DNA of 63,095 bases, the filler included, from Porpidia crustulata (Eukaryota), in NCBI GenBank assembly GCA_964255105.1. It is 16 parts of 16 records of this genome, joined end to end, with 100 filler letters (N's around TTAATTAATTAA, not from the genome) between each part and the next. Parts side by side here need not be neighbours in the genome. Positions count along the whole stretch, not along the records: positions 39,570 to 43,413 come from CAXUWE010002213.1; 15 more parts are not named here. One strand, 5' to 3'. The translations under genes were made by a program, and so were the position numbers. The notes beneath the pieces were generated by a model that was not told where the DNA came from, ran no database searches, and saw only the letters and a program-made list of their open reading frames with translations. Below are positions 1 to 63,095 of the stretch, piece by piece; position 1 is the first letter of the stretch; every line of letters starts with the position of its first letter.

Positions 1-114
1 GGTTTTGTTAGTAGGTTGTGTGAAGATTGGAAGTGCTAGTGTCCTGCTGGTGTCGGATTGCAAGTTGTTGATCTGAGGGTTTGAAGGGAATACGAATGAA
101 GGATGGAGTCACGT

Positions 115-3100
115 ACTAATTGAATAGCACCAGAAAAACCACCGAACCTTTTCATACACCTGCTGCGGACTCATTCTGTCGCCCCACACATGCAGCAATT
201 TTGACCACGCCCCATACGGCCCAAGCTTATCCTCTTTCCTCAGGCGGCCGAAGACGGAGAGCTCGGCGTAGGTCATGCCCATGTCTGATCCATCAATAAG
301 CGAATTTTGTCTAGATATGCGTTGACGGACGAATAGACTTGCCTGCTTCGTCGGACTGTGTGTAGTCGGCGGTGATCGGCTCCAGTTCGGCTGTGGGCGG
401 GGCATCGATAAAAGATTGGAGGAGGGGTATGTTGTATGAGGTGGAGGCCCAGAGGATGAAGCGTTTGAGGTCTGTTTTCGAGATACCGCCGATTGGGTTG
501 ATGTCTGCACTGCTGCACTGCATAGGTTCTCGGGATTAGTTTCACCTGGTTTGAAATATGTAGGAGTCCAGGACTGAGGATGCAGCCTGAAGTTAGGGGA
601 AGTAAGAGAATACACTTACATCGTACTTTGTCAAATAGCCACGCTGTGAGAATCTCGGCGTCAGGATCAATTGGTTAGATATGATGAGTGGGAGGGTACT
701 GACAAGTGACTCATCTACATTGGCACTCCCCAAGACAAGTAATGCTCCAGGGGAAGAGTTCTCCGCGTTATCAGCATTTCGTCCCCGAACCGTTGGAAGA
801 AGTTGAGCGAACAAGTAGCTCAATACCATCCGAAGACGAGCTTGAATATTTTGTAGCGCCAAATTAGAGGCATTGGTACCCCCATACATTTTATACTTCG
901 GAACATACGAAGTCACGGAGGAAAATAGCGATACTATTGCTTTGTACGGCCCGTCGATGTTTAGATCAAGATGATAAGAGCCAATCGCCGTTGCAAGGTT
1001 CTTAGATCGCAAGCGAGTATCAGGGGAACTGTTCTCCTGCATACCCTATAGAAGATTGAGTTAACATTCATCCAATCTGCAAGAACTTTATTTTGTGGTT
1101 TTTGAGATCTGATTTACGAATTGATGGCATGTGACGTAGCTTGGGATTCAACGGATCATGTGAAAGGCTTGCAATGCACTTACCAAATAAGCGGTATGGA
1201 ACAGTCGAGAGGCAATCGCCTGGGAAGATTGAGGCACCCAAGAGCTCGTGGATGGTTCTCCCACAATGTTCAATAGGTTTTTCAGCACTTGAGCACTAGA
1301 GAAAACCAGAGTCAGTACTGCTCAATCAGTAAAGAGCGGGTTCGATTATGATCAATGAGTAGATAAGCTTTCCCACAGCAATTATGGCTAAGGAGCTCAG
1401 GACTTGTGCTAAGCGGCAATGATTTCTCACAATCTACTAACTTTTTGTCCTTTATAATCTCGCTGTAGACAAGTCTACACATCGAGTGAATGATGACGGC
1501 AGTAGCACATGAGTCAATTCCTAGAATGTCTAGGTTAGCATTTCCTCATATCGAATCAATAACATGTGTAGAAGTCGTTCCACAGAGGAAAAAAGTTTTA
1601 TAGATCAAAATATTCTGAAGGACTAGGAAAATATTCCCGGAAGAACTCCATCCGAGGACTTCACATACCTCCGGAGAGGGGGAGAAAGAACCCGGCCTAC
1701 ATTTGAGAGAGTTAGAGTGAACATTCCTGCAGGCATAGGGGGAAGAGTATCTGTGTAGCCTACCTGTTTACTCCTTCTTAGGTAATCCCATAGCCAACAG
1801 GCTGGAGCTAAGCTGATTTCTTCCTCAGGGGTGTGATATCGAACTTCACTGGGAAGTGAGGGTCGCATTGATAGATCAAAATCTTCTGAATCACTTGACA
1901 GACTCATTTCAACTTCAACCCTTTCGTATGAGGCTTGTTGCGTGGCTTGCAGGGCTCTAGATTTGCTTGATCTATACGATCTCACTTCTTCGAGATCGAC
2001 AGTTGCTGTGAAGGTTCCAAGTCAGCATCAGATGGCTAAGCTATGTCCCAAAAGCAGATGACATTTGGAGACTCCAAAGACCGCTTGGGCACGACGATAC
2101 ACGATTATAATACATACCTGTAACAACTTCGACATCCCTCAAGGAAAATTGGCTACCTTGAGCAACCACAACACCATTGATAATGATCATAGCGGAGCCG
2201 TCATAAAATAACCCTAGAACCTCCAAATTAGTACCGCGAAATCTAGCGGTTCGCAGATTAAAATTTTCTTTGGAAGATATATTCACTATCACCATCGCAA
2301 CCCTGTTGATTGGCGTATAAATAAATTCCTCCAGCCTTCAGAGTTGCTTCCCGGATAAGCTCAATCCTAGTATTCAATTTCCGAAGCTCATGATGGGATC
2401 CCGAACTATTGGATATGATCTCACAGCCATCCAAACCGGCTCCGATACCAGGTGCTCTAGGCGTGAACAGCTCCTCACAAGTCTCGGTACCCATGCATGA
2501 ATCTCTTGTGCTAATGAGGGCATCTCCAATACGGGTCTTCTTTTGGTCTGCGATCTTTTGGATACTTCTCGGTAGATAGAAATCTTCGACAATCCTTTCC
2601 CCCTTCCAAGGACTAAAGTAACGCATTTCGCGATAGCTACTCAATTTTAGCTATAACTTAATCCTCAATATACCAAAACTTACTTTCCATCATTGGCAAG
2701 CTATATAATCGCACAATCAATTAGCAGTTTCTAGTCTCATATATCAGATGGATTCATGTACACTGAGCTTAGGCCGAATGAGTAGGATCTTTTTGTTGTA
2801 GCTAATAATTCTGCAGTTGTATCGGACTACGACTCTGCAATTAGTATGATCTGAATAGGAAGCCGAAATTAATGAAAAGGCAAAGACAGGCACTGCATGA
2901 CGTATCCCAAGGGTGCTAGACATCGGAAATGAGAAAATCAATGGTCATAGTATTTACGTACCGTTTCTATGGCATACGGGCATACCAATATCGAGCAAGA
3001 TGTTTGAAGAAATTGGGTCTTGGACGATCTCAGCGAGCGATTCCCAACTATGCAGGTAAATGTCACTCTCGAGAAAGTGATCCAAACATCCGTAACCGGT

Positions 3101-3684
3101 AATTTCCAATTCTGGGCCGATACGGAGTCTACATAAGCATTAGCACAACCATTCTAATAGCTAAAGAAGTGATGTGCTTGTAAGTAGATTTCGGTGATTG
3201 TGTATGCAATTGAAAGAGACTCTGAACTTCCACGACCATAGAGTTCTGCCTCTAAGGGGCAGATTGTACAGAAGACCACGTGTATCACAACTGAAACTCA
3301 CGATGATCCACGCTCTTTTGCGACTCTGATACTCTCCAGGATTCTTTTTTGATTACCTTATGAAATGTTAGCCTTGACTTTGTTCAGCTGTGAGGTGAGT
3401 CTCACCCTCAAAATCCAAGCTCCACTAACGAACGTCGTAGTCAGTAATCTTGATTTCGAGGAAAATCACAGCTATATTCGACGCATCTTGCTGAATGAGG
3501 ATCATGTCCTTGAATCTCTGAACAATTTGCCTGCTTTACGTGGCGTAGGAGCAATGGGGCTTATTTTTGAGATACACACCTGGTTCAAGCTACAACTCGA
3601 CAGTACAACTAGGTCTAAATCAACACATTCGAGATTAGCACGGAGCCATGGTATGAAGGAAATTTGGGATGACATACGGCCCAT
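115..3684 (-). CDS. QNS1: Glutamine-dependent NAD+ synthetase; multi-exon, 3' end runs off the contig
   Basis: Manual splicing gives [58 protein letters not shown] (CN-hydrolase domain). Later exons give [60 protein letters not shown] and DMGMTYAEL. Confidence 0.95.
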
Positions 3685-3873
3685 TTTTGTTCAAGAACCT
3701 TTAGTGATTCAAAAGCTCATCAGAGTAGTGTCTGCGTTAAGGAGGCCTGGCAGTCCTGCCAAGAAGATGGCAAATAACAATCTTGCATACAATTGAGCGT
3801 AATAGTAATATAAATGTTTGTGTTGAGATATATGATGGGCTGACTTAGGGTGAAAAGGGTTGTGGATTGAGTC

Positions 3874-3973
3874 NNNNNNNNNNNNNNNNNNNNNNNNNNN
3901 NNNNNNNNNNNNNNNNNTTAATTAATTAANNNNNNNNNNNNNNNNNNNNNNNNNNNNNNNNNNNNNNNNNNNN
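3874..3973. other. Artificial contig spacer (first of 15; others start at 7837, 11800, 15762, 19719, 23673, 27627, 31576, 35524, 39470, 43414, 47356, 51296, 55233, 59165)
   Basis: Identical N44-TTAATTAATTAA-N44 blocks with stops in all six frames. Contig lengths fall monotonically from 3873 to 3831 bp. Confidence 0.98.
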
Positions 3974-3984
3974 TTGGCTCCTCG

Positions 3985-6774
3985 ATGAACATGTGTCAGC
4001 TATCAGTGAAGCAGAGACATCCAATCCGGCCAGCTTATGGGACACGGGGTGACCCAGTGACACTATTCGCCAATTACTTCGAACTACTCACGGCGCCAGA
4101 CCTTGTGCTTTACCGCTATAGCCTTGACATCAAATATATAAAAAAGGGCCGTGAAGATGACAAAGAACTCAAAGGTAAAAAGCTTGCTCAGGTCATCAAG
4201 CTTTTGTTAGGACTTGATGAGTATGTGGCTGTGAGGGATCACATGGTCACTGACTTCAAATCCACGTTGATATGTCGCAAGCAACTGGGTCAGAAAGAGG
4301 CAGAGCATTGCATTCAGTACAAAGCGGAGGGTGAAGATACGCCACTGGAGGATGCGCCGAAGTACAATATCAAGGTAATTGAGAGTGGTATTTTAACCGT
4401 TGCTCAGCTCACGGCTTTCGTTATGTCAACGTCTATCGATCTCGCGTACACGGATAAGGAGCCCACCATCCAAGCACTGAACATCATTCGCGGCCATTTC
4501 TCGAAAGCCTCGGCCACGCGGACCACTATTGGTGCAAACAAAAGCTTTTCGCTACAGAATCCCGAGACTCGGAACTTAGGTGCTGGTTTAGAGGCTGTTA
4601 GAGGTTTCTGGTCAAGCGTTCGCGTTGCCGCTACTCGCCTTTTGGTGAATGTAAATGTCACCCACGCCCCATTTTATCGGCCACTACCGCTGCCAATACT
4701 TCTAAAAGAATACGGCGTTTCCCAGAATCTATGGAAGGTCGAAAAGTTCCTCAAAATGCTGCGGGTCAGGGTAATCCACTTGCGTGTAAAGAAGAACAAA
4801 GCCGACGTTACAATTCCGCGCATCAAAACTATCTGGGGCTTGGCCAACGTTGACGATGGTCGCGATAATAATAAGAAAGATAAGATTCTGCCAAAAGTGG
4901 CAAAGAAGGGCGCGGGACCAAAAGATGTCCAGTTTCCCCTCATAGACACTAACACAGCGTCGTCAAGCCCACCTGGTGGTCGGTCCGGAAGCACCTCGCA
5001 AGCCAAGTTCATCAGCGTTTATGACCATTTCAGAAAGAATTACCCTAACCATCCGATCAGGGATCCAAGTTTACCAGTGGTCAACGTTGGAAGCCAAAAG
5101 AACCCTAGTTATCTCCCAATGGATGTTTGTGTGGTTGAGCCTGGGCAGAGCACAACCTCTAAGCTTAGTCCTGTGCAAACATCTGAAATGATTGCGTTTG
5201 CGGTACGGAAGCCATGGATGAATGCGGAATCTATCACGGCCAACGGCCTAGGTACGATTGGCTTGCTGCCACAGGTGAATCCTGTTTTAGCTAGCCTTGG
5301 TATCTCCATGAATGGAGACCTAATCACTGTACCGGGTCGCGTACTACCCGCCCCAAAAGTCAACTACAAAACCAGCTCAGCCAATGTCCGGGATGGCGGC
5401 TGGAATATGACGGAAGTTAAGCTGAACAGGTCAGCAACCTTAGGAAAATGGACCACATTGAGGATATTAAATACCAAGATTGAGACAGACCATCACAGTA
5501 GGATCGCATTAAACCTTCTATGCGACGGAGAACGATACAAATCAACGATGGACAAGTTCCACCATGCCCTCAAGAAGATTGGAATGGATGTCAAAGCTCT
5601 CGATCGTGTCCCTCCTCCAATTAAGGTCGACGACGCTAGACAGTTCGGCCTGATTGATGATACGTTCAAGAAAATTGCTGAGGGAAAGTTTGAACTTGTT
5701 TTCGTAATTCTACCTGCTGAGAAAACGCCCATTTACGACTACGTTAAAAAGATTGCGGATACAAAGTATGGCATTCATACGATATGTTGCGTGAGTACCA
5801 AGCTCGACAAACAATCGGATCAATATTTCAACAACGTTGCACTCAAGTTCAACCTCAAGATGGGTGGTATCAACCAGCTGGTCGACAGCACCCGCCTCGG
5901 CATCATCAATGAAGGGAAGACAATGGTCATTGGCATTGATGTCACTCATCCATCACCTGGATCAGCGGATAATGCCCCAAGTGTAGCTGCAATGGTAGCG
6001 TCAGTTGATAAGCTTCTCGGACAGTGGCCAGCAACCCTCCGCGTACAAGAGAAACGTAAGGAAGAGATGGTAGCAGACCTGAAGGGCATGCTCAAATCCC
6101 GTCTTTTACTCTGGAGGAATAAGAACAGAGTCCTTCCAGAGAATCTGCTCATCTATCGTGATGGTGTCTCCGAAGGCCAGTACGATCTTGTGCTTGACAA
6201 AGAATTACCGTTACTACGGGAAGCGTGTAAGGAACTCTATCTACCTGCAGACACTAAGAAAGGGTTGCCCCACTTCACTATCATCATATGCGGCAAACGT
6301 CATCACACTCGCTTCTATCCGTCCAGTGTAGACAAGGCCGATAAATCTTCCAACCCCAGAAATGGAACCGTCGTCGACCGGGGCGTCACAGAGCCTCAGG
6401 TCTGGGACTTTTTTCTCCAGGCCCACACTGTACTTCAAGGTACGGCGCGCTCTTGCCACTACATTGTTGTGCTGGACGAGATAATTCGGAAGCGCCCGAT
6501 ATCACATCACTTGGGCCATAAAAACGTTGCGGATGTTCTTGAAGACATGACATATTGCATGTGCCATCTGTTTGGCCGTGCTACGAAGACGGTCAGCCTA
6601 TGCCCGCCTGCCAAATATGCCGACTTGGTATGTGAGCGGGCGAGAAAATATTTGAGCAACTTGTACGATGTGAGCACCGTGGCAAGCTCTGTAGGAGAGG
6701 GCCAGCCAGCCAGCGCGACGAACGAGGATATTCAGATCCATGCAAATCTGAGAGATACTATGTTCTACCTCTAA
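3985..6774 (+). CDS. Argonaute, QDE2-like (N/PAZ/MID/PIWI); may lack its 5' end at the contig edge
   Basis: 929-aa uninterrupted ORF containing RPAYGTRG..LFANYF, YLPMDVC, LKFNLKMGGIN, GIDVTHP, IYRDGVSEGQ, KRHHTRF, DFFLQAH and PAKYADLVCER. Confidence 0.95.
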   Translation: MNMCQLSVKQRHPIRPAYGTRGDPVTLFANYFELLTAPDLVLYRYSLDIKYIKKGREDDKELKGKKLAQVIKLLLGLDEYVAVRDHMVTDFKSTLICRKQLGQKEAEHCIQYKAEGEDTPLEDAPKYNIKVIESGILTVAQLTAFVMSTSIDLAYTDKEPTIQALNIIRGHFSKASATRTTIGANKSFSLQNPETRNLGAGLEAVRGFWSSVRVAATRLLVNVNVTHAPFYRPLPLPILLKEYGVSQNLWKVEKFLKMLRVRVIHLRVKKNKADVTIPRIKTIWGLANVDDGRDNNKKDKILPKVAKKGAGPKDVQFPLIDTNTASSSPPGGRSGSTSQAKFISVYDHFRKNYPNHPIRDPSLPVVNVGSQKNPSYLPMDVCVVEPGQSTTSKLSPVQTSEMIAFAVRKPWMNAESITANGLGTIGLLPQVNPVLASLGISMNGDLITVPGRVLPAPKVNYKTSSANVRDGGWNMTEVKLNRSATLGKWTTLRILNTKIETDHHSRIALNLLCDGERYKSTMDKFHHALKKIGMDVKALDRVPPPIKVDDARQFGLIDDTFKKIAEGKFELVFVILPAEKTPIYDYVKKIADTKYGIHTICCVSTKLDKQSDQYFNNVALKFNLKMGGINQLVDSTRLGIINEGKTMVIGIDVTHPSPGSADNAPSVAAMVASVDKLLGQWPATLRVQEKRKEEMVADLKGMLKSRLLLWRNKNRVLPENLLIYRDGVSEGQYDLVLDKELPLLREACKELYLPADTKKGLPHFTIIICGKRHHTRFYPSSVDKADKSSNPRNGTVVDRGVTEPQVWDFFLQAHTVLQGTARSCHYIVVLDEIIRKRPISHHLGHKNVADVLEDMTYCMCHLFGRATKTVSLCPPAKYADLVCERARKYLSNLYDVSTVASSVGEGQPASATNEDIQIHANLRDTMFYL

Positions 6775-7959
6775 GAGACGGTCCATGCAGTAGTGATCCG
6801 GGATGGAGAGGGATATTTCGAGATGGTAAAGGCTATGATGGTGGTTTCACAATGACATTGACCATCACAACTGCGGCTAATATTATTATGGGGGTTATGC
6901 TGACAGTCAACAATCACAATGACTTGCAATGACGGGAGCGAAGGATGAGAATTACTAGCCGATAGTACTAACGACGAATATGATAACAATGATAGTCTTA
7001 CAAAGAAACAGTGCCTGTACATGAGTGATCAAGAGGCACGACTAGCGAAATATTTGTTTAATTAGAGTCTCTACTCGAACGTCTGGATGTCAGTCTCCCT
7101 TCGCCCAGGTCGCCGTCTTCCGTCAGTTCTTCTCGAAGTTGAACGTCTGCCCCCACACACCGCTTATAGTAGATACCACAGTCTCTGACACTGCATTTCA
7201 TCGTAGATATCAAGAAACTTCTATCCAGAGAACGCGCCCATGCTGGAGTTGTAATCTCATTCTTTTAAGTATGTGATAGAATAATGCAGTTGCACTGTAA
7301 GTTTTTATAGTTTGTTACTCGTGTTTGCGAGTGTGTATGGATTCTTGTTTATTGTGTATTTGGAGTGGAGTGGAACCCCACGTTGATGATGAAGCCATAT
7401 CACTGTTTATGTGTCCTTTAATAAAGATTTCTAATCTCTCTCACTTGGGCTAATCGTTCCTCGGTAGGATAAGGAAGAGCAGATACAAGGTGAAGAGGTC
7501 TTTGTGATTTTAATCTGTATTTCTACAGCTGTTTCGTAATGGTTGAGTTGACGTTCGCTCGTGTCTTTTTTATGAAATATGGGTGTACTCGAGGGGATGC
7601 TAGATTGGGTCTAGGTGTCTGGGGGATATTGTTTTAGGACTGGCATTGAGGATAGATACTGTGCTTGGTGAATGCGGTGGATTCGGGATGCCTCGATACA
7701 AGTGCAGTGGATGATGTGTAATCACGACGTTATAGCTGCACATCGCCGTCTTGCTCTTCTCCACTCCATCTTTTATACTCTCAGAATCTCTCTCTATTCC
7801 ACTCCCCAACCATACCAACCCCCTCCCCTTACACTCNNNNNNNNNNNNNNNNNNNNNNNNNNNNNNNNNNNNNNNNNNNNTTAATTAATTAANNNNNNNN
7901 NNNNNNNNNNNNNNNNNNNNNNNNNNNNNNNNNNNNACCACCACCACCACCAACCACGA

Positions 7960-9744
7960 TCATATAATCCCCAACTCCACCGCATTCTTCGTCATCTCCC
8001 TCTCCCGCAGTATCCGCCCCCCATGCCCCAGCATCTCCTTCACCACCAACCTCGTATACGCGTTCAACGCCATCCTGACCGCCGCCGGATCCCGGCTCTG
8101 GAACAATTTCCCCGGCAACGTGCGCCCGCCGTCGCTCGCGCGTTCCTCCACGATGGCCGCGACCATGGCCGTCAGGAGGGCGCTGCAGCTGGCGCAGCAG
8201 ACGTCGCGGGTCTTGGGAATCATGGGGGCTTGGCCGTCGTCGTCGTTGTCGTCGGAGGCTGCGCTTCGGCGCGGACGGTTGTGGTTGTGCTTCTTGGTGG
8301 TGGGTGCGCGGAAGGGGCCGCGGAGTTTGGGGAAGGCGGTCTGCATGGCATGGCAGAGGCCTCGGTCGTGCCAGAAGGAAAGGACGCAGGATGCTGCTTT
8401 GAGGGCGTCGGAGGGGCAGGTCGACGGGGGCCATTGCTGCCGGTTGCGGCTGGAGATGTTGATGTCGTTGCAGAGGATGTTGGCGAAGTCGGCGACCGAG
8501 GTGTCTTCGAACAGAGCTTTGACGTCGTTGGCGTCCGTGGAGAGGAGGAGAATGAGGATCTCTAGGCATCCGAGCATGGAGGCGAATCGCGAAGCCATTG
8601 GTTGACCGTGAATATCTGGGGTGTCTCTGGAGGCTATCAGCTCGAGGCGACTGATGGTGTCATCTTGACCTCGACACACTGCACGAAGCAGCCTGTTCAT
8701 GTTCTTGAACTGTGTCGGCGTGTAGAGCATCTTCAGACTCTCCAGAGCGGCTTCTCTCCTGGAGGCTCCTGTCCTGGGAGATCTCGCAACCTGGCAAATT
8801 GAGACACCGAGCCTCAAACATCCACGTCGTTGTGCCTCGCTAGACCTTTCTTCTTCCTTGGCATTTGAGGGGGGGAGAATTGAAGAGACATTCGTACGTT
8901 GGTGTGCGTTCTTGGGGTTTTCCTTTGCGTTGGCGGTCTTGATGACCTTGCCGGTTTCGCAGGTCGCCGGCTCATTAGCGCTGTTCAGGGCGTTGGTTGC
9001 AAACTTGATAAAGTCCTTTTCAATCTCAGTAACAGGATCCTCAACGCAAGGAAGGTTCAGCCCATCAGCAAAGGAGATGAGATCGTCTTCTACAGGGGAT
9101 TCTTCGCTATCGGTCGTATCTCCTTGTGTATTGACTCGGGCAACTGCGTTGGCTAGAATGGCCACGAAAGATTCGTGGCGTTCTTGGACCATCTGTAGGG
9201 TGATGCCTTGTTCTTCGAGGGCTTGACCAAACTCCTTCCATCCTTGATCCTCGTCCATGACAATGGCCATGTTTTCGATCGAGACAACCGACCCACGGCG
9301 TTTCAGGGTAGTGATGATCCTATCTATCTTGCGCTCCGTCCGAGACTGTGCCGAGAGCAGCAAGAAGCCATTGAAGGTGTTTAGTCTATCGACCTGGGCG
9401 GCGATCCGGGTCCGGATAGGGGCAGTGTCTTTCCCGGCGAACTTGACTCGATTCCAGGATTTGCCACGTCCTTCCATCTGGTACTTGCGTAGCATACTAC
9501 GTATATCTTCCAAGGTTTCTTTGCATTTCGTCGAGATGTCTTTGAGCTGGGTCCACTCACGACTAGTAAGCGAGTCCTTTTGCCTCTCTACCTTGCCTTC
9601 GACTTGGGTCAAGACTTCGTGAAGGGAGATCACATCTTCCAGCAGGGTTTTGTGTTCTTCAGGGGCATCCTTCAACGATGAATAGACATGCCAGGCAAGT
9701 TGCGACACAGCTACAAAGTCAGTGACTCCAAAACCGAAACTCAT
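7960..9744 (-). CDS. Protein with a fungal STAND N-terminal (HeLo-like) domain and degenerate ankyrin-like repeats; no NTPase motif seen
   Basis: 594-aa ORF starting MSFGFGVTDFVAVSQLAWHVYSSLKDAPEE, a typical Helo_like_N start. Ankyrin-like segments LLRAVCRGQDDTISRL and DIHG..ASMLGCLEILILLLSTDA. Confidence 0.7.
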   Translation of the reverse strand: MSFGFGVTDFVAVSQLAWHVYSSLKDAPEEHKTLLEDVISLHEVLTQVEGKVERQKDSLTSREWTQLKDISTKCKETLEDIRSMLRKYQMEGRGKSWNRVKFAGKDTAPIRTRIAAQVDRLNTFNGFLLLSAQSRTERKIDRIITTLKRRGSVVSIENMAIVMDEDQGWKEFGQALEEQGITLQMVQERHESFVAILANAVARVNTQGDTTDSEESPVEDDLISFADGLNLPCVEDPVTEIEKDFIKFATNALNSANEPATCETGKVIKTANAKENPKNAHQRTNVSSILPPSNAKEEERSSEAQRRGCLRLGVSICQVARSPRTGASRREAALESLKMLYTPTQFKNMNRLLRAVCRGQDDTISRLELIASRDTPDIHGQPMASRFASMLGCLEILILLLSTDANDVKALFEDTSVADFANILCNDINISSRNRQQWPPSTCPSDALKAASCVLSFWHDRGLCHAMQTAFPKLRGPFRAPTTKKHNHNRPRRSAASDDNDDDGQAPMIPKTRDVCCASCSALLTAMVAAIVEERASDGGRTLPGKLFQSRDPAAVRMALNAYTRLVVKEMLGHGGRILREREMTKNAVELGII

Positions 9745-10639
9745 GTTGACTGAATTTTCGATCGTAGAACGGTATGTCGGTCAGGTCGAGGGGATTGTTG
9801 GTTTGTAAGCTGATTGACGAAAGGATTTTCAGAGTAAATGGCTTGCTGTCTGATGGATCCACCACATCAACGATATTGCTGGCTGCGAATTTGGCCAGAC
9901 TGATCAGAGTTTATATAGAAAAAAATGATATGCCTGGTCACAGATAACGGAGATTTTACATCAAGGTAGAAGCGATTGGATACACAGCAGCTCGCACGTC
10001 TCCCCCTTATTCTCCTAGATTGATGGCATCAAAAGTCGGCGGTTATTGATCCAAACAGAGAAAGACGGCTAAACCCCAAGAAAGAGCTGCATGCATACTG
10101 ACAAACGTCTTGGTATGAAGCATGTACGAGATGACAGCAGAAGCAGGTGATAAGATTCAAAGAATTAATTGGACTGCGTCGAGTTGCCTCGTAGGAAAAT
10201 CAACTACACGTGCCATGATCGCTTGTCGCGAAAGCGCAGTGAGCTGGATCACAGCAAAAGCAAAAGCAGGCAACCGAACGAGGAAACCCTATCATTGTCA
10301 GCTCTAGCAGCATTATCAAATTAATCTCGAGGCTACAAGGGGTATGCATTAAAACGTTCCGATTTTGTGAAGTCTTAACGTATGCGGATGGATATAGCCG
10401 CAGCCTTCCCCTACACGCGCAACGCACCCGATTGGAAAACATTTCAATTGACCGCAGCGCGTGACCGTTTCTGCCGATATTGGATTGTAGACACTTGGGA
10501 CTTTAGAAGAGAGATGATGTGGATGTGAAAATGGTGAAATAAGGTGTCAATTAGGGTACGCCACTAGAAGCTCACCAATACATTCGACGGTGGATCATTT
10601 GAAGCCACTGAAGCGATCGCGACCATCTGTGTTTTCAAC

Positions 10640-11765
10640 TTAAATTCCAGCTTCAACCGCAGGTACGTCGAGGTCCCAATTGATTTCGCCACCGTCGCCA
10701 TATCGTTGCTTCAGCCACTCGTTTGCCTTCTTGAAATGACCGCATTCGAACTGCGCAATCGCATTAGCTTAATCCGCCAAGGAAAACCAAGACCTGGATG
10801 GTAATGGTTCCACTACTCACGAATCCCTTGTGTGCGCTCAATGGACTCGGGTGCACACTTTGCAGGATGCAGTGCCTCTGCCTATCTACTTTCGCCACCC
10901 TCTTCCCCGCAGGGCTCCCCCACGCCAAGAACACCACCCCCTTCGTCCTCATCCGTGCTACAACGTCAATTACCTTCTGCGTAAACTTCTCCCAGCCCTT
11001 GCCAGCGTGACTGTTGGCTTCGTGCGCACGCACAGTGAGACACGTATTGATTAGCAACACCCCGCGATCTGCCCATGGCGTCAAGAGGCCTCCGTTTTTG
11101 GGAGGTGGCTTGAAGCCAGGATAATCTTTTGCGAGCGCGACGTAGACATTTTTGAGCGACGGAGGCGCCGGGGTCGGCGGACGGACAGAGAAGCAGAGGC
11201 CGTGGGCTTGGTTGATGTTGTGATACGGATCTTGGCCAATGATAACCACCTTGACGGTGGACAAGGGCGTATGGCGAGACCTGGTTCACCAAAGGCAAGT
11301 ACGTTAGTACGTCGAAACCATCCAGTGATTAGAGAGCTCTCCTCCCCCATACCAAGAATACACATCTTCCCCGGGCGGAAACACCTTCGTCCCCGCCTCC
11401 TTCTCCCGCTTCAAAAACCGCTTCAGCTCCAAAAACTCCTTGCTCAACACCTCCTCCTTCAACTGCGCCAACCAGCTCTCGTGCAATGTCTCAATCTCCA
11501 ACGTCAGCAGCTCCTTCTGCTCCGCCGTCAGCTTCTCAATCCACTTCGCCTTGTCGAACTTAGGGGCGGCCGTTGTGGAAGGGAGAGAAGATGTCTGCTG
11601 AGAGCCAGAGCCCACAGCATCGGAGGCTGCGGACGACGTCGCGACATTACTGTCCGTAGAGGGCTTGGGCGCGGTGAAAAAGGACGTGATGCTCGCATTA
11701 GCCTTTGGTTTCTTCGCCGCCGTTGTGGCGAGGTCGACGGCTTTGCGTTTGAGGGGGGTGGACAT
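10640..11765 (-). CDS. UNG1: Uracil-DNA glycosylase, 3 exons
   Basis: Motifs [38 protein letters not shown]. Last exon [16 protein letters not shown] ends at TAA 10640-10642. Confidence 0.95.
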
Positions 11766-11899
11766 TTTCCGGGATTGGGGGGCTTAGATGATGGGTGGAN
11801 NNNNNNNNNNNNNNNNNNNNNNNNNNNNNNNNNNNNNNNNNNNTTAATTAATTAANNNNNNNNNNNNNNNNNNNNNNNNNNNNNNNNNNNNNNNNNNNN

Positions 11900-12874
11900 G
11901 TGGTGGATGACGAGGGTGTGGAGCTGGGGGTATTTGGCGTTAAGGAGGTGGAAGGTGTCGTGAGCGTAGCGGGGGCCGAGGCTGATTTGGCGGAACTGGA
12001 AGATCATGAGGATGCGGTCGAAATGTTCGATGGAGTGGGTTGTCTATTTAGCCAGCTCGGGCGAGTGGAGGATGTTGCCGTTGTAGTTGATCCGGGCGGC
12101 GGTGAGTTCTTCGAGCTCGGTTGTTGAATAGATGGTGAGGAGATCATATAGGGTTTTAGTGTCCTCCAAGTAGATTGCTTCGCATTTCGAGATTATCTCG
12201 GAGAATTTTGGGTAGCCTCGTATCGGAATTGATGGCATGCTCGAAGAAATGCCGGATCAGGGGGGGAGGATGCACCGTTGAGCGAGACGGTTTGGGCCTT
12301 CCGTCTGTAACGCCCACTGACCTGAATTGCGAGCTGTACCAGCTAAAAAGTATAGCAGACTTCTCATCTCGCCAAGTCGTAACATATCTTAGAAGGTATG
12401 AGGGGCGCGGGGGGGGTGCTGTTGAGCCAGATTGCCTACCTGGTCAGTAATCAAGTCTTTACTGTCAACAACAATCTTCTTCTTCCGCTTGCTCGATGTA
12501 GAGTGCTCCTCATAGCTTCTCTTGCGCTTCTCTGGAGAGCGGAAATTGTCCCGATCAACAGAAGGCAGATCGATATCAAAAAATTCCAAATCAATCAACT
12601 CAAGAAGTATGCCATCCGAATCGTAGCTCTTCACATTGACTGATCAAACTAGCCTGCTAGCTTCGGGTACCACAGTCAGTAACCTAAAAGGTTGCTTGCA
12701 TGACTCTCCTTCTATTGCAGCGGCCATTGCTGACATCTCCTCAGGGGCAATAGCAGCGGTGCCAGTTGAATCATTGCCATATAGGGACTGCGTTTCTTGA
12801 CCTGCATTACGATCAGTCGTATTATCCACTGAGGCCATTTGGTAGGTCGCACTCGTCTCGTGATGAGAAGACAT
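11900..12874 (-). CDS. Hypothetical multi-exon protein; 3' extent uncertain
   Basis: Successive minus-strand ORFs (12644-12874, 12389-12634) are separated by intron-like segments with branch/acceptor signals. Basic NLS-like stretch KRKKK. Confidence 0.35.
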
Positions 12875-13005
12875 CTTGAATGATGTCGAAGGTTGTACTA
12901 ATGCAGTGCAATCGTCGGAAGGCAGTAGGAAATGCGGTATGTAATCAAGGCTGCGACTATGGGTAGTGCTGGATAATTTAGTACTGTGGTCGATAGCGAC
13001 AACAA

Positions 13006-13026
13006 TGTGTGTGTGTGTGTGTGTGT
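13006..13026. repeat. (TG)10 microsatellite
   Basis: Direct reading of tgtgtgtgtgtgtgtgtgtgt. Confidence 0.9.
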
Positions 13027-13130
13027 ATGGGCTAATACATTGATGATATATTCCATGACGGAATTACCCTCTTACATATATGTTTAGCCTTCACCAAAAC
13101 ACGACGGTGGCTCCAGTCATCGAGCGAAGA

Positions 13131-14429
13131 TTACACAATTCGGACTGCGCGACCAACACTGCCTGTCTCGAATTGTTCCACGAGGCCGGCTCCAAGGCAT
13201 TCTGCCAGTACCCAGTGGAACCGAAGTCCATAAAATTGCTTCCATTTGCGGGTCCTATTAGGTAGAATACCAGCAAATTCACCCCTATATCTCTTTGCCT
13301 TTGCAGCTGGATCATCGCCAGATATGCCACCATCCCAGCGTTCATGGAGGAGATATATTGGTATTTCTCGGTACTTGCACCGGAGAATAAGAGACACAAG
13401 GTGAGAGCGAGCTGCGGCCAAGAGCCGAAGATAGGGGCCGGTGTTTGGCAGCGCCACTTGAAGCTTCTCTCCGTAATAAAGCATCTTTCGAGGATCCTCT
13501 ATAGGTTCGAACCCACGCTGAGAGTTACTACGGCGAATACCTGCAACTTTTCCACTACCTCCTGCAGCATGAATGGCATCCTCTCCACCGACGGCAGCCA
13601 TGGATCCAGAAGCAGCCCGAGAGATATTCGAAAGAGATGTCATCAATCCAGCTGAAGCAACGCCAGGGTTAGCAAACACACCCCCTATACCATGAGACAG
13701 GGATGCGGAGGTCAGGAATCCAGCACGCATCAAAGCTGTGGTTTCAGTGGCTGTGAAATAATGTTGAGGTAGAGTCAGAGCGAGGGGCTCCGCTCGAAGG
13801 CAGTCCAGATATTTTGCTAGTGAACATTAATCCTAGCGCCCATGTTCAATTCTATCAGACACACCTATAAGATCTTGGTTTAAACTTTCTGTTTCGTTCA
13901 TAATTCTTTCAATGTCCTCAACAAGCACAAGTCCATCACTTATACTTGACCCGCCTATTCCTCGTCCAGGAACCACTATCTTCCTGATTATTCCAGCCTT
14001 TGCCAACTCTGTAATCTCTCTTTCTGTGGCAGTAGGCGAACTTGTCAGAGCATGAACGTGAGTGACAGTAACAGTGGGAGGAAGGGACTTTCTGAAATTC
14101 AATATCTCTGCTATCTGGGTACTGTTGAAACCACCACGTTCTGGCATAGCATCGAACATGTGGGTACGTACATGACGTACAATCTGCGCCACGTCTCGCA
14201 AGGAGAGGTCGGTTGCCAATGAGGTAACAAGGCCTACGTTGTCAAGCCGGTCCCCAAAAAAGTCTTCATCATCCTCTGCTTTCTCTATCTTGGATTGAGA
14301 TCGCTGAACAGGTTTTCTTTGCTTGAGGGTGCTTATAGCCGATGACGAGGAGCGTCTAAAGAGTGGATTCTTGGGCGTCGACCTCTTTGTTATACGTGAT
14401 GAATGTGCGGCGGAGAAATTAAGAGGCAT
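13131..14429 (-). CDS. STK19-family winged-helix protein, 2 exons
   Basis: Starts MPLNFSAAHSSRITK; contains SPTATEREITELAKAGIIRK. C-terminus ERWDGG...KWKQFYGLRFHWVLAECLGAGLVEQFETGSVG is characteristic of fungal Stk19 homologues. Confidence 0.75.
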
Positions 14430-14806
14430 GTTGACGCCGTCCTTACGTGCCCCGACACGAGGCCACACGCAGAGGAAATAACACGCAATAAGAACAAGAC
14501 GCCTGAATCATGAGATGTGGGAATTCAAGGCCTGCTTTTCCAAGCAATGGATATAAATGACTTTTTCGGGACAGTTGCGTACTGCCTTTTTATACAGAAT
14601 TAGATAGACAAGTCGAACTGCAGTCAGGATTGTGAGAAAATAAACCACCTTAGATCTTACCGCAAATTCTAGCATAAATTCGACCATAGATGAGAGCCAA
14701 AGTTGTAATCCTCTCAATCTCCTAATTCCGAGTACAACGGCTGATTTTCATGACTTCCTCAGCCCTACAGCCCTATAGCCACCTCAGCCCTACTCTTCCG
14801 CTATAC

Positions 14807-14870
14807 CTAGGGTTAGGGTTATAGCGACCAGTTTTGGTTGGGGCGGACCGTTGAGGGGTAGGAACGAGTA
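14807..14870 (+). mobile_element. Telomere-core MITE, subtype A; right half only (left TIR absent)
   Basis: CTAGGGTTAGGGTT (14807-14820) and right TIR CCGTTGAGGGGTAGGAACGAG plus TA (14848-14870). Colinear without gaps with 42466-42529. Confidence 0.8.
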
Positions 14871-15051
14871 TCGTGTGGCGTTGTCCTACAGATACGGCAG
14901 CTATTCCAGGATTCCCCCAACCTTGCAAACGGTACTTTCTTCAATTGAACACTCGTAACTGTGATTTCTACAGCAATGACAAGTATCGAGCCTAGCTTAC
15001 CAACGAACGCGCTCTCATAGTTCAATTGGCTTCGCCGACCGAATCTACACC

Positions 15052-15761
15052 ATGACAACGCACGCCCCATTGAATCCCGAACCATCACGGCCTGAAGATC
15101 GCGAAGCGAATCACCTACCACCGAAGACCTATCTCGATGCCGCCGACGAGAACCTAGATCCAGACCTCAGGAAGGAACAGATCCCACCAACGCAGTACGT
15201 TGGCCAAGGCGAAGACGATGCGCCGAGAAGTCCCGCGAAAAAGGTGCATAAGAAGAGCAGTTCGTTGCGAGTCAATGGCAAGTCAAAGGAAAAGGAAAGC
15301 TCCAAAGTCATTGTCGAAAGATACCATGACAAGGATGGCGAACATTTGACCACGGTGCGACTTCCATACGACCATGCGAAGCAAAGGCACATTTCGCAAC
15401 ACGGACGGCAGGGTTCGGAGCTTCTTAGCGGAAGGAAAGCCGGAACAGGTTGGGAAAGAAGCCAGTAAGTCTATCATCATCGCTAATGGCCGCTGCACCG
15501 ACTAACAAACCCATCACAGCATCCACTTTGCCCCCTTATCCGTCCCCTTCCAACGGCGCCTCCAAACATTCGTCGTACTGGGCCATACCCTCTCCATCGC
15601 CCTCCTCCTGACAACTTTCTTCTTCCTATGCGCAATCCCCAACACCTGGCCCCGCCTCCTCCCCAACCTCCACTACCTCCACTTATACCAACCCCACAAC
15701 ACCCCCCACCACACCCACCCCACCACCATACAACCCAACCAACAACTGCCAGTACGACTTT
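15052..15761 (+). CDS. DGA1: Diacylglycerol O-acyltransferase (DGAT2), 5' part; truncated by contig end
   Basis: Exon 1 ends ...SGRKAGTGWERS at a GTAAGT donor. Exon 2 reads IHFAPLSVPFQRRLQTFVVLGHTLSI, the FAPL..RRLQT DGAT2 motif. Confidence 0.85.
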
Positions 15762-16388
15762 NNNNNNNNNNNNNNNNNNNNNNNNNNNNNNNNNNNNNNN
15801 NNNNNTTAATTAATTAANNNNNNNNNNNNNNNNNNNNNNNNNNNNNNNNNNNNNNNNNNNNGATGGGGTGTTGGGGTTGTTGGGGAATGTGTAGGGTTAT
15901 GGTGAGGTGAAATGAGGTGAGGTGTGTTTGGTCGAGTGTTTTATATTGTGCTGATTGGCTAGGTTCGGAGACGCTTTGGGGGAGTAAGGAAAGAAGGAGT
16001 GTTATTCATACTAGTTATTGTGGGAATTGTCGCAGATGACATGATGCTTGCTAGTAGTGGATGATGTGATATGAAAGTATCAGAGAAGTAGGACCATGAC
16101 AATAGACTTGCCGAGGGTGCCTTCGCGCCATAATGCTTCGTGCAATACCAGCTCTCAGCATATTACTTGAATGCTAACCTGCCCAGCCGGTCATTGCACA
16201 AGGTTGAACATGGCATCGCAAAGAGAAACATGGTGATGATCAATCTACCTCTTTGGAAAGGCCACAAGATATTGAGATTCCTAATGTTACAGATAGCACA
16301 GGATCCTTGGAAGTTGTTCCTCTTGAATTGATAACACTGTAAATAGTACGCCGTGCACTGGTACCGAAACGAGATACTGAATTCGGGT

Positions 16389-17373
16389 TTAACGCTTGGT
16401 CCACGTCGGCATCTTTCTAGCCTTCCGGTGGCCTGGCTTCTTCCTCTCTACCCGTCGAGGGTCTCGTGTCACGCAGCCAGCTGGAAAAACACATCAGTAC
16501 CAACGATCGCGAAGACTCCCACGAAGAAATCAACCACTCACCTCGTCTTAACGCGGGCTTGAGCATTGGTTCATGTACCATTAATGCTTTGGCTAACCCC
16601 AACGTGATCGCCTCCGCCTGCCCCGTCGACCCGCCTCCCGTTACCAATGCCCAGACATTGTATCTATCCATTCTGCCCGTAGCCTTTAGCGCCCATAACG
16701 CGCTTTCCCGGTCGTGTATGCGTCCAAATACACTATTGATACTTTTCCCATTGATCAAGACCTCCCCGTTCCCTTGCACAAGATACACCTTCGCACTACT
16801 CGATTTTCGTCTTCCCACACCGTAAGCCCGTCCATCCGCATCGATTGTGCTAGGCCTCCGAATAACTGCGTAAGGGTTCACATCGCGCTTGTACGGCTCC
16901 ATAGCTTCTTGTAATGACTCGGGCATTAGGGATGGAATGATTTGGTTCAGACGGCGTAAAAGGTCGATAATCTTGTGGTATTTCGAGGCCCGGATAAGCT
17001 CGCCCACCATGAGACGGTACTGTGTAACAGTCCTCCACGCCACGCGGGGCGCTTGCCCGGGGGCGACAGTGGGAAGAGTTTGGTATTGTCGAAGGAGGGA
17101 TTGGAGATGGAGTAGGTTGTCGGTGAATTTGGGCTTGGCAGTGAAGTAGGAAGGCGAGGCTGGCACAATGCGAGCGTGTGAAGGATTGGGGGCTGGGAGG
17201 TCGTCGAAATTGATTTCTGGAGCGGCGATTGAAGCTGGTCTGAGTTTGGAGGTTGTGAAAGCTCGCGACATGGATCGGTTTGGCTTGGTAGGGCCGCGAG
17301 TTGGCCTGCAGTGACATTTGGGACATTGAGAAAGTAATGAAGCTCTCAGACTGAAGGGCAATTTGGATGCCAT
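16389..17373 (-). CDS. MRPS9: Mitochondrial ribosomal protein S9 (uS9m), 2 exons
   Basis: [12 protein letters not shown] and [16 protein letters not shown]. Last exon [29 protein letters not shown]. Arg/Ser-rich targeting-like N-terminus. Confidence 0.93.
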
Positions 17374-17610
17374 GATGATAAGGTCATCCACTCCCTTTGC
17401 TAAACTCTTGAGATTGAATAAGTCTTCCCATGCCCGACATGCGGAAAATCAGTGACGGCGCTACGGCGCTAACCGAGCGAAAGTCCGAAGAACCGCATCC
17501 ACAAAACTATGACTCTGAGCCAGCAATAGAAAGCCAGAATATACTTGGCAACGACTACTCGATATTCCCAGGGGAATCACAGACCAAACTCTACCTACTG
17601 TGACACAATC

Positions 17611-19327
17611 ATGGCTTTCGGCAAGCTTTACACATTCGACGTAACACTCCAACACTCCAGCCTCAAATGACAAGGCTAATACTATGCTTCTGTCAGGGCA
17701 ACGCACGATCGACGGCTATCCGTGCAGTGGCCAAGGCAAATAACCTCGACCTCGAGATCGTCCACACTGAGCCAGCTAAGGGCGTTTCCGATGAGTACCT
17801 CAAACTCCACAAGCTCGGGCGAGTCCCATCCTTTGTGGGCGCGGACGGCTACGAGCTCACCGAGTCCATTGCAATTGCAATCTATAGTATGCTCCTAGTC
17901 CCCCAAGTAAAATCTACGCACAATCCTGGCACAATCCCGCACCTACCATGATGAAAAACCTATTCAATTACAGTTATCCCTGTCTGAAGACAACTGTTGA
18001 GAAAAATTCACACTCTGACACAGCTGACTTATCCAAATTCGACAACCCGCTATCATTCCAGTAGCTCAAGCTAATAGATCACAGTCACTTCCCAAAATGA
18101 GAAGACTAGTCTGTTAGGGAAGACCAAACAAGATTATGCATCTATCGTTCGATGGATGTCCTTTGCCAACTCCGAGATCCTACCACAGCTTAGTGCCTGG
18201 TTCCGCCCCCTCATCGGCCGTGATCCCTTCAACAAGAAGACAGTTGAAGACTCTCAAAAAGCTACCCTTAAAGCGATGAGTGTCCTGGAGGAGCATCTTC
18301 TAGTCAACACCTTCCTCGTCGGAGAGCGCATCACCCTTGCCGACCTCTTCGCTACCAGCGTCGCGTCCCGAGGCTTCCAATTCGTCTTTGACAAGAAGTG
18401 GCGCACGGAGTATCCAAACGTCACTCGTTGGTATGAGACCATCTACAACCAGCCAATCTATTCCGCCGTCGTTGACAAGCTTTCCTTCATCGACGAGGCC
18501 ATTCCCAACCACCCTCCTAAGAAGGAAAAGGAGGAGAAGCCTAAGAAAGAGCAAGCTCCCAAAGCTGCGCCAAAGCCCAAGGCCAAGGAAGTCGACGAAG
18601 AAGAGGAGGAAGAGGACAAGCCCCAGCCAAAACCCAAGCATCCTCTAGAGGCTCTACCAAAGCCGACACTGGTTCTTGATGACTGGAAACGAAAGTACTC
18701 CAACGAGGAAACTCGCGAGGTTGCGCTGCCATGGTTTTGGGAGAATTTTAACGCTGAAGAATACTCGATCTGGAGAGTCGACTACAAGTACAATGATGAG
18801 CTGACGATGACCTTCATGACCTCTAACCTAATCGGTGAGTCCCCTCTTTTTTTCTCTCCACCCATGCGGGATGGGTTGGTGAGTGGACACAATGAGCGGA
18901 GATACCAGGCCAACGAGCGCTCTGTATGCCCGCTTTTTGATAACAACCCTGGGGATACGTCCAAACTCAATCTCGTCCTCTCTCATCTCCTTGACTTGGA
19001 ACCCCTCAAGCCTCCAATTTCAACGATTGACATTCTTTAGGCGGTTTCTTCACCCGTCTCGAAGCCTCCCGCAAATACATCTTCGGCTGCGCCTCCGTCT
19101 ACGGCGTCAAAAACGACAGCATCGTCCGCGGCGCCTTCGTGATCCGCGGCCAGGAGGAACAGCCCGCCTTCGACGTGGCGCCCGACTACGAAAGCTACAG
19201 CTTCACCAAGCTGGATCCGAAGAAGAAGGACGACAAGGAGTTTGTGGACGATCAGTGGAGCTGGGACAAGCCGATCGTGGAGAAGGGCAAGACATACGAG
19301 TGGGCGGACGGGAAGGTGTTTAAGTAG
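17611..19327 (+). CDS. TEF4: Translation elongation factor 1B gamma, 4 exons
   Basis: MAFGKLYTFD..GNARSTAIRAVAKAN (GST-N), KHPLEALPKPT..LDDWKRKYSNEETR, AFDVAPDYESY, WADGKVFK*. Confidence 0.95.
17944..18022 (+). ncRNA. snR38: Intronic box C/D snoRNA, snR38 orthologue
   Basis: Box C ATGATGA at 17948-17954. Guide CAGTTATCCCTGT (17971-17983) is exactly complementary to LSU rRNA ACAGGGAUAACUG and is followed by D' CTGA (17984-17987); D box CTGA at 18015-18018. Yeast snR38 lies in the TEF4 intron. Confidence 0.9.
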
Positions 19328-19818
19328 TTGTGCGGGGAAAGTGTCGATGGTGAGGGTACGAGGGATGGTTAAAAATGCTAGTTTCGGCTAGCTTGCGTTG
19401 TAGGATCCGTAGAAATGCTAGATGGATGGTTACGCGCACTATCATCGTGCTTTTATCATGCGATCGACATCAACGATCTCCGAACGAATACAACCCTCGT
19501 TTCTCCACCGGCCCCACTTTTCAGCAGAAAGTATCATCAGTTAAAACAGAGGTAAAATTATGCTTCACCGGGACGTCTCCCCTACTATACCTACTCGACT
19601 CCTTGGTAACGAGACGCCCATCCCATGCTTTCCCAGATGATGCCCGTCACTCCCGTATACCGTATAGCATGACCGTAACTAATCAAACACCCACCTCTCA
19701 TGGCCCACTTCCCTCGCGNNNNNNNNNNNNNNNNNNNNNNNNNNNNNNNNNNNNNNNNNNNNTTAATTAATTAANNNNNNNNNNNNNNNNNNNNNNNNNN
19801 NNNNNNNNNNNNNNNNNN

Positions 19819-22800
19819 CTCCCCTTCTTTCCCCGCGCGCGTTTACGCTCCTCGCGCCGGCGATTTTTGGACGTGCGGCGAGTGGCACCTGTAGCCGCGG
19901 TGCCGCTCTGGGTGCGGGAGGTGTAGCGAGTGAAGAGAGTGGTGCCAGATGTGGAGGCTGACGAGGGGGCCAAGGAGATATTATCGGGTATGTCGTTTCC
20001 ATCAGCATCAGCGGTATTAGTGGTGCCGTCGAAGAATGCAAGAGGGTCCTGGGACTTTTTGAGGCGGAGCTCGCGGAGCCGGGGTACTTGGGCTTGCAGT
20101 TGGGCTTTGCAGTCGGCGAGTAATTCGGTGGTTGCGGCCATGGCTTCTGCTAAGCCGACGTCGACGACTGATTCTAGAAGGTCTGGGCGGTTGTGCAAGC
20201 CGAGGAGGCGGAGGGCAGAGGAGAAGTGGTAGGCTTTGCAGAAAAGGCGGGCAGAGGTTTGTATGTTGGAGAGGTAGTCAGAGAGGATGGTAGCAGCGGC
20301 AGAGAAGTCTTTGGATTCAGTAAGACTGTCCGCGAGTGTACGCGCGAGTTGATGCAGTTCGGGGGTGTCCAAGGGGATGAGGGTTGCCGTGGAAAGGGAT
20401 TCTTGCCAGAGATTGGCAAGACAATAGGATTCAGAGGCGGCGGGGTAGTCGGTGAGATATTCGTAGGCTTTGGGGAAAGTGAGCACACGGGCATTTGTAG
20501 CAGAGATAAGGGTAAGCTACCTATTCCTGCTTCTCGAAATTGAGAGGCGTTATGAAGGTACTCAGCATATAGACGCATGATCTCTTTAAGATGTCCTTCC
20601 CGATAGCGATACAGCTCTAGCGCTTCTTGATATAGGTCATGCTTGACAGTGTAGACCTTTGTTTCGTCTAGAGCGTCTAGGTCATACAAGTGCTTGAGTG
20701 CTCTCTTCCATCGACCGAGGTAGTTGTCGATGGAGTATTGGCGGCGGAGTGGCGGCATTTCCTGAAGGCTTTGAAGGAATGGAAGATACTCTCGAGGATC
20801 CTATTTTCAGTCAGCTATTGTATAATTCTGAGGGCTAACGTGGAGTCTGGAGACCTTCTGGGATTGCTGCGCGATAAGTAAAGTCAAATCCAGATTATAT
20901 AGTCCAAGAGCATTGTCATATAAGCGATTTACATCGGCCAGGAGGCATATATGCTCTATTGTTCGATCTACGTGATCTGATCGCTGGCCTGTGTGTAGGT
21001 CAGTACACCACTGAAGTAGCAAGAATTGGCATTCAATAAGGTCTGGGACATATCGTAGCTGTTCGACATGAAAAGTGGAGATGGCCTAGTAATGCAGCAT
21101 ACGATCGAGCTGACTTGTTATTGAGCACGGGTAGTACAACGGAGACTTACTTATAATATTCGCAATCTCATTCAGACCTGCGTCCAGATCCGGAGGCACT
21201 TTGCAGACATGGGCTGTGACCACGTTCTGTATGTGAGCAGATCCACGAATTGCAAGGGCTTTCAGGAATGCATCACATATTCTATTGATTTTAGACACAT
21301 CGCCTGCTTCTGTGACTTCCAAATTTATTGGGCGTTTGCCACCCACAGCTCCATGCAGAGTTTCTCTATACATTGTCTCAGAGACATCTTCCTCCCTGCT
21401 GGTAATTAGATACGCTCGAGAGATTTTCGATTGTGCATACCTGAGCTGCGACAAGAAGAGATCAATATGCTCCACTTTATGCACTTGATCCAAAAACAGT
21501 CCAACATTTGTGATAAACTTATCTGGTGCATGGTCGTGCAGAATATTCATGTCCACTCTCTGATTCCGGCATGCAAGAAAGGCTTTTCTATACTTGTGAT
21601 CAATTATGCTCTGCCGAATACCTGTGAGAACTAGAGCTCGTGGGTAAATGGTCTCGAGATTTCCTCTTGGCATCTGCATTACTAGAGCAAAAGCTGAAGG
21701 CATGACCGTTACGAGTCGAGCTCCAGGTTCAATACTGCGGCACCTCTCGTCTGACTCTGGGGTATCTGGCGATACTTCCATATCTTCGCTTATTAGCAGG
21801 CTTGTCGAAACGTGGATGCTCTGGACTCTTACCTTCTATAGGCGCCATATGCACAAATTTTAGACGGTGCTGTCCAGTCGTAAATATCACATGCGCTGGA
21901 GTTACCAAGAAAGAAGTACAATTCTTAGATAGAAGACGCTGATCTGCATAGAGAGAACCATTGTTGGTGACTCTGAAAGACGTGCTGGCTACTTCGGTGT
22001 TCGATTTTTCAGAATCATCCATCCCTACACTTGAAAAAGCAATGTTCGGATCGACCGAACCATCGTGATTCGTCGTCTCAGGAGAAAGTTCTTTACACCA
22101 CTTCAGGACTGGTGCCACGGGTGGTTTCGTCGTCAACTGCCATTGATACAACAAGATGCTTGAGTGACAAAGAACATAAACCATTGCTAGGGACCCCTTG
22201 GAACCTCCAACAGTCACTTTGACATCTAAAGCATTATCTTCTAGAGCGATCTCGTGTAAAGACATGGGTGGGGGAATGTTGGCGAGCCTTAAGGGTGTAA
22301 GTTTCAGATTCCCTATTTGAAGTTAGCAAGCAGTCTTTGAAGCCTTTGGCATTCGACCTACTGCCATCTATGACTGCCACAATCCCATAATCGTTTGGCG
22401 GCGACGTGGGACCAGTGGCAACAACAGAGGTATATTCAAGCTGTTGAATTGCTTCTGAATTCTTGTGTTAGTGTAAGTGCCAAGCTAAATCGATCGTGCC
22501 CTTACCATTAGACATGATGGCAAATCGTAATGGCTTTTCTGGATGCCACTTTAAATCCCCTAACGATCGTGACTGTGGAAAAATCTCTTGTTTGAGATAA
22601 TAATGATAATTTCCCATAGTCCATAGTTGCACTCTGTCCTTGAACAAAACCGCAAGCACCGAAGAGTCGTTGTTCCATTTCAGATGGATTTCACTTCCCC
22701 AGGTTTCCATTTCTTCCTCTGTAAGCCTTAGGGAGAAGTTGCCGTGGCGAAGACCGTTCCGTTCAAAAAAGACGATATCAATACGGTCCCGAAGACGCTG

Positions 22801-23604
22801 TACGCCAGCTAATAAATTACCCACTGGTCTCCAGCTCAAAGCACCTTCAAGCCCATCAATAGGTTCACTAACACTATCAAGGCTACCTTCTCTCGAATAG
22901 ACACGGATTACCCTTCGTAAGTCTGACTCAATACTGCTAACAGCAACATACGACCCATCTCCCCGCCAGCTGATTGCCATCCTTTTATTATCATTCTTGC
23001 TCAGGATGCCCTTATCCACCTTTTCTGGCATGGTAGGGTCCCGTAAGATTTTGGCCCCTTTCCCTTTGAATTGTGTTTCCGACTTTCCCCAGCCGACGGA
23101 GACGTGATTCGAGACTTTCATGTCCTCGGGCGTAAATGCGACATCGACGACATTATTAAAGTCTCGCGTCATGAATAGCAGAGTGGCGGTCCTAGTAGTA
23201 ATAGCAAGTAATTCTCCGTCAGGGGACCAAGCAGCTGCAGATATGCCGGTATCGACAGAGCCAACGATTTCTATCTTTTCTTCTCCAGACTGAGGCTCTT
23301 CCCGAACAATAGCAAGATCTCCGCCAGCCAGTACGAGGCATGTTGTCAGACTATCAGAGAAAAAACATATATCTAGGATGTGATCACAATCTAGGTCTGG
23401 CAGTGGGCACGGTGCGTCCCACGAAGTAATATGATCTAAACCGCTGGACTCGTTCCATCGCCTAAGTTGGATTAGACTGTTCTCCTTGGTAGGTCCGAAA
23501 GCACATATTATGCTATCTGAAACTGCATCCCAAGCGGATGCTGTTAATTGTAGCCCTTGCGGGCTGTTCAGCAGGATCCGGTGAACACTTTTTAGATTAC
23601 GCAT
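19819..23604 (-). CDS. ELP1: Elongator complex subunit 1; multi-exon, 3' truncated
   Basis: MRNLKS start, VSVGWGKSETQFKGKGAK, RDPTMPE, FFERNGLRHG, WTMGNYHYYLKQ, QMPRGNLETIYPRALVL, AQQSQK, RRREERKRARGKKG. Confidence 0.95.
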
Positions 23605-23857
23605 TATCACAGGCGATGATATCGCTGTGTGCAAATTGGTATGGCCGATTTTTGAATTTAGCGAAAACGAAANNNNNNNNNNNNNNNNNNNNNNNNNNNN
23701 NNNNNNNNNNNNNNNNTTAATTAATTAANNNNNNNNNNNNNNNNNNNNNNNNNNNNNNNNNNNNNNNNNNNNGTGCTTCCTAACTCCCCTTACTCCCGAT
23801 GCCAAGAAAGGAGCATATTTTCCGAGAAAAGGTAATTTCAATACGGTACCAAAACAA

Positions 23858-24499
23858 TCATCCCTCCATGTTAACCTGGAACAAGCCCACCTCGCCCGAG
23901 GCGCCAAAGTACGGAAAATGGACCTGGAACTGCACCTCGGTCGTGTCCGCTACTTCAAAGGTCATCGTCCCGGATTTCGAATGGTGGTTGTTCTGGCTGG
24001 ACAAGACGTGCCAGTCGGTGATGGGGTCCGTGTCGTCAACGTTCTTGTACCATGTGGTGACGGACTCGACCGCGATGTTGCAGCCGATGGAGAAGATGTA
24101 GCGTACCCCGGGGTAGACCTTAACCGAGTTCGTGGTGGCGCCGAGGTGGTCCAGGGCTGCGAAGGTGAAGTGGGAGACCATGGTGCATAACGGGGTGGGC
24201 CTTCCGCGAGGGTTTAGAGGATCTGGGGCTTCTGGTGTGGGGATCGGTTTTGCTGTTGCGGGACTGCTGGTGTTTGGCAGTCTTGATCGTTTGGTGCGAA
24301 TTTGTTCCCAGTATAATGGAAGAAGGTTAGTGTTGGAACAAGTCTGCGGTGTCGAAGGTACGGGCATAGGGGTCGGAGGGGGCAGCCGACGGATCTCGAG
24401 GTAATTCATGGAATTCGAAGACGTAAGAAAATTTCTAGCCATCGGTGCCGCGAGAATGGAGGGAAGAGCAATCAAAGACAACGCGAAGAAGAAATGCAT
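23858..24499 (-). CDS. Putative secreted protein (signal peptide, Pro-rich linker, beta-rich C-terminal domain)
   Basis: 213-aa intronless ORF beginning MHFFFALSLIALPSILAAP. Confidence 0.65.
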   Translation of the reverse strand: MHFFFALSLIALPSILAAPMARNFLTSSNSMNYLEIRRLPPPTPMPVPSTPQTCSNTNLLPLYWEQIRTKRSRLPNTSSPATAKPIPTPEAPDPLNPRGRPTPLCTMVSHFTFAALDHLGATTNSVKVYPGVRYIFSIGCNIAVESVTTWYKNVDDTDPITDWHVLSSQNNHHSKSGTMTFEVADTTEVQFQVHFPYFGASGEVGLFQVNMEG

Positions 24500-26079
24500 C
24501 TTGATGCCTCAGACTGTGGCAGTCCTTGTTGTTTCGAAAGGAAAGGCCTCAGAATCTGCTGGTGGTCGCTTTTACCATCCGATACCATGTTCGATATCGG
24601 CATATTGTGCTTATTATATTCAGCAAGTCCGAACCCTTGGCTAGGAGACCATCCTTATCGCAACCCATTCGCCCCCATTTTATACAATATCCAAGAGCTA
24701 TCCCATCCACTCAACGATAGGATGGCATTTGGCTTAGAGACACTATACCATCTTAAAATCCTCGCAATCCAAACCTTCTGCGAGCTCAGATATTGTTTGA
24801 CATCAGGCGTCCGGAAGGAAACGCGGGCCAGGCAATTTCTTTCTCCATATATCTCTCACTGGACCTCCGCGTTTAGAATCGAGACTAGTATAGATTAGCC
24901 AGGAACGTGGTCTGCGATTAGCATATATTTGTGTTAGCATGCCAGATAGTCGCCCCGAGCTGAAATCTAAGCATAAGGTACTCTTTCCGACATACAGGGC
25001 ACAGCCGGGAATTTTTGCCGCAACCTCCTGTTGACCCTTTTCTTGGAATGCTTCGAGCGCTGCTTTTTGATCATTTCGCATGCGCAGTGGACTTCTAAGT
25101 TGCGCCCAAATGCGTATAGCAAGACGTCCTGCCGTGACTTGGCGAGTGGGGGTGAACCCATTATGACGGTTGGTGTAGTCGATCGCGAACGCACCATAGA
25201 ACGTTTAATACATTGCCCTGAAGTCATGGGGGAAGTATGGTAGATAGGTGAGAAGTAAATGTTGAACACGCCGTAATGCTCGGCAGTAACGAGAAGCCTG
25301 TTGAACCACGATGAAAGCTTCCCGTTATAGTACGCAAAAGCCAAAAATCGACTGATGCTGGCCATAACAGCGTGTACGAAATTAGCCCCTGCTCGCGCCA
25401 CCAGTTCGACTACCGGCATTCAGGAACGCTGATTACATCTCTCCATGCGCAAGCAACGAACAGGCCTCATCACAATTGCATGACCCTCGTTGCACCTGGA
25501 CAGCGAAACATGGCGAAGTCGAGTCGGAATGCGACAGCTGACGTGGCTTGGAGCCTCTGTAGCGGTCACTGCACCGCTTCTGCCAAGCGTTGGCGGAGGC
25601 CTGAGCGGACCACGGGGCGCGTACGCGCAACATTTGGATGTTGTAAATATGGCATTATCAAGTTAGAAGCATGGGTACGTCAAGATACCTGTATGATCAT
25701 GTTGTGCAACTTGGATGTGAAACAGAAGCTGCAGATGTACCTATGCTGGTGTCGAAAAGGTAGGCGAGGAAATGGCGTTACTCCGAATAAGGCATGCGCC
25801 TTGCCCTATTGGGTAATATACGACAAACTCTCTTGACTTCTGAGACAAGCGCTCTTTGACCTTGAGAGTACAAGTTGTAGCAATAAGCTCAGTCTATGTA
25901 GGGGCAAAGACCATTGTGCCTCATTCAGTGCTTCGTTCAGAGCTCCTTTCAATGCTACATCCAGCGCTCCAACCAGCGCTTCTTTAGTATGACAATCCAC
26001 ATCAAACAAAGAAAAATCATTCAAATCTAAAAGTTGAAAATCAACAGACTGCAGTATGTAAAGGCGTCTAAGAATAACA

Positions 26080-26258
26080 CTCGTTCTCACCCCTCAATCA
26101 AATCTACTCAACGGAACACACCCCTCAAAGGAACAGCAGGTCTAGGGTTAGGTTGATTTCCGTCGTTTGAGCCTAGCTGTCCCGTTGAGGGGTGAAAACA
26201 AGAAGGGGTATAGCCCTAACCCTATGCTGAATGGTCCGTTGAAGGGTGAGAACGAGTA
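26080..26258. mobile_element. Composite or nested telomere-core MITE (subtype B on + apparently inside subtype A on -)
   Basis: Left TIR CTCGTTCTCACCCCTCAA at 26080-26097; CTAGGGTTAGGTT at 26142-26154; internal TIR at 26182-26202; reversed core AGCCCTAACCCTA from 26212; outer TIR CCGTTGAAGGGTGAGAACGAG at 26236-26256 plus TA. Confidence 0.8.
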
Positions 26259-26767
26259 CCACGCTAGAGTAGACCACAGCAGTTCTCAAAGCTCCCGCAC
26301 CCTATTTCAATTTTCTACTTTCCCTTGGGCAGATACTCCGTACGAGAAGTCGGATATATGTTGTCTTTCCTGCTTCGTATGGGTTGCTACGGTTCGTTAT
26401 GAAATAAAGAAATCATTCTTATCATTCAGGTTTTCTGATCTATCGAGTGTAACGTGGCTGGTCTCTTCGCGAATCCGTATCTTAGATTGAATCTCTCAAG
26501 GATCGCTCAGATTTTGTACATTCAAAAACCATCGAGATGAAGGTCAAGTGACTTACTTGTGGGAGTTGCTTTTGGCAATTGTCAATCTGCTGGAATCGTT
26601 TGAGCTCGCTTTCATCCGCCACCAAAGGAACAAACAAGGGCCTTTAGCTAACGGAGACCCAAATCAATCCTATAATTATATCAAAGTACATTTCTATTCT
26701 CTTATCATCATTCTAAAATTCTAGCAATATATTTTATCGTAAATCACTGTCTGTCCCCAAACGAGAG

Positions 26768-27626
26768 ATGGGACGTTCAGTCGTATACTGCGCTGTTTGC
26801 GGTGGACCTTTCGAAAGCATCTATAGTACTGGTGATGCCAATGAAGAAGTTGTAAATGACGTTCTTCCACCTAGCGAGGTTGAAGTATGTACATGGGTCC
26901 CTGGACAGTGGACATACTGCTCTTCTCTGACACCCGTGTTCTAGTGGCTTAAGAGCTTCCGTATCATAGGCAATTGCGATTTCTCGTAGGTCTTACATTT
27001 CTAGCTCATCACATCGGCCGACTTCAGTATTTCTTACACCAAACCAAAACAGTGGAGGAAGCATCTCACAAACCCAATTTTGCATTTCCCCCCCTGCGAG
27101 TGATGCCGAGTCTCGTTGTGCCTATATCGACAACTCCTTCCCACCCGAAGGCTCCAGCTGGAGCGCTATGAATGGTCGAAAGTGGAAGCTATTTGATGAA
27201 GACAGCGAGGGCAATATCTTATATCCAATCCATGACGCTTGTCTAACCATCATGGAAAAGATCAGCCACCGTAATCTGCAGCAAGCTGGCCCAGGAGCAC
27301 CGTTCACAACATTACGCGACTACTATCAAGCAATGTGTCGCTTGAACTTGCGTAATACAACTTATCCTTACCGTGAATCGAGCGAAGCCTCAGAAGACTG
27401 GGGTGCAAGTTTCCTAGAACGATACGGAGCCCATGGTTTAGAGTGGGAGCACGAATGCTATGGCGCTATGGGCTTTCAGACTGGGCCAAATTGGGAGTGC
27501 GAAATTGGTTGGGAGGTATGATCAGAATTCACCAAGAAAAAGTGGCTTACCTTTTGATAAGACTGTATAGTGGCTCTGCGCTGATCCCCTCTCAATTCCA
27601 AACCTGAGCGATCACATTATTTCCCT
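26768..27626 (+). CDS. Conserved fungal hypothetical protein (N-terminal YCxxCGGPF motif); multi-exon, 3' truncated
   Basis: Exon 1 MGRSVVYCAVCGGPF...EVE ends at a GTATGT donor. Later exons give WLKSFRIIG, YPIHDACL and WECEIGWE|WLCADP. Confidence 0.6.
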
Positions 27627-27977
27627 NNNNNNNNNNNNNNNNNNNNNNNNNNNNNNNNNNNNNNNNNNNNTTAATTAATTAANNNNNNNNNNNNNNNNNN
27701 NNNNNNNNNNNNNNNNNNNNNNNNNNGGGTTGGGGGAGGGTTGGCCATGGTGGAGGCGGTGATGCTGGGCTTGGCTTTGCTTTGGTGAGTGGAGACTAGT
27801 GCGGGTTGGTGATTTGCGGAATCCGGGGTAAAACGCGCTAAGTCCGGATAACAGCCGGGCGTGGATATCATCGTCTGACTCCTCTATCACCAAAACATAT
27901 CCTTGGTTTGCTTCTCGTACACTCCTACATATCGATTTTCTTAATGACTCTTTACGGGAACGAGTTTGAAAGGTGAC

Positions 27978-29168
27978 ATGACGCCATCCCCAGCGCGTGG
28001 GCGATGGGTGAAGCCGGGGGCCACTCGGAGTGGATTCATGACGTCAACGGCGAGGTTTTGGCAGGTATAATTACTCTAATATCCAGAGTAGGCTGGACTC
28101 TTACTGAGCCCTAGCACAGACATCTTACGCCGCTGATTACGTCGGGTTGACGCTGTTAGCCATCATTTTCATATGCGTAGGGCTTCCGGCGCAAAACACG
28201 TACAATTTCAGTCACTGATCATGCGATAGATTGTGATGATTGTAGAGCCATTCCATCGCATGTTCTCTCTAGACGACATTAATCTCCAATATCCACATGC
28301 GCTCGTGGAACGAGTTCCAGTCAGTAAGAAACCCCCAAAGACTCCTACACTCCCTATGACGAATTCACTAACTAACCTGAATTTCACCAGAATGGAATAT
28401 TGTTTATGCCGCCGTTCTACCCGCCATAGTCCTAGCAATCTGGCTTGCGATATCTCGATCTGACGTACACAAGTCTCACATCACAATCCTAGGGTTTTTT
28501 ATCAGCATCGCTCTTACTATGGTTCTTACGGATATAGTAAAGAACGCTGTTGGTCGGCCAAGGCCAGACCTCATCGCTCGCTGCAAGCCGAGGAAAGATA
28601 CTTCGAAAGACGAATTGGTTAATATAGAGGTATGCACGGAAACAAGCCACCACATCTTGCACGATGGCTGGAGGAGCTTTCCCAGTGGTCACAGCAGCTT
28701 TGCTTTCAGTGGATTGGGATACTTGGCAATGTACGCACTCACAAATTGAGTTTTCTTGTCATTGGCTGATATTCTCATTACAGTTTCCTCGCCGGTCAGA
28801 TGCATGTCTTTAGACCACGAACAGACCTGTCTCGGGTCTTGGTAGCCCTCACACCATTATTGGGAGCTGCATTAATAGCCATATCTCGATGTGAGGATTA
28901 TCGACACGATGTATACGATGTGACGACGGGTTCAATCATCGGGATGTCGCTTGCGTACTTTTCCTACCGGAGATATTTCCCCAGCTTGAATTCGCCCCTC
29001 TGCGATACACCATACTCAAGTCGTGCGGAGGCCACTTCGAAGCTCGGGCGCGGAAGAGCGAGAGATGAGGAAGAATTGATACGTAAGGTAGATAGCTTCA
29101 GTGCTAGCGATTTAGAAGATAGAGGGCAGCGAGTTCCGCTGCAGTCAGCAAGTCAAGATCGTGGGTAA
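27978..29168 (+). CDS. PAP2-family lipid phosphate phosphatase (DPP1/LPP1-like), multi-exon
   Basis: All three PAP2 motifs are present: KNAVGRPRP, SFPSGHSS and SRCEDYRHDVYDV. Confidence 0.9.
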
Positions 29169-29564
29169 CAATAATTCAGGGACGTAGGCTAGCATGGTAT
29201 ATATTTAATCTCGGTCATATGATTTCCAGGCAGTCATCCGCAATCAAATATAACCATCACGCTGGCCATTCCTGAGCGCTTTCTACATGTAGAGCAGACC
29301 TCGGTTATGTAAAGTAATCGAAGCCTACGGAACGGGCCGTTTCCCGTACACTAGGATGATTTGTCCCAGTTTTTTGTGGCATCGTGGGCACTTCGTATTG
29401 AGGGCATGGGGGTTCTTGCGCCCAGGGACTGATACTATTGCGCTCGGGATTATACTGCAAAGGCTTACATAGAGATATTTTATTTCCATATACCCTCGAA
29501 CTCTTCGGCAGTAAGGTATTAGCCACAATTGGTCGTTTTGCAGGGGTTCAATCGTGGCGCATGC

Positions 29565-29744
29565 AGATAGCGTGGCATAAAAGACTGGGACCTTCCACTA
29601 TCTAGCCGGATAGTGAAGCCGATTACTGATAAGATTATCTCTCTTTCGTCCGGGCAACTCTACTTTTTTATATGGACCGACAATTGATTACACTCCTGTC
29701 CATAATTTGAATATAAGCTGCTACACCCGCGGTCTTCATGATAA
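29565..29744. promoter_or_regulatory. Cluster of HGATAR (GATA-factor) sites upstream of the MFS gene
   Basis: AGATAG 29565, CTATCT 29598, TGATAA 29627, TTATCT 29635 and TGATAA 29739. Confidence 0.35.
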
Positions 29745-29837
29745 GCTCAGTATGTCCAGAGGCTTCAATTAATCTTTGAGAGACAATTCTTCCCCTCAGT
29801 TTGGGAAGTACTTGAGTTTTACAACCGTCACATAGCA

Positions 29838-31502
29838 ATGCCGTCGTTGGTCAGTGATTCCGACGATACCATTGCGGAAGACAGTCCTTTACTTCGTAAT
29901 GGCAAAGACACACAAGATAACGGAACGATTGAGCGAGGAAAACAAAATATCACGGATGACGCAGAAGAGACCGATGACGAGGTGCCCATAGCAGAAGAGC
30001 CCAATACTGCCAAATTGCTACTCGTAATGTCAAGTATCTGGCTTGGATGCTTTCTCGCAGCCTTGGATTCAACGATCATTGCCACTCTCTCCGTACCCAT
30101 CTCCGCATCCTTCAATTCCCTCTCTCTGCTGTCATGGCTGGCATCCGCCTACCTGATAGCCAATGCAGCACTTCAACCCCTCAGTGGGCGTCTCACCGAC
30201 ATTCTTTCGAGAAGAACCGGTCTCATCTATTCCAACATCTTCTTCGCTGCTGGGAATCTCATCTGCGGATTTGCACAAGACGAATGGGCGATGATCTCTG
30301 GAAGAGTCATCGCCGGCATCGGCGGCGGGGGCCTTACCGCCATCTCTACTTTCGTCGGCTCCGATCTTGTGCCCCTCCGCAAGAGAGGCGTCTGGCAAGG
30401 ATACGGCAACATCTGTTTCGGCGTTGGAGCCGGTCTTGGTGGTGTCTTTGGTGGCTGGGTTAACGACACATGGAGCTGGAGGGTTGCCTTTCTAGCTCAA
30501 GTTCCCCTGACTGTCATCTCCGGCATTATGGTCTACTTTTTTGTCCATATCCCTGTCAAGGAAACTTCGCAATCGCCATGGAAACGCATCGACTTCCTCG
30601 GCTCCATCACCCTCATCATCACCCTCGTGCTGCTCCTTCTCGGCCTCAACTCCGGCGGCAACCTCGTGCCCTGGTCTCACCCCTTGGTCCTCACCACACT
30701 ACCCCTTAGCGCTGTCTCCCTCGCAGTATTCATCTACATTGAAAGCCACATGGCCGCCGAACCCGTCATCCCCGTCAAACTCCTGCTGAACCGCACGGTC
30801 CTAGCAGCCTGCCTGACGAACTGGTTCATCACCATGTGCGTCTTCTCCGTCCTCTTCTATGGCCCCATCTACTTCCAAGTCCAAGGCCTCTCCCCCACCC
30901 AAGCCGGCGCGCGCCTGATCCCGCAATCCATCGGCGTCGTCGGCTCCCTCCTGTCCGGCCTCATCATGCGCTGGACCGGCCGCTACTACCTCCTCAGTGT
31001 CGCCACCCAACTCCTCTTCGTCGCCGCCGCCGCTCTCATCTCCACCTTCACCCTCACCACCCCGGCCTGGGAACCCCCGCTCGCCTTTTTCATCGCCGGC
31101 ATGGGCTACGGCGCCATGCTGACCATCACCCTCCTCGCTCTCATCGCCGCCGTCGACCACAAGGACCACAGCGTCATCACCAGCGCCTCCTACGCCTTCC
31201 GCAGCACCGGCTCCGCCATCGGCATCACCATCGCCAGCGCCGTCTTCCAGAACATCCTCAAGTCCGAGCTCTGGGCCCGCTTCGGCGATCGCGAAGGCGC
31301 CGCCGATGTCATCAGGAGGGTCACGGACAGTCTAGATGAGATTCAGAAGTTGCCCGAAAGCTGGAAAGGAGGGGTGATACAGGTGTACATGGATGCGCTG
31401 AGGGGGGTTTTCGTGACGACGGTGGGGATCGCGGTCTTGGGGCTTGCGATCAGTTTGTTTATGAGGGAACATACTTTGCATAGCAATTTAGCCAGGAAAT
31501 GA
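29838..31502 (+). CDS. MFS transporter, DHA2/VBA-like (14-TM type)
   Basis: 554-aa intronless ORF with FLAALDSTII, QPLSGRLTDILSRR, GRVIAGIGGGG, SDLVPLRKRG and AFRSTG. Confidence 0.9.
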   Translation: MPSLVSDSDDTIAEDSPLLRNGKDTQDNGTIERGKQNITDDAEETDDEVPIAEEPNTAKLLLVMSSIWLGCFLAALDSTIIATLSVPISASFNSLSLLSWLASAYLIANAALQPLSGRLTDILSRRTGLIYSNIFFAAGNLICGFAQDEWAMISGRVIAGIGGGGLTAISTFVGSDLVPLRKRGVWQGYGNICFGVGAGLGGVFGGWVNDTWSWRVAFLAQVPLTVISGIMVYFFVHIPVKETSQSPWKRIDFLGSITLIITLVLLLLGLNSGGNLVPWSHPLVLTTLPLSAVSLAVFIYIESHMAAEPVIPVKLLLNRTVLAACLTNWFITMCVFSVLFYGPIYFQVQGLSPTQAGARLIPQSIGVVGSLLSGLIMRWTGRYYLLSVATQLLFVAAAALISTFTLTTPAWEPPLAFFIAGMGYGAMLTITLLALIAAVDHKDHSVITSASYAFRSTGSAIGITIASAVFQNILKSELWARFGDREGAADVIRRVTDSLDEIQKLPESWKGGVIQVYMDALRGVFVTTVGIAVLGLAISLFMREHTLHSNLARK

Positions 31503-31675
31503 CCGAAGAGCAGGAGGGATTCGATATTAGGATCGTAGGTCATAGACATATAGTACTGTGCGATACACGTAAGAGNNNNNNNNNNNNNNNNNNNNNNNNN
31601 NNNNNNNNNNNNNNNNNNNTTAATTAATTAANNNNNNNNNNNNNNNNNNNNNNNNNNNNNNNNNNNNNNNNNNNN

Positions 31676-34416
31676 GCCGACGCCGATGAAGAAGATTTGG
31701 GTGGCTTGGTTGGGTCTGTGATGGGGGTTGGATCAGAAATTGAAAGCGTTTTTTCTGAGGAGGGTGGTGGCGTTTTATACTCGATGTAGTTTTCCCATAT
31801 GTAGACCGACACTTCCTCGATAGCCTCCGAACGCCTTGCTCGATCGTCTTCGAGCGTGTTATCATCTTGCTATTTGAATCATTAGCGAATTCCGCACTCA
31901 ATATCGCCGAGAGGGTAATAATACGTCAATGCCAGTAAGATGCTTTGGAACATTAATGTCAATGATACCATAGCCTTGCTTGATAGCCCAATCAATGTAA
32001 TGCTTTATTCCATTAGCCTTCCGCTAGTCGTCAGCGTATCTTCATCCGAGCCGCCAAGGAATCAGGGAATGCGACGTACGAGTAGGGTTTCGTGAGATTC
32101 CATGAGATTGGCATTTTGGTCTTTAGATCGGTTGAACATTTCGGGGCTAAATCGGATCAATTGGCTTTATAGGTATTATGAGACGATATTGCCACTCACG
32201 GATCGTGGAGGAAGACTATTAAGGGTATTGGCTGATGGTAATTAGGCCTATTTGATTTGTAAATTTAACGTCTTGCGTAAAGTTTCGATCCTTTCATACG
32301 TTGCTAGGACCTGATTCTTGAAAGATCTGGAAACTCTGTCGCGGAGTATTCTCAAAGGACTCATCTTATGTTCTTTATAGAGTTGATCGCTTTCGTATTC
32401 CCGAATGACATCTACATTTATAAGCGAGGCTTAGGAGTTCGTTGACGAGTATAGCTACCATGCATACGGATGTAACTATTCGGCGCAAAAGAGGCTAGAA
32501 AAAGTCAGCAAAAATCTCTGTGTCGGGATAAATAATTGACCTTCTTCCGCTGCACTTGGGTGAAGAAAAGGCCAGTACTTAGATTGATGAGCGGCAACCT
32601 TTCGTACTGTAGCAATTCCAGATATTGTTGGTTTTGTTTGCTCCATTCTATCGGGCGATTCGCCCATTAATGTTCGGGTAACAGCCAATGCTGATTTTGA
32701 AATTGATCTGAGATTGTAGCCGCCCTTTATGTATTGAGTAAAGCCAGATGTAGAGATTCGAGGTAAGGATACAGACTTCGAGACAGACAACAATCTTGCC
32801 ATCAGCCAGCGGCATGAGCATGTGTGTCATATGAGCATAGCATGTAGGAGTAACAAAGCAGCCGCCAAGCTGATCTCCAGCGGCTGCGTCGAACCCAGCA
32901 GCGACTAAGGAACGTTAAATGTTATAAGTGATAGCACGCGAAACTAGGACAAGCTTACTGATTATCAGGTCTGGATTGAAATCATAACCAATTGGCATGA
33001 CGATTTGCTGGAAAGCATAAAGATAATCTGCGTCCCCCATGCCTTTAGTAGGCCATGGAATATTGACGTTCCTAGTCTGTTTTCAGCTGGGTTTGGAAGG
33101 ATGTTCTAGGTTCTCTGACTTTCCCAATCCAAGTCCAGCACCGCAATGGAGATGATCACCATATGGTCCTGAAGGATAGAAATTGCCATCCTCATGCACA
33201 TGTATGGATATATACAAGACATTTGGATCTTGGTAGAAAGCTTGCTGTATACCATTGCCTAAAACAAGTTAGTCCAGTCCAGTGGCTTGGTGTGATTCAC
33301 CTCTTTTGTACCATGATGTACATCCCTGGAAAATCAATATCAGTATCTATCACCCGGGAATCTCGAGCTACATACCAGTCAAGGATCATAATTCTTTTGC
33401 AAGTGTCAGGAAAGTCTAGCTGACAAACCTTGGCCGCAATTGAGACGTTGTCAAAGATACAGAATCCCATTGGCCTATTGCATTCAGCATGGTGCCCTGG
33501 AGGCCTGATGACTGCGATAGCGTTCTTGATCTGCTGACCGATAACTGCTTTGCATGTATCTATGGCTCCTCCAGTGGATAGTAGTGCGGACTGGAAAGTT
33601 AATCGATTGAAATATATCGAGTCGAATTGCCTCTCCAGATGGACCAGTGTGTCTTCAGTCATATCTAGACCTCAAGTCAGACAATTGCTTGGCATTTGTG
33701 AACGCGAGAAGAGTAAACAACCAACCTCTGGTACTTTCTATAAAGTCATAGTGCTTTTTGTCGTGAACCAGGCATATTTCTGCGGGCGTGGCAAACCGAG
33801 CAAACACTCGCATCAGCGGATTAGGTACTAGAATTTGCACGCCATCTTCATTCGTGAGGTTATCCTTATCAATGACGAGGCCAGCTTTGCAGAGCTCATT
33901 GAAAATGCAGAAGATTCTTCGAGGATCTTCAGGGTGAAAATCGAGCCTTTGCTTTGGTGGATCGAGCTCACAATGATACCTCATACGCACGTCATAGCAA
34001 AGTCCTGTGGACAACATTGCTAATCGTCTCCGCGACTCGACCTCTGCAAGTAGGTCTGTACTTCGAGCGTCTTCTGATGGTGTGGTCGTGCCTTCAGAAG
34101 TGCTCGAGCCGTGTAGATATTTATCATTCTTAATAAAGACTGAAGAGTCGCGGGAATTTCCATTCAGCTCTCGAAAAGACGAAGTGCTTGAGGCGTTTAA
34201 TGCGCCACCGGCTATTGCTGTGTTTCGTAGATGATTGACGCCATGCGTGACTTCCGAGCTCAGCATCGCTGCTGGGCCAGAAATCACTGATGGAGGTGCT
34301 AATATCAATGAACCATTCATCGATCTGCGGATTTCTTGCGTTGCGTGCAATTGTCCATCTCGTAATCCAATCTCTGACGCGTCTGGCATAGGAGAATCAT
34401 CATCCATCGCGTTCAT
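31676..34416 (-). CDS. HDA1: Class II histone deacetylase (Hda1/Clr3); multi-exon, 3' truncated
   Basis: [32 protein letters not shown], spliced [29 protein letters not shown]. Confidence 0.92.
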
Positions 34417-34990
34417 GTCCGCTACCTATGAACGTTTTGAAAACAAGTATTCAAAACAAATAAGACAGTACTACATCGATGTTGGCGTTACGAGGACTAC
34501 CGGGATGCATCATTCAATTCTCTTGGGCATTTGAACCAAATGCTCTTGAAGAAGAGAAAATGAAGTCGTCTTGAAAAGGACTGTCTCATGGCTTTAGTAT
34601 ATGTGTATTGGAGCGAATGAAAGTGGAAGACCAACGAACACGCGACCATCCACGAGCATGGGCAAATTGGTGGGCAACTGACGGGATACATACAAGTCAC
34701 ATGGAAGGACAGTTCACTGAATCTCCTACTGCAGCGGATGATGCAAGTTCGAGAGTGAAGGATTGGCGGTCAATTGGTACAGATACCGACAAGGAGGATT
34801 TCCGAATAAAAAGGAATCTATTTCAGAGGATTGCTTTACCAAATTCTCAAGATATCAGAGCTCATGTCAAAGCAGTCTTTCTTCGTGAACGCAGATGGAG
34901 AGGCGTTAGTCAGCAAAATAGTCTTGGCAAACATTTATTCCAAGCTTTGGAACTCTTAGGAGTCAATTTCAAGATAGCCCTCATATCATC

Positions 34991-35523
34991 ATGAACTCTA
35001 CGACCAACGAGATCACAAAATTAGTCGTTTTGATATCTGGAAATGGTACTAATCTGCAGGCAATAATCGATGCCTGCTCGACAGGAAACTTGTCCTCCAC
35101 CAAGATCGTCCGTGTAATTTGTGAAAATCCTGTTCTTCTCACACTCTGCATTTTCACCTCTCTTATTGATTCCCAGGCAATCGTAAAAATGCTTTTGGGA
35201 TTGAACGGGCCCAGAAGGCGGAGATACCTTGCACATATCATAACATCATCCCTAGTCGAAGGAAACATCCTGAAGATGAAAAGGCTGCCAAGTACGCTTT
35301 TGATGATGAGTATGTTCTCCTTAATCTTAACGATGCTTGCTGTTACAGAGTTGTCCTGTCATTCTTAGTGAAATTTAGCCTATTCATTGTTCATAATTCT
35401 CGAACTTTTAATTGCACCTGACATGTCCCATTTGCTCAATAGAACGGATCTCTCTCCTTCTCCCTCGAGTTTTGCTCTTGTTATTCTCCTGTCCATTTCA
35501 TGCAGACTCGCCAACCATCACTG
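34991..35523 (+). CDS. ADE8: Phosphoribosylglycinamide formyltransferase, 5' part; truncated
   Basis: VVLISGNGTNLQAIIDA, then after an intron NRKNAFGIERAQKAEIP. Confidence 0.85.
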
Positions 35524-36250
35524 NNNNNNNNNNNNNNNNNNNNNNNNNNNNNNNNNNNNNNNNNNNNTTAATTAATTAANNNNNNNNNNNNNNNNNNNNN
35601 NNNNNNNNNNNNNNNNNNNNNNNACCCTGCATAGGTGTGATGCCCGATAGTCGGCCCTACCGATGCGTCTCCAGTCCCACCGGAACATCGAATTCGAATG
35701 AGATCAAATTAACATGGAGGAAATACGGGCACGTATTCAAGAACGCCTTGACGATGCGTTCGTCTAATAAAGTTTGGTGGTAAGCCCATGAAATCAGATT
35801 TCTGATGATGTCTTCATGTAAGTAGCTGTTCAATGTTTTGGTGGGGCTGGAGATGCCTCGGTAGGGCTGACTCCACTGACTTTTGAAACCCCCTGGTGGC
35901 TTAACGGATAAATCAATTTGCACGTATGACGACTTGGTACGTTACAACGAGTCTCTGCTGCAGCAGCTATTAAGTTGGGCTCCAGAAATACAGCTCGCAT
36001 TATTAGTGCTGGACATCTACATGTCTGATGCTCCCAATGTCTTCATTGCCCAATCAAATGGAATTATATAAGCGGACAGTTCCGCCACGTCCCGCTTGCG
36101 AAGGCAGCAGTGAGACTTAGGTCCAGCTCATACAGATATTCTTCCTATATGGCTGGTACCAGTGCTGTAATTTTCGTTATTTCTTTATAAGATCTACTGA
36201 ATCGTGAGATATTCTGGTGTCCTAAGTTCTGTTCAATCTATAGATTCGCA

Positions 36251-38298
36251 ATAGCAGATTTTCCTTCCCAAACACTCCTACCTGGTTTTGGTAAACCGCT
36301 CAAGACATATTCAGATCCAGTAACGAGACAGAAATTCTTCCCTTCTGCACTTATTGGGACAAATTATCAGTATGTTTAGTTTTTGAACTATTTCCATGTC
36401 TGAATTTTCTTCCTCACTAAGTCAGTCGGTCCGATATAGGGGCGCTCTTCTCAGCGTTCGTGAACGTACCATGATGGAGCTTATGAACCGCCTCAGCGAT
36501 AAAATGACCTGGAATGTAAAGGTCTTCGATGACAAGATCAATGCCAAGTGGAAGACCGAAGCATTGAACACTCCAGATGTTGATCTCTCAGAAAAGATGG
36601 TTGACTGGGTAGGAATTCTCTTAGGCGAACTACTTGAATACTTTCTGTTCATCCATTTCATTCGATTTCTTCTTTCATACAAGATGTGCTTCACTCCGAT
36701 CATCTAACGCTGCCTAGTGTATTGCCGAGCTCAAATACAAAGCACAATTATTCGACGAAACAAACTCCATTGAAGTGCTTAATGGTGTCTTCAAGTCCGA
36801 TACCGTCATTCCGGAAGATCTCAGAAGGAGCTTACAAAGCGCTGCATACCCGCTTGAAAAGGTCCCAGATCATCAGAAAGATTGGCATCCGGGATCCGGA
36901 GAACAGGTGCTAGATCTTGTTCACCCTTCGCTTTACCCGCTTTTGTATGGACAGACTAGGGTCCTTTCAGATGGGGTTGTCAGCTTAGATGACTGCATTA
37001 AACGCTATTTTGAAGGCGAAATAGCTGTGGCTTCTCCCAAACAAGTCGTAGTAGAGCACCCGTTCATCCCTTTTGAAGAGCGGCAAGTGAACAACGCCTG
37101 GTCGTATAAATTTCAGTGGCTTCCTAGCGAGTTTGTAACTCCCTTTGATGTGGATGATGTCAAGTAGGTAAACAATGGCCATGTTGTAATGAAATATCTA
37201 GTTGACCTCGCTAAACCTCGTGACGTCGCTAAACCTCGAATACATATGGAAGGCACTGGTTACGAACAAGAATTTGAATATCCTGAGAAAGAATCAGACT
37301 AGACAAACGATGATTATCATCAGAGGTTTCAACGAATGGAGGCCGAGCAAAAAATCGTTCTACTCGAGCCTGGAGAGTTCAATACTCTGAAGGGGAGATC
37401 ACAAGCAAACATCGTCAACCTACGCAAAGAATTTAAACAATTACAAATCATCATTAAACTTGCAAACATTCATCTCACACGAGAGAAGCCAGCTTACGAA
37501 GGTGGTTCTTGGCACGTCGAAGGACAGCTGAACGAGAGCATGCAAGCTACATCTCGATCTTGAACTTATTCTGGTAATTCTGGTAGCAACTTCATAGATG
37601 TGCCACTGCTCTTTACTATTACGACTCCCACAACATCAGCGAAAGCATGCTCGCTTTCCGCCATCAGGTCCAAGAGGAAGCCGACATGGATTTGGATTAC
37701 AGGCAGAACGACCTCCGTGCTGTGGAGACTATATTTGTTTTTGAAAATGAGGATCCCCTAGTCCAGGAGCTCGGCAGTGTCGTCACAAAAGTGTGTCGCT
37801 CATGAGAGCCTGGAAGCAACATAAGCTAATACTTTTCCCAGAAAGGTCGACTCTTTACATTCCCAAATGTTGTTCTGGCACTAGTCAAATTGTACGCATG
37901 GTCACTGACTTCAAACAAGGTCTATCAACATCGCGTCTCCCCCTTCCACTTGTCCGACTCCAGCCGCCCAGGTCATCGCAAGATCTTAGCCCTCTTCCTC
38001 GTAGATCCACATGGAAAGATCATCAGTACCAAAAATGTCCCCGTTCAACAAAAAGAATGGTGGGCAGAAAACATTCGCGGTATAGGACTTTTGGGAGAAG
38101 TCCCACCCGAAATCAATGATCGAATTATAGAGGTATGCAGTAGATAATGTATGACTCTCTAATTCTTAGGTGCCTTATTTTTGGCGGCAGCTGATGGGAG
38201 ACTTTCCCGTATCGTTGGATGTAGCAAAAAGGCAGAGGTTGGAATTGATGGAGGAGAGGAAAATCTTGTATGGCCGAAGCTCCTTCACGAGTGGTTAG
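36251..38298 (+). pseudogene. DUF4246-family gene, probably degenerate
   Basis: Motifs LPGFGKPL, DWHPGS..VLDLVHPSLYP, FQWLPSEF, KLANIHLT..YEGGSWHVEG, QHRVSPF..RPGHRKILALFLVDP. ATA stands at the expected start, an in-frame TAG is at 37300, and the usual YINNLHP segment is not seen. Confidence 0.65.
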
Positions 38299-40359
38299 AG
38301 TCCAAAGCTAAGGGATAATTGTAGTAAAGAGAAGCAAGGAGAGGATTTTCTCAGGAAACATCATTTTTCGGTATGTGCCCAGCGATTGATTCTTTCGCAT
38401 ACGGAAAAGAGACCACTGATGGGTTTGGTAGCTTTGCGAGCATTGAGGAAAAGCCATGCTTGTGTTCCCCGGCAAGGACACAATAGTCACCACGCCTTTA
38501 GTGTCCAAAGCCAACGTTCTCTGTCGTATCATCCCAGTGTCGACAGGCGAGCTTGCCAAGCGCCTCGGATTGCTGCACTTACTTCGTCTTCCCCAAAAAG
38601 CCTAACCAAAAATCGGGTTCCCAGTTTTCCAATCCACCGTCAGCCCAACGGCTTCTAGGTAGATCTGTCTTTACATCGTGACACCGCTACTCAATTTCGC
38701 CTACTTCATACGTTCTTAGGAATTATACGTACAAAGCACGTCCTAACTCGTTAATGACGAATGGCTATCAACCCTCAACGCTTTCATCTGTCGTGTTGTT
38801 GCGACCGCTAGCGCATGACGCAACCTCAAAATTCCATAAATCTCGATTTCTTTATCGAAATTCCGTAGCCGCGAAACATCTCAACATCCCTCGCGTTTCA
38901 ATCTTCCACCTCTATGATCCACTCCATCTTCGTCCTGATTTACACCATCGTCGTGTTTCCATTCCATTTCAATCCTTAAGCTCGATCATCCCCGTTCGCC
39001 CCAACCTTCAAACCCATCAATCGCTCCATAATCAAAACCTTCAAAATTGAAACCACCCGCTTCGCCAACGTTGTCACTTTCGGGCTGCTCGGTACTGCAC
39101 CAGATCATGCAGCTAGTTTTTTTGCAGCTCTCGGATTCGGTATGGTTTTGTAACAAAATTTGGTCATGGTTTCCGTCTTTGGTTGAAAATGCTCTCGTAT
39201 TTCTGTATGTTATATTTTATCCGGCCGCTCCCTCCTATTCTGCTCCAGAGCAGTATCTTGCCTGCCGAGATGCTAGATCTTCTCTATTTATCTGTAAATC
39301 CTTTCGGCTATATCTTTAAACTCCTTCAGCCTCACCTTGACCTACTACTACGCTATAGCGCACCCAACCGTTCGTCCCGCATCCAATGCTCTCACTTTCA
39401 CTCTTTCGAATTCCCTCTTCAGCCGCGGAATCAGCAGGTCGCTAATCTTTGAACCTACCTCTACTGTCANNNNNNNNNNNNNNNNNNNNNNNNNNNNNNN
39501 NNNNNNNNNNNNNTTAATTAATTAANNNNNNNNNNNNNNNNNNNNNNNNNNNNNNNNNNNNNNNNNNNNGATGAAGGAAAGGCTGGGTTTGACAAGGGGG
39601 TGGAATAGATAATTCTGAGGTTAGCATAGGTAGAGTTGATGCGGAGTCGATTTCTGGAGGATTCTTGAGAAATTACTGGGGACTGTGCACGCGAGTTCGG
39701 GATCAGGTTTTTGGCTGATGGGTTATTGGGTGTGGAGATGTGTGGTTAGGTTGGTGTGGGATATTCTACGGACGAGTGATGTTTATACGGGATATTCATC
39801 ATAATGTTAACGGCATAAGGGATTGGTGGTATGAGATGGGTTTCATTTATTATGTACTTGTTGATTGGTGGAAGGTTTATTTTTGATAGAGTTGCTTTGG
39901 AGTTGGTCTTCCGATGAATGTGTTGGGGGTACGATATGCACTGTGTATGGTTGACGGATAATAAAAGTGGTACTGAAGGCATGCTTCTTGCAGGATGCAT
40001 ACGTAAAACGTTTGGGAAAGCGGATCACGAGTGACATGAAGGAAAGATTGAAATGATTTTTTGAACGTGCCCGCTATTGTTTATCTTCTCGAATTTTTAG
40101 TATCCAAGATGGAGTGGGGGGGAATTCATACATGACGGAGGCAAATAACCATGGCCTCCAGGATTTGTGCACACTTTAGTGTAGACGCTTATAAAAATGA
40201 AGGCGCTAGGCAAACAACTATCATACGACTCATTTATCAATTAGTGACTGCGTCAAGCATCTTAGAATAAGCTACTAACATACAGATAGGGCGCGATGAA
40301 AGGCGATCCATTCGACTTGACGACTTTCGTGTGCAGAATCAAAGGACCGCCTAGAATCA

Positions 40360-41082
40360 GCGGCAAACTTTCGTCGTCAATGTCGAACAACTGGAAGATT
40401 GCTTGTGTGTGGATCATGGTGGGCTCAGCCACCACGTATGCTTGTGCATAGTATTTGGCCAGAGATTGAAGCCTTTTCAACAACAACAAGCTGCATGGTT
40501 GATGCACCAACCGGCTTTCCAGCAATGGTTAAAGTCACAGGAGTCGTAGATGCTTGTCATTGACGGTATGAAAACATCGATGAGTATAGGTACTGTATGA
40601 CCACTGACGTATTCTTCAGCGTCGGTAACCCAAGCACTAGAAAGTTTTCCGGAAGCAGTTGCACTGCCTCTTCTCTGTGGTCTACACGCCAAGCCGTAGG
40701 ATAACCTCGAAGGTACTCAAGGTGTCAGAAGGTGCTTTGCGTCTCAAATTCTTTCGCAAGATTGGGACTTTGATTGCGTGTCCTAAATTAGATTGATGAA
40801 TGCAAAATCCCTCAACTCTGCAAAGTATTTAGAAATCTGCTGACTTCAGCGCCGGATAACATCACTCTTTTTTGCATGATCGACGATATATTTTGGTTTG
40901 AGAATGAGGCTCGTTCTGGCAATCTCAGCACCAGGGTAGTGTATCTGCAGCGATTGGTGGATGAGTTTCAGAGTGATTCTTACACTATCAACCTCAAGGT
41001 CCTGTTCACAAGTCCAAATACAAGCCATTCTGCTCGCGTATTGAGTAGACCAGAAGACCAATTGACGAGATTTTGGGAATAA
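40360..41082 (+). pseudogene. Decayed NACHT-like (inactive NTPase-type) gene fragment
   Basis: Reads QQAAWLMHQPAFQQWLKSQES*MLVIDG...LLCGLH...SQIL, then frameshifts to LCKVFRNLL..LFCMIDDIFWFE...KVLFTSP. In-frame stops at 40547, 40598 and 40697. Confidence 0.6.
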
Positions 41083-41415
41083 TGGACAAGGCTTGAGCAT
41101 TCTGCATCTGGCTGCAACAACAAGTCGGGTCATATATTCATGATAAGATGGCGACTTGGTTCCGTACGATACAGCTGCATGCGATAGTATTCGTTCTACT
41201 TCGATGGAATAAGTCCACGAGGTATGAACATTGCATTCAGAAATTTATCAATTCAAAGAGGAATTCAACTTCTATAATGTCTTTAAGCCTTGAACGTCAA
41301 GTACAAGCTCGACATATCAATAAAGAGCAAGCGTGGCCTACTTCCAGGCCTCTGGATCCTGCGCAAAGTCTCACCCCGAAGATTAGACCACTCGCCTTTC
41401 AAGTTGATGTATTAG

Positions 41416-42255
41416 TCAAAATCCATCCCGTTTCCTGCTGATGGAAGTAATCAGTCCCTGGCGAAAGTTCTCCAGTTGCCCCTGAGAACCCGGAAGTATG
41501 CGTACGAAGGGCCCATACATAACATCCGGACGTTTGATATTCCTGATTTCTAACAAGGGCTTCACCCATTCGTCATCGAGTGCAAAGTCTTGACCAGAAA
41601 ATTGCAACTGAATTTTCAAGCTCGTAAGCTTCATGTCATTTGCTACGATATGCCAAAACCGTTTCCATATTGCAAAGTCATAGAAACCCTCTTTTACGTC
41701 TGTATGGCCGGTATAGCTTGCCAGCAACGGACGCACGCGCCAAGTAACAATTACGTGCAAATGCTTCAGGGTCAAGAGACGCTGTGGGCCCAAGCAGTCT
41801 TTGCCGAAGTGTATGAATGTCCTGATGTCATCGGTGACGAAATTATTGGTACTGTAGAGGATATCGACAGCCTCTCTATAAACCTGGCGACAGGCCAGTA
41901 AGAAAGCTGTATTGATTACTGGAGATTGAAAAGGGTCCGCTTCCAACGGGTCCCAATTGGCCCCGATCATGCTGGGAACTACGACACTTGAATATTGGGA
42001 CGGCAATTCCGTGTCTTGATTCCGCGTATGGACAAGATGGATTGTTTGACCGCCCAGAGCATATTCATAAACGCGTAGTCGAAGCTCTATTGGGAGACGC
42101 TCAAAGAAGGAGCAAGCTGATCCTTTGGGAAGAGGAACAACGAGAGGACTCTTTGAAGCATTCGATGGCTGGGGTATTTGTTCTAGCTGGGATATCGGCT
42201 TACTTGGTTTGGTATTTGGTTCTGTGAGGCTACCGCAACACAGCAGTAATGGCAT
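41416..42255 (-). CDS. F-box-like/DUF7730-type hypothetical protein
   Basis: SFFERLPIELRLRVYEYALGG and FLLACRQVYREAVDILYSTNNF. Likely start MPLLLCCG at 42255. Confidence 0.75.
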   Translation of the reverse strand: MPLLLCCGSLTEPNTKPSKPISQLEQIPQPSNASKSPLVVPLPKGSACSFFERLPIELRLRVYEYALGGQTIHLVHTRNQDTELPSQYSSVVVPSMIGANWDPLEADPFQSPVINTAFLLACRQVYREAVDILYSTNNFVTDDIRTFIHFGKDCLGPQRLLTLKHLHVIVTWRVRPLLASYTGHTDVKEGFYDFAIWKRFWHIVANDMKLTSLKIQLQFSGQDFALDDEWVKPLLEIRNIKRPDVMYGPFVRILPGSQGQLENFRQGLITSISRKRDGF

Positions 42256-42434
42256 GTGCAAATGGGTAAAGAAACGATCACGTCTTGTACTGGTATGAGA
42301 CATGATTAAGATCAATGGAGATTGAGCCAATGGATGATTCTAGACCTCTGGTATCTTGCAACAAATGGCCCTTCAAACATAAGGGTCATGGATAATTGTC
42401 CATTGAAGAAGGTAAATGGTTAGGCAAAGATCTA

Positions 42435-42527
42435 TTCGTTCTCATCCCTCAACGGGCCAGCCATCCTAGGGTTAGGGTTGTATCTACTAATTTTGATTAG
42501 GGTGGTCCGTTGAGGGGTGAAAACGAG
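42435..42527 (+). mobile_element. Telomere-core MITE, subtype A; full length (93 bp) with TA on both flanks
   Basis: TA | TTCGTTCTCATCCCTCAACGG ... CTAGGGTTAGGGTT (42466-42479) ... CCGTTGAGGGGTGAAAACGAG | TA. Confidence 0.88.
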
Positions 42528-43006
42528 TACTTGCATAGGGCTGATCGCCAATCAGCGTCTCGCGAGGCTCTCAATCATTCTCGACCACCACCACCATTTG
42601 TCGTATCCAGATCGAACCCGGCTGAACAACAGGCCAGGAGAATGGACATTCGTCAGCAGTACCTAAGGATGCTACATGCTTTCAATATGTCTGCCGTCCA
42701 GCTCGCTAAACACGAACCTATTCGGAAAGCCACCTTCAGCCCTCGCTGCAGCTTTGGAATCATATCTCCTGTCAAAGGCTGCTATCATCAGATGTTTCTC
42801 GCTTTTCTCGCTTCTCGTTCATCTTTCAGATGCACACCATTGTTCATCGAATTTTGCCTCTCGTATAAAGTATCCGCATGTCTCTGTTCGTTCTGTAACG
42901 TTGAATATACATCGCTTCAGCTGAGATTGGCCATTTGAAGCAGCTCTCCTCCCAAACTATCTCATTTCCAACTGGAAAGCGCTTTCATCCAAAATCTTCA
43001 AGACTC

Positions 43007-43413
43007 ATGATGCGTCTCTCACTTCTTTCCTCAGCCTTATTCGTCTATTTGAGAATCGCACCCACCGTCTCGACTGCCATTCCCGAGGCACTCGATCGCG
43101 GCATAGAACTACAAAAGCGAGGCTGCAACCAAGACAACGTCCTCCGCGCCCTCGAAGCTCACAGCTCCGACGCCTTGAGATTTTGCTCGTATTACAATCA
43201 CATTCCCACGTTGACCGTCTACACGGTAACGCCAACCACCGGTGTGGCACCCGTCGTGTAAGCTTCACCAAAAACCCAACGCAAAGCCGTAATCCTTTGC
43301 TACAATTCATACTAACGAACCACCTCTGCCAAAGATCCACCACATCGTATACAACCTACCTCACCGTCTATCCCAACGGCAAACACCTCGAATCCATCGC
43401 CCCGCCCTCCTAC
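43007..43413 (+). CDS. Secreted protein with a CNxDNxLRAL..FC motif; 3' truncated
   Basis: Signal peptide MMRLSLLSSALFVYL..TA, a Kex2-like KR site, then GCNQDNVLRALEAHSSDALRFCSYY and a Thr-rich region. Confidence 0.75.
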
Positions 43414-43513
43414 NNNNNNNNNNNNNNNNNNNNNNNNNNNNNNNNNNNNNNNNNNNNTTAATTAATTAANNNNNNNNNNNNNNNNNNNNNNNNNNNNNNN
43501 NNNNNNNNNNNNN

Positions 43514-44305
43514 CCCCCCCCTTTACTGACTCGCTCTTTAGTTTTGCGAGGATTAGCCAGCAGTAGTTCCAGCTGCGGGTACTTGTCGGGTCGCCGATGA
43601 CTTGCCACTTTGCTTCGTCCAGGCACTCCGAGCTAAAGGGGTAGTTTTTCGTGAGGCCTCGGAGCTCGCTAAGGAGGTTGTTGGAGTTGACGTAGTAGGC
43701 CCAGGCGCTGGTCATTGGTTCCGTAACTTCCGCTGAGTTGAGCGCCGCAAAGACCTTCTCGATGCGACGGAGTTCCGTTAGGGTGTTGACTCGATGCGTT
43801 TGCAGCGAGCGGATTAGTTGCTGTTTTTCATTCTAGAGATCAATTAGCAAAGTTCTTGGCGAGACTGAATCGAGCCGCGACTTATACTGACTGTGCTTAT
43901 TTGTTTTGCGTTACTCATTATTCCTATTGTACCTCTGTACTTCTGAGGATTGGGTGAATCGTAGATGGAGCTGCTTGCCGAGGAAGAAGAATAGGAAGAC
44001 ATGGATGTTTGAGCTGGATAGTCGATCGATAACAAGCCCTTCAATTCCGGATTCAACAAGGTGGACGGATTTGGAGATGTCGATTGTGATTGAGAAGAGA
44101 GGGCTGCGAAACTGTAGGATTGGATTTCAGGAATCTGGGCGTATGGCGAGATGTAAGGAGGTGAAGATCTGCCGTCTGTTGTGAAATAGTTTGAAATATG
44201 GGGTCGAGTTTGTTGTGTTGTGGATTGTTCTGCTTTTGGGCTGTCTGAACGCTCTTCTATTGGACTGCTTCGCTGATGATAATGGGAAGGAGACTGCTGA
44301 GACAT
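43514..44305 (-). CDS. Fungal hypothetical protein; 2+ exons, 3' truncated
   Basis: Ser-rich exon 1 (MSQQSPSHYHQ), then LIRSLQTHRVNTLTELRRIEK...AWAYYVNSNNLLSELRGLTKNYPFSSECLDEAK. Confidence 0.6.
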
Positions 44306-45649
44306 TTGAGAACTAAGGACAACGACAGATTATATAGACAAGGCGATTCTGGAATGATGCAGCAACGCAATTTGGAATAGCTTATGCACTTCTTGAAGGT
44401 GTAGGCTCAAAAATCCTAGCGGTGTGAAAGAGACCAATGCGTGATTAGCAGAGCAGTGGCAAATCTAACGAGACTAGAATTTGATGTTGAAGAAGACGAA
44501 GGAAAATAGGAGATTTGTGAGCACCATGCATTAGCAATTACTTTGGATGAGTTTCAGTGTGACAGGACCTCCTTATAATCTTCTGACAATCTGACACAGA
44601 TTAGAGAGCTTGGCCATATTGAAGACTTTGTATTCCACCCCCCACTCCAGCTCCAAGGATTCTCCATCTGTTAGATCCAATCTGGCTTAACCTTGTCAGA
44701 CATAAGATGGATAGCCAACCGGAGGTCCATTATCCGAAATGGTTTACCTGGCTGATGGGAACGGTATTTCCACGTGGGTGGATGGTCTGCCCTTGCATAA
44801 TCGATGGCAGAGTATGACAGGCGCAGCAGGAACCAGATTTAGGAGTTGACCCCAATCCGATCTCGGGAGTCGGGTCCATCAGCAACGGACTCTAGAAAGA
44901 TGTTTGGAGGTCACGACATGGATTAGGTCCGTAGTGTCGAAGCCAGTACGAATGCTGATGACTCCAATGTGCGTTGAGAACGTCAAGTGGTGTCGTCCAA
45001 GTTGGAATGGGTAAGATGACACCATTAGCCGCTCGATGACTGCCTAAACGGGGACGTATCGCTGCGTAAGAGCCTTTGCACTGCCTCAACGATGCTCTTG
45101 AAAAGGTCAAGCCAAGTTTAATATTTAGACGTAGAACTTTTGATAACCTTCTACGAGGGTGAAGAAACCCGTCGTTGGGTTTGTCCAGGAGCTTTCAAAT
45201 CGGATATCGGCGACTATTACATGCAGCTAAGCCCTATCAAGTATCCTAAAATAGGCATTCAAATAACGTGAGAAATGTACAAAATTAGCTCACATTAGCT
45301 CAGGTAGGTATATTAAGGGCCATTCATGGATTTAGAAATAGACGCCGGAGCCAATGAGATGCTCATCACTCAGCGAAGAAATTCGGGAAACAAGCCAAAC
45401 ATTCCATGACTCTTGCAATACTCTTCTTCAAAGTCAAAGGAAGCTATGACTATCACAGTCTCAAAGTCAGCTGCACCTTTTATGGCACAGTTGAGGCGTT
45501 GCGCGACCGCATTGCTTGCCCATTGGATCCGATAAAAGCTAACAGAAATCCCATGCACAGAGCCACTTTCGGATTACTGAAGCGCAGGTCAGACGAGTTT
45601 CCAAGGTTGTCAATCACACATGCAGGTACCATCTAAGGGTGTCGCACAT

Positions 45650-47066
45650 CCACGTGGAAACAACGTGGAAAGATGCCCCCTGCATAAGCCTTCTCACCTC
45701 GTGGTTGCAACCTTTAGCTCTATACTCATTAAGAACGAAGTTTCCTCATGCTGTCAGACTGCTATCTAATCAATCAGAACCCCAGCCTCTATGCCTGATC
45801 TTGTGCAGTATGCCACAGCCCAACATCTCAGCCAGGTCGTATACATCAGGGCTTAGCAGTCTTTACATTTTCTGTAATGACCTGTATTCCGAAGTTTCCC
45901 GTGTATCTCAAGCCTCTGAAGCCTAAGGCGCAAGATCGATCTCTGGACAAAGGTTACCTCTTTCGAAGTCTCCCACCACAGCCTTGAACCTTCAATCTTG
46001 CAACCCATGCCTGACCTTGCGTACGTTTCTAAAAATATCATGGAAATCCTTCACATTGATTGAAAGTATGTTTACAAGCTGTCGGCATGCGGCAGCATTC
46101 AGCGATTCGGACGGACTTGTGAACCAACCTTCAGATTTCAACGTGATACAGGTATGAGCACTCCGATAGCACGTACGAGTGGATTCACGTGTGTGATCTA
46201 TGTCAAATGCCACATCATCCACCTCGAAAGCTGGAGTTTCCGCAATATCCGGTAACGGTACCTGATACATAGCTGCCTCGTTGTCAATCCTGCTCAAGCA
46301 CACTGCGACGCTCCCCGGAAAGTCTCTTATCTATCTCTGTCCAAGTTGAAGTATTTGATTTTTGACGAAGCAGACAAGTTCATCATCTCAAATTGGCAAG
46401 AAGATCTTGAGAAGTTGCAAATGTACTATTTGGAAGATGAAACACTACATCACTGACTGTTCGCATTGCATATTTCATACGATGATCAGGATGAGACACG
46501 CGAGAGAGGTATTTTGAGCAAGGAGTTCTTGACCATCGATGAGCACCTGAAAAATGCCAGGGTGAATTTTTGTATAAACTTGTCGCCTAGACGATTGTTT
46601 ACAAGGAGGAAGATCGATTCAGCGCCGTCACACTGAGTTTCTGATTCTTCACCAATCTCGTTTTCAAAAGGTCTGCATGGCGGCTTGCTTTGGTTGAGAT
46701 CAAGGTCTTTGGCAATAACACATCTGGATGATTGGAGAAATGATCTTAGACGGCGCTTCATGGAGGTCTACCCAAAACGGCAACAGGCGCTCCGAGATTT
46801 TGCCAATGGCCATTGTAAGATCACGATAACTTCCCAAGAAGTCGGCGTTTTCGGGCTTAAGCTGAGCAATGCACATTAAGACTGGTCAATATGCCAAAGC
46901 ATCTTCACGACTACAAGTCATTCGTCGGTCGCGTGAGACGAACGGGAAATTCTGTAATGGCCATTGTTTATATTGATTCGGGCGATATTTCGTACTTCAA
47001 AAGACTTGGTGAGTTCTGGAGGATGATCGGACAACAAGTGCCTACCGACTTGGAAGACATGATTTA
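45650..47066 (+). pseudogene. Heavily decayed DEAD-box RNA helicase
   Basis: KYLIFDEADK (DEAD at 46364-46375), RQQALRDFANG, and NMPKHLHDYKSFVGRVRRTGN..A..Y..D...QQVPTDL (motif VI-like). The fragments are spread over several frames with stops; the 5' boundary is approximate. Confidence 0.55.
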
Positions 47067-47714
47067 GGAACGCAGCGAATCAGCTGCGGGCAGAGGACAA
47101 GTAAGTAATCTTGATGGCAACCAACGATCATCAGGAGACGACTTAAATGTTGGATCACGAGATAGCCAGAAGTATGCTGCTCCACAAAGACAAAAGCTTT
47201 TGTCAGTCTCGAGTGTCTTCATGTAAACAGAAGGCATTCCACAACCCGTGGCTTCGTGCACGACACCTTTGAGTAGAAGTAGCATATTGACAAAGTAGAA
47301 CACGAAGGGAGAAAGGCCACGATCCGCGACTCCGTAATTCTCATATCTTCATAACNNNNNNNNNNNNNNNNNNNNNNNNNNNNNNNNNNNNNNNNNNNNT
47401 TAATTAATTAANNNNNNNNNNNNNNNNNNNNNNNNNNNNNNNNNNNNNNNNNNNNATGCCTATTGTGCAATACTACCTCCAGAAATACAACAACATTGTC
47501 AGTCTGAATCGATGCCCCAGCGCTTTAAAGCGGAAATAGCGTCTCCTTCCATCGACCCATCCATGCTCCGGCCCTATTATTCTTGATAAGAACCAAGTTG
47601 CCCCTTACAATGTCCTCAATAAATATCGTAAGGCGAACGTTGCCTCGATATAAACACCAATGATATAAGACTTCGTGGCAGCACTGGCTATTTGCAACGA
47701 TGCGTGGTCTCCAA

Positions 47715-49722
47715 TCACCAATATAGGCGCTCCTTCTTCAGAGCTCCTAATTCGCCATCCTGTCCAATCATGACTTGACCAATTTTCTCGTCAGCCTTTA
47801 TGTCTCCGATCATGAACCTAGAATCCTTCAAAAGCCTAACTCTCTCATCCTCATCTAGATATGAGCCGCCTTCGAGAATGTTTTTCCCATCATTCAGCGT
47901 TAGCGCCGACAGAAAGTTCGTAGAATCGGGCGCCAACCGGACGAAAATTAGGATGGCGGAGGCGATGCTGGTGAACAACATCATCAGAGCCGATACGCAA
48001 AGAAGGGCAAACCAGGGGTCGCTGCCGTGGAGGAACTCCTGGGCGTTCATAGTCGTGACGCTGCTATTCCTGACGGCGCTGAAATTCCCGGTAGAAGTCG
48101 TATGGACCAAGCTCGGGTCGCTAGCGTTGAATCCGCCGGCTGCGTTTGCGAATTGATTATCAACGATCCAGTAGGTGTTTAAGATCTGGCCGAGCCGTCG
48201 TGCCAATGATTGAGAGTCTAGCTGTGTGAGGTCGAAGACGCTATTGGTATTGGAGAGAACATTGTAAGGATTCTGGGACGAGTCCCACAGGTAGGCTTCA
48301 AGGACCCCGTATATGGCGGTGCCCAGATGCTCGACTGGAAAGGCTGCCGTGAGATGAGGAAGGAAATAGGTGTGGAATTGAAACATATCCGACTTAGTGA
48401 CATAGTTCGCGTCCAATGTTGTGTTTCGAATTGCGGTGACATCGCACGATGAAGTTGTGCAGGTCACGTTCAGCTCAACAGGTCTTTGTGTGAGAACGGC
48501 GTCCAGGCGTACTGCGGAAAGAACGTCCATATTGGAGCTATAGTTAAATGTGACGTTCATGGAGTTCTTAATGGATACCATAGACGGCGTAACCTCGAAG
48601 GTGACCGGTATCGACGAAGCTATGTCTGGATTCCAGTTTTGAGGGATAGCAAATTGCCACTGTTGCCCTGCCGCAGTGAAACTTGTTAATTTCGATGAAC
48701 CGTTGTACTCAAATGCTGCCTCGAGTAGAGGTCCCTTAGAACCTTTCTCCCAGAGCGTGGCATTCTCAAACTGCCAGTACCACGACTGCATCATGAAGGT
48801 CATGTTGCCGGCGCCCTGCGGTCTTGAAAAAGGAATTCCTATGAGAGCAGAATACTGCAAATCAGATTGCGGGGGAACCTCTCTCCATCCATCAGCAGTG
48901 TTTGTGTCGTTAGAACCATCCAACAGTGGAATTTTGATGTTTCCCCACGGATCTTGTGGCGCTCGTTCATAGGTATTAATAGAGAGGAAGGAAGACAGGA
49001 ATATAGAGTGGTGAGCAGCTGCTTTGCAGTTTCCACAGTCAGAGTCGAACGTCGTCACGGGGTATGTGTACTGTACTGCATCAGCCAGTCCCGTTGAGAG
49101 TATTCCTCGCTCCTGAAAGATGAATCTCAACGATGCCTGACTTCCCAGTGGCGAGAATGCCCACAGCCCCATGAGTACAGCGGGCAGCCAGTGGGCGCAA
49201 CGAATGCGCAAAGGGGCGATGTATGTACTCCCAAGTGTGGAACCGCGACTCAGGTATGCGAAGCTGAGGCAGTCAACTCCTTTCTCGAGACGCCAAGATA
49301 GAACACCTTGAAGAGTTCTTCCGATGATAAAGGCGAAGATGAAAGGGAAGGCGGTGGCCACCTAGCGGATGTTATTAGCTTCTGAAACTGAGGCATGGGA
49401 AGCATGCGTGTACAATTCGAGCTGTATCCAGGAGCTTTTGCTCTCGAGACCCGAAAGTGTTACCCCTGGCACTGTACCCCAGGACGGCTAAGACAAAGAT
49501 GGCGATGGAAAGTAGCACCGATACAAGATCTATGAGGAGAATTTTGATTATCTGAGATCGAACCCTTAGAGTTCTCGGGCTAGCGTTTTTGGCGTCCTGC
49601 TTTGGCGGGGAGGAATCATCCTCACAGCTCCCCGCTTCGTCCTGGCTTAGATTCAAGGACGCATACGGGGCGTTGCCGTCGTTCGACTGCGAACCAGGAG
49701 CTACCGCAGGCAAATGAGACAT
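47715..49722 (-). CDS. Hypothetical membrane protein with a large N-glycosylation-site-rich luminal domain, 2 exons
   Basis: ORF 49375-49722 splices (GTACAC..CTAG) onto the 548-aa ORF. Hydrophobic segments at both ends; motifs LWAFSPLGSQASLR and QDPWGNIKIP. Confidence 0.75.
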
Positions 49723-50356
49723 AGCGGTCTGAACGAGTGACGTGACGTATTTAATGGACGGCGATTTCTGGAGAATACCTCGCGGGCATAACTGCTACGG
49801 CGCAGATATGAGCACTTTAGCTTTTTTCAATAGCAGATTCGACTGCTGGAATTATGGAAATGCGCGGTCTTACTGTAGAGCCATTTGACCTCAAAATTTG
49901 GAGGCCAAATTACAGCATACACATTCACAATCGACTAGAGATTTGAAAATGAAGTAATAATCGTGGGCTTTTTAAAACCGAAATGATATCGCTGTTTAAC
50001 ATATGGACGTGACAGTGCAGAGCCGCATTTGTGATGCTTGCACTGCCCGGCGACCTCACCTTCAGCTTCTCACCCGAATGGGCCGACCCAATCGCTTTCC
50101 GCAAATCCGACTTAAAATAGTGACGCCGAGGGATGCGTGCCGCCCGACGTCGAGAGCAGGATATTCCAAATCAAACATTTGCACTGCCGTATTGTGTGCA
50201 ATTATATACATCTTTTGTAGTACACGAGAGCCAGGTAAACAGGTGGATTGTCTAATGTAGCTAGGGAGCGTCGTCAACTAACCGTATCTGTTCTGCTAAC
50301 GGTTAGTGGGTGCCTAGACTAAGTCAACTCTAGCGGCTTCTATTATCAGTAGTGTA

Positions 50357-50455
50357 CTCCCACTCACCCCTCAACGGAACACACCCCGCAGCGGAACAGA
50401 AAGCCTAGGGTTAGGGTTACTTTCAATAGTTGTCCCGTTGAGGGGTGAATGCGAG
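50357..50455 (+). mobile_element. Telomere-core MITE, subtype B; full length (99 bp)
   Basis: TA | CTCCCACTCACCCCTCAACGG, a 17-bp subterminal repeat, CTAGGGTTAGGGTTA (50405-50419), then CCGTTGAGGGGTGAATGCGAG | TG. The two TIRs match at 19 of 21 positions. Confidence 0.85.
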
Positions 50456-51065
50456 TGATAAATTCATCATCAGAAGCCTCCCTGATATATCTACAGATAT
50501 TTTAGATAGGATAATTCATCGCTTCTTATATACCAAACAGAGATATAACGCGAGAATCTCTTTCCCAACGCGAAATGTACTATTTTAACCATCCCACAGT
50601 CCTAAAGCTCCGACTCGAAAAGACCAGCCTTGTAAACTTTCGACGCGAAGCTCGTCTATTACCTCCCGAGAAGCTTAGCATCGTTTCCGGCACAAGGCTG
50701 TGGCGCACCGTTGGTAGGCAAAGACACAAAAAAGCCCGGGTTGTTATACGAGGTTGTCAAGGCTATTGACTCCTAGATTGCTCGTTTCTCGCTACTGTTC
50801 ACCCACGTTATTTGGAGCCTCGCGAGCCATGCGAGCTAAAGTTCAGAGAATCAATAATGCGCCATCAAGCCATTGAACATCTAATATGGCCATGGCGGGA
50901 GGAGTAGGGTCGCATAACCTGTTTCTGACTCTCAACTCTCAAATTCTTCTTATGCATTTCCTTCCATCTCATCCTCTGCCTCCTCCTCTTCTTCCTCCTT
51001 CCTCTTCTTCCTCCTCCTTCTCCTCCTCCACTACCCACATTGTCCTTCCTCATCTCAACCCAACC

Positions 51066-51295
51066 ATGTATTCCCTCCCTTCCCTCCTAGCACTTGCTGC
51101 CTCCTTCGCCGTCACCGTCGCTGCCACTTGCAATCGTGACAACTGCCTCCGCGCCCTCGTAGCCTACGAGCGCACTGCCGACGGCACCTTTTGCAACGAA
51201 TACCTCGCTACACCGTAACGCCTACCCCCTCCATTTTCCCCCGTCTCCTCATCCCCAATCCCACAAATCATTGACACATCCCCCCGGTTCAGCAC
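51066..51295 (+). CDS. Secreted protein with a CNRDNCLRAL..FC motif; 3' truncated
   Basis: MYSLPSLLALAASFAVTVAATCNRDNCLRALVAYERTADGTFCNEYL followed by an intron. Confidence 0.75.
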
Positions 51296-51784
51296 NNNNN
51301 NNNNNNNNNNNNNNNNNNNNNNNNNNNNNNNNNNNNNNNTTAATTAATTAANNNNNNNNNNNNNNNNNNNNNNNNNNNNNNNNNNNNNNNNNNNNCCCTT
51401 TCCCCCTATTGCCGCTGCAGATGCTCACCGCTTCTCTATCCCTGAAACGTGTGCAGTGCGTCTCAATGGCCAGCACAACAGTACATCTCAGGTGCATCCT
51501 TTGACCTCATATGGCGTTTAACATGCTCCGACCTATATATTGCGATATCTCTTCACATGACGATGAATCGATGAATCCCGTCGTCCCTGCCAAAGACTTG
51601 TCCGCTCTCCGCCGTAGACGGCCACTCTCTCGCAGGTGCCGCCTTAGTTCTAAAGTCTAACAGCAATTTACGTAATTGACCAACCGGGAGAGCTTCTTCA
51701 AAAATTTATTCCAGTGCGAGACTTACTTGAAGACTGCGCTTTAAGACTCCGATTGCAGAGAAAGGAGATCGTTTAATTGCAGTG

Positions 51785-52551
51785 ATGCCAGCGCCTCCTA
51801 AGCAACGCAAGATGGCCATTGTCGGCAGTCGATCCGTCGGTGAGCTGCAATGTGTATACATACGACCTCACGGAAGTTGACGAGAGCAGGCAAATCGTCG
51901 CTGACGGTGCAATTCGTCGACGGGCACTTCGTGGAGAGCTACTACCCCACGATTGAGAATACATTCAGCAAAGTCATCAAATACAGAGGTCAAGACTTCG
52001 CGACTGAAATAGTCGATACGGCGGGTCAGGTAAGCGCTCGCTCTGGCCAGGCCTGCCCGTGTCCCAAAACGGCTTGCTGCAGCTATCGATCACCTGACGT
52101 GCCATGCGCCATGTGCCCTGTAGGACGAATACAGCATCCTGAATTCGAAACACTTCATCGGCATACACGGCTACTTATTGGTCTACTCAGTGGCTTCGAA
52201 GCAATCCTACGATATGATACGGATTCTGAGGGACAAGATACTCAACCATCTAGTGCGTATCATTCCTTGCCCATACTCCGCTACCGAGCCCAAAGCTGAC
52301 CGAATTGCCAGGGCGCCGACTGGGTCCCGCTAATGATTGTTGGCAACAAGAGCGATCTCAGATCGGAGCAACGCCAAGTTCCCGTCGACGAAGGAAGGAA
52401 GTTGGCAGAAGAATTCAATTGCGGCTTCACTGAGGCCAGCGCACGGTTGAACACCAACGTTGCCAGAGCCTTCGAACAAATGATCGCCGAGATCGAAAAG
52501 TCTCAGAATCCGGGCCAACCGACTGGAGGCGGTAAATGTGTCTTGATGTGA
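51785..52551 (+). CDS. RHB1: Rheb small GTPase, 4 exons
   Basis: GSRSVGKSS, ESYYPTIENTF, DTAGQDEY, VGNKSDL and a C-terminal CAAX box CVLM. Confidence 0.96.
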
Positions 52552-53147
52552 TGATCCAGGTGATCTTCCTTACTGTGAGATGGGCAGTAATGAACTTGCC
52601 CTTAGCTGTCAAAGTTACATTTCTTTCGAAGGGAGGTGCGCGGCGTTTATAGACTGGAGCTGCATCTTTCGAATCGGACATTTGTATGATTAATTGTATT
52701 ACGACTTTTCGGATTTTTTGGGTGGTGAGCCTGATCGTCATTAGAAAGCTGGCGTTGGAGAAGACTGGTCTTGGCCAAGCATCGATCCCTGGTACCGGAT
52801 CGACCAATGGTACTGGCTGATGCTGTCGACAGAAATCATTCGAAACCTTGCAATTATTAGCTGGTCAAGTTTTCTGTAGCATTTTCTTAGGACATGTCAA
52901 GGATCGCTAGCGTAGGTACGTTCCCCACGTCCCGCAAATGCTTGATTTACTAGTCGTCTCCACTTTTACCTTAATCCCTGACTCAAATCAGCCCTATCAT
53001 CTCCTCGCCCACGATGAGTCCTATCCATTCAATTCACGCTATTCGAATTTCCACCATCGCAGCTTCATCTTTATTTTGAATTATTCACCGAGCTATCGGT
53101 GGGACCAAGTGGTATTTACTTCCAGGCCGAAACAACATCATATCAGT

Positions 53148-54908
<1,761 letters not shown>

Positions 54909-56496
54909 GATTTGTAGTCATAGGGTAAGCAAGCGCTGCAACGATAAATGCTAAATGTCCTAGACATAGACCTGTCTATGACCTCTGGATATGCCGACAC
55001 ATGCTGTATGAGATGTGTCCGTAATCCGAATATCAATGCGATCGAGTCAGAGCAAACAGTAGGCAGAAGCTGGGCATTGGCTTGGCGAACATGTCAGGGC
55101 CAATCTGCATGCGCCAAGCCAAACCACGGACGAATGATGTGATAGAAGCCACCGTATTTATTATGGGTCACAATAATGATACACCACCCTACCCTACCCG
55201 TACACCACCCTTTCAATACCCGTACACCACCCNNNNNNNNNNNNNNNNNNNNNNNNNNNNNNNNNNNNNNNNNNNNTTAATTAATTAANNNNNNNNNNNN
55301 NNNNNNNNNNNNNNNNNNNNNNNNNNNNNNNNCTCCCTTCCTCCTCCCCCCCACACCACTAAAGCCACCATTGGGGCGGTCAAGCGACATTAGTTATTCG
55401 GAACCAGACGAACTTTCATCTTCCGACAATAGCATCCCTGCATCGACCATACTGCTCCAAACCCTGACCTCAACCTCAACCCACGATAATCAACCCCGTC
55501 GACTTACTCTTTGTTCTCGGCCGGTTCATTGTTACCTCATTGTGCCCGAAACCTCCCTCCCTCTGCTGTCTTTTGACCTGGTGATGTAGAATTCGGCACC
55601 ACATTGGCCACAGTATTCTTCACGTATCCCAAGCTTTGCTACGCTGCATGTAGTAAGACCTTTGACGCTGGACGTCGACCTGTGCTATCAGCGTTTGTGG
55701 GCCGCTGCTCAAGTTCGCCCACGCTGTCTTAGGCCACTCGATCACTGAGACAGCAAGATTCGAAAGCCTCATCTCCCGGGATCACACGTTAAACGGGGCC
55801 GCGTGGCTTGCGGACACGCTGATGATGTAAATTGGGTATTCTCTGTGACCTGGCTGATTTAAGCAGGACCTTTTGATTTTCGGACCGTGAGTAAGCCCTT
55901 TGTCAATCATGGCTGCATGCAAATTTTCTTCTGGGGATGGAAGCTGCAAATCTTTTTGCCTCGTGTGAAGTTGGTTCTGGGTAGTCTATCCATACTTAAT
56001 GCTTCTGTCTGCTATTCCTTGGTCGTATTGATTGAACGTATGAAGCTGATAATAGACGATTGGGTTAGTCTTTCATTATCCTATCCGGCCATACCTATCT
56101 CCGCGTACCTACAACAACTTTACAGCAAGACCTTACTTTTTATCTGGTGATGAATTAGAACCGAATGGTGTCTTGCATACTTAGCGCCCCTCCTAGACTT
56201 CGATCGCCTATACGTGTATCTTCGGTTTTGGGAATAGGGAAGATCTATCAAATACGACCATAGCTGCTATGAGCTTGGCATCCCAGTGACCATTCGGGCC
56301 ACGGCGTGCATGTGTGATAGCGCGCATGCAAGGCTACTCAAGAAACATAAATTTATACAAAGCTGTCTCCACAGGATTGTTGGCTATTTGGAAGAGGCTA
56401 TCTTCGACGATTAATTTGTCATTTTGAACGATACGCGAGAAGTCTCGAAGAAGTATTCAAAGTCTGTCCAGAGAAATAGGGACAGAGCTTAAGAAG

Positions 56497-58684
56497 ATGT
56501 CAGAACGGGCTTCTCTGTCGCTGGTGATGCCAAGCAACAAATCACCTATAAGTAGTACTATCACAACGCCCTCTGATCCTGGAAGTAGATCATCTTCACC
56601 TGATGGCCAAAGACTCACACAATCGCTGTCGGAAGCAAAGTCGCAGAGAGATGAACTTGCCAACCGGAGCTTCCTTAATCATGCACTCAAATCTCCCCAA
56701 AACCCTGTGCAGACATCCGCACAACAACATGCTGAAACATCGGCGCCAATACCATCTAATGAATCAAGATCACCGATCCTCACCTCACTTCCTCAGCTTC
56801 CCCAATCACCTAAGAGTGGTCCTAAGCACACCCGGGACCAATCTAAATCATTTTTCGCCAACCTCAAGGCATCAAAGTCCTCCAACCGAGTCTATCAAGT
56901 GGAACCAACAATCCGTCAGGTCTCAGAAGATACCTCAAGAAGCAAAGGCACCTCTAAAGAAAACATACTCTACTCGATGCGTAAAAGCCCAGGATCAACA
57001 CCTGATCTTAGTCTATCCGCATTCAATAATAGCTCACCAGAAGTGCCTGATGGTAAGCTATAGTGTTCCATTCACTCAATCCAATCTCCCATTTGTCTTG
57101 TCTCGATCTAACTAATCTTGCAGATCTAGAAATCCAGCCTGCAGGACATACATTCACTCGACTTTCTGCAGGTACGTCCGTACTATCAGACAGTGCAGTG
57201 AGCGCGACTTCATCAGAAGGTGCGAGTAAGAGGCGTAACAAACCAAGCTTTGCAGCATTGTTGACAAGAACACGTTCAATCAAAATGGATGACGCCGCAG
57301 GTCGACGGTCTCAGCCCACGACTCCGAGCCCCATCAAGGTGTCTGACTATCCGAATCAGAATGATGCAATAATAGAATCAGGAGGTATGAGGACTGCACC
57401 TTTACAACATAACAACGGCCACTCCTTTCCTGACGTCGGCCAAACTACTATACGCAATCGCTCCGCTGACCGACAAACTTCCTTCAAAAATCAATCTACC
57501 GTTACCCTGACTTCTGTGAACAAAGATCCAGCCCTCGGCTCTACAGTAAATATTTCACATGCACGTGAAAACAACGGATCCCATCTATTCGCCAACCTCA
57601 AGAATTCTTCATCCAAAGCTGCCGGTGGATTAGGAAAGGCAGGTAAAGGCATTTTTAGTAAGATGACCCGAAGTGGTAGCAGTACTGGAAGAGATACGTT
57701 AGACGATCTAGAATACCGCTTCAAAGTTATCATTCTACCTCTGGTGGAACAAACCCGAAAGACGCGAATAGCTAAGCGACTTGAAGATTCCAAGGACAAG
57801 ACAGAATTTTGGATGCCTGCTTTACCCTGGAGATGCATTGAGTAAGTAAGACTGCCGGCATCCACTTGCGTTGTCTCTAATTATGTATAGCTATCTCAAC
57901 TTTCGAGGCTGTGACGTAGAAGGTCTCTATCGAGTGCCTGGAGGAATGTCAAGAGTCAAAGAGTATCAGAAACGATTCGACAAAGGTTGACCAACCCCCT
58001 GCATACATAGATCGCCGCTGACAACTACCAGAGGGCGATATCGATCTGTTCGATGAGCCTGACCTTTACGATATCAACATCATCGGCTCTATGTTCAAAA
58101 CATGGCTCCGCGATCTCCCTGACGAAATTCTTCCCAAATCCATCCAATCCCGCATCGCTATGGAGTGCGCCGGCGCCACTGAAGTCCCGCAAATGCTCAA
58201 GGACGAGCTCTCCAACCTACCACCTTGGAATTACTATCTTCTATTCGCTATCACCTGCCATCTAAGTCTCCTACACGCATACGTCGACAAGAATCGGATG
58301 GATTACAAAAACTTGTGCATCTGTTTCCAGCCCTGCCTCGGGATCGAAAGCTTCTGCTTCCAATTCCTGGTCTGCGATTGGCGAAACTGCTGGCAGGGCT
58401 GCAGAACGGAGAAAGACGCGCTGGTGGAGGAGTATCGGACCCTTGAATGCCTCCACTCGAGCAGTGGCGAGAGCACGTCTGGCGGGTCGACGGCGGTGGC
58501 CGAGGAGCGCCACTTGGCGTCCTCGCACAGTCGCTTCCAGAATCAAGACAACGCTCGGCCACCGCCTCTTTCCTTGACACAGCCAAGCAACGAGCACCTT
58601 CTCCCCCAGGCCCGGGGCAACACGCATTTACCAGAGCTAGCGCCTGTGGCGCCGATGTCTCCTATTGGGTCCATCGAACACTGA
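56497..58684 (+). CDS. RhoGAP-domain protein, 4 coding exons
   Basis: Ser-rich N-terminus, FWMPALPWRCI, EGLYRVPG (arginine finger), FKTWLRDLP, KNRMDYKNLCICFQP. Confidence 0.88.
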
Positions 58685-60453
58685 AGGCCAGGGACATTGA
58701 CCACGGACGCTTGTTGGCAAGCTGTTCACTAGGAAGCTTTTCCCCATGCCGCGGACGACCCTCGCCCAAAGGAACCTCGTCCGTCCAGCTCAACACCTCA
58801 ACCTCCGCCCGTCGGTCCGCGCACCACCCCCTCCCCCCGAAAGGGGATAATTTTGTTCGTGTCCGTCATATTTTCTCAGATTGGAGAAATCTAGCTAGCG
58901 GTCTGCAATTTTTTCCCCGCTTTTCTGTTCAGCGAAACGAGCGACGGAGCATCTGGGATACGGGAAGCGTGTACGATAGTCCGGGATCATCGATCAGCGA
59001 TACGGTTAGGTAGATGGAAACGTCCCACGACGTTCGGATGAATGCGATTGTTTCGATGCTATTCATCTACATATTTGCATCCCGTTCGTTCCCAAGTCCG
59101 CAAAACCTCAGAACAATTCTCTCCATCTCCCCTCGTCCCATCCCATTCCATCCCACTTACATGCNNNNNNNNNNNNNNNNNNNNNNNNNNNNNNNNNNNN
59201 NNNNNNNNTTAATTAATTAANNNNNNNNNNNNNNNNNNNNNNNNNNNNNNNNNNNNNNNNNNNNCCCCGTCTCCGCAAACCGGAATCCCCCAGTACCGGC
59301 CCAAACCCCCTCCTTGAAATTCAGCGCGCTCTCCAACCCCTCTCCATGCCTGCCAATGTCAAATTCCTGCATCTCCGGCGGCATCAGGTTGCCCCGACCG
59401 AGTTCGGGCGTCGGGTTCCGTGGCGGTGGGGAGCTGGGCTTGTGCTGGCGTTTTGTCGGTTGCGAGGCTGCGGGATCAGCGGTGGCGGTTCGTTTTTCTG
59501 CGGTGGTGCTGGGGTTTTGGGGCGATTTTGCGGGTCGGCGAGGCATGGAGATGTGGTGGGGGTTGGGTTTGGTTGAATGGAGTGAGTGGGAGTAGTGGGA
59601 TAGTAGTCGTTGTGTTTGATCTTTGAAGAGTGGTGGGTCTCGGGGTTCTCTCGTGGTGTTACGGTGGTCGAGAGGGCAGCGGCTTCGGTGGGTGTCGGCA
59701 GATTTCAGTTCCCTAAGATGTTTGCAGGGGCAAGGTTCGCCTTTGTGACTGCAATTGGTGCCAGATCATCCTGCTCTTTGTGTTGCTTTTGCGTTTGCGG
59801 ATAGCTCAGTCCCGGCAGATGCCGTGGAATGTGACCAATGCATGAGGCAAAACGGATCCAAAAATCATTTGAGATACTAACGTGAGGATTGGCGTAAACG
59901 ATCACGATCTTCTAATTGAAAAGGCTTACAATTGATGAAGTCAACGTTGATATTTTTTTTCGGAACCTGAAAGAAACCGAGACTTCTATATCAGTCTGAA
60001 ATTCAATTTCGCAATCTTCAATATCGTATTCTAAGTTTCGAGAAGAAGCGAGGCTGGCCCAAAAAAGCGTGAGCACTATCCTTCGGACACGACCTGGAGC
60101 ACAACATCTTCTGAGCCATAACTGGAAAGCAGAAGCAGCAGATGAAGGCATGTAACCAAAATGAGGAGAAACAAGGTACGCTGCCGCGGTAAAGACTATG
60201 CCATACAAGGTGCGGCCATCGTGAGGTTTGAATAAACGGTAGGCAGATCCAATGCAGAAATCTAGGTTGCAATTGCGAGTAACGTAAACAGTGATTCCCT
60301 AGAGACACTGAAGCAGGGACGTCAATATCAAAATCTCAGTGGCTCAGACATCCTCTCGGAAATAGCAGAAAACGGCAATTCGCATCAACTTTGGATTACC
60401 CACACAGATGTGTTGTCTATCGTGTGTTCGCACTGAATATCGCGACCATCGAG

Positions 60454-60489
60454 AGCTTCCAGCGAAGCCTCCAGCGAAGCCTCCAGCGA
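60454..60489. repeat. 12-bp tandem repeat, three copies (AGCYTCCAGCGA)
   Basis: Direct reading: agcttccagcga agcctccagcga agcctccagcga. Confidence 0.85.
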
Positions 60490-61325
60490 AACGAGATGGA
60501 TGAAGCCAAAGGATATCGTTGCGGCAATCGTTGGACATGTGTAGAGGCACGGGCAATGGGAGGAGGTCCTAGACAGTGACAATGAGAAGCAATTGAAAAG
60601 ATGGTCGCTGCAAGATGAACATATGCTAATATATAGAACTTCACAGTGAGATCATAATGGAGCTATATACCTTGCTGCTACCCAATTCTTTCTTCTTGAG
60701 AATATTCTGAGCCAGGAGAAACCAGAAGATAGTATTTCAGTGCTGAACGCTCGACAAATCATGTACATGGGGAGTAGACGTTGATGAACGATTATGCTCG
60801 GTCAATTGCCCTCCCTGTGTTGATGCTCCTGATGCTCCTGATGCAGTACTCGTGGTTCGGCTTTCGCTGTTCGCTTTCCGCTTTCCGTGTACGACATGCA
60901 CTCGAATTTCACTCCATCCTGATTGATTTCAGTTTCCTCACAACATCACCGCCAATCTCTCAGATGAAAAGCTCCTGCGACGTTGACCACTATGGAGCAA
61001 CGGGCTTTATCCGCACCGGTTCTCCGAGGACGCTTAAGTCCGGCTCGATATCACGTCGATAAGACTTAAATCCGCCGTCATGCCGTCATCACCAACGAAA
61101 GTCTCGTCAGTCTAGCCGATAAAGGAGTAATGCGACGAGTCGCTATGACAGACGTGTGCGCGTTGGAGGTGCCTAATCGCACGTCAAAATCTCATCTATA
61201 TAGCTCTCGTTGTTCATGCTGTCTTGCGTTTCTGGCCTAATTACGACCTTATATATATCATTCAAATTAAATTGAAGCCAAAACAAAAGTTTTCGAACCC
61301 GCACGACAGTCCCCAGCCCGATACG

Positions 61326-62406
61326 ATGGTTGCCCTAGCTCAATTCCTAGAGTTCCTCAGGAGCCAATTCACATCCATCCCATACCCCGCGACCGATTTC
61401 GCCGGCCAAACCGTCATCGTAACGGGCAGCAACACTGGCCTTGGCCTCGAAGCAGCCCGTCATTTCGCACGCATGAACGCAGAGAAAGTCATCATGGCCG
61501 TCAGGAACCTGAAAAAAGGCGAGGCCGCAAAGAGGTCAATTGAGGAGACAACGGGTAGGAAAGGTGTCCTTGAGGTTTGGCAGCTGGACCTGTCAAGCTA
61601 CGCATCGGTCAAGGAGTTTGTGAGGAAAGCGGAGAGCTTGAAGCGCTTGGATGCTGTCGTGGAGAATGCTGGCATTGCTACAGACAAGTATACCGTCTTC
61701 GAGGATAACGAGTCGACCATTACGACAAACGTCGTCAGTACCTTTCTCTTGGGTCTCATGATCCTACCTAAGCTTCGAGAATCATCAATGAAATACAACA
61801 CGACGCCGCATCTTGTCATCGTCAGCTCCGAGGTCCACGGCTTTACACCGTTCAAGGAGCAGGACAGCTCTAATATTTTCCAAACCTTGAACGACAAAGA
61901 GACTGCCAACATGACAGACCGGTAAGACCAAGTCTCCCAGAACTTTAATACCCTTCTGATCCACACCCAGATACAACGTCTCCAAACTCCTCGAGGTCTT
62001 CTACTGCCGCGAGCTCGCCGACAAAATGAAGCAAAGCAAAAAACCAGACGTCATCCTCAACTTCGTCAACCCCGGCCTCTGCCACTCCGAGCTGGCCCGA
62101 GACGCCCCCTACTTCTTCACCGTCATCAAGTTCTTCCTTGCCAGAACGACCGAGGTCGGCAGCCGGACGCTGGTCAATGCCGTCGAGTCGGGTCCCGAGA
62201 GCCACGGGCAATACATGAGTAATAGTCAGGTAGCGACGTAAGTTTATTTATAAATCATTTCGTGGAGAGAATTGCATGCTGATTTGAGGTCTAGTCCGGC
62301 GCCGCTGGTCGGCAGCGAAAAGGGGAACAAGGCGCAGAAGAAGGTGTGGGAGGAGCTGTCCCAGAAGCTGGAGAAGATCCAACCGGGTATCATGGCGAAT
62401 GTTTGA
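61326..62406 (+). CDS. Short-chain dehydrogenase/reductase (retinol dehydrogenase/WWOX-like), 3 exons
   Basis: VTGSNTGLG, LDLSS, ENAG, spliced catalytic YNVSK, VNPGLCHSEL. Confidence 0.92.
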
Positions 62407-63095
62407 GCGTTGATTCCTTTCTTGTTTTCCTTCCTCCCCAGCGATATATCAGTATACGGTTCTATTGTTCCAAGCGCTGACTCGCTGTACATATATATAT
62501 CTATATATAGAGAGGGTTCAAAGTTTAGACTGATGACTACCTCTTTTGAAAAGCTATAACTTCTTCGTCTTTCGATATCGAGAGTAATAACTTGCTCTCT
62601 GGCTTAGCCTTCGACTGTTTATAGTAATGCTTTTGACCTTGTTGAAAGATTGTCGAGCTTTGAAGTTCTAAATCTTCGAGGGTGATGAACGAGATAGTTG
62701 AAGATAATGTACATATATGAGAACATTATTATCTTTAATAAAGGTTATGCTGTTGATAAAGATCTCGTTACTTGACAGATAATAATAGTAATTGTGATGG
62801 GTTAGACCCATTAATTGGATTAGGTACTACGTACTTGCATTCTCGATACGGAATTCCTTCCGCTCAGAAGCCGATCCCAAAAGGAGGTTTTCGCGACAGA
62901 ATTCCTTTCCCTCCTTAAGTTATTCTCCTTGTATTATAGGCTTAGTCTAGTCAATTGATATAGTTCACTACGACCCCTCACAATATGCCCGTATGACTAG
63001 GGGTTGACTGCAGTGAACTTGTAACGGATGATGTAGACTGATGAAGGATAGCGGATGCGCTAGCAGAGTTTTCCTTAAGAAGCTCTGCCGCTCCC

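Follow-up and report, generated by a model that had tools for sequence, protein, structure and literature searches.

Fungal MITEs have been assigned to the Tc1/mariner superfamily from their TIRs and target duplication alone, where no transposase is known (PMC3227409). For example, EFT-25m has 81 bp, a TA flank and a 24-bp TIR. EFT-25m and EFT-29m of Epichloe and Guest of Neurospora crassa are all very short (81–98 bp), with TIRs of 24–25 bp and TA flanks, and fungal Tc1/mariner-type MITEs, including mimp of Fusarium oxysporum, are non-coding and occur in tens of copies in gene-rich DNA (from the accessible part of PMC3227409). A TA target site is a common mark of IS630/Tc1/mariner elements (PMC7325037, in the part available). 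The element described here resembles this group in size, TIRs, TA flanks, lack of coding sequence, copy number and gene-rich surroundings. The parent element is known for mimp and EFT-25m, unlike for the present element. Compared by description and not by sequence, EFT-25m, EFT-29m, mimp and Guest also differ from it in that the accessible descriptions name no telomere repeats (PMC3227409).

Mobile elements with telomere-type repeats are known in other forms. The telomere-bearing elements (TBE) of Oxytricha are DNA transposons of the TA superfamily in which host telomere-type repeats are integral, as in the present element. In TBE the telomere-like sequence lies at the tips of TIRs of ~80 bp, whereas here the repeats form a central core and the TIR tips are free of them. 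TBE are autonomous elements of ciliates with three ORFs, in contrast to a non-coding element of 95–125 bp in a fungus (PMC7325037, in the part available). A subtelomeric non-LTR/Penelope-like family in Zymoseptoria tritici is likewise a fungal repeat carrying TTAGGG, in one to three units. According to the accessible text, its members are retroelements of 3.4–3.5 kb that carry the repeats at their 3′ end and are confined to subtelomeres (PMC4522978), unlike the present dispersed TIR element beside ordinary genes.

TTAGGG away from chromosome ends is also known from Tbf1-type promoter sites and short interstitial telomere sequences (PMC2834713, PMC5752202). Tbf1 recognises clusters of TTAGGG in promoters of S. 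cerevisiae, and in C. albicans it binds a TTAGGG-N6-CCCTAA palindrome (PMC2834713, in the part available). These sites can be bound by telomere-type Myb proteins, and the present core is a candidate site of the same kind. Unlike the core, they are not described as transposon-borne in the accessible parts of these two papers (PMC2834713, PMC5752202).

The original prediction recognised no described element of this sort, and the literature search agrees: it turned up no account of a MITE that has telomere repeats in its interior, nor does one occur in the available portions of PMC6947457, PMC4522978 and PMC5656749. Two text matches were discarded, as the 'mites' of PMC9498494 are arthropods and 'telobox' stands only in the reference list in what is available of PMC11745025. 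The element is most likely a new MITE of the TA-targeting kind, restricted to one lineage. The mechanism itself is not new, short TA-flanked MITEs being ordinary in fungi; what is unusual is an integral, strictly kept telomere-type motif.

Anatomy of the element in the window

The window, by which we mean the whole stretch of DNA analysed, has 63,095 bases and consists of 16 contigs of ~3.8–3.9 kb each, joined by N44-TTAATTAATTAA-N44 spacers. Its gene content is ordinary and fungal, with a QDE-2-type Argonaute, ELP1, EF1-gamma, mitochondrial ribosomal protein S9, an MFS transporter, seryl-tRNA synthetase and a 2EXR/DUF7730 protein. The same element, 95–125 bp in size, is found at four loci, with three copies in full, one truncated and one present as an inverted half. 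These copies, and the genes to which the text refers, are as follows.

42433..42529, + strand: full copy, subfamily A, 93 bp plus TA on each side; TA, left TIR 42435-42455, core CTAGGGTTAGGGTT 42466-42479, right TIR 42507-42527, TA
42497-42502: third TTAGGG of the 42435 copy, in its right spacer
50355..50457, + strand: full copy, subfamily B, 99 bp, flanked by TA (left) and TG (right); left TIR 50357-50377, core 50405-50418, right TIR 50435-50455
26078..26204, + strand: full copy, subfamily B, 123 bp (26080-26202), flanked by CA and AA; left TIR 26080-26100, degenerate core CTAGGGTTAGGTT 26142-26154, right TIR 26182-26202
26203..26258, − strand: inverted half-copy abutting the full copy 26080-26202, HMM E 4.5e-7 (match 26206-26256); TA 26257-26258, TIR 26236-26256, core ATAGGGTTAGGG 26214-26225, then 11 nt
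14807..14870, + strand: truncated copy, subfamily A, without the left TIR; core 14807-14820, spacer, right TIR 14848-14868, TA 14869-14870
first ATG ~14429, − strand: Stk19-like gene next to the 14807 copy
ATG ~15052, + strand: ORF without known identity on the other side of the 14807 copy
3985-6774, + strand: QDE-2-type Argonaute, intact, single-exon, 929 aa, with ArgoN, L1, PAZ, L2 and Piwi domains

The copies share a common plan. On the left side, a flanking dinucleotide is followed by the outer 10 nt of the TIR (CTCGTTCTCA), its inner 11 nt (CCCCTCAACGG) and a left spacer. Then comes the core CTAGGGTTAGGGTT, and to its right a spacer of 16–27 nt leads to the inner TIR CCGTTGAGGGG, after which the outer TIR and another flanking dinucleotide complete the element. 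The TIR arms measure 21 nt, extendable to 26–30 nt at 83–88% complementarity, and the tips of the element read CTCG.../...CGAG. The core lies 10–41 nt inside the left TIR and 16–27 nt inside the right TIR. Between their flanking dinucleotides the full copies span 93, 99 and 123 bp; they are non-coding and too short for a transposase. All three fold into long hairpins, with z of -7.1 for the 42435 copy (30-nt arms, 83% complementary), -4.4 for the 50357 copy and -2.2 for the 26080 copy. In the left arms of the 50357 and 26080 copies the inner motif recurs once or twice more, partly in degenerate form: in the former a second, degenerate one directly follows the left TIR, in the latter further ones lie by the left TIR. 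The extra motifs may represent repeated candidate transposase-binding sites. The TIR of the half-copy has 95% pairing with the outer TIR at the far side of its neighbour (26079-26097), and the truncated copy is 82% alike to 42465-42529.

The TIR consensus, allowing up to 3 mismatches, has 8 matches in the whole window, all within the four loci, where 0 are expected (0 of 100 shuffles gave any match). The telomere 12-mer TTAGGGTTAGGG with up to 1 mismatch occurs 4 times, once per locus, against an expected mean of 0.19. An HMM built from the four loci and searched on the window recovers 5 copies at those loci only, with the next match at E=1.1. Thus the repeat family at four loci on independent contigs that the original prediction had proposed is real (the loci lie on contigs 4, 7, 11 and 13), and direct reading confirms the TA that it gave on both sides of the 42435 copy. 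Each of its loci carries the element, with corrections to two of them: 14807 is a truncated copy without the left TIR, and 26080-26258 is compound. The ~2.3 TTAGGG units claimed for every copy hold for most cores but not for that of the 26080 copy, which has degenerated to CTAGGGTTAGGTT.

The surroundings of the copies are promoter-proximal or intergenic. A distance of ~130 bp separates the 42435 copy from the first ATG (42303) of the minus-strand 2EXR/DUF7730 gene, with the copy on the upstream side. The minus-strand Stk19-like gene and the plus-strand ORF diverge from an intergenic region of ~620 bp, in which the 14807 copy is found. The other two loci are intergenic, among ORFs without a family match, and the neighbouring genes show no obvious common class (Stk19-like, 2EXR/DUF7730, ORFs without family). 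As a side observation, three CAGCCCTA (the reverse of TAGGGCTG) are found at 14761-14792, directly left of the truncated copy and at the place expected for the left arm; with the core of this copy they make a CCCTA...TAGGG inverted arrangement in the divergent promoter region. AGCCCTA has 10 occurrences in the window, 3 of them in 14761-14792.

Copies in the organism's sequencing contigs

A single public run (X1), from one organism, matches the locus near-identically and is probably the window's own source, not independent support. The contigs of this run were aligned to 42336-42635 at a likeness of at least 80%. A stretch at least 80% alike is carried by 60 contig records, one of them the near-identical and probable source record; 56 of the 60 aligned records cover the stretch only in part and 46 are less than 90% alike. 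From 11.6 in either flank, the summed depth climbs to 400–510 over 42466-42525. On the right, likeness stops immediately after TA (42529) in 13 records. On the left it begins at 42436 in 6 records, and the letters before it have a consensus ending in TAC. The flank letters agree among the aligned records at 0.38–0.5. With common edges at TA and so low an agreement beyond them, the copies therefore have sharp boundaries that include TA, and their flanks are unrelated.

The tens of copies seen here do not establish the very high genome-wide number suggested in the original prediction, the single run yielding 60 records at least 80% alike. The two estimates of copy number disagree, with 5 copies in the ~62 kb window against 60 records in 110.9 Mb of contigs. 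The latter count is a floor: many diverged copies were probably missed in the alignment, because 5 copies in ~62 kb would be very unlikely with ~60 per genome. No contig of the single run X1 joins across the element as an empty allele would. One contig has an opposite-strand joint from 42466 to 42500, and this one joint may reflect another head-to-head copy like that at 26080-26258.

The third TTAGGG of the 42435 copy is not family-wide, since A>G changes occur at 42496 and 42499 in 10 and 14 of the aligned contigs. The idea of a G-quadruplex was dropped, four G-runs being present in the 42435 copy only and absent from the other copies. Repeat-induced mutation (RIP) was considered for the variants of the family: 9 of 11 variant places are transitions, but their dinucleotide contexts are mixed and make no case for RIP.

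Searches in collections that contain few fungi returned almost nothing. The 21-nt TIR pattern had 0 matches in metagenome contigs and 0 in prokaryote-genome contigs, the core-plus-TIR pattern 0 in prokaryote-genome contigs and 1 in metagenome contigs, and two looser patterns 0 in viral contigs. The single match (L001, positions 1-60 of a metagenome contig end) has CCCCTCAACGG ~20 nt from a terminal AACCCTAACCCTAACCCT array in GC-rich sequence; it was rejected as a CCCTAA array beside a chance 11-mer, without a TIR pair.

Class of the element

The element is probably a non-autonomous, TA-targeting DNA transposon, a MITE of the Tc1/mariner/pogo type, which is a known kind in fungi. It is read as a MITE because it is short and non-coding, has TIRs and sharp common boundaries and exists in many dispersed copies. 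Decaying transposon copies typically show such truncation and compounding, as well as length variants in which the inner motif has been duplicated. TA is found at 5 of the 8 element ends in the window (TA background 0.050, P=1.6e-5); counting against a MITE of this type, the other 3 of 8 ends are CA, TG and AA. This TA could also belong to the element itself, as its last two bases, and not be a duplication. For the Tc1/mariner MITE of the original prediction the anatomy and the TA at most ends speak in favour, its TA duplication being putative. The window has 105 ORFs (stop-to-stop, 110 aa or longer), none of which belongs to a transposase family, and the long transposase-bearing copy that the original prediction had proposed to look for did not turn up among these ORFs. 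Two long minus-strand ORFs have no Pfam family and are not transposases by Pfam: one of 548 aa (47718-49361), which reads like an N-glycosylated membrane protein and was rejected as a transposase, and one of 606 aa (7963-9780).

In this Pezizomycotina fungus the copies would have arisen by deletion from a cut-and-paste DNA transposon, as derivatives without coding sequence, with 21-nt TIRs bound by a transposase that would be encoded elsewhere in the genome. This transposase would most likely belong to the IS630/Tc1/mariner superfamily (Tc1, mariner or pogo/Fot1 type). The key part of the TIR would be the invariant inner 11-mer CCCCTCAACGG/CCGTTGAGGGG, of which two copies have two to three repeats in the left arm. 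Excision would be followed by reinsertion at a TA dinucleotide, the TA being duplicated on insertion.

The same termini can be read differently. It is quite improbable that the element is a DNA transposon of another or unclassified superfamily, in which TA would be the end of the TIR (TACTCG...CGAGTA) and a duplication would be absent or unrecognised. CAGT-type ends are typical of many Tc1 and pogo elements, and the CTCG... termini are unlike them, which speaks for such a reading. Some Epichloe MITE families with 2-bp flanks have likewise been left unclassified (PMC3227409, in the part available). Against it, direct reading of the three full copies shows no direct repeats of 3, 8 or 9 bp beyond the TA, and short TIRs between TA flanks are the usual hallmark of MITEs of the Tc1/mariner type in the accessible parts of PMC3227409 and PMC7325037.

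A host cis-regulatory or structural palindrome, fixed in position, conserved across species and non-mobile, is a very improbable reading of the same copies. The invariant inner 11-mer and the core, set against a variable outer TIR, would suit such a protein-binding module, as would the intergenic places close to gene starts. A fixed palindrome is poorly reconciled with truncated, half- and compound copies and variable spacer lengths, with tens of copies whose unrelated flanks start exactly at TA (agreement 0.38–0.5), or with neighbouring genes that are functionally unrelated. Transposon insertions typically show all of these features.

That the hairpin serves mainly as a source of small RNA, as a microRNA-like or siRNA precursor for the fungal RNAi machinery, is extremely unlikely. 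The strong folding of the 42435 copy (z -7.1) could be taken in its favour, and so could the intact QDE-2-type Argonaute gene in the window and a below-threshold match of 42430-42531 (+) to the plant miRNA precursor MIR477 (30.5 bits, E 8e-5). Hairpin folding is common to any TIR element, however, no RNA run is listed among the public runs with this DNA, and the MIR477 score is far under the gathering score of 65 for a plant-specific family, so that the match was rejected as a chance hairpin likeness. Another below-threshold Rfam match, to MIR1446, was rejected on the same ground of hairpin likeness to a plant family, and over the whole window no Rfam family reaches its gathering score. The best named relatives of the Argonaute (3985-6774) are from lichen-forming Lecanoromycetes, at 51–53% identity; unnamed proteins reach up to 67%.

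The telomere-type core

The core CTAGGGTTAGGGTT contains ~2.3 units of TTAGGG; it is not a telomere but a short, interstitial motif of telomere type that the element carries. Its orientation relative to the arms is identical in 5 of 5 copies, and therefore it appears to be inherited from the founder of the family rather than gained repeatedly. The founder would already have held the core, passing it on in fixed orientation; our best guess is that it was captured at a deletion junction when the founder arose. Exact TAGGGTTAGGG 11-mers occur four times in the window, and single TTAGGG hexamers are scattered over it (16, of which 5 in elements). Because 4 of 4 of these 11-mers lie inside elements, the family explains the source of this genome's interstitial telomere motifs even if the core is a mere passenger. 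Such motifs should consequently not be taken for relics of chromosome fusion or for assembly errors.

Conservation is unequal along the element. The inner TIR is identical at 11 of 11 positions in all 6 right-arm pairs; the outer TIR agrees at 6–9 of 10 in pairs and the right spacers at 11–18 of 26–27. Neutral uniform decay is at odds with the outermost 10 nt of the TIR being less conserved (6–9/10) than the inner 11 nt (11/11). The core is identical at 14 of 14 positions in 3 of 5 copies and at 11–12 of 14 in the other two. In the aligned run contigs, 42467-42479 and 42500-42529 have no variant in 10% or more of the records, whereas 8 positions in 42480-42499 do vary in at least 10% of them. 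The core thus behaves like the presumed transposase-binding site and unlike the spacer, as judged from 5 window copies and from alignments at least 80% alike to one copy, which favour conserved anchors.

Tandem YTAGGGTTR is the preferred site of the TRF type. It is possible, if rather unlikely, that the core is a working module of the MITE, at which a telomere-type Myb protein (Tay1, Teb1 or Tbf1-like) is predicted to bind two tandem YTAGGGTTR-type sites. The bound protein could act as an architectural host factor aiding transposition, or it could influence nearby promoters by regulation, as an insulator or through chromatin; conceivably the core could also seed telomere healing after a break. 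Binding of Myb proteins and seeding of new telomeres had both been suggested in the original prediction. The resemblance in conservation between the core and the presumed transposase-binding site, beyond that of right spacers and outer TIR, argues for a working core, although the few copies and the ≥80% alignments behind it select for conserved anchors. Two copies lie in promoter-proximal or divergent intergenic DNA, but the neighbouring genes are of no obvious common class. Tbf1 is known on clustered TTAGGG in yeast promoters (PMC2834713, in the part available). A large chromatin effect is unlikely from 2.3 repeats because of the repeat-number data from Neurospora, as given in the accessible text of PMC5752202. 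There, eight inserted repeats bring about some H3K27 methylation and 17 a domain of 225 kb, and native interstitial tracts of fewer than 4 repeats have no preferential association with the H3K27 mark (PMC5752202).

For the MITE itself, our best guess is that the core would have been kept since it helps the propagation of the element, which would fit a binding site for a telomere-type Myb protein. The stronger proposal, that the core is required and selected and that a host telomere-type Myb at the two tandem sites aids movement of the transposon, e.g., by bending or anchoring the DNA, fits the pattern of conservation and is rated as unlikely. If it were true, each insertion would plant a working telomere-protein site beside a gene, and the family would spread Tbf1/Tay1-type regulatory sites and possible telomere-healing seeds through the fungal genome. 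Should the conservation mean function, the family would be a natural system for the dispersal of telomere-protein sites, with a bearing on the origin of short interstitial motifs; a functional core would also bear on how regulatory motifs spread.

The window holds a second, MITE-like inverted repeat at 35649-35872, near the start of contig 10. Its 44-nt arms are 84% complementary and 136 nt apart, and its outer ends contain GGCCCTACC / GGTAGGGCT. It is the sole pair of its kind in the window, which has 2 matches to the arm where 0.05 are expected.
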